Below are positions 1 through 64,000 of a stretch of DNA of 64,000 nt, in pieces; the first letter of the stretch is position 1, and every line of letters begins with the position of its first letter. Location of the stretch: assembly GCF_963506605.1 (NCBI RefSeq), contig NC_083285.1:30132001-30196000 (forward strand), written 5' to 3'. The notes under the pieces were generated by a model. The model was not told the origin of the DNA, made no database searches, and was given only the letters and a program-made list of their open reading frames with translations. The position numbers were made by a program, and so were the translations under genes. This DNA comes from Zootoca vivipara. Lineage: Eukaryota.

Positions 1-1176
1 TTAAAACTATCTTTATTATTAATGAGGGAAAGAATAGCTTTACCTTTCTTGTACAATTAACAGACACTGCACCACTTTCCCCCAGCCGAGTCCCTTATGA
101 TGGTGTGGTGTTCCTAAGAAGGGACACTCATACTTTGCTCCAGACTGACGTGCATAACCAGTCCTGTTCCCCATTCGTTCTGTCTCTACCCCCACAGCTG
201 CTTTCAGCAATTGATCATTCTCCCCCCACCAGATGCTCACAACACTTTTTCCTTCCTCATTAGCCCTCCATTCCTTCTCTTCATCTCCCAAGTCTAACAG
301 TTCAAACAGTTACTTTCCCAATATTCTGAGTCCTTTAGCGGCAGTTGCCAAGCTGGCCCAGGCTGCCGCATCCCCCATTTCTCACATTAGTACTTATCCC
401 TGTTTTTCCTAGGCAACTGGCCTTATGAAATATATTAAAACCAAAATAGGAACATTAAACAAACATCTCATCACAAAACTACACAAATATACATATATCA
501 TCTGCCACATTACATACCCTCCAGTTTTCTTTAGTCAGTCTTCAGGCACTTCGGATTAAGTAGATTTTTACCGCTTACTTATACTTTTGCACTGAGGTGT
601 TATGGAAGCCCCCACCTCCACCCATGAATTCAACAACAGACTTCAGATTATTCAGTTTGCAAATGTATGTCTCCTTTCCATAATACTCCCAGATTAACAT
701 TCTTCAAACCACCTTTGTAGTTGCACAGCTTTGTTCCAACTTAGAGAAATTTACTGTGCTTGTGGAACCAATATTTTATCCAACCAACTTTGGATAAAAT
801 TCCATTCAATTCATGGGATTGCTGAGCAGTCTTCCTCTCTGCTTGCCAACTTGTGCCACTATCTTCCAACATCTGAGCCCAATCTTGCATAACTTCCTAT
901 GGTGCACATTCAGTCTTTCTCAACCTTTCAAAACACCTCCATGCAAATTTGGCAGATCCGATTGTACCCACTAAATAACACACACACACCTGATGCCGCC
1001 CCAATTTTAAGATGTTGTTCCTGGCTCATTTTTCCTTGGCCACAGAAATCAATAGATAACTTAATTTGTCTAGTTTAGTTCTGACGAACTAGAGTAAAAT
1101 CCTTCTGAACATTTCATTGGAACAATTTTGAAATTTCAAAAACATCATCCTAACATGACACGCTAGAAAAATATTA

Positions 1177-16334
<15,158 letters not shown>

Positions 16335-16629
16335 TTGAATTCAGGTATTAACTACCTGGGGGGGGGAAGGAAAGCAAAAAAAGGTTATTCTCCCAGGATG
16401 GGAGAAAAAATGACTTGTGCTAAGACGGATATTAACAAAACAGTATTTCCCATAATACAGCAATTAATTCCCTCCTGAACTGCACTTCTCCCCATAAGCA
16501 TTCAATTCCGTTACCAATTTATTGTTTAAAATGAGAGCATCTATCAGCTTTAACAAATTTCATACTTCAGGCTCAACCAGATGCAGCTTGAAACCAGAGT
16601 CTCAAAAACCATCCTTGGATACTCTAAGT

Positions 16630-16765
16630 CAGGCATCCCCAAACTGCGGCCCTCCAGATGTTTTGGCCTACAACTCCCATGATCCCTAGCTAACAGGACC
16701 AGTGGTCAGGGATGATGGGAATTGTAGTCCAAAACACCTGGAGGGCCGCAGTTTGGGGATGCCTG
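16630..16765. mobile_element. 136-bp hAT-type MITE
   Basis: TIR CAGGCATCCCCAAACT; TSD CTCTAAGT at 16622-16629 and 16766-16773. Confidence 0.9.
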
Positions 16766-17719
16766 CTCTAAGTTCTAAATTTTCATTTCAACATACAAGC
16801 ACAAATAAGCCATTACACCATGAAGGACTTTTTCTGCAGTTTTATTCAATTTTCTCATATTCATGCAACAAATAAATTAACTCAGGGATACATGCTCACT
16901 ACATAGAACAAACCAGTTAAATGTACAGTACTAAAAATAATGAAACCTCTATTTATATGGGTACCAATGCAAAGTAGTCAGAAGGGTGACTGAGTTGTTT
17001 CAACTATGATGTAGTGTGCTTGCAAGCATGCATAGAACAGAATACAAGAGGGAGTATGACATGAAAGTAAGAAATATTGTATGGGGGGGGTCCTCTCTCA
17101 GGGCACCATACTGTATTACCAAAGTCCACCCCTGAACATAGTTTCCATGATGGCTAGTAGCCACTGATTCCCTTGGAAGCCTCAGTTAGGGTTAGGGTTC
17201 TGCTGTCCTTTGAGGACACTGATTCATCTCTCATGGTGGCAGAGCCAGTAACTATGGAAGGGCTAGCCAGGCTTTTTGTCCCAGGGTTAAGTGAGGGGTG
17301 TCATTGAGGCTCCCAGCCTCTCTCTGTGTGTACACATGTACGCAAAAAAGCATTTTGGAGGGGGTGCCAAACTGGGTCTTTGGGGTGAAATAAAGCCTAC
17401 CAGTTTTGCCCCTGCTGGTGGGAAACGCTGTAACCCTGTCTGAGACCATAGAACAGGGCTGGTAATAAAATATATTTTAACAAAATCGTAGAATTAAACC
17501 AGCAGACCTGTTTACAGAACCACAGAATGGCAGAGTTGGAAGGGACCCTCTTCTGATCATCTACTCCCCTCCCGCGACAACATATTATATCTGCAAATAA
17601 ATGTATTGGGGGGCTGCCCTGCAGCTGAAGGACAGTTTTTAAAGTAACTTGGGAGTTAAAAGTGATCTAAAAGCAGGTGGGCCCCCTGGGACTTCCTTTG
17701 GGCTCTGCTACATATATAG

Positions 17720-18700
17720 TTAGCTTCGATCGCGGCGCCTTCGGGCACTTCGCTCGCGCACGGTCCCGTTTTCCCGCCACCAGAAGCGAGCGCGGCCATG
17801 GAGCTCTCTCACCACCGCCTGCTGCCGGGCTGGGGATCCGCGGCCAAGCACGGCGGCCGCCTCTCGGCGAACGCGGCTCCGTCCATGGCTCCTCGCTCTC
17901 CCTCGGCGAGGTCGGTGCGTGCGCGGGAGGAGGAGGGCGGCGAAGGCGGCCCGTAGTAGTCTAGGCTGCCCGTCAACAAATCTTTTCTCTCTTTCACATA
18001 CCACTCGGTGGAGGTACGACTTTGGTGCTAAGGGCGGCGGAGAAACGGCGGTTGGAATTTGAAAAGGCCCCGCTAGTTTGTCCGTTAACGGCTCCCGGGA
18101 AGGGATGCGTTGGGGGCGCGCCCCCGCGGTTGCCTAGGCCACCGGTAAACAAGACGGAACGCCGCTCCCTCCTCAACCGCCACTTCGGCGCGTTAAGTTG
18201 AAAAGGCGCCCCGAGAGGCAAACGGGGAGGCCGGGCGAGCGCCCTGATCTGCTCCTCTCACCTCAGCGACGACGTCCCTTCCTCCCTCGGCCTCTTCCCG
18301 CCTGGGCGCTTCCTTGTCCAGCCTCCTTCCCAGCCCCCAGCCCCCCCCCCGCTCTCTCTTCTTGGCTTGCTCCTCCGTGAGCTCCTCCCTAGGAAGCGGG
18401 TCTAGAGGTGCTGGTGCTGCCCTAGTAGGAGCGCAGTCACAGAGACCCGGGGGGATGTAGGGAAGCGGGCATCCACCCCACCTTCCCCTAAAATCGCAGA
18501 GCATTTGTAAAAATGCGGCAGCTCCTCTCTCACCTGGAGCTTGCGCACTTTTTTTTTTACCAGGCATACCTCCAAGCGGGAAGGAGGGGCGACTACTAAA
18601 GGCCACCGTTGCAACAACCTCTCTACTCCATACGCTGCTGCCATAACAACATCGCGGTGCTCGGGACAAGTTCCGGGGGTAATTCCACAAATCGGATTAC
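17720..18700 (-). promoter_or_regulatory. CpG island / CAPS2 promoter with candidate non-coding first exons
   Basis: GC- and CpG-dense block 1.4-2.4 kb upstream of the CAPS2 ATG exon, which itself begins at an acceptor (16355). Minus-strand GTGAGA donors end candidate exons at about 17813, 18262 and 18534. X-box-like GTTGCCTAGGCCAC at 18129-18142 and forkhead GTAAACA at 18145-18151. Confidence 0.75.
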
Positions 18701-20018
18701 GAGGTATATATGAGCCAACTTTTGCTATGATGATTGCCTTAAACTGCCTTAAACGGGCGGTCCTGGTTTGTGTGCTTTTATAAAGTTCCTGTACCAGCCA
18801 GCTTTCTCATAATGCAAGAAACTACTATTACACTCATGATCCCAAGCAAGCGTGGTGTTGTACGATGGAACCATATATATATACCGGTATATATATTTAC
18901 ACCCAGTCTGCAGGGCAATCCATGTCAGGTTTTTCTATCATGACAAAAAGTTTTTTTCCTCATAATGTATTTTATGCTGCTCTCAGTAATGGATACAATC
19001 TTGAAATTAAGTTTACTGTATGTAGAATACACAAGTGTGAATTCAAAGATAGCTTTATTTCTGTTAAATAAATCATGACAGTGTAATATGCCATGTTTTG
19101 TTGCTCATCTGAGGATGCATTTACCTGATTTTAAGACCTACTAAGGAAAAGATTATTATTATTACGTAAAACCACCTATGATTAATACTTCTTCAATCCT
19201 ACTGAAGCCCTACGTAAAAAAGATTTGTCATAGAATTCTGTCTTCATAGTATTTGCAGGGATCAAATAAGTAAGAAATATTTTTCCTCAAATTTCAAACT
19301 TAGGGAACATTTTCCATCTGTTTTTGTCCACTTATACCTAAATATGGATTATATGACACCCCATCAGGTAAGTTACAACATTTCACTATTGTTAGCTAGT
19401 CAGTTTTTCAGTACTTCTGATGCTCTATACAATTTTCAGGGAGGCTGGCAAAAATTATTAAGATTGAGGTAACAGAATCATAGAATTGTACAGTTGGAAG
19501 GGACCAATTCCCTGCAATGCAGGAATCTTTCACCCAACACGAGGCTCATGCTCTACCAACTAAGCTATCCCAGTACTGTACCTTTCCACAGTGAATTGTA
19601 TAAAGTTTCCAGAGTATTTCAATTGTTTCATAACAAAAGAAAAACAAAACAGGACTCACTGCTTGTCAGTACACAGTATTGGCTCAAAATCTTTTCTGTT
19701 GAGACATTCATGTGAAACATGTAGACTTTAAAAGTAAGAAATTGAAAAAAAATGTATACAACATAATCTGTTACCATTCCTTGACTTTAATAGTTGTAAA
19801 AAAAATGTTGCATCTTTACAGTGTAGTGGAATACTATACTGTATAGAGCTTTTAGTGTAATATATACAGAAATACCTTTATATAGAATAAATAGAAAAGT
19901 TTCATAAATATATTGTATCAATGCATATTGCAGCAAATGTGAACCTGTTCCATAATAATTTAAAAGTGCATTATAATATGTGCAATAATTCATCACAAGT
20001 TTTTAAATATGATTTATC

Positions 20019-23000
20019 TTATCTATCTAATTCATTTTTAATACGTCGTCTTAACCCAGTCTCTGGTTCTGCTGTTTCTTGATCAATTACTTCATCATCT
20101 TCCATCTTCTTTGGGTCTTCTGTTGGACTAAGCAAGAACTCATGATCATAGTGCTTATGCACCTCTTCATCACAGTGTTCCTCAATATCTTCAAACAGCT
20201 CTTTATGCCCACAGTTTTCATTATCACCCTCACCCATCTCTGCCTCAGGATGTGAACTGAATGACTGAATAAGATCTTCAAGCCGCTCTTGGCAAGTGTG
20301 GCTAACGTCTGAATTTCCCAAAAAAAAAAAAACGGGGAGGGGAGAAAATGAGAGATTTAAAATTATAATTAAGTCCACTGTGTGTATAATAATTAAAACA
20401 GAGCTGCTATCAGAGAATTGCAAATGAGCAACCAGCTTTATTAGATGGCAGTATACACTACATTAAAGTATACAGTTCTTTAACTTGTCTATTAAATCGT
20501 AAGTCATGTTTCTTTTGTTCTGTAGCATAAACAAATATTTAGATAATTCACAGGTCCATCTTCCTCTATAAAAATGAGTGAGGAACACCATAGAAGCTGC
20601 AGATCTGCATCCACTAATAATGTAATGAAAGGGTGGGCAACCTTTGGCCTGTCCTCCCCTGTTTTCCCCAAACCACACCTATCGGCCCTACACCTTATGT
20701 CAAAGCTTTCCAAACTTTTCATGTTGGTGACACACTTTTTAGACATGCATCATTTCACAACACAGTAATTCAGTTTTACTAGCAAACCAGAGGTTAAACT
20801 AACCTCTTTCCAGCACTGGGAGGAGCACAGGAAGTGTTCACACAACACCCCTACACATGTTGCGACACAGTTTGGAAAGTTCTGCCTTATGTCATATATG
20901 GTCAGGTAGCGGCACAGCTGGATCAGCTGCATGCCTAAGTATTCCATGGCAAACTCAATAGCACCACTGATTTATGCAGAAAGCAGGGTTGAAGTCACAG
21001 CCTATCAGCCAATGGGCAGTGAGTTCAAGCCTGCTAAATTAGCTGACTGTGCTCCCAGCCCTATGCTCAGCACTGTGGTCCCCAAGTGTCCAACAAACAG
21101 CTGAGTGTTAGACACTTGGAAACTACTGGACAAGGACTTGGGACAGGTTGGCAGGACAGCCTGGCTGTTGAAGCTGGACAACATAGGTGGGGACAAATAG
21201 CAATTTGGCCTGCTGGGCTAAAAAGTTTCCCCACCCCTGAGCTAATGGGAAGGTATGCTGTGCCCTCTAATTGCTTAGAAAGAACAATACTACACTATAC
21301 CACCAAGTCATACAAATATGTCAAGACCTGCAAAATCATATGCAAAACCTTCAGCCAGAGTCTCAAGCAGGGGTTATTACAGTGTGATTTTAACATATTA
21401 AACATGTAAGTACCTTCTGGTTTCATTGTTGATTTGTCCAATCCACTTTCTTTCATCAGCTTCCTAATGGACTCAAGCTGTACCATAATTTCATCTTTCT
21501 GTTCCGAAGCCAAGGCATTAATGCTGACATGAAATTAATTGAAAAGTCAGCAGGTAGTAATAGGGAACAGCTGTTAATATGCCACCAAAATACTTTTTCT
21601 AGCCCTCTTATAAGAAAACTCTTAATTATATATTCTTATGACAGCACTTAAAAATCAGACAGGTTGTGGAAACATCTTTCAACTATGCCAGTCACTAGGG
21701 ACCACCTTTCATCACATCAAGGAAGCAATAGGAATTCTCCTGCTGTCAGGATTCTGCAATCCAGATTAAAACCACAGACACAAACTGGCAAGTGCAAAGA
21801 AGCAAACAACATTGTATTGATAATACAGGCACAAAACCTAACTGCATCTGCCATGATGTGGCCAGAAGCTGATAAATGGATCTATGTAATATTGCTCAAG
21901 ATAAGGGACCCAGGTGGCTCTTTGGGTTAAACCACTGAGCCTAGGGCTTGCTGATCAGAAGGTCAGCGGTTTGAATCCCTGTGGCGGGGTGAGCTCCCGT
22001 TGCTCGGTCCCAGCTCCTGCCAACCTAGCAGTTCGAAAGCACATCAAAATGCAAGTAGATAAATAGGAAGGTAAACGGCGGGAAGGTAAACGGCGTTTCC
22101 GTGTGCTGCTCTGGTTCGCCAGAAGTGGCTTTGTCATGCTGGCCACATGACCTGGAAACTATACGCTGGCTCCCTCGGCCAATAATGCGAGATGAGCGCA
22201 CAACCCCAGAGTCGGTCACAACTGGACCAAATGGTCAGGGGTCCCTTTACCTTAATATTGCTCAAGACACATGCAAAAGAAGAGGTCCAAGATATACTCA
22301 AACTCTCATCTACTGTACTTATCTACCACTGTTAGTCTAATAAATGTTTAAATGGATCATTCAAGTGATACTGGTATAATTTATTTTTCAATCGTAAAAT
22401 ATTCAGATCTGTAAGTACTCCAAATGCATGAAAAGCCTGTATGAAGAAAACTTAACATTGGCACCTTGTAATTTGAATTACTCATCCAATCTTGTGTAGC
22501 CTGCCTTGCCAGAATGCTATTTAGGGTCTAGGAAGGGAGTGTAAAGATTGTTCCAGGATTATTATTTTTTATATTGTCAATTATTGTTAATGCAGAAAAT
22601 ATGGAGACAGCAAGGCAATTCACATGCTAATATTCTTGTGATGTTTAATCACATTTACCAATTCACAATTGTCTTGAGAGCTGAAATATTACTAAATCAA
22701 ATCTCCACCAAAATACTCACCAGCTTGAAAGTGGATCTAACTGATTCAATAAAGAATTTAACATTTTCTCTGTCTGTGCTAGATGTTGCTCCAACTCCAT
22801 AAGCTGGCGTTCTACAAGTGAGAACAAATACTTTTAAATCAGTGTTGCTAATAGGTATTTAAAAACCAATAATCTATATATCTACTTTTCAAGAGGAGCT
22901 ATGTAATTGGACTAAAGCATTCAAGGGCTGTAATCTTAAACCTACCGTATTTTTTAATAATAATAAAAAAACTAAGTTTCACTGAACTCAGTAGAATTTA

Positions 23001-26000
23001 CTTCAGGATAAACATGCCTGGGACTGCACAATAAATAATATAATGAAGAGAAAATTTGAAAAGGCCATTTTACCAGCAAAATTTGCTAGGAAAAAACAGC
23101 TTCACTTATTTGATTAAATGAGCAGCATTTGATCTGACAGACATTTTTTCCTAAAAACCAAATACACATTAAGTAATGCATTCCCCCACATTATCAACAC
23201 TCCCAAGAATTCTGTTCTCCAAAGTAGATTGCTCTAGTCTGTGCTAAGGAATAATGATACAAAGTAGCTTTGCCATAACTATCAGTAAGCAGTGAGTGGA
23301 ATGCATTTTCAGGAATGCACTCAACTCGAAAAACAGCAGCCCAAAAAGCAATTAAGATTATACAATTCTAGCAATTTGATTGCTGTTCACACAAACGGGA
23401 AGAGAAGGGCTGTAGAAAAAAATCTATCAAGCTTCTTAAGCTGAGGTGTGATTGCCTGAACTACTATGTCCAAACTATATGATAAAGATCTCTAGGCCTG
23501 AGATTTCTGAACAAACTTCTACCTGTTTCTTTTGTCTTAACTTCTGTAGTTTTTTCTTTCTTGGACAAGCTTTCCTCTTGAGATTTCATCTACAAAAAAG
23601 TAAACAAAATTTACCACAAAAGCTTTTAATATTGAAAATAACTAAACCTCAAGAAAATGTTTCACTCATTTAAATTAATGTGAAGACACGAGGCAGGTAA
23701 TAATACTTTATCTTGGAAATAAAGTGTAATCCAAAATATATTTCCCCATCTGCTTAATTTAGGTTCCAGCCTCTTTATTCTCACTGACTTCACTATGACA
23801 AAACCAGCATCAATCCAAAGTTTCCAGTTGAACTAAGCTGAAAACGAGTCCCTTCCTAGTCATGATGTTTTAACTTACAGTTCAGTTTTACTGATTTAGT
23901 CATACCGATTTTAGTATAATTTCTTATTCCAGATACAATCCTAAGATTAAAATTCCCACTGCTACGATCAAAATTCCCACTGTCTACGGCCATACTACCC
24001 TGAACACGCCCGATCTCGTCTGATCTCGGAAGCTAAGCAGGGTCAGGCCTGGTTAGTACTTGGATGGGAGAACCTAGTATGCCAATGAATATTTCAAGTG
24101 TTGCTGGAGAAATACACTTCTCTGCTTGGTTATCATTTCCACTTGCACTATCTGTAGACACCCTTTCCTGTGATGCAGGCAACCTTCTAAGCAAGGGGTT
24201 GCCACCATTACACAGACAGAGGAATGAGTTTAATGCTTATTCTAGCTTTGGAGCAGAGCACTTGGTAGAGTCGGAAAGGCCCAACCACCTCCAACTCCAG
24301 TTGGCTTTGCTGTTGACTTCTCTCCTTTTTGTAGGCAATAATTTTTCTAGGCATAGCTTGCGGCTATGTTTGTTTTACTGCCTGCTGGCGCATAAAGTAG
24401 GAAGCTACTTGAGGGGTCTCAGCTGAATATGGTGGTGAGGGGAGGATGTGGCATCCTAAATAGTAGTAGTAGTAGTAGTAGTAATTTATACCCTGCACAT
24501 CTGGCTGGGTTTCCCCAGCCATTCTGGGTGGCTTCCAACAAAAGATTAAAAATACATTAAAAGATCAGTCATTAAAAACTTCCCTAAACAGGGCTGCCTT
24601 CAGATGTCTTCTAAATGTCAGATAGTTGTTAATTTCTTTGACATCTGATGGGAGGACGTTCCATGGGGCGGACGCCACTACTGAGAAGGCCCTCTGCCTA
24701 GTTCCCTGTAACTTCACTTCTCGCAGTGAGGGAATCTTGTCTTGTTTCTGCTTTGCGTCAGAACAGAGACTGTTCTAAAAGCTATGTGCAAAGGCATCAT
24801 TATCATCACCTTTTCCTGCATTGTTCCAAAGTTGTTTGGGAGTGGGGCATGTTTGTGGCATTATCATTACGCACATGACTGAACAAATCCCAGTTCTGTA
24901 CAATTACGTGGATCATAAATTCTCTTGCTTACTAATAGTTACCTTTAAGAACTTGTATAAAGCAAATACACCCACACCAACAGCATACAAGGGCATGAGT
25001 GTTAAAGCAAAGTCTTTGCCATTCCCTCTAGTCCTCTCAGTCTTCATCTCCTTCTCCATTGCATTTCTCATTTGTTGGATGCTTTGGTATGTTTTGCTTT
25101 CAGAACCCTCTGAATTCATCTGTGACTGCAAGATTCTCTCAGATCCACCTGAAAAACAAATCATACATACATGTATGTAATACATACATACATGTGTGTA
25201 ATACATACATGTGTGGGGTTTACTCATGAGTGTAGGAAAGAATAGCAAAAGGGGAAAAGAAAGACAGACAGATACTTTGACCTGCAAAGCCTGTGGAGTA
25301 AGTGCGACCCCGCATTTACCCCTCAGGTCATTTTTATTACAATCAGAACACGTCACAGATTTCAAACGCTCCAATGACAATTCATTCAGCTTTCCCCAGC
25401 TCCTCCCAAAGGTTCCCAAATGGCAGGAAGGTGGGATACTTGCCTGAAAGCAACTCAGGATGAAACGTGAGTTTTAAGTATAGAGAAATGGAGACTTAAG
25501 CATCCTGTGGACTTTATATCGCAAATCTTACATTCTATAACCCAGGTGGAAAAAGTCTGACATAATGAATTATAAAATTCAGATCATCCTCTTCAACCAC
25601 ACACATGATCATAAATCTATTATTTCTTTCAATAAATCCCTGGGATGCTACTGCTACATATATGCACATACAAACAGGTGGAAATAAAAAACATGAGAAG
25701 TGCGCAAGTCTGTGAAGAAGAGAATTGTTCTGCAGCATGGAGAAATAAGCTTCACTGTGATAAGCAATTCTAGGTACAGCCTCAATGTATTAATGTGAGA
25801 TTGGCTGATGCTAATGAACATGGCAAGAGGCTTCTCCACTCCACTCTTAAAATTAGCCCCTCTTAAAAACTCTTATAAGTCTCCTCTTTGCAGATGGAGC
25901 TCTGCGGTCAGAGTCACATAAGACACAGGAATTGGCTGGGAATGTTTTAATTTCATTTTGTGCTATACTGTATGTTGACATTTTGTTTGATTTTATGTCC

Positions 26001-27136
26001 TGCTGGAGCTTGAAAGACTTCTATACTTTAGCCATCTTGTTATAATGGAAAAGCTGGAGTGGTACCTATTTATCTACTTGCACTCTGATGTGCTTTTGAA
26101 CTGCTACTGGTAGGTTGGCAGGAGCAGGGACCAAGCAACAGGAGCTCACCCCGTCGCAGGGATTCGAACCGCTGACCTTCTGATCGGCAAGCCCTAGGCT
26201 CTGTGGTTTAACCCACAGTGCCACCCGCGTCCCACACAAAAAAAGATAGCTTAAATCTGAACTAAGGAGACATACCTCATGCTGCTATAGAAATGTCTGA
26301 AATTTTAATTTCTAATTTTCTTGATGGATTTTAGGCCAAAAGGAAGTTAGCCAGGCTTTCCCCCTGAAAATAATGATCTTCCAAGACTTTATCAATATTA
26401 AGAACATAGAAACAAAAGTGGGTTTTTCTCATTCTGCCCATCTATACCCTAGAAGTTGTGTTTCCCAGAATGCATAAAAGGCAGAAAACACCAGTTTTTC
26501 ACCTTCCTTGGGACTAATTCAATACTACCACTCGANNNNNNNNNNNNNNNNNNNNNNNNNNNNNNNNNNNNNNNNNNNNNNNNNNNNNNNNNNNNNNNNN
26601 NNNNNNNNNNNNNNNNNNNNNNNNNNNNNNNNNNNNNNNNNNNNNNNNNNNNNNNNNNNNNNNNNNNNNNNNNNNNNNNNNNNNGAAGGTAACATCCAAA
26701 CGTTGGAGCTCTTCGTAGCACACTAACAACATAAGAGACGCCAATGACCGTTAATGCCCAGCATCACCTTTCTCCTCCAGTATCACCCATGCCTACCTTT
26801 ACAACAAAAAAATCTTTTAAAATGGGGGCGGGACTTAAGGAAGATGGCTTGCAAAAATGAACTTCTTGAAAGAAAAACACCGTTCGCTAACTAGTCTAAT
26901 GAAGCTCCCTCGTTTCCCTCTGTAACCGGACTGAAGGGATGGGACGGGGACGGGGACGGGGAAGGTGGCTGACACCACATACCGTGGCGCTGCTGATGGA
27001 GATCGTGGCGACCAGGGGAGGCCTTGGCCCCTCGCGGGGACCTGCCGCTTCCGCCGAACATCCTCGGCATGACCACGAAAACGCAGAGCACCAGCAAGAC
27101 GGAGATGAACACCTGCTGCACCGACGACAGCACCAT
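20019..27136 (-). CDS. RIC3/CCDC107-family membrane coiled-coil protein, complete, 6 exons, 305 aa
   Basis: Exons 26983-27136, 24943-25148, 23523-23589, 22721-22811, 21414-21523, 20019-20308 (918 nt, GT-AG, phases 1/0/1/2/1, no stops). N-terminal hydrophobic MVLSSVQQVFISVLLVLCVFVVMPRMF (RIC3-like), TM segment LMPLYAVGVGVFALYKFLK, coiled coil ELEQHLAQTEKMLNSLLNQLDPL (CCDC107-like), acidic tail ending GLRRRIKNELDR. Confidence 0.88.
21905..22252 (+). mobile_element. Sauria SINE, full length
   Basis: Homologous to 9302-9641; TSD TAATATTGCTCAAGA at 21887-21901 and 22253-22267. Confidence 0.9.
23982..24071 (+). pseudogene. 3'-truncated 5S rRNA copy (first about 90 nt)
   Basis: GTCTACGGCCATAC.ACCCTGAAC.CGCCCGATCTCGTCTGATCTCGGAAGCTAAGCAGGGTC.GGCCTGGTTAGTACTTGGATGGGAGA then diverges; lacks the last about 30 nt and the oligo-T terminator. 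Confidence 0.92.
24460..24735 (-). mobile_element. LINE 3'-end fragment (probably L2/CR1 clade) with trinucleotide tail
   Basis: TTAAAAACTTCCCTAAACAGGGCTGCCTT..AGATGTCTTCTAAA recurs at about 42240-42415 and, inverted, at 43205-43350 where it ends in (AAT)n. Confidence 0.6.
26054..26233 (-). mobile_element. Sauria SINE, 5' half
   Basis: Reverse complement of the SINE head and body. Confidence 0.85.
26536..26684. other. Assembly gap (149 N) in intron 1 of the RIC3-like gene
   Basis: Run of N. Confidence 0.99.
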
Positions 27137-27920
27137 CGCGATGGCAGCGGGGAAAGGAGCAGCAAGAACGGCAGCAGCGGAGGAAACAACCGAAAGGAGA
27201 AGCAGAGGGCGGCAAACGGCCCTCGGCCAGCCGGGAATCGTCGAGCGGTTCGTGTCGGCTTCGTCCACCGGAAAGACGCCTGGGGAAAGCGAGAGTCAGG
27301 AGCGAGGGAAGTTAGGCGAGGAAACCATAAACGTGGGAAGGGTGACTTCCGGCCCCGCGACGCCTCCGCTTTTCCTTTCTGGTGCCCCCTGGCGGGCTCC
27401 AGGCGACACGGAAAAGCGAAGTGCCTTTTGCCTCCATAGGAAATTAGAGAGCGATGTTAGCTAGTTCAACTCGGGGCCTAATCGGCTCTCTGAGGAAAAC
27501 TTAGCGGAGGGGAAATCTGCGCGGCTACTGCCGATTGCCTTTACTGTATCCCTCTTCCTGTGGGCGGGAACATCATCCCGAGGCGGAGACCGTTAGGGCA
27601 ACGGTCGCTGCGCGCTCTGTCCAGCCCGCGCGTTCCTGTCAGGGCGCAGCGGCCATGAGGCGGTTGTGGCCGTGGCTCGTCTTGGGGCTGGTCGTCCCCG
27701 AGGAGGAGCCCATCCAGCAGAAATTCCGAACCTACCCCCAGATTACTGACCAGACCTTTATCCGTCAGTACCTGGACGCCCACAACAACTTCCGCGCCAG
27801 GGTCCAGCCCACTGCTTCCAACATGCTGTACATGGTGTGTCCCCGGCGCGGGGTGGAAGGAGGAAAGGGAGTTGTGGGCGAAGCCGGGGTGTGGGTGTGC
27901 AGGCAGGGGGCAGTGCTGGA
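26880..27920. promoter_or_regulatory. CpG island / bidirectional promoter between the RIC3-like gene and GLIPR1-like copy A
   Basis: Divergent ATGs at 27136 (-) and 27655 (+), 518 bp apart, in one CpG-rich block; ETS/GABP-type ACTTCCGG at 27345-27352. Confidence 0.75.
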
Positions 27921-30900
27921 TCTACGAATAACCCAAACAAGCTATAGCAGGCATAGGCAAATTCGGCCCTCCAGATGTTTTGGAACTACAACTCCCATCA
28001 TCCCTAGCTAGCAGGACAAGTGGTCAGGGATGATAGGAGTTGTAGTCCCAAAACTTCTGGAGGGCCTTAGGGTCCCACTCTCTTGGGAGCCCCAAAAAAT
28101 TTAAAGGAAAAAACAAAACTGGATATACATTTCCAAAATATAATTTAAAAAACAAATAAAATAAAACCTACATACAGCAACAGTGTTTTGTGTTGTGTAG
28201 GCTCCTATGATGTAAGTAATGGGCTCTGCCTGCTAGCCTGCTCCCTAAAATATCACTGGTATTAGATACCTATTAAAAGGTAAAGGCAACCCTGACCGTT
28301 AGGTCCAGTCGCGAACGACTCTCGGGTTGCGCACTCATCTTGTTCTATAGGCCGAGGGAGCCGGTGTTTGTCCGCAGACAGCTTCCGGGTCATGTGGCCT
28401 GCATGACTAAGCCGCTTCTGGCGAACCAGAGCAGCGCACAGAAACGCCATTTACCTTCCCACCGGAGCGGTACCTATTTATCTACTTGCACTTGACATGC
28501 TTTTGAACTGCTAAGTGGGCAGGAGCTGGGACTGAACGGGAGCTCACCCTGTCGCGGGGATTCGAACCGCCAACCTTCTGATTGGCAAGCCCTAGGCTCT
28601 GTGGTTTAAACCAGAGCGCCATCCGCATCCCTAGATACCTATTAGGTCCATAAATTACCATATAGCATACCGGTATATTCAACACACAAAAACAGCAACA
28701 ATTTGTTGTTGACAAAGGACAGCCCCATTGCCTTCAGTAGCTTAGGGCCTCATCAAACCAAAATCCGGCCCTGGGGAAATAAATGTGAATCCTTCACTCT
28801 GACCAATTGTGTCACAGATAGCTCGGTTCTGCTCCCCCTTCCAAAAAATAATACCTGGCTACGCCCGTGAAGGGAGGCAAGACAATTTGCGGGGCCGCTG
28901 GAGAGGTGAACCCCTCCCCCAGCTTCCCCTTTGGCCTTGAATGGGAGAAACTTCCACTGTCATCCACTGCATCTTAAGGATAGTCAATGAACATTGGACG
29001 TTTTTGAGAAGCAAACCATGGCTGCCCTACAAGTGGGGTAGTGGGGGGTGCCTACCTCAGGCAGCCAGTGTTGGCTGCTATTGAGGGCAGTGAGAAGACC
29101 CGACAAGTGTTTAACAAGGAATAGCAGTGATGGGTAGAACACAAAAGTGAATAATATCACTGTACTCAAACCTTAGTTTCAACTGCTATTTCCTTACCTG
29201 GGCAGGGTCATTGTTTAAAACTGCCATTTTCCTTTGTGCCCCTCCATCCCTGCTTTATTCAAACATCTGTCATCTTTAAAACTGCTATTTTCCTATCAGT
29301 TCTCTCCATCTCTACTTCACTTTAACTTCTGCTGTTGTTTTAAACCACTGGTTTTCCCATGCCAGGTCATTCATTGGTGGGTGTACTCCACCTACCCCAC
29401 TCTGATTTCATGCAAATCCAGGATTGTGCTAAGGCAATACAAATCCACCAATGAGGGCTGTGTCATATGTCTTTTTTATATGTAAAGGAAGACATTGTTT
29501 GAGAGCTCAGTGGGAAAGGTATTGAAAGAAAGACTCGTAATCTGAATTTTGACTAAACTGAAAATGTGACATTGTTGCATTTACTGTATAACAAAAATAA
29601 TTAATAGCTGTGTGTGATACTTTTGTATTTTGCAGACATTTGATCTCGCCTTAGCTAAAATAGCCAGAGAATGGGGAAAGAAATGCATATTTGAACATAA
29701 CCCAATTAATAATATTCATCCTGATCATGCATTTAGGCCGTTTGGAGAAACTATGTACAGGGCACCTGCCAAAAGTAAATCATTTGATCCTGCTATTCCT
29801 ATTTCAGTATTTCATGCTCAAGTATTATACTACAACTACAGCAGCAACACATGTGAAATGCTATGTAAACATTATCTTCAGGTAAGTTGTATTTTTTGCT
29901 GGTCAGATTGCCAACCATTTATCTATCTTCAGAAACAGAAGCACCTTAAGGTTACACATTTTCCTGGTACATGCAAATAATGAGTACAGCTGTTAATCAG
30001 ACACCAAAGATTTAACAGTTATCACCCCCAAATTAACAGAAATAGTATTCTATTTACATACATCTTTTATGTCAACCAGGATGATTGAATACTAACATAA
30101 AACATAAAGGTACCTTTAGCCAAATGACAATAAAGAGAGGAGTCTGAAGAGCAACTGAATATTACATAACTTAGTTTATATTATATAATCTACTTTTTTT
30201 CCAGATTGTTTCGGCTAATACTTATAAAGTTGGCTGTGCTGTCATCTTCTGTCGTAAATCACAAGATGGAAGGAGGAGAAGTGTGACATTTGTGTGCAAT
30301 TATGGCCCATCGTAAGTTAATGAATGTTAAAGAGATCCAAACTTGTGTTTACACACAGTGTTCTAACTTGCAGAATTGCATGAGTATTCACAGTTGATTT
30401 AAGGAGCAATCTTAACTGCTCTTTACAGAGCTGCAGAGCCATTGGTGCATCTGCAGTTTTGCCATGCACAATGACTGGGACAGAAAGTACAGGACAGGCA
30501 TATCACTGTGCCGGCCTCTTGCAGCATGTAGGTGGCAGCTCAGTCCCTCCCCACCCGTTTAAAACTGCTATCAGTGGGAACCCCACAGGCATCACCCCAC
30601 TGGCAGCAACCAGAAGGAAGCTGGCAGGCCTGTAGGGCTGGGCAAAGGTACACCCTTTCCTAATCCAAACCTCCCTAGCCTGCTGTAAAAGAGGTTGGAT
30701 TGCTTTCTTTATGTATGTATTGCATCTTTTACTGTTGATTGCAAAGCAAACAGAATACTCAACTGCTGCTTTCCAGCCATTTCTATGATTAACAATTTCT
30801 GTTATCCAAATTGTTACATACAAAATGTGATTAAAAAGACATTCACAATTCTGTTACAATAGTTTAAATTTTTATTGTATTATAAGTACTGTATTTTTCC

Positions 30901-33900
30901 ATGTACTGTATAAGACGAGGGTTTTTTTACTCTAAAATTATGTTCAAAAACTTCCCTCGTCTAATACAAGGATAGTGTATGGGGTGGACGGGTGATTGGC
31001 TGCAGCTGCAAGCAGGAGCTTGTCAACAACAATGCTAGAAGGGCTGCTTTGGATTGGCTGCTGCTTCTCTAATTGGGTTGGTGATTGGCTTCTGTAGCAA
31101 ATACTGCTGTTGATTGGCTGTCACTGCCACGATTGGCGGCGGCTGTTCTGGGACACGCGTGATTGCCAGCAAACAGCTTTTCTCAGTCGGGTAAGAAATT
31201 TTTTATTGGGGAAGGGTCTGTTTGTGATTGGCTGTCGCTGTGGCAAGTGGGCGATTGTCTGCTGCCGGTGATTGTCAGCGTTGATGCTGCGTGTGAGTGA
31301 TTTTGGGCAAAAAAACCCCCAACAAGCTGTAAAACTGGGCAGTCCTCTGCAAAAAGCTCAACAGCTCTGAGCCATCTCTCCCCTCCCCCCATTTTCTTAA
31401 ATTTGAGTCCCCAAATTTATAGACGGGAAAGTATGGTATGTTGTCTCCCTAGCAGGGAGGAGACATCAATAATATAATGCATCCTTCCATGAAGACGTTT
31501 CTTGGTTCAGTCCTCAGTATCTCCGCTTAAATAATCATGTACTGTACTAGGTGCTGGGGAAATACTTGACATTCCAGGAGAATCACCAAATCAGCTTCAT
31601 GCACCCAAGAAAGTGGGCTCTGGTCCATGAAAACTTAGACCAAAATAACTTTTTGACAATGGCACTTTTTGTAGTTTTGACTACCATTTTTTGTGTTTTT
31701 AACAGTGTTGTAAGTCACTTGGAGACCTTTAGGTAACAAGCAACTAAAGTTAATAAATAATAATACCACAGATACCCCTTTGCAACTTTACTACACAAAC
31801 CTTGTAGGTCACCAATCCAACCCCCTACATGAGGGCTGCACTTGCTCACAGGTGAACTTCTGGGGCATTATACGTACAGTGAGTGGGGCCAGAGGCAAAG
31901 GAGGGCATGGCGGTAGATGAAACATTTACTTTTGTACAGTATGCTACATTCCAGTGACCAAGAGAGACCCAAGCAAATAGACCAGTGTTGCAGAGCCAAC
32001 ACTGGTGACATTGGCACTTTGACAGGGCAGCAGCAAGATTTTGGTTACATGGGTGTACCAGCGAAAACACTGGATTTACTCCACTGCTGTTCCCTCACAA
32101 CCCAATCTTGCCTTTGCTTCATCCTGTTAAGCGGCAGTGATGTCAGTACTGTATCAGAAGGGTAGGCCTGCAGCACCACACTGGTCACTCCTGCCAGCCA
32201 TGAAAAGTGAGAGGTCTCTACAACCCATTCATATCCACATTTCTTAGTTTTCTGGCCAGTGCAAAGCTGGAAGGGAGTGTGGCCCAGGCAGAACTGTAAA
32301 GCCAGGATAGAAAGGCTTAGAGGGATGCATTCAGCGCCCAGGACTGAGGTTGTCCACTCTTCACAATTTGTTAGCATCTGTAACTTTTATTATATTTATC
32401 ATAGCCTTCGTTTTATTTTTCAGTAACTTTGTGTACTTAATTTGTTATTACCTTCATAAACTTTTGTTCTCTAGGATGAAAGTTGGAGTTCGACCATATA
32501 AACCAGGAACGTCATGTAGTAACTGCCCAGAAGGCGACAAGTGTCACAACAGACTCTGTAGTAAGTATAGTGAATGATGCAAATGTTCATGAAAAAAGAT
32601 GATTTAAACTATCAAATATGCCGGTTTTTGGGTTCCATGTATATCACCTCCAGTAGGACATTCTAATGTGCTTAAGGCATGGAACGCAGGAAAGGCTAGT
32701 AGAGTTCTGGTATTCACCTCTTTGCTTTGTCCCATGTCTGTCAGTCAATCCTTTGGGAAAAGGGGAATAATTGTCGTTTGGTACACTGTTGCAGTAGAGA
32801 GACAACAGTTGCTTCCTTCTTTAATCTACCGGTATGTAACCTAGCTTTTGAGAGGGATCTCACAGGAGGTCAGTGTCTCTGGGTGCTGTAGAGTGCAGAG
32901 TTGCATTTTCATTCATTCCTGAAAAGCAGTCCTTAAAATATTTGCCAGTACTAGTACTGAGCTAGTGTAGAGAAACAAAATGGAACATTCCATTATACCT
33001 ACCAGTATTAGTAGTTCCATTCATGATTCAAGAAACCATGTTCAGATATTTTACTGATTAATCTGTGTTCATGTTTAGAGCTTTACAAATGACTGGATGT
33101 TAGAAAAGTATGTGATTCCAAGGATACATAAAGTGCCTTTTGATTAGAGCTAAAGATAAGTGAGAAAACACAGTGCTCCCTGTTAGTTGCTAGCTCATCA
33201 AAAATTATTACAGTATGTATCTGTTGGTTACTGGATAAACACGTTTTTGCCTGTTATTAGGTGTACTTTGTCCATGTCTCTGGTTTTGAAAGGTGTCTAA
33301 TGATTGTGGTGGTAGCCACCACTGTGTGCACTGCCTGATAATGCAATATTCTAGGCTAGTTAAACACAACAGATCATGACATTGTCACCTAATCCGGGGT
33401 CCTATCTGAATGCATAGAATTATAGTGTAGAATAAGAACTGCTTTTTGCTTTGGTGAAATTACATGCGCCTGAATCATGAAGCTATATTTTTATTTGAAA
33501 TATTACAGGCTGAAAATGCCTTTTGCATAAACAAAAGAGCATCCTTCCTACCCGAAATGCAATAAAAAGTCTTATTACAGCAGAGGAGAACCTCCTGGAC
33601 TAGGTTACTCCTCCCATCCACGCCAGTAAAAAGGTAAAGGGACCCCTAACCGCTAGGTCCAGTTACGGATGACTCTGGGGTTGCGGCGCTCATCTAGCAT
33701 TACTGGCCCATGGAGCTGGCGTACAGCTTACGGGTCATGTGGTCAGCATGACTAAGCTGCTTCTGGTGAAACCAGAGCAGAACACGGAAACGCCATTTAC
33801 CTTCCTGCTGGAGTGGTACCTATTTATTTACTTGCACTTCATGCTTTCAAACAGCTAGCTTGGCAGGAGCAGGGACCGAGCAATGGGAGCTCACCCTGTC

Positions 33901-35716
33901 ACGGGGTTTCAAACTGCTGTAGACAGGACCAAAACTCTTGCACAGGCTTTCAATAACCTTCCTGTGTGGGAGAGCAGATACTCTTCCAATCTCAGTCCTA
34001 CTTAAACTATGGAAACAAGATTTTAGCCATACTTGCTCACCTCACAATTCCCTACAATCTTTCTGTTATTTTTTTCCTTCCCTCATGGGCATTTGCCAAG
34101 AGGTTGAAATAGGTATTAGGGGAGACAAATCTTTCCTCTGCCAAGGGATTCTACCGGTACTAATCTAGCCATTGACACTGGATTTCTCTGAGGTGTTTTC
34201 TAAGGGCTAAAGCAGATACAAATGTCTAGACCCCAAAGCAAAGTCCACTCCTGGTGATAGTAAGGTTTCCCTTCTGACTGGTGAACAAGCAGAGTCCCCG
34301 TGTATACCACCTATATAACACTGAATATCTGTGAGGTAGTGCAGAAACACTGGGTGGGTGCTCTGTATTCTGTATAGAGGGGCAAGTAGCATGAGACTCT
34401 GAAATACTAGGGGTACTGTAGGTGCTTGGGTTTCCTAACAAAACTCATCACTACAAGTAATTGAGGGTGCTCCCTCCATCTAGTGTTCTGCCCCTGGGTC
34501 TGCCAAGTTCTTGTCAAGGGTCACATTCCAGAAGATCACTTAAGCAACCATGGTCAACAATACTGCATCATGTGCATGAAAAACAGGAAGTGTCTGCCCA
34601 TGATCCCTCTCCTCCAGTCATTTTCCCAGCTGCTTTCATACTGGCAAGCTACCACCTAAGAAGGTGGGAACACTCATCCTTTTCTTGCTATTTGCACATG
34701 GCAGTGATTCTGGCCTCAGATAAAGACCACATTTTCCCCTGCAGGCATAGACTCAGCTGTCCTTTGGAATCTAACAGATGGAACTCTCTGAGTTAGGTAT
34801 CAGGTTCATTCCTGGATCCAAATTTCTTGTAAAATTCCACAGAATGCTGTACTCTTACCAGGGGATTAGAAAATTGGCAAATTCAAGATGGGATGCAGGT
34901 CAGTTTTATTCCAGAGCCATGGCTTGGATGTGGCAGTCACATGGCATTTCTGGTTATAAAGCTAGAACATGGATAGCGGGTCCAAAACCAATTTGATCAC
35001 TACTCCCTTTAAAGGTAGGGAGAGGAGACTTTTTAAGGAGCCTCTGGACAAGGTATTACTGAAAACCAAATAAAATAACTTCTTCCTTTCAGCTTCCAGA
35101 TTATAGAAGAAAGGTTATAGGCAGGGCAGCAGATAGACTACAATCTGAGCCTTCAAACCATCAGTATTGGGGGGCAGTGGTGTGGCAGAATTTCACTGTA
35201 ATTTTGTTATCAAAATTGGTTACTTACCCTACTCTTAACTTAAAACCTAATAGACTTGGGGTAAGGAGGGGAGCTTTCAACTTATTTATCAAATAAATCA
35301 CTGTAAATTTTGGATGCTGAAATTTAATGGAAATGCTTTCACATTTCCTGCCATATGGCTGAAAATAAAATAGCAAAATGCTAACATTTTTAAAGCCTTT
35401 TTTCACTTGTTACAACTATTTCCCTTTTGCAGGAAATCCTAAACGTGATGAAGTAAACAACCGTATGTATTACATTTGTTTTATACTTTAATTTACTTCA
35501 AGAACAAAATTCAAATTCAGTAAAACTTTTTTACATTTTTGAAAAATAGGCTATTCACAATGGAATCCATCCAATGAATTCGAGTTTAGATGTGATGACT
35601 TCTGCATCGCTGTTGTACTTTTAAGGCTATTATTAATGTTTGTAGCATTTGCAGCTGTTTACGTCTTAAAACTCCGTTATCCAGATTTAGTTTTTAATAC
35701 TAGGGTAGGTTACTGA
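27655..35716 (+). CDS. GLIPR1-like CAP (SCP/PR-1) domain protein, copy A, 271 aa, divergent CAP motifs
   Basis: Exons 27655-27834, 29636-29881, 30205-30311, 32475-32560, 35433-35462, 35550-35716 (816 nt, open). HNxxR..ASNMLYM, YKVGCA, FVCNYGP, Cys hinge CSNCPEGDKCHNRLC, C-terminal TM; AATAAA at 35904. Confidence 0.88.
27911..28773. mobile_element. Non-autonomous TIR DNA element with a nested MITE (about 27948-28066) and Sauria SINE
   Basis: Ends CAGTGCTGGATCT / AAATCCGGCCCTG; body shared with 46434-46870 (CAAGCTATAG..CTTAGGG.CCCACTCTCTTGGG..TAAAATAAAACCTACATACAGC). Confidence 0.7.
28276..28631 (-). mobile_element. Sauria SINE nested in a DNA transposon remnant
   Basis: 13-bp TSD TAGATACCTATTA at 28263-28275 and 28632-28644. 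Confidence 0.9.
30889..31436. mobile_element. Tc1/mariner-type non-autonomous element with internal GATTGGCTG repeats
   Basis: TA-flanked degenerate TIRs (CTGTATTTTTCC..TATAAGACG / TATAGACGGGAAAGTATGG). Confidence 0.6.
33629..33918 (-). mobile_element. Sauria SINE, older copy lacking the extreme 5' end
   Basis: AAAGGTAAAGGGACCCC tail end and homologous body. Confidence 0.85.
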
Positions 35717-36859
35717 GCATATTTACATGAATGATAAAGATATTCCTGCATTTTATATTAAAGTAGATTTGCTTTGTTGCATTGTTTCACGTTATTTTGT
35801 GTTTTCTCAAATTGTATAAATTTACCTGTTACATATTAAGTATTTTTAAACTGGAAAGATAAATTTAAAGTAAAATATATGGTTATCTTGAATATTTTGT
35901 ACAAATAAAAATTAAGCGTATTAAATTGGTTGGCATCTGTTTGTCTCAGGAGACAATGGAGGAGTGCGCCTTTGGGGGTGAGGTCAAGCTGCTGGAAGGT
36001 TGCATCGCCTGCTGTGGCTGTAGAGACCTATACAGGAAAGACAAATTTTGTTGCAGCTGGGGCAAATTAAGGCGTTCAGTTGTGCTGCTGCAGATGCACA
36101 TACAGTACATTAAAGATAAGATAAATACTTTATTGTCCACCCCGTCCACTCACTCTTACCTCCAGTTCTATTCAATATGTACACTATGTGAGGGAGTATT
36201 CTGTGGTGGCTCCCCATCTTTGGAATGTTGTCTCCAAGGAAGCCTGCCTGGAAACTGCATTACTACGGTACCATTTCAGCAACAGGGAAAATATTTGTTT
36301 TCCCAGGCTTTCAAAAACTGCTAGTATCAACATTTTAACTTAAAAGAGTTTGATTTTACTATTTAAATGGGCTGTAGCTGCTTTAGTTGTTTTATCTTTA
36401 TTATTACCAGTTGTTAACTTGAAGGTTTTTTTAAATAGTTTTTTAGTAGCCTACTGTTCGCAACTCTGGGGCCATGAATTTATGTTGAAAGTGCATGATA
36501 TAAATTATGTAAAAAAAATATTCTGTATATAATATCCATAAAAAGATGTAAACTCCTTCCACTTAGATATCCTTATAACAGCACACTTTTGGATGTATAT
36601 TGAGGTAGATCAAAAATGCTTTCTCTCTTTTAGGAACGTCTCTTTTCAAAGTCTAGTTTTAAACTTTTAATTTATTTGAATGTGTTTTTCTTGGGGAGGA
36701 GTGGAGAGAGAAGAGCATTGGCTATCTTCTAGTCCAGGGTTTCCCAAATGTGGGTCCCCAGCTGCTGTTGGACTACAACTCCCATCATCCTTTGCTACCA
36801 AGACCTGTGCTCAGGGGTGATGGGAGTTGTAGTACATGTCGCACAGGTTGACTGAACAA

Positions 36860-37040
36860 CAAATGCTCCCCACACCAAGAGCATGAGTATTAAAGCAAAG
36901 GATTCACCATTTCCTCGACTGCACTGAGTCTTCAAGTTCAACTCCTCCATTGCAATCCTTTTTTTGATGCTTTGGCAGGTTTTGCTGTCCGAACTCTCTG
37001 AATTAATATGCGACTGCAGCATTCTGTCATTCATAGCCAC
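36860..37040 (-). pseudogene. Degenerate duplicate of exon 2 of the RIC3/CCDC107-like gene
   Basis: After an acceptor (tgtttttcag) it translates RMLQSHINSESSDSKTCQSIKKRIAMEE..SRGNGESFALILMLL versus RILQSQMNSEGSESKTYQSIQQMRNAMEKE..TRGNGKDFALTLMPL at 24943-25148. The TM segment is eroded and the donor is lost next to a MITE. Confidence 0.85.
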
Positions 37041-37399
37041 CTGAAAAACACTTAAATATATATATATATTACTTAGGCTCAAGTAGCTTCTGAATGGAAT
37101 TGCTTGGGATTCTCCAGAGTAAGCCACTTCCCCCGTAGCATTTCGGCTAAACTACAGCTCAGACGAATTTAACACAACCACAGTAGCCAATTCGCCTATG
37201 TATGGACTGAAATGGCGGAAGAGACAGAGAGGAGAGATAGAAAGGGACCAGCAAATGTCCCCTTTAAAAAGAGAGGAGGGCGGGGAGAGGGGTCCATCCA
37301 GTGCATAAACCGGGAAAGAGAAGAATCGTTCCGGAGATGGAGGTACAGTCTCGAAACTGGCTGGTGCTGTTTAAAACAGCAAGAGGTTTCTGAGCTCCA

Positions 37400-37930
37400 C
37401 GCTCAACATCCCGTGCAAGTCTCGTCCGTGCAGGTGGAGCTCTGTAGTCGGTGGGGTCACACCAAGCAAAGGAACGGCATGGAAGCGTTCTAAGTGGAGA
37501 GCGGGAGTTCGGCGCGGGGGCGGGAGGTAGTAGCGCCGCTTGAGGCCGTTAGGGAGCAACGGTCTCTTCGCGCGGGTCCCTAACTCGGCGCTGCAGCCAT
37601 GAGGCGCTTCTGGCCGTGCGTCGTCGTCGTGCTGGGGCTGCTCGCCGTCGAGGGCGTGCGCGGCGCGCAGAAATTCGCCGCCTATCCCGAAATTACCAAC
37701 AAGACCTTCATCGACGAGTATATCAACGCGCACAACAAGCACCGCAGCGAAGTCCAGCCCACCGCTTCCAACATGCTGTACATGGTGTGTGTCCCGGGCG
37801 CGGCGGGGTGGAAGGAGGAAAGGGAGCCGAGAGCAGCGGGGACGATCTGAGCGACTCACGGGGGAAGGCGAGCCCTCGCTTCCAGCTGGGCGCTTAGGAG
37901 AAGAAGCTTCCCACTGAACCCGCCGCCACC
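37400..37930 (+). promoter_or_regulatory. CpG island over the promoter and exon 1 of GLIPR1-like copy B
   Basis: CpG-dense; shares the 5' UTR motif CCGTTAGGG..CAACGGTC with copy A (about 27590-27608 vs 37546-37565). Confidence 0.65.
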
Positions 37931-40900
37931 TTTTTTTCTGGAGGGCTCTTTGCCTACGATTTAAAAAGGCAAACCCTTCAGAAAGTCACGCCTTTGGGCA
38001 TAAGATGACGGTCTCAGGCAGCTCGTGGTGGTTATATCTGGGAAGGGATGAAGGAGTAGCCCCTTGTGAGGTTTTATGCCTCAGATTGCGAAGTAACCGC
38101 AGCAGCTCGAGGCTGAGAATAGTCATTTGTGGTTTTCTTTTCTTTTGACACTAACACCCTTTGACCCGCCTCTGAAAGCTGTATGCCTGATTCACATGAT
38201 GGCATGAGAATAGATCGCTGGTTCTTTAAAAGCCTGGCAGTTATACTTACTGGTGGTGCCAGTGAGTAATATCTAAGTAAGTTACTAGTAAAGGATCTAC
38301 CAGTGTGAAGGGATATGATCATAAAGGGAAGACAAAGTGACTACAGTAACATTAAAACCAATAAAGCACATTCAATAAAACTATCTAAAAACATAACTAA
38401 ACAGTTAAAAGGGGGCAGAACTTGTTTGTTTTAGTGAGACTGAAGGCATGTTATCCATTAATTTACTAGAAGTGGGAAATGTTATTAAAAGCTGTGCATG
38501 GTACTTTTCTGTTTTGCAGAGTTTTGATCTAGGTTTAGCTAAAATAGCGAGATCATGGGGACGGAAATGCATTTTTGGACATAATCCAAATAGAAAAGTC
38601 CACCCTGAAACTAAGTATAGGCCATTTGGAGAAAATATATGGCGGGGATCTGCCTCCAGCAAACCATTTAATGCTGCTGCTGCCATTAGCTCATTTAACA
38701 GTGAAGTAAAATACTATACCTACGATGACCACACATGTTCCAAAGTATGTGGTCATTATACTCAGGTAAGTTTCATCCTCATCTGCTTAGAAAATTAAAG
38801 AACTTGAATAATTTGAGACTCTGGGTCAGGCACCCTCAAACTGCAGCCTTCCAGATGTTTTGGCCTTCAACTCCCATGATCCCTAGCTAACAGGACCAGT
38901 GGTCGGGGAAGATGGGAATTGTAGTCCAAAACATCTGGAGGGCCGAAGTTTGGGGATGCCTGCTCTGGGTGCTTCCAGACTGTCATATTTTGATGTGATT
39001 CAGTCACATCCTGGAAAATTCAAGCTGTGCAATTAAAGTTAATTTGGAGCTCTTGCAAAACAAACCTGCTTCCCCAAAAGATTGGACTTTTTACAATCAG
39101 GAAAGTGATGGGGAAATGACCTGGAAAGTGTGGCATAACATTTGCTTCACACAATGCTGTCTAATCTCTCCACAAATAAATCAGGTTGATGCAGGGCTTA
39201 TGCATGGCAACAAAGTGCTTACCATGAGCATTAAAGGCAAATTGTCTTAAGACAGCCCTTCTTTTAATGTCCTGTTCTGCTCTTTGCAGGTGTGCAGTTT
39301 ACCCATGCAAAAAGCAACAAAGGTATAATTTACAAAGAAATGACACCCTTGGTCATGACACACAGCAGACAAACAACTCCAAAAGAAATATTAAATGTTT
39401 GTTTGTAGTACTTTTGTACCCCTTGTTTGTTAAAGTTGCACAAAGCAGTATGATAATACTGATTAACAATTGTAACAACCCAAATTCAGTAGAAATAATT
39501 GCTAAGCTGTCAGCACAAATTACTGACAAATAGGCCAGGAAGCCCAAAGGTGTTTTATTCAATAGCCATGCTATTATTCAAAAACAAAGCATTACAAGTT
39601 ACTGTGTTGAAGTTTGGTAGTCCATGATATTTCCTAACAAATGTCTCTTCACAACACAACTTACTGAGTTTGTAGCTTCCTTCTATATCAATTGAATCAC
39701 ATCAATAAAAATGAAATATTTAATTGGGGATAGTGTTCTGTTGCTTTATATTGGAAAACCATTGTTTTATCCTCACAAATATGTTGGATACATATTTCCC
39801 TGGCACAGACAATGATCAATACAGTTGCTCACCTTGAGCAATGAATGAGCAATGATTTAATTTTCGATATTACAGTATATTTCCATCGGCCAAGATGAAC
39901 AGAAATCATACGCCATTTTACATATATATATTTTAAGAACATAAGATAAACACCTGTGGCCCATTAGGGTACTTGAATATAAGGTATGTATTCTAATATA
40001 ATATAAAGATGCCTTTAGCCAAATGCCAAGTGAGGGCAGGAATCTGGAGAGAAACTGATTGTTAGAAATGGTAACTATTAACACAACTTGTACCTTTATC
40101 GTATATAATAAAACATATCCTTTCCAGGTTGTATGGGCTGATTCTTACAAGGTTGGCTGTGCTATTGTTTACTGCTCTCGAGCAGCAGATGGAAAGAGAG
40201 ATATTTTGCAATTCGTGTGCAATTATGCTCCAACGTAAGTTAACAAATGCTAAAGAGATTGTGTTGACACTTAGTAGTCTAAAATGCATGTGTTGGGCAG
40301 CTACAGGTGATTTGGAGGAAATTAGGCATGTTAGGTGAAGGTTCCCCTCTGCTGCCATCGCAGGACAGTCCATATGACTTCAAACGTACTGTATTTATAA
40401 GCTTTTTTGGGGACATAAACATATTTTATACATGGTGTCTATCTCTCAAAATATCTTTGGCATATGCATTTTGCCCAAATGTGATTTGGCCTCTTTGAAT
40501 TGCTATCATGTTCCCCTGTACTTCCCCTATATATTTTCTAGCTCCAGCCCATTCCCATTTGGACATTCGTAAAGATTTTCACCCTCATTCCTGAGAGGTG
40601 AACTATCCTGAACTGAATATTCCATTTAAAAACTGATTGGTCAGCATTTGATTTTAAATGCCAACTGCCTGCTTCCATTCTGGTTAGAGTGGTCCCTTTT
40701 TAAGCTTGTCCTGTCTGGCTTGTCCTGAAACATTAACAAATGCCTAACAAATCTACCACTGCAAATCCACCTGTCTAGCTGGCCCTGTGCAAGGAATAAG
40801 AAGCATTTCAAAGAAAGCTATCTTGAAGGGCCTTGTTTTCCCACCTAGCCACAAAATTCTTGCTGCCAGGACCCCATGACTACATTTCGCCACATCATTT

Positions 40901-43297
40901 GTGCCAACATGCACCACACACCCCTTTCCAGCACTATCTATCAGGATATCTAAATGATGCTTGTCACCCACAACCTTTCCACCATTGTTTACAGGTGTAC
41001 ATGTCTTGCTATTATTTATTGCTACTGTTGATTTCTGTAACACACAAAAGTACAAGTTTGAGACATGTCTGTGCGTCTAGACATTTACAGCATTGAACAT
41101 GCGTCATTTGTATCTGATCAAATGAAAGAATCGATCCCTTACAGCAGTTTCCTTCAGATTATTTCGGAAAGCTTTAACCTTTGTTCAAGCACAGGTGTTT
41201 CTACTACAGCTGGCTGACCCTTGCAAGAGTGTTCAAGTGAATAGTGTGAACTGTGATAAGGTAACTTAAATAACTTCACAATGTAAGACCACTCATTTGA
41301 GCATTGTTACCAGGGTGACTTGGACCACTTCAGTATCCTCTGTATGAGACCCAAATTTTAGTGAACAAAGGCAATGGTGTGTCTGAACTAGGCATAATAC
41401 AGTACCTAAATATATTTGGCAGCTCTATTCTGTGTAAGTCATTTTTTATATCCATTCCTTCACATTCTAAGACTTGTCAACTCTTCCAGCTCAATATACT
41501 CCACTGTGATATTTGGTCTTGTGTGTGGATGCCTTTATACCTAGGACTGCATTCCCTCTCAGACAATTTTACGGGAACTGCATGACAGTGACGGGTAGGG
41601 CCAGAGACAAAAAATAGGAAGAATAAGAATAGTGGACAAACACCCGTCACCATCACCATAAGTAAGAGGCATGATCACAGTTCAAGGGCTCAGTACAGCC
41701 AGAAAAAACGTTCAAGAGTGCAGAGTAGGGCTGATGAGGCCCTTGGAGAATTTCAAGGACCAAATGAGAGAGACCTGGAAGGCTGCATTTGGCCCCCAGA
41801 CCTAGACAACTTATTCATTACATCTAAAATCTTTAATTATATGACCAGTAGCTTGCATTTTAATTTTCAGTTTAGCTTTGTGTACTGAATACATAATGTT
41901 ATATAATATTTTGTTCTGTAGGGGCAATTACCGGGGAGTTCGTCCTTATAAAAAAGGAACTTCATGTAGCAAGTGCCCAGAAGGAGACACTTGTCAAAAT
42001 CAACTCTGTAGTAAGTATGATGATAAACTATCATACTGTATTTTAAAAAATGTATTTAGTTAGATAATTTCTATATTGCTTAACACTTCTGAGAAAAAAA
42101 TAAATGATTTGCAGCGTACCATTAAAAACTACAAATACATTATTACAAAATATCAGAACATTTCAAATGGAAAGATGCTATAAATAGCTACATTTAAAGT
42201 TGGATAGTTATGATTATTATGATTATTATATGCCATTTATGAGACTGGGTTGCTCCAGGCAGCTCCCAACAGAATATTAAAAACATGATAAAACATCAAA
42301 CATTAAAAACGTCCCTAAACAGGGCTGCCTTTAGATGTCTTCTAAAAGTCAAATGGTTGTTTATTTCCTTGACATCTGATTAAAGGGCATTCCACAGGGT
42401 GAGTGCGACTACTGCACATAAACATAAAAAATTACAATAAAAATCAGATACTGTACAAAAATATAATTTTTAATCATTAGTGGCTAAACAAGATAGAGAT
42501 TTTCCACTGAGGTGGAAGTTGTACTCACAGTAATTTGAAACACATTCCTAACACTTTCCCATAGAAGCATTCCCACCAACCATGTCCATAACACATTTAT
42601 TCCTCAAGCAAGCATATAACACCACAAAGCGAATGTTTGGTCTGCAGAGAATCTCTGGCATTATAATTTACAATTAACTAATGCAGCATAACCACCCACT
42701 TCCTGTGTCCCACGCAGGTAGATACTAATTCTGCTTCTTATACTGAGTAAAATAACTTTATAACACATGAAAATCCCAGAATCTCTCTGGCTAGCATGAT
42801 CCCAGTTTCTCCCTAATATTGCATCATTTGTTTTCCAGGGAGTATTCAATAATACAAACTGCCTTTTCCCTCACGGCACCCCAAAAGGCTGGCTTAGTGG
42901 CAAAATAAAATAAAATAAATAAAAGAAATATACACATGTAAAATATTTTCCAATCTCTGAAGCACTAATCGGCTCATCCTCCGCACCCTGTCCTGAGCAC
43001 ACGCGGCCCAAGGTGGATGGATGGCCAGTAGTTTAAATATTTATGGACAAAGCCTGAACTTACAGCTCCTGGTGCGTCCTGTCCTTCCTCCAGCTCTGGC
43101 TCCTACCCTGCATCTTGCACCTCCTCCCTGGCCTTACTGCTCAGAACCTATAAAACCCCATAAATAGCTACCTCTTTTCCCTGGATCAGTCTCTTGCCCC
43201 ACCAAAGGGAAGTTTTTAATGGTTGATGTTTCATTATGTTTTTTATATTTTGTTGGGAGCTGCCCAGAGTGCTTGGGGCAACCCAGTCAGATGGGCA

Positions 43298-43351
<54 letters not shown>

Positions 43352-44445
43352 CTCTTCCACCCCCTCCTCAGAGCCGCCAGTCCTTTACACACCCGCTGTA
43401 CTATTTAATACTCCTTTCCCATCTCTCACCTGAGAGAGGCCCAGCTCTATAAAGGCTCCCACCCTGCGTTGTGAAAAACTACTTCCAGTTACTCACTCCC
43501 ATGTGAGGAAACATGGCACTACACTCTGCGGTGTCCAAATTTTCCTTTCCCCAGATGGTACAGGACTCCGGGGGGGGGGGTCCTGGCTGGGTGCCATCAC
43601 ACTTCTCATATACAAATTTAGATAGGTGTGGGTGTGGCATAGTAGTCTAATCTGAATGGGAGGGAAGTGGATTGACAGCTAAAGAATGTTTGCATGTGGA
43701 CAAGCCCACCCAGTGAGCAAAACTGGGTCCTCTGCCTGCAATAGAAGTTCTGATAACCGGTAGCAGAGAATATATGCTGCCGACACCAGGGGAGTAGCGT
43801 TGTACAGGCAGTGACCATTTTGTGCATGTTTGCTTGATGCACAATAGCCAACACGTATGTCGTTTTCAGCCCCGGAATATGGCAGGGGAAGAATGCAACC
43901 CCCTGCACAAACAGGGAGTTGTCTGAACTTTACGTAGTCTTTGGCTATGAACATTAGTTATTTATGGTCTACTTAAAGCCTATGAGGTAGGGGGCAATGA
44001 GCGGGTGTGCGGGTGTGATCTATATATCAAATAAATTTGTGTACATTTTTGAATGCTGAAAATGAAATTCAATGGAAATACTCTTCCATTCCCTGTTATA
44101 TGACCCAAGGTAAAATAGTAACACTTTTAAAGCTTTCTTTTGCTTGTTATATGTATTTTCTCTCTTTTCCAGGAAATTCTGAACGCGATAAAGAAAGGAA
44201 TGAGAGTATGTATTACATTTTTATTTTGTTGTTTAAATTTAGAGCAAAATTCACATTCAGTAAAAATTACCTTCTTTTTTTAAAATATAGATTATAAACG
44301 ATGGAATCCACCCTATGAATTCCACATTACATGTGATGAATCCTGTGTTGCTGTTGCGGTATTAAGGCCATTATTAATGTTTGTAGCATTTGCAGCTGTT
44401 TACTACTTAAAATTACGTTATCCAGGTTTAAATTTAAAACATTAA
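37599..44445 (+). CDS. GLIPR1-like CAP domain protein, copy B, 271 aa
   Basis: Exons 37599-37784, 38520-38765, 40128-40234, 41922-42010, 44173-44205, 44291-44445 (816 nt, open). Signal peptide, GENIW, CGHYTQVVWA, FVCNYAPTGN, Cys hinge, C-terminal TM; AATAAA at 44723. Confidence 0.92.
38827..38962. mobile_element. 136-bp hAT-type MITE (same family as 16630-16765)
   Basis: TSD CTCTGGGT at 38819-38826 and 38963-38970. Confidence 0.9.
43299..43350. repeat. (AAT)n microsatellite (retroelement tail)
   Basis: Direct reading. Confidence 0.95.
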
Positions 44446-45835
44446 TCTTCAATATGCACATAAGACACACAACGATTTTCTTTGAGTATGTTATATAGCT
44501 AACAGAGGGCACTAACACAAATGCTAATATTTTCTTGTGTTTTATACTGTAAAACTAAATTTGGCTTGCTTTATTGCGTCATATCATATTTTGTTCTTTT
44601 TTTCAAAATTGTAAAAAGTTCTGTTTCATATTGATTCATTGTGAAGATTTTTTAAATCTGTAAGATAATTAATATAAAATAAAATATATGGTCATATCTT
44701 GTATGTTAAATATCATGTAAAAAATAAAGATCAAGCATATTAAAATAAGCTTAATTATTTGACATGATTAAGCTATACACAAGTCTTTTTTCTCCTTCCA
44801 AAATTATGAACTGACAATTTTTAGTGTTCTACTTTAGTTTTATACCTGCTTTTATAAATTTAATATGATTTTTTAAAAATGCTGTAGAATAGAAGCTGGA
44901 GACAGTTATTATTGCTAAGTAGCTGAGTCCTGTGATTGTTAGCTAGCCAAGTTTCGTTTCTGCTAAAATAAGTTAATGATAGAATTACACAATGGTGCAA
45001 AGATAAAGTTTGTTTGGTTTTTAAGCTATTAATGCTTTTTAAGAAGTGTTTTTAATATTGAAGAGATTTATACCAAAAAGAAAAATTAAGTGGTTCTAAA
45101 AATGAAATATGAAACTTTCACAATAAGGCTTACATGGTTCCATGGATCTCTTGACTTTAGTATTATGATTCTGCATCCAGACTGCTGGCTGTCTTAGGTT
45201 GTAATCCTTAAATTCTTTTTATGAGAAGAGCAATACTTTTTAGGTCAGTGGAACTAAGTATATACCGTAGTAGTTTCAGAAGTGCATGTATCTTTTGAAA
45301 GAGCTATACAAAATCGGGCCTGTATAAAAAGTGAAGTGAAAGCTTGAAAGATCTTTGAACTGTTCCATGTTGTCCTCCCTGGTGGAGAAAACAGTTCGCC
45401 AACAGGTACTGAACAAGTGGATGGATGCTCAGACTCTAGGGACTGAATAAGCAGCTTTAAAAAGAAGGCTGTGCACATAAATTTGCAGAAAGTTTTCCAC
45501 ATGGGAATGTGCATGAGGTTCTCTGTGTGATGCTGTTTACTAGATGTGGTCTTTCCCTCCCATCTAGTAGGATTTTGAAAATCTGGTATAGCTGATCCAC
45601 CTATGGGAATTTGTTTCTACTGTGTTGATTTTGTTCTTTGAATCAAGGCAGTATGCTATTTATGAAAGCAGTATACTGTACAGTATTAAATAATGGAATA
45701 TACCGGTAACTAGGTTTTAGAAGTCTGTTTCATCCATCTTGAATTAAAACAATCTACATTTCAATTGCAAATCAGAAAGAGTAAATATGAAAATGCAAGT
45801 TGCTATAGTTTTTGTAAAACCATAGGCTTTTGGGT

Positions 45836-46148
45836 TGGGAGACTAATTTTGGCCATCTCACCCCTTGCTTTTTTCCTGTAAGACCAACTGCAGTCGTCAA
45901 CAGGTTTACCACACCTATCAGCCAATCACCCATTCCCACCACCCTTCTGAGTAATACCCCTCCCCACCCTCTCACTATATGTAAGGGTCTGGTGACTTCT
46001 GTTTCAGTGTATCTGAAGAAGTGTGCATGCACACGGAAGCTCATACCAATGACAAACTTAGTTGGTCTCTAAGGTTCTACTGGAAGGAATTTTTCTATTT
46101 TATTTTTATTTTGTTTCGACGGCAGACCAACATGGCTACCTACCTGTA
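45836..46148 (+). mobile_element. Penelope-like element terminal fragment with hammerhead motif (GAAA mutated to GGAA)
   Basis: Reverse-orientation homologue of 8044-8275; GTAT-CTGAAGA-AGTGTGCATGCACAC-GGAA-GCTC-ATAC at 46008-46047. Confidence 0.75.
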
Positions 46149-46587
46149 ATTAAACCTTTTTGTAAGCAATATTCTATTATTTTCAATAACACAAAAGGAA
46201 TTTACAAAGATTACTACTAAGTAAAATTATTTGAGCACTGTGAAATCAAATATAAGTGGTTTAAATTCAGTTTGGGTACACTGGGATTTGTTATGAATAG
46301 TTGCAGGGGGTTGGGTTTGCATCGACTGCTCTGTGACACAGATGCCCTGCTTCACCCTTTGCCCTTTATTCACAGAAGAATACGTACTATGGTACATACA
46401 GATCACACAGGTGCCACCTTCGCTGGGATCATACCAGTGCCGGATTTACGTATGAGCTAAACAAGCTATAGCTTAGGGCCCCACTCTCTTGGGGGCCCCC
46501 CAAAAAATTTAAAGGGAAAAAAGTGGGTGTACATTTCCAAAATATAAGATAAAAAACAAATAAAATAAAACCTACATACAGCTAGAG

Positions 46588-46723
46588 CAGGCATCCCCAA
46601 ACTTCAGCCCTCCAGATGTTTTGGACTACAATTCCCATCATCCCTGACCACTGGTCCTGTTAGCTAGGGATCATGGGAGTTGTAGGCCAAAACATCTGGA
46701 GGGCCACAGTTTGGGGATGCCTG
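46588..46723. mobile_element. 136-bp hAT-type MITE (same family), nested in another DNA element (about 46434-46870)
   Basis: TSD AGCTAGAG at 46580-46587 and 46724-46731. Confidence 0.9.
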
Positions 46724-47379
46724 AGCTAGAGCTTAATAATTATTTCAGTATTAATATACTTCTTAATTGTATTTCACTATAAATATATACATCTTCTTAA
46801 TTGTATTTCAGTTCAACATTTACTTTGATAAAATACATACTTTGTTATGTGCAAATGGCTTTAGATACCCGGGTAGGGGTGACGGGTGCCATCACGCGGG
46901 AGGAAGATGACGCCACGCAGCGGGAGAGAGGGGTGTCGTGACGGTGAGGAACGGGGGCGCTGAGTAGCCTTGGGGAGGTTGAATGGGACAGCGGGGTGGG
47001 GGATTTAACAGAACACGCGTGGGCAAGTCTCTTTTGGGGGGGGGGATGATTGCTTTCTCTTTTTGAGCCACAGCAACGGTTGGCCGGGAGCGGGAACAAC
47101 TAATAATAAATATTAACAGCAGCACTCAGAGATGTCCAACTGCGCTTTTCCCAACGGTAAGGGTTTTATAAAAAAATAAAAATGCTCATCGCAGGACCCC
47201 GCTTCTCCTCAGACTGGTTGCCAAAGTTACTGGGAACCAAGCGGAACTCCTCCCCTAACCAAAGTTAGATGTCTCTACACCCAAACGGGCATTGCAGGGG
47301 GTTGGACTAGATGACCCCTAGGGGTACCTTCCACTTCCAACTCTACAATCCTACGATTCTATGACATCATCATCGCCTC

Positions 47380-47900
47380 CTTCCTGTGTTTCCCGGACGC
47401 TTCCTAGTGGGGCTGCCCCAACTTGTGGCGCTGATGCAAGTCGGCTCGCGCTGGATTTGGCAGGGATACATACAGTAACGGACGTAGAACATGCGGGGGG
47501 GGGGGTTCGGAGGAGGAACCGTGTGAGCCACGCGCGCACTAAACGTGGCGCGAGAACGTTTAACCATCCACGCTCCAGACCGTCCCCTGCAGTTAGACCG
47601 TTAAAGCGCAGCTATGCTCGCTGCGCGCGCCGCCGCCCGACGCGCGCTTTTCCCCCGTCGGGGCGCCATAAGCCATGGGGCTGCTGAGGTGGCTGCGGGT
47701 GGCGCTGGCGCTCGTCGCCTTGGAGTTCGCGAGCGTGCGCAGCTTCCCCGACATCAACAACAGGACCTTCATCAATCAGTACCTCGACACCCACAACAAC
47801 TACCGCAGCGGAGTCAATCCCCCCGCTTCCAACATGCTGTACATGGTGTGTGTCCACGGGGTGGAAGGAGGAAAGGGAGTCGAGGGCGGGGAGTGTGTGG
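47380..47900 (+). promoter_or_regulatory. CpG island over the promoter and exon 1 of GLIPR1-like copy C
   Basis: CpG-dense block surrounding ATG 47675. Confidence 0.6.
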
Positions 47901-50900
47901 GGAGAAGCTGCCCCTGTCAACCGGCTGCCTTACCCTGGCTGCCTCAGGCAGCCGGTGTTGGCTGCTGTGGAGATGCTGGGAGAAGGCTTAGCCAAGGGAG
48001 GCAAGGGGCAGCTGCCCCCCTAAATCAAGTAAATCAATAATAGTTGTCTTTCTAGCTGACGTTCTGCCCCTCCCCAATACTACTACTAGTCTACTACTAC
48101 AGTATTATAGTAGTTTATATACTGCCCTACACTTGGAGGTCTCAGGACTGTTCACAGAAAAAAATCGCAACATAATAGAATAAAAACAGCAACCCAATAT
48201 CACCCAGCCCCAGAAAAGAGCCATATTTTAAAAGGGTATATGAAACCTGCCTCCCCCCAAAACATAAATCCTGGCTACACCCATGGGAGAAGTCTGGTGA
48301 ATTGCTGAGGTTTTTTTTTTTTTTTTTGCCACAGATTACAGAATAACAGACCAGCCTTTGTTTACTACATACAGTACCTTGATGCGTTGTTGTCAGCAGT
48401 GACGACAATCTTTTCTCTTTTTTAGGGTTTTCTGTCCATTTAGAATTACACTTCGTGTCTTGCTTCTGAACCGTAGACATAATTTTTACTTAGTCGAATG
48501 AGGAAAACTTGTTGGCTCTTAAAAGACCTAGCAGTTACATTTACTGCTGCTAAGTGTGTAATGCTTTATTTAAAATAATACTTAAGTATAGAAGTACCAG
48601 GGCTCAGGCCCCGATTCTCTATGAGGTGGGTCATGGCATGTCTTCCTTAAATAAATAAATATTGCCTTCAGGTTCCTGGGTGATGATTACATTTTCCAGG
48701 GTTTAACTGATTCCAGAAATCAATCCCTGCATAAATTGAACCCTAACTAGTGTGGCTGTTTTAGGTTGAGCCAAGACTGACTATCACCTGTCCTGCATCC
48801 AAGTTAGCTTTTTACCCACAGGGGGTTTACCCACAGAGACCAAGAAAAATAGGTTGCTTACTTGTAACTGATTAAGTCATCTTGTTAGTATTTCAAAGAA
48901 TTGTTTATGTAACAAAAAGAGTGGCGATCAGAGTAAAAAACAAATCCATCCTTTTTATAATTCTTTAATAGGATGTTATGATTTTTACTATAACTGCAAC
49001 CCTCTTTTTTGTTGCACCAAATATGAGTATAGTTCTAGATGCTTTTCTTTGCCTTTCTTTAAATGCCTTTCTTTCAAACAATATATATGCTTTTTCTTAT
49101 TCCAGTAACTTTACATATTTTTCCTTTTGTAAAGAAAGTCTAGAGACTGTTCATTAAGTGGGATATAAAATCAATTCATTATTTTATTGTTTCAAAACGA
49201 CCAAAACAAAACAAAACAAAAAGTCTGAATCACTTCTACCTTTGGGAGTATTTGTTTAAAGTGTTGATTATCCAAGGCAGCCACTTGTTTTGCATCTCTT
49301 GATTGTTTTTATTCATTATTAATACAGATTTTTAATTTGAATGACACACTCCAATTGTAGAAGATCCCATATTTGCAGTTTCTCTAGTAAGAACCGAAAA
49401 TCAATTTTCTTGATAGTATTTCTGAACATAAAGACTAAGATTTCTGTAGTTTCAACAATCCGTTTCTTTTTGGCCACACATTCCTCTAAATAACAGCATG
49501 AAAGTAATAAAAATGTATTTTAATTCATTCAGTTTCTTTGACATTTTAGTTCCTATACAATTTGTGGTCCCCACAATCAAGAAAAGCAATAAAATACTTA
49601 ACTGAGGCTCTGCCCCCCAACATGAAGCCTGATACAACATGTTGTTGTTGTTTAGTCGTTTAGTCGTGTCCGACTCTTCGTGACCCCATGGACCATAGCA
49701 CGCCAGGCACTCCTGTCTTGCACTGCCTCCCGCAGTTTGGTCAAACTCATGTTCGTAGCTTCGAGAACAAACATGAGTTTGACCAAACTGCGGGAGGCAG
49801 TGCAAGACAGGAGTGCCTGGCGTGCTATGGTCCATGGGGTCACGAAGAGTCGGACACGACTAAACGACTAAACAACAACAACATGTTGTATCAGGCTTCA
49901 TGTTGGGGGGCAGAGCCTGATACAACATAAATTCTGCTTATGCCCATGCCTGTGGGTAGATTCCCTTGAACTCAATGGGGCTTTCTTCTGAGTAGACATG
50001 TATAGAATTTCATCATTCGACAGCTTGATGCAAGTAAATATTTCCGAAGAAATACTTGCTAGAACTCAAGATGTATTATCAGCATGTTTACTATACATGT
50101 ATAATGTTGTGATTAAAAACTCACAATTTTTTTATATTTTGCAGACATTTGATCTAGCTTTGGCTAGAATAGCTAGAGCATGGGCACAAAAATGCGTTGT
50201 TATGCATAACCCATCTGATATGGTCCACCCTGATCCTAAATTTAGGCCTGTTGGAGAAAATATATGGGTTGTAACTGGCTATAAACACCCATTTGATCCT
50301 GCTGGCCCCATTGCAGCTTTTTATAACGAAGTAAAACACTACACCTACAAAACCAACGAATGTACACGTGTTTGTGGTCATTATACTCAGGTAAGTTATT
50401 CTCTTCTCTGCTTAGTCCACAGAATTTGAAGGAAACTGCAATAACTTCAATTATTTCAGTCAATAAAAATATGAAGTAAATATTGTAGTTGCTCATAAAC
50501 TGATAATCTGCATTCTATTATTATCAAGTATACTTAGTTATAAAGTATATGGAGTGCTTACAATTAATTTAGAGGCAATTGACAAAATAAACCTCCACTT
50601 TATTTCAGTTCCAATATTAAGTTAACATGTATTGCTGATGGTTGTTGTTGTTGTTTAGTCGTGTCCGACTCTTCGTGACCCCATGGACCATAGCCTGCTA
50701 GGCACTCCTGTCTTCCACTGCCTCCCGCAGTTTAAGATTCGTAAAAACAGCTACTAGCACTTACCTGGCCAGCACTAACTGTTACAGGGCATATACATAA
50801 CAGCAGAGTTCTTACTATGAAAAAGAAGGACAGCCTGCCTTTGGGCAGCCTTTCCTTCTGTTAACCTCCTGTCCTCAGAATGGGAGAGAGAAACACACTA

Positions 50901-53900
50901 AATAATGACTCCAAATGGAACTTTGATGTAGATAGCACTCGGATGTATCTATAAAAACAAGCTGGTTTGAATCATCAAAGGTTTTAATGTGAGCAAAGGA
51001 GACTATGCCCTTTTTTCTGCTCCACCTAGTCTGTTTTATTTAGGTTACAGGTAGGTAGCCGTGTTGGTCTGGGTCGAAGTAAAATAAAAAAATTCCTTCA
51101 GTAGCACCTTAAAGACCAACTAAGTTTTTATTTTGGTATGAGCTTTTGTGTGCATGCACACTTCTTCAGATAGCATGCACACGAAAGCTCATACCAAAAT
51201 AAAAACTTAGTTGGTCTTTAAGGTGCTACTGAAGGAATTTTTTTTGTTTTATTTAGGAAACACTTTTCTAGCAAGAAGAAAAATATGTGGCCAGAAAGGC
51301 CAAGTTTACTTGATGCAAGATCCATGCTATTGTAGGTCATAGTTAAAAGCTAGTGCATGGACCGGTTGAGATTTTGGTATCCTGTAATTTTTTCAGACAC
51401 TTGTCCATCTTTATAACACATTGAGTTTTGTTTGTAGCCTACTTCTGTTTAGTTTTAATTATCTACAATAAGACTTAAATATGGGACAAAAAGTTGGGAT
51501 ACTTGTGGGGGAGAATCTGGTGTTTTTCCATCTTTTTTTGTTATTTGTGGGGGCTGGCATGTATTTTATTGTGGAAAAATTTAATATACACACATGCATA
51601 TACAGTGATACCTTGGTTTACAACCACAATCCGTTCCGGAGGTCTGGTTGTAAACCAAATCAGGTTGTAACCCAAGGCGCACTTTCACCAAAGGGGCCTC
51701 CCAAGAAAAATTGGTTGTAATTGAAAAAAAGGGACACGCACTTCCGGGTTAGACGTGGTTGTAATCTGAAACGGTTGTAATCCAAAGCAGTTGCAAACCA
51801 AGGTACCACTGTATATAACATGCATCACCTTGTCCCCGTGATTGAGGGACCCCGGGGCAGTGTGTCATCAGTGTGGGGTGTGCCCTGCGGTGTGTGCGCA
51901 TGACATCAGTGTGCCCCGTGGCATGCTAACATGCCGCAGGGCATGCTGTTGCACATACCACAGTGCATGCTGACCACGTCGTTTGGAAGCCATGCAGCGT
52001 GCGCTTGCCGCCGCTATAAAGTTGGGGGGGCATGGCCCCCTGATTTGGAATATATGAATGACTTAAAATACTTGTAGTTATCAGCAGAATGCTAGCTCTG
52101 TGTTCACAAATTGAATCACCATGAATTTATACATTTTCCTGACAGGAAAAATAATCAGTGAAGCTTGAAATCAGACATCTAAGACAGATCATTCATCAGC
52201 CAGGATTAGCAAAAAATACTATTCCATTTACATGGTTCAATGGTAGAGCACTTGCTTTGCATGCAGAAGGTCTCAGGTTCAGTCCCCAGCATCTCCAGGT
52301 AGTGCTGGGAGATGCCTTTCTGAAAACTTTAGGAGTACAGAATAGGATACTAGAATATTAATCTAAGGTATAAATGCGCCTTTAGCTAAATGCCGATAAA
52401 AGTGGAAGGAGGGAGAGCGAAATCTGGAGGAAAAAGTGAATGTAAAAAATGATACTAATGAACAAAGCTTGGACTTTATATTGTATAATCAAACATGTTT
52501 TTTTCAGGTTGTTTGGGCTAATACTTATAAGATTGGCTGTGCTATTGTTCACTGTCCTGCGTCAACTAATAGCAAAGGAGCCAAGACCAAGAATTTTTCA
52601 TATTTTGTGTGCAATTATGCTCCACCGTAAGTTAACTAATCTTAAAGTGATCTAAACTTGTGTTACACTTAGTAATTATAAAATACCAAACTGTATGCCT
52701 GTTTGAAACTGAATGTATTAATTTTGGATTTTGTAAGCTGATTTACTTTTCAATTATTTTTTAATTATGAATTAAAAGATGTATGGAGACTCAGAAACTC
52801 GATGGAAAGGAAATATTCTTATTCCGGAGCCAAAAAATTGGCTTCTAGAATAGATATAATTTGGTTATCGACGGGATTAGCAAAATATATTAAAAAATGT
52901 GAGATTATGCCAAAATCCATAACAGATCACAACCCAATCATGATAAAACTTAAGGAGAAAGACAACAGTGTTAAGAGATGGCGTATGGATGATAGGGTAT
53001 TAGATGATGAAACATTATTAAATAAAATGAAAGAGTTTGTAAAGGAATTTTTCCAAATCAATATATCACATGAGGTAGAATTAACAACAGTCTGGGATGC
53101 TAGTAAAGCCTTTATGAGAGGATTGTATATACAACAAAAGAGTAAATATAAAAAAGAAAAAACAGAGAAATTAGAGAGAATAAAAAGAGAGATAGAATTA
53201 AAGGAGATAGATCTGGGGGGAAATCCCAAAGATAATAAATCAATAACACAAATAAGAATGCTACAGAATAAATTGAAACAATTAATGAATGAAGAAATGG
53301 AAAACAGGATTAAGTGGGCTAAATAAAGAACATTCGAGCTTGGAAATAGGTCAGGGAAGTTATTGGCTTGACAGATGAGGAAAAAACAAAGTGAAAGGTT
53401 AATCACGTCAATAAAGGAAGGGGAAAGGAGATAGACCAACCCAAACGAAATACAGAAATGGTTTGTAAAATATAGGAAGTTATATAAAGGCGAGGATATT
53501 TATAAAAACAAACTGGAAGAATATCTGGATAGCTTTAAGGGAGTTCCCATCAACCCCGATGAGAATGAAATATTAAACCAGTATCAAGGCAAGAAATAAA
53601 GGATGCTATAGCCAAAGTTAAATTAGGAAAATCACCTGGAACGGATGGCCTCTCTGGGAAGCATAAAATATTTAAGAGTGAATTGGCAGAGGTGTATGGA
53701 AAATTAGTTAATGAGATTTTAGAAAGAGGAGTAATACCTAAGACGTGGCAAAATACATATATAATCCTGATACCAAAAGAAAAAGGAGGCACAGAAGAGG
53801 TGGGGAATTATAGGCCAATTTCACTACTGAATATTGATTACAAATTATTTGCTGGAATATTGGCTAATAGAATTAAAGAGGTGTTAAACAAAGTCATAGG

Positions 53901-56900
53901 CCAGGAACAACAAGGCTTCCTACCCAAAAGGAAGATGTATAGTACTGTAATATAAGAACTCTACTGAACCTAATGGAGTATGCAGACTGGAACCCCAGTA
54001 AGAAAATAGCATTCATCTTTTTGGATGCCGAAAAGGCTTTCGACAACCTAGCTTGAAAAGAGCATTAAAGAAATTGGGGATAAAAGATTCATGGAGGGAG
54101 TAGACACAATTCATAGCAAACTATTAGCGAGATTGATTATCAATGGAAGGGTAACATAATTCGAAATATCGAAAGGAACGCGACAGGGGTGCCCGCTATC
54201 CCCACTGTTGTTTATATGGTCACTAGAGTTCTTGATAAGGGATATAAAATATGATAAAGATCTCAAAGGTATTGCGGTGGGTAAGAGTAATAACAAATTG
54301 AAGGGCTTTGCGGACGACATGATAATAATGATGGAAGACCCTACAGAGACATTAATTAAGTTGAAAAATAAATTAGCAATTTATGGAGAGGTAGCAGGAT
54401 TCAAAGTTAATAATAAGAAAACTAAAATAATGATTAAAAATATGAGAAAGGAAGAAATGGAGAAATTACAAAGGATTAGTGAATGGGAAGTGGTAAAAAA
54501 GTGAAATATTTAGGGATTATGATAACTAATAGCAATGTGGATTTATTCGACAATAATTATGCCAAAACATGGAAAAGTATCAAAGAGGTGTTGAAGACCA
54601 AACCAACTAAAAACAGGTAGGTAGCCGTGTTGGTCTGATATAGTCGAAACAAAATTAAAAAATTCCTTCCAGCAACACCTTAGTTGGTCCAAGATCAACT
54701 AAGGTGCTGCTGGAAGGAATATTATTATTTTGTTTAAACTGAAAACAGGCCTTTTCCAGCAACAAGGCCAAACATTACATTACCAAGTGGAGGTAGGTGC
54801 CTGCCGGGGGGGGGGGGGATGAGGGGCCGAATAGGGAGCAGGGATACGTAATGGGTCAGAACAGGGTGGGGGGAGACACAGGGATGAAACCTGCCCTCTC
54901 CACAGTATCTCGACTCAGGGGGTCTCTGAGGCTCCGGGGGAACTGAAGGGGGGCTATTACCCTCCATTTCACATATACTACGACTGAATGCAACCCTCTG
55001 CGTCTTTTTTTTTTAAACCATGCACTTTCTCTCCCCAGTTTAAGTCCTCAGATATCTGCAGTGCCCAATTCCCCCCCCCTCGATTTATTATCCCCTACCT
55101 TCCCCTTGCCACTTCCTGGGTTTTTTTTATGGAACTGAACAACTCGGGTGCTTCAGAACGCACCTTCTGTTGCCAGCCCCTTTGGATTCGGAGGCCCGCG
55201 CCAAGTGGCCCATATGACCCCCCCCCTCCTGTCTGGGCCTGTCTGTTGCTACGGGGCTTCACTATTTAACACCCCCCCCCCCGGTCGGGATTTTTAAAGT
55301 ATTTTTCTGGGTCCCAGGGCGCATCATCACCCCCGATCCTTAATCTAAATATATAGAAATGTTCACGATGCGTGCACAGGGGCCAATGTATGGAGATACA
55401 GGGGGGAGGGGACAACAGAGGGCTCAGACAAAAGTAAATACTGGGAAATGGAACCTAGAAGCTGACAGTTCCTTTTCCAAGGGTGGGGGCCAAGGTATGG
55501 AGATACAGAGGGGAGGGGGGTCAACACTCCCCAGGGACAACAGAAGGAAGGGTATCCTACCGAAACACAGGGATGAGCCGGGGTGGAGGGAGGAGGGGCA
55601 GGATATGTCATGGATCGGGACAGGGTGGGTGGGGATCACAGGGAAGAACCACAGCAACACGTGGCCAGGTCAGCTAGTATGTCTATAAATTAACATATTG
55701 ATCAGGTGTGTGTGCCTGTGTTAAGGGTGCGTTAGTCTGTGAAATGGAGGGTAATAGCCCCCCTTCAGATCCCCCTAAGCCTCAGAGTCCCCCTGAGTCG
55801 AGGCGAGATACTGTGGAGAGGGCAGGTTTCATCCCTGTGCCTTCCCCACCCTGTTCTGACCCATTACGTATCCCTGCTCCCTATTCGGGGGGCCCACCCC
55901 CCCAGGCAGGCCCCTACCTCCACTTGGCAATGTTCGGCCTTGTTGCTATAAAAGGCCTGTTTTCAGTTGAAACAAAATAAAAATATTCCTTCCAGCAGCA
56001 CTGGAAGGAATTTTTATATTTTGTTTCGACTACGTCAGACCAACACGGCTACCTACCTGTTTTCAGTTGGGTTGGTCTTCAACACCTCTGCCAGATAGAT
56101 GTATGTGAGTGGTGGATCTCGTGGTGGAGGCGGGGTTTGTGGGTTGCTGTGCGTTAGTCTGTCAAATGGACGGTAATAGGCCCCCTTCAGATCCCCCTGT
56201 TTTACAGGGTCTCGTGGCGGAGGCGGGGTTTGTGGGTGTGACGCGTTGTTGTGGCTAATCCCTGTGACTGCCCCCACGTGTCCCGATCCATGATCTATTC
56301 TGTTTGCCCCCCCCCCCCCCCCGTGACCAGTGTATCTCATGACGTTTTGAAGGATGGTATTTATTTTTGTCTTGTGATTATTTGGGGGGATTTGGGGGGG
56401 GTAGTGGTGCTAAATTTTAAAGTAAAAATCCCTTGCCGTACCCCCAAGTGCGTTGCTGTGGGTTATTCCTACATAAAACAAAGGCCATGCTGCGGCCTGT
56501 GATCCATGCGCTTGTCCTCTTCCCCCCCCCCCGGGCCTAGTGGGGGCCTGGCAGGGGGCTACATAAAACAAATGCCGTGCTGCGACCTGCGATCTGGGCA
56601 CTCGCCCTCTTCCCCCCCCCCCCCGGGCCTAGTAGGGGCCTAGCAGCCTGGCAGGGGCCTAGGGGTCTGATAATGGCCGCCTTGGTGGTTTCAGTTGCTT
56701 GGCTGATGATGCCATTTGGTTTGTGGGTGTGGTGTAGATTTCACAGGAAGGAGGAGGAGCTGAGGGAATAACGCCACTTGAGGGCGCTGTTTGACTTGGT
56801 GGAAAACCTGGTTTATACCTGCCTAGGTGTGCGATTTGAGGGATTTTCGTTTCCAACAACGCTCGGGGAGTGGCCTGGATCGTTGTGTCAAAATTTCAGG

Positions 56901-58387
56901 ACGATCGGTCAAGCAGTTACGGAGAAAAGTGGAACACGCACTTTCATGATTTTTACATTTTTATACATATAGATACAGTAGATTGCATTTTCATTTTTAG
57001 TTTTGTGCACTTTGTGTACTGAATACATAACGTTATGTAATATTTTGTTCTTTAGGGGCAACTACAAGGGAGTTCGTCCTTATAAAGAGGGAGCTCCATG
57101 TAGCAACTGCCCAATAGGAGACACTTGTCAAAATAAACTCTGCAGTAAGTATAGAATTGAATGATACGAACAGTCATGGAAAAGATGGTATCAACCATCA
57201 CATATATTAAAGTCATTTCTGGGTTTCATCTGTGAGTTCTAGTGGGGCATTCTAATGTGCTCAAGGCATTGGGTTCATGCAAGGCTAATGCTGTCTTTGA
57301 AGTTCTGTCTGATTGAACAGCAGCTATCAGGACATAAGTGAGTGAGCAAAAAAGACCCTATGTTATAAATTTTGCCTGTCTTCTCTAGGAACATTATTTC
57401 TATTGCATTTTAAAGTCCTGGATAAGATGGACTAGCAATTTTATCATGTATTAATTTAATACAATGCCTTTTTTGGCCGCACTTGCATTTGTTTTGTTGA
57501 ATTCTTCCGTTATAAAATGCATCTAAAAACTGAAATTTCCTACCACCCTGAATAAACTTCTTTACTTTATCCTGTGTAGGTAAATACCTGCCATTCACTC
57601 CTAATCATTTCATTACAGAATGTTTTCATGACAGAGTAAGGTACAGGCACTGAAGCAGAGTATACCATTCCCATGGGAATCAGGTGCATGCAGAGGAAGA
57701 TTTAACAAAGTCATAGTAGGAACTAACATATAGCAAGACATGTGAGTCCTTTCCATGGGAGGTGGGCAGCAGGTCAGTCCAGATATGTAGTGCTGAGGAA
57801 AGGAGATCAGAGCAAAGTTAGTCTCTCCTTGTGTGGGACCAGTTGTCCTTTACCAATTGCAGCCTCTAGTCATGGGTCCTTGGCAGTGATAGTGCTTCTC
57901 CAGGACTAGAGACAGGGCCCATACTCCTGCCATTTGGGGTCCTAAGCAGTCACAGGTCAAAGCCAACACTATAATTTGAGCTTCGAAACGTAAGGTAGCC
58001 AATGTCAGAATCAGTGTTATATGACTGGTTTGCCTTAGGCCTACCGTAGCATTGCAGTTTTCATATTTTAAAGCCTTTCTTCATTTGTTATAACTATTCT
58101 CTCTTCCAGGAAATCCTGAACGTGAGAAAGAAAACAGCCGACGTATGTATTATATTTTTGTATTATAGTTTAAACTTACTTCAAGAACAAAACTCACATT
58201 TCATAAAAATCCTTTTATCTTTTTTAAAATAGGCTATTCACGATGGTATCCACCCTTTGAATTCCGGATTATATGTGATGAATCCTGCATTGCAGTTGCA
58301 ATTTTAAGACCATTATTAATGTTTCTAGCTTTTGCGGGTGTTTATTACTTAAAACTCCGTTATCCAGGTTTAGGTTTTAAAGCATAA
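47675..58387 (+). CDS. GLIPR1-like CAP domain protein, copy C, 270 aa
   Basis: Exons 47675-47845, 50145-50390, 52508-52626, 57056-57144, 58110-58142, 58233-58387 (813 nt, open). GENIW, FYNEV, CGHYTQVVWA, FVCNYAPPGN, Cys hinge, TM; AATAAA at 58764. Confidence 0.92.
49605..49928. mobile_element. BovB (RTE) 3'-end insertion with fold-back inverted duplication
   Basis: GGGGTCACGAAGAGTCGGACACGACT..(CAA)n tail; perfect 149-bp arms 49605-49753 and 49770-49918; direct repeat AGCCTGATACAACAT at 49626-49640 and 49914-49928. Confidence 0.85.
50641..50733 (-). mobile_element. BovB 3'-end fragment
   Basis: (GTT)n tail plus TAGTCGTGTCCGACTCTTCGTGACCCC; a similar plus-strand fragment lies at 13343-13402. 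Confidence 0.8.
51042..51245. mobile_element. Penelope-like terminal fragment in inverted (fold-back) arrangement
   Basis: 72-bp inverted arms 51086-51157 and 51173-51244 with one mismatch; hammerhead motif on minus 51135-51172 and its 3' half on plus 51173-51195. Confidence 0.75.
51603..51811. mobile_element. Tigger/pogo-type MITE
   Basis: TA TSD; TIR CAGTGATACCTTGGTTT / AAACCAAGGTACCACTG. Confidence 0.82.
52222..52330 (+). mobile_element. Old tRNA-derived SINE (Squam3-like)
   Basis: GTTCAATGGTAGAGCACTTGCTTTGCATGCAGAAGGTCTCAGGTTCAGTCCCCAGCATCTCCA resembles tRNA-Ala with A and B boxes, followed by a SINE body. Confidence 0.6.
52770..54584 (+). mobile_element. Decayed L1-clade LINE ORF2 fragment (endonuclease end plus RT)
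   Basis: DVWR, SRIDIIW, ITDHNP, KSPGTDG, NYRPISLLNIDYK, LDAEKAFD, GTRQGCPLSP, FADD, broken by stops and frameshifts. Confidence 0.9.
54585..56088. repeat. Long imperfect inverted repeat (arms about 54585-54973 and 55738-56088)
   Basis: GAGGTGTTGAAGACCAA..CCCTCCATTTCACA pairs with TGTGAAATGGAGGG..TTGGTCTTCAACACCTC; each arm contains a small Penelope-type palindrome. Confidence 0.85.
55344..55677 (+). mobile_element. 334-bp non-autonomous Helitron-like element
   Basis: Begins TC(TAAATATATAG) after an A; ends CTAG before a T; CCAC-AGCAACAC-GTGG hairpin at 55649-55664, 9 nt before the CTAG. Confidence 0.7.
56089..56973 (-). mobile_element. Helitron-like element, 5' end at 56973, left extent uncertain
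   Basis: Minus strand starts A|TCTATATGTATAAAAATG..AACTGCTTGACCGATCGTCCTGAAATTTTGACAC; host intron homology to copy B resumes at 56975; degenerate 3'-hairpin motifs CCACAGCAACGC (about 56450-56462) and CCACAACAACGCGT (about 56241-56254). Confidence 0.6.
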
Positions 58388-58981
58388 TTTTTGATAGGCA
58401 TATATAATTTGAATATCAGAGGTAACGAACAATAATATTTATAAGAATACTGTATTGTTTTCCTGCATTTTATATTTTAAAAGTAGATTTGGTTTGTTTC
58501 TAAAATACTTCAAATTTTCTGAACTTGTAAAAGGTTACTTGTTGCATATTAATGAGTTGTAAATACTTTTAAAACTAGAATACATTAGTGTAAGTAGAAT
58601 ATATGGGGTGGTGTTCAACTGTTTTACTCAGAGTAGACTCATTTAAATTAATGAACATGATTAAGTTGTAGTTTCATTACTTTTAATGGATTTACTCTGA
58701 GTAAAACTTAGCTGAATACTATCCATGGCCATATCTAGTACTGCATGTTCAACATTAAGTGAAAATAAAGGCTAAGCATTATTTAAAGAAGTTTATTTAT
58801 TTATTGTATTATTTTGCATGATTAACAGAATGCAATGAATGAATACTGATATGATACAATGTCACAAAGTGGTCCATCTGGCTTCACATGTTCTATATAA
58901 AGTTTTCCCCAACTTTTTACATTCTTTTCCTGTGAGCACTTTTCACTGCACTGTCCCGTGTCATTCATTTATTTATCACAA

Positions 58982-59044
58982 AGGTTAGGTGATTAAAGTT
59001 GATTTGCTGGAAAGACTATCAAATCAACTTTAATCACCTAACCT
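58982..59044. repeat. Perfect 25-bp hairpin with 13-nt loop
   Basis: AGGTTAGGTGATTAAAGTTGATTTG-ctggaaagactat-CAAATCAACTTTAATCACCTAACCT. Confidence 0.9.
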
Positions 59045-60395
59045 GAATTTTCTGGTATGTACCCCACTCAAAAATAGCAAGTCTAAAAGAGCCCTTCATT
59101 TCTCTCTTTATGAGGTTTAGTGTGTGTGATTAGCCTAAGATTAGCCATCTATATGGCAGAGAATCATCCACAGTTTTTAAATGAATACCAGCCTTAAATC
59201 CTATTCTATGTCTGGGGAAAATTAAGGCTTCAGAGACATTACAACCTGCTCATGTATCAGGAAACTGTGCATATGACTATATCCTTTCTATGAACCCATC
59301 TTACAACTACAGTCAGAAAATGAGCCTGTGTTCATGTGTTTACTCAGATGTGAGTTGTGCTAACTTAATCAAGATTTACTCTCAAGTAATTGTATATAAA
59401 CTGCAGCTTTACAGAGCAAGCCTTACTAGGTAGATTTGCTAGTGTATCTCCTGTGTATGTTCAGCTGTGTCCTAACTGCTTCTGACCAGAATGTATGTGG
59501 CCAGGGAGGCAAGGTGAACTTTCATCTTCTACCCTTCTATTTACTCCTGTAGTGAATTTAGTTATACCTGGTGGTGTATTTTATATCAAGCTCTGTAGAT
59601 GAGACCAGTGAACGCAGGGAGTTAGGAAACAGCGTAACTTTGTTTGGCCCTCTCCCTGACTTGGCATAACCACTCCCCACCCTTGATATGGCCCTTTTTT
59701 GCCATCTACACCAATGTAACTTACACTGGCTTAATTTACACCAACTGGGCTTTCCCCAGTCAGTGTAAGAAGATACTCTGCGGCCATCTCAAATGGTGTA
59801 TCTGGGGGCTGGGATTGCACTGTAAGCAAAGTGAACACTCAGTGAATATTCAAAGGGGAATTGTGGAATTGTGCTAAAAAGAAAAAGACAGCAGAGTGGT
59901 GTCATTGTTAATAGGAATGTCTCCCCTCCACCTGCCTGCCACTGTCCCTCTGTCGCTATCTGCCTGGTACATCAGGGGAACTTACCATAGCTGCCAAGTC
60001 TCCCGTTTTTCGCGGGAAAGCCCCGTTTTCAAAGCCATTTCCCGCTGGCAGCCCGGATCGAACAAAATCCCATAAATCACCCGGATTTACGTTGCGCGTT
60101 GCTCCAGGCCTCTAGGGGGCACCCCAGCGAGTCCTGCCAGCTCCATGCAAAGTGGCTCCCCCGCCCCCTCCCTCCCTGCCGACTCTCCTGCAAGGCAGCG
60201 GCTCCAGTCAGGACTCAGGAGCAGCAGCCTTGCCAAAGCTGTTCCTCTCCCTTCGGCTCCTTCACTGTCTCGCAGCCCCGGTCCCCCCTTAGCTGATTCT
60301 CCGGCATCCGCTTGCAGCTCGCTCCTTTCCCGGCGGGGAAAGAGGCAGTTCCCTACCTGCGGCTGCAAGCGGTGGGGGTCAGACGCCTGTGTGGC

Positions 60396-60447
60396 GCTTT
60401 GCTTTGCTTTGCTTTGCTTTGCTTTGCTTTGCTTTGCTTTGCTTTGC
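60396..60447. repeat. (GCTTT)n microsatellite
   Basis: Direct reading. Confidence 0.95.
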
Positions 60448-60711
60448 CTCCCCCCCCTCTCAGCCAAAAGGGAAAGGGGGATGGGGAGAGAGAAGGCAGC
60501 ATTTGCATTAATTAAGCTATGCAGTTCGCTGCATACCGGTAGACACTGATACAAAGGAATCCTCGCTTTACACAGCCTGATCCTGGCTGGACCCCCGCCC
60601 CCTTTCTGACAAGGGATGAGGTCAGTCTCCGTCCTGCAACTTTGGGAAAGAGCTTGCAGGAGGACGCGCTTCCCTTACAGGCATGGGCGCTCTCTCTCTC
60701 GCTCTCGCTGC

Positions 60712-60749
<38 letters not shown>

Positions 60750-61635
60750 CACCTCCCCGGCGGCTGGCCGGCAATGCTCCTGCGTCTGGATCCCGTTTAA
60801 GAGGCTGCAACCCCCCTCCCTCCCTCCCAATAGTACAAAATGCTGGGCATGTACGTGCAGGACAGGGTTGCCTTGAAGTCATCTAACATTCAAGACGGGC
60901 TGGGCTCTTTATGGCCCAGAGAGTAAAAAAGGTGAGTGATCCTTGCTGTTGCCCATTAAGGTGAGGGATCGATAGGACGGGTGGGGAGGAGCTCTGCCAG
61001 GCTTTTCCTGCAAGCTCTCCCCCTTCCTCTTCCTCTCTCTTTCTTTTGTTTTATTCCCCAGGAGCATTTAAATCCTAACCCCCTCTTCCTCTTGTGACAC
61101 TCTAGTTCACTTCCATCTGGCAAATTGTGAAAATTATTACGATAAATGGCCTCAAAAGTTTTGTTTTTTAATATATCTTTTTAGCAGCACCTCCTCCTGT
61201 GCCCAGCCACATAAAAGGAGCTGTGAGCTCAAATCCAATTTGCACCCCAAGTACAATAGATTTGCCTGGGGGCAGGGATTCAATTTGCATCTTGCAAATC
61301 CGTGACATTCCTTGGTTTCAAATAAACAAAAGGTGCCTTTTGCAAGCCACTCTCTTGAGCTGGTTTAGGTAGCCAAAGCTTGCCAAATTATAGCAAACTG
61401 TTATTGTCCTTTCTTACTGTAATTGCCTCTCTGTTCCTGGTTTATGCTTTCTGGGCTGTAGCTCAGTATAGCCATAGCTGCCCTGCATTGCCTCAGGTTC
61501 AGTTGCAGGCATGCCCAGGTAGAGTCAGAAACTCTGGAAAGCTGCTGCCAGTCAGTGGACAATACTCAACAAGATTGTCTTATATAGTTGTCTCTTGAGA
61601 GCATACCTATTGCCATGGCAGAGAATCACATTATT

Positions 61636-61637
<2 letters not shown>

Positions 61638-61666
<29 letters not shown>
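61638..61666. repeat. (GT)n microsatellite
   Basis: Direct reading. Confidence 0.95.
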
Positions 61667-61668
<2 letters not shown>

Positions 61669-63239
61669 CCAATATGATCCATGGATTGGAGCAATTCCCC
61701 TATGAGGAAATGTTCCAAAATCTGGGGCATTTTAACTTTTAGAAAAAAGGCAAGTAATTGTGGGTGGGAATGAAGAGATTTTTTTTCCCCTTCTCATAAT
61801 ACTAGAACCAGGGAATATCCAATAAAGTGGATGTGAAATTCAATCTATTTTAGTATTTTAACTTTTTGTACGTTTTAAGTTTTGAGATCCCCCCCCTTAA
61901 TTTTATTGTTTTATCCGTTTGTAAACTGCTTTGAGGTTGTTGTTGCTGTTGTTATTTTACAATCGATTGTAGTAAATAAAAATAAAATAAACCTGAAGGC
62001 TAGAGGGTGGTTTTGCAGGGCACATACCAAACTTTCTGTGGGATGCCCCCCCCCCCCCGGAGCCCTTTCCAATGACTGCCACAGAGAAGCCCGTTTATTT
62101 ATTTCTTGGAGTATTTTAATCATAGTATCACAGAACTGGACGGTTGGAAGGGACCCCCAAGGGTCCTCTAGACCAACCCCCTCCAGTGCAGGAATCACAG
62201 CACAAGCATCTCCCTGAAGCATCACTGTATTAGTGCATTTGGCATCCTTTTTTTGCAAGCATTTATTTCCTGCATCTGAGCCAGTGCCGCTCCGCCCATG
62301 TCTGGGCACCGGAAATTGGGCAGCGCCAGCATCGAAAGTCACTTCTACGCATGTCTGGACATGCATAGAAGTGACTTCCGGTGTCGCGCCGCTGCGATCC
62401 CTTATTTTTCTACCTGGAACTTGGCAGCTATGGAACTTACACAATAAAAAAGCCAAGCCTATCTGGACAAGAGATAATATTAACTAACATGTATCTTACA
62501 GTTCCCAGTTCCCATCTGTGCTCTGGTGCCTAATTGCAGAAAGAACTACAGTACAGTACTATCTTCCAATGCCCCAATCCCAGGAGGAGGCCATTTCCTC
62601 CTTCAGTGTAACAAATTCCCTCCTCAAATCAGTCTCTGGTGCCAGTAAGCCAGTAACATTCCTGTGTTGTTCTCTCTTGGTGGGCTTCATTGCTATTGCT
62701 GAACTCATCTCCTTCTCTCCCCTTCCTAATGGCGTTTTGAAATGGCCCAGTGGAGGCGATGGGAAGCAACAGCAGCAGCACCATTGCTTCTGCTATCGAC
62801 TTCAGTTTCTTGAGTGCTCTGCCCGTCGCTTTCAGTGCCTCCAGGGCTGACCATGAGGTCTCAAAGGCAACGCGCCGGATAGAGGGAACACCACCATGGG
62901 TTTAGATCCGGCTGCACCACTGTTCAGGCTGTGAGTCACAGGACACTTGGAACGACCACCATCTTACTCCGGAAGAGTAAACTCGGTTAGAACGGCAGTG
63001 CACGGCAGCGATGAGTTGGAGGCAATTCTAGGAGAAATTCCCCTTGAATTCAACAGAGCTGCAGACACGCGCGCACAGCATCAGACCAACACGCGTGAAG
63101 AGCGGGGCAGGCAAGGGCTTGATTTGAGCCAAAGCTCGCGAGATATAAACCCTGGAAGCTGAAGAACAACAAAAGATCAGAGAATAGAGTAAGGCTAAAA
63201 TCCTGTACTGTACACGCCTGGTTAGAAATAAGCAATGGG

Positions 63240-63760
63240 ATCGATTTCGGATGAAGCGTGCCGCAAGACCTCGGCCTCGAGCGCCGACCGTTGAAGGAGA
63301 ACAGCCGGCGCCGCGCATGCGCGCCCGTCCGCCCGTCCCGCGCTTCCGACGTGCGAGGGCGCTGCTGCTGCCGCCATGCCGAGGCTGTGGTCGTGGGTGC
63401 TGCTTGGGCTCGTCGCCCTCGAAGGCGCGCGCGGGAGGAAAACGTTTCGGCCGCTGGCTTACCCCAGAATTACCAGCAAGACCTTTATCGGTCAGTACGT
63501 CGACATCCACAATAGGCTTCGCTCCCAAGTGCAGCCCCCGGCCGCCGACATGCTTCACATGGTGTGTGTGCCCGGAATACGGCCGGCAGAATCGCAGGAA
63601 GGGGGCGGGCGGGGAGGGGGAAGGCGCTCGAAGGGGAGCTCGCCTCTCGCTCCGCCGCCTTTTCCTCAGGTGCGGAAGGAGGGAGGGCGAGGCAAGCGCT
63701 GCAGCGCTTAGCCCACCCTTTTTAAAACGCGAAGGTCAAAAGGGTGTGTGGCCCAAGTCT
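63240..63760 (+). promoter_or_regulatory. CpG island of GLIPR1-like copy D with NRF1 motif
   Basis: CpG-dense; perfect GCGCATGCGC at 63313-63322, about 55 bp upstream of the ATG. Confidence 0.65.
63376..63561 (+). CDS. GLIPR1-like CAP domain protein, copy D, exon 1 only (gene continues beyond the window)
   Basis: gccgccATG; MPRLWSWVLLGLVALEGARG...DIHNRLRSQVQPPAADMLHM followed by the same phase-0 GTGTGT donor as copies A-C. Confidence 0.88.
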
Positions 63761-64000
63761 GCTCTTGGTGGGCTTTTTTCCGTTTGAACCCAGCGACGTA
63801 CCTTCTGAAGCGGCTACTGTGCCTAATTGCGGATTTCGGTATTTCTCTGCGGGTATGTTTTAACTACAGTACAGTAGGAAGGTACTGGCGTGCTTAGGCC
63901 CTCGAATTTCTTGAGAGCGAGCTGTGAGGTAACTCGAGGGCCGCAGCCTTCTGTGTTTGTATGTATTTGAATTTTCTAGGGCTTACTCCTGGCACTGAAA

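Follow-up and report, generated by a model that had tools for sequence, protein, structure and literature searches.

Besides CCDC107 of other non-mammalian vertebrates, the closest described systems are RIC3 and mammalian CCDC107. In RIC3 the first hydrophobic segment is followed by a luminal loop, then by the second helix, the coiled coil and a tail that varies, and the minimum for alpha7 assembly is the helix plus the coil (PMC9318448; PMC3549563). Its topology is described as disputed (PMC10933150), it binds 5-HT3A directly (PMC12934730), and it works across species despite low identity (PMC9318448). In mouse, Ccdc107 adjoins Rmrp, Sit1, E130 and Car9 (PMC3198473), and the gene has introns (PMC5727442). 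Pfam and UniRef names already group CCDC107 and RIC3 proteins in one family. A literature search over the main text of open-access papers found no paper on a CCDC107-RIC3 link or on a relocation of CCDC107.

We analysed a 64,000-nucleotide stretch of Zootoca vivipara DNA (the window), which contains the lizard CCDC107 gene on the minus strand. Its six exons, joined by coordinate, give 918 nt that encode 305 aa and a stop codon, and all five introns are GT-AG with phases 1,0,1,2,1, which confirms the intact reading frame described by the sequence-only reading. The coding part of exon 1 (26983..27136) carries the start codon and the first hydrophobic segment (signal or anchor) and matches PF15361 weakly. 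Exon 2 (24943..25148) encodes the predicted luminal loop and the second hydrophobic helix (aa 98-116; 24955-25011) and scores 58.6 bits against PF15361. Exon 3 (23523..23589), whose junction with exon 4 is found in RNA reads, encodes a charged linker into the coiled coil, and exon 4 (22721..22811) encodes the first coiled-coil segment, which ends in a QLDPL motif common to mammalian CCDC107. A second helical segment is encoded by exon 5 (21414..21523), while the coding part of exon 6 (20019..20308) contains the acidic tail, which is predicted to be disordered, the GLRRR motif and the stop codon. The 3' UTR (19779..20018, minus strand like the exons) has an ATTAAA signal at 19786-19791, and a likely-RNA contig ends and read depth drops at 19779. 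A masked stretch inside intron 1 touches no exon.

To examine splicing, four sequencing runs were compared with the part of the gene from exon 3 to exon 6, which covers three of the five introns (3, 4 and 5). RNA reads are spliced at the exact predicted bases at all three tested junctions, and this RNA support had been named by the sequence-only reading as a check on the gene. Two raw RNA runs contain 23 and 12 splice reads for intron 3, 21 and 12 for intron 4, and 0 and 43 for intron 5; a third run, probably of RNA, has contigs in which each of these introns is likewise spliced out, whereas the three junctions are absent from a DNA run over the same part. In an 813-nt contig, exons 3-5 are preceded by 515 more letters, which would give room for exons 1 and 2. 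Lizard CCDC107 is a real, spliced and expressed gene.

The product is identical at 305 of 305 positions to RefSeq XP_034983768.2, named CCDC107, and differs from two other lacertid records at 8 and 10 of the 305 positions. A search with exon 2 matched 65 longer proteins, 46 of which are named CCDC107. A profile search returned 421 proteins; the best 120 listed come from fish, amphibians and sauropsids, and none of these rows names a mammal (7 rows carry no species). Among 127 proteins from a search of 50% representatives, 28 are named. The CCDC107 clade is represented there by proteins of shark, ray, lungfish, bichir and frog; the others comprise RIC3 proteins, two cyclostome-type proteins, one of which is named lamprey and the other presumably from hagfish, and platypus, marsupial and placental CCDC107 at E 4e-16 or weaker. 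When platypus CCDC107 is used as a query against a large protein set, only platypus and echidna match. The lizard gene has orthologues in sharks, in bony fish and lungfish, in amphibians, and among sauropsids in turtles, crocodilians and birds; the core identity of this non-mammalian gene is 51-95% from sharks to lizards, and a UniRef name ties the clade to zebrafish si:ch73-278m9.1. Because the product is identical to a RefSeq protein and orthologues extend from sharks to birds, the gene is neither unannotated nor reptile-specific, in contrast to the sequence-only reading, which had suggested an uncharacterised paralogue kept in reptiles. The lizard gene as such is ordinary, already known and annotated.

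The whole lizard protein matches the full Pfam RIC3 model (PF15361) with 128.2 bits, far above the curated cut-off of 28.9, so the assignment to the RIC3 family stands. Hydrophobic stretches span aa 1-31 and 97-116, and GLRRR lies close to the C-terminal end. For an orthologue with 84% identity, AlphaFold2 predicts (pTM 0.23) a long helix over aa 95-198 and a low-confidence tail; hydropathy and model together agree with a pair of hydrophobic segments, a coiled coil and a disordered tail. A homodimer fold predicted for residues 94-230 scores 0.01, which is evidence neither way, and a PDB search with the family profile gave 0 matches.

The genome search with PF15361 gave seven matches: three exons of the present gene, a further three around 69.39 Mb of C1, and one on C3 (E 5.6) that was rejected as a family locus, as it is a GCA/GAA microsatellite. 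The C1 gene, rebuilt from the genome, is RIC3 (401 aa, six exons, phases 1,0,1,2,1 as in CCDC107). The genome thus holds two RIC3-family loci, CCDC107 here and true RIC3 on C1, and neither the PF15361 search nor exon profiles made from mammals only revealed a third. On the proposed check for separate copies in the same genome, a separate RIC3 is present, and no separate CCDC107 was found in the searched regions that correspond to the mammalian site. Genome-wide searches with three mammalian CCDC107 proteins gave no match better than E 0.27, and with the opossum query lizard CCDC107 itself went undetected; because such searches are insensitive, a very divergent extra copy may exist elsewhere.

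Lizard CCDC107 is not the RIC3 of this genome, which is a distinct gene that falls in a distinct clade in the trees. The two share PF15361, two hydrophobic segments, the coiled coil, an acidic tail, a basic end, six exons in the same phases and a paralogous neighbourhood. In contrast to RIC3, CCDC107 has another second-helix motif (25% identity), lacks the glycine-rich luminal run and is ~100 aa shorter, and core identity between the two is 21-25%. Their surroundings correspond. NAP family genes are present at two loci and no more, C10 30.36 Mb, 0.2 Mb from CCDC107, and C1 72.57 Mb, 3.2 Mb from RIC3. Aromatic amino-acid hydroxylase genes lie at C10 28.9 Mb, 1.2 Mb from CCDC107, and at C1 71.8 and 73.4 Mb, 2.4 and 4.0 Mb from RIC3, with further matches at C10 49.3 Mb and, for one exon, on C8. 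In human, the regions 11p15 and 12q21 are sisters that arose by whole-genome duplication. Since CCDC107 and RIC3 sit in matching paralogous blocks, we read the site beside the CAP and NAP genes as ancestral, and CCDC107 is likely the whole-genome-duplication sister of RIC3 at that ancestral site.

Trees were built from 42 rows over 138 or 109 columns, with the cyclostome rows as root; the rows include neither mammalian RIC3 nor invertebrate RIC-3, and two truncated mammalian isoforms were set aside. In both trees the non-mammalian CCDC107 clade and mammalian CCDC107 are separated together from RIC3 (support 100/99). The seven mammalian sequences fall within the amniotes, on a long stem (96/96 and 99/95). 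The best trees place them within squamates; the mammalian rows fail the composition check, and this placement is taken as an artefact. Profile comparison agrees, as the mammalian profile matches the non-mammalian clade with E 1e-22 and 35% identity and RIC3 with E 6e-7 and 21% identity. An AU test rejects the grouping of mammals with RIC3 (p 0.011) and does not reject the species tree with sauropsid monophyly (p 0.066).

The sequence-only reading had suggested that the gene may be a separate third paralogue, which would mean that jawed vertebrates began with RIC3, a lizard-type gene and a separate CCDC107, and that mammals kept the separate CCDC107 and lost the lizard-type gene while all others did the reverse. 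This history is compatible with the AU test, which spares a tree with all 23 non-mammalian rows as a clade (p 0.146 and 0.197), with the different genomic address of mammalian CCDC107, and with a core identity of 35-44% to mammals versus 51-69% to sharks, fish and amphibians. Because the AU tests spare such a tree, the tree alone does not decide orthology. Orthology rests mostly on the complementary one-copy distribution, as one move stands against about five losses, separately in sharks, ray-finned fish, lungfish, amphibians and sauropsids. The nesting of mammals among amniotes in the best trees, the lack of a named mammal among the best 120 profile matches listed (7 without species) and the lack of any trace in the lizard ARHGEF39 block also speak against the third-paralogue history, and composition drift explains the low identity to mammals. 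With the protein grouping with mammalian CCDC107 and no third locus found, the third-paralogue claim largely falls, and we regard reciprocal loss as highly improbable. Its fuller form, in which a distinct third member, present in all jawed vertebrates but mammals, is an unrecognised ER chaperone that assists the assembly of ion channels, ligand-gated or otherwise, is about as hard to credit, if not slightly harder. The lizard gene is very probably the 1:1 orthologue of mammalian CCDC107.

The mosaic look that had suggested a new paralogue, with a RIC3-like N-terminus joined to a CCDC107-like helix and coil, is real in itself. Identity in the first hydrophobic segment is 59% to non-mammalian CCDC107, 39% to RIC3 and 20% to mammalian CCDC107; in the second helix it is 72% to non-mammalian and 39% to mammalian CCDC107 versus 25% to RIC3, and in the first coil 81% and 53% versus 26%. 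The look arises because mammalian CCDC107 changed fast. An N-terminus of the RIC3 type is ancient: RIC3 and non-mammalian CCDC107 retain it, and mammals have lost it. A recombinant of RIC3 and CCDC107 was also considered and rejected, as all 23 non-mammalian rows share this N-terminal type. Mammalian CCDC107 retains the second helix, the coiled coil with TE..L...L.QLDPL and the GLRRR end, and differs from the lizard protein in its shorter luminal loop and its place beside Rmrp, Sit1, E130 and Car9 in mouse. All four mammalian CCDC107 proteins that were scanned fall below the Pfam RIC3 cut-off. Mammalian CCDC107 proteins are enriched in residues with GC-rich codons; the GARP/FYMINK ratio is 2.8-11 in 9 mammalian rows versus 0.6-1.5 in 23 non-mammalian rows.

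Lizard CCDC107 lacks the mammalian neighbourhood of RMRP, ARHGEF39 and CA9. The lizard counterpart of the mammalian CCDC107 block is the end of C11, where Pfam matches mark FAM221, HIT, Rgp1, GH116, talin, tropomyosin, Aph-1 and carbonic anhydrase, then a weak RhoGEF and lysozyme, followed by telomeric repeats. We take exons of this block to belong to TESK1, CD72, CA9 and ARHGEF39, and mouse E130 to be Arhgef39. RMRP is single-copy in the lizard and lies on C9. With the mammal-only exon profiles, neither the 627 kb of C11 that span this block nor 120 kb around RMRP gave a match better than E 0.12, and no CCDC107 copy was found there; in these searches three exons of lizard CCDC107 rank first (E 3e-3, 3e-13 and 4e-3). 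Relative to the human order, as we assume it, the block runs in the opposite direction, and RMRP and CCDC107 fall at the junction. The GC content is 53% in the lizard block that matches the mammalian site versus 42% at lizard CCDC107.

CCDC107 probably moved on the mammalian stem, as intron-bearing DNA, to the ARHGEF39-CA9 block in a GC-rich region. The move was likely one of DNA because breakpoints of mammalian CCDC107 isoforms coincide with aligned introns 2, 3 and 4; a retrocopy origin was rejected on these breakpoints and on the introns reported for the mouse gene (PMC5727442). At the new site most of the conservation of the N-terminus and a large part of the luminal loop would have disappeared from the mammalian protein, and the relocation may have driven the drift in composition.

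On one side lizard CCDC107 faces a GLIPR1-like gene. A CpG-rich spacer of 518 nt (27137..27654, no strand assigned) separates the ATG of CCDC107 from the head-to-head ATG of that gene and is likely a shared promoter. Exon 1 of this first GLIPR1-like CAP gene (27655..27795, plus strand) is matched at 74-83% in DNA by exon 1 of each other copy, and the CAP domain of Pfam is recognised further along in those copies. The window contains at least four GLIPR1-like CAP genes, and one more together with KRR1 lies beyond it by Pfam, so the GLIPR1-like cluster that had been read beside the gene is present. A broken copy of CCDC107 exon 2 with its acceptor (36876..37075, minus strand; 75% DNA identity, indels) lies upstream of the second GLIPR1-like gene. 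It shows no donor-side match and no other CCDC107 exon is copied, and it was rejected as a second gene on these grounds; it is a relic of tandem duplication. Downstream, candidate exons at 1453..10041 on the minus strand belong to a neighbour that we take to be CAPS2; Pfam and PDB searches gave it no such name, and the position of the exons fits the human order.

A human gene table gives the order TPH2, KCNC2, CAPS2, GLIPR1L1, GLIPR1L2, GLIPR1, KRR1, with CCDC107 absent from that table (PMC4754774), as the sequence-only reading had described for the CAPS2-GLIPR1 site; a similar human gene listing is given in PMC5022012. In a frog gene model CCDC107 is fused to a CAP domain, and the CAP neighbour therefore likely predates amniotes. 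The evidence on synteny outside the lizard comes from these two papers and this one fused model.

By analogy with RIC3, CCDC107 is likely an ER membrane protein that is predicted to help multi-subunit membrane proteins assemble. The first hydrophobic segment would target the protein to the ER, the second helix would engage unassembled client subunits in the membrane, and the cytosolic coiled coil would bring them together; the acidic tail would not be needed, and retention in the ER may depend on the basic end motif. Our literature search, of the scope given above, found no functional data on any CCDC107. Human CCDC107 is listed with the channel TRPM7 in one high-throughput table (PMC12699267), knock-down of Ccdc107 left viability unaffected in the mouse fibroblasts studied (PMC3198473), and loss of CCDC107 left TLR4 signalling unaffected in the system reported (PMC12403076). 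A RIC3-like assembly role is a tentative proposal whose chances we put slightly below even.

Two other roles would fit an orthologue of CCDC107. If it were a genuine further chaperone of nicotinic or 5-HT3 receptors, it would overlap with RIC3, with which it shares the architecture and intron phases, a profile match over 194 columns, and P-x-Y-x-x-G plus a later Tyr in the second helix; RIC3 itself tolerates low identity across species (PMC9318448). Mouse Ccdc107 is expressed in fibroblasts (PMC3198473), which gives no pointer to a neuronal role. We consider this overlap unlikely and these receptors improbable clients. The clients probably differ from those of RIC3, because the second helix is 72% identical within the clade but 25% to RIC3. 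Both cyclostome proteins have the RIC3-type second helix, while the helix that became fixed in the CCDC107 clade is of another kind and has a Lys that never varies, which favours an ER assembly factor with other clients. The coiled coil is the best conserved part (81% among non-mammals, 53% to mammals) and the luminal part decayed in mammals, which would also suit a protein that acts in the ER as a coiled-coil anchor or tether, structural in function and not a chaperone; however, the second helix is constrained in non-mammals (72%, several invariant residues) beyond the need of a plain anchor, and we consider this role possible but doubtful.

Taken as a whole, the best explanation, which we hold with reasonable confidence, is a spliced, single CCDC107 orthologue that is likely the duplication sister of RIC3 at the ancestral site and a predicted ER assembly helper. 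The likely move of intron-bearing CCDC107, with RMRP, to a GC-rich rearrangement junction would be a case of relocation followed by fast change. As the likely duplication sister of RIC3, CCDC107 gains a testable function for an orphan human gene, and the conserved fish or reptile CCDC107 would be a better reagent for such a test than the eroded mammalian protein.

The tandem GLIPR1-like CAP genes beside CCDC107 number at least five, extend from window position 27655 to 64000 and into the stretches beyond (L054-L056), and are followed by KRR1. Most of the genes in the cluster have a CpG-rich first exon. A broken copy of CCDC107 exon 2, which includes the splice acceptor, lies on the minus strand within the cluster (window 36876-37075; 75% identity, with indels), approximately 520 nt upstream of the second GLIPR1-like gene. 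This copy shows that the tandem duplication of the GLIPR1-like genes carried along part of the neighbouring CCDC107. Intron 2 of CCDC107 (window 23590-24942) contains a 5S rRNA-like copy (66 bits), which is likely a dispersed pseudogene. Elsewhere on the same chromosome, two aromatic amino-acid hydroxylase genes are arranged in tandem (C10:49.337-49.376 Mb).

The block matching human 9p13 is located at C11:63.61-64.157 Mb (L037-L049 and L059-L108), runs to the telomere and includes Aph-1, lysozyme, galactosyltransferase and TAF1C-like genes. Relative to what we take to be the human gene order, the lizard block is inverted, and the inversion falls where RMRP and CCDC107 sit in mammals. The single-copy RNase MRP RNA gene (RMRP) is found on C9 (C9:51179201-51179476; L008:1501-1776), outside the CA9-ARHGEF39 block, and is adjoined by an exon with a dsRNA-binding motif. 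Compared with mammals, lizard RMRP resides at a different address, as does lizard CCDC107.

Several CCDC107-clade proteins are misnamed in public sets: a snake protein as TFIID subunit 4 (P0024), a frog fusion model as GLIPR1 (P0114) and a ray protein as RIC-3 (P0157). Both cyclostome-type proteins (P0224 and P0249) have a second helix of the RIC3 type, together with a first coil whose end resembles that of CCDC107, the mix that a form predating the duplication would be expected to show.
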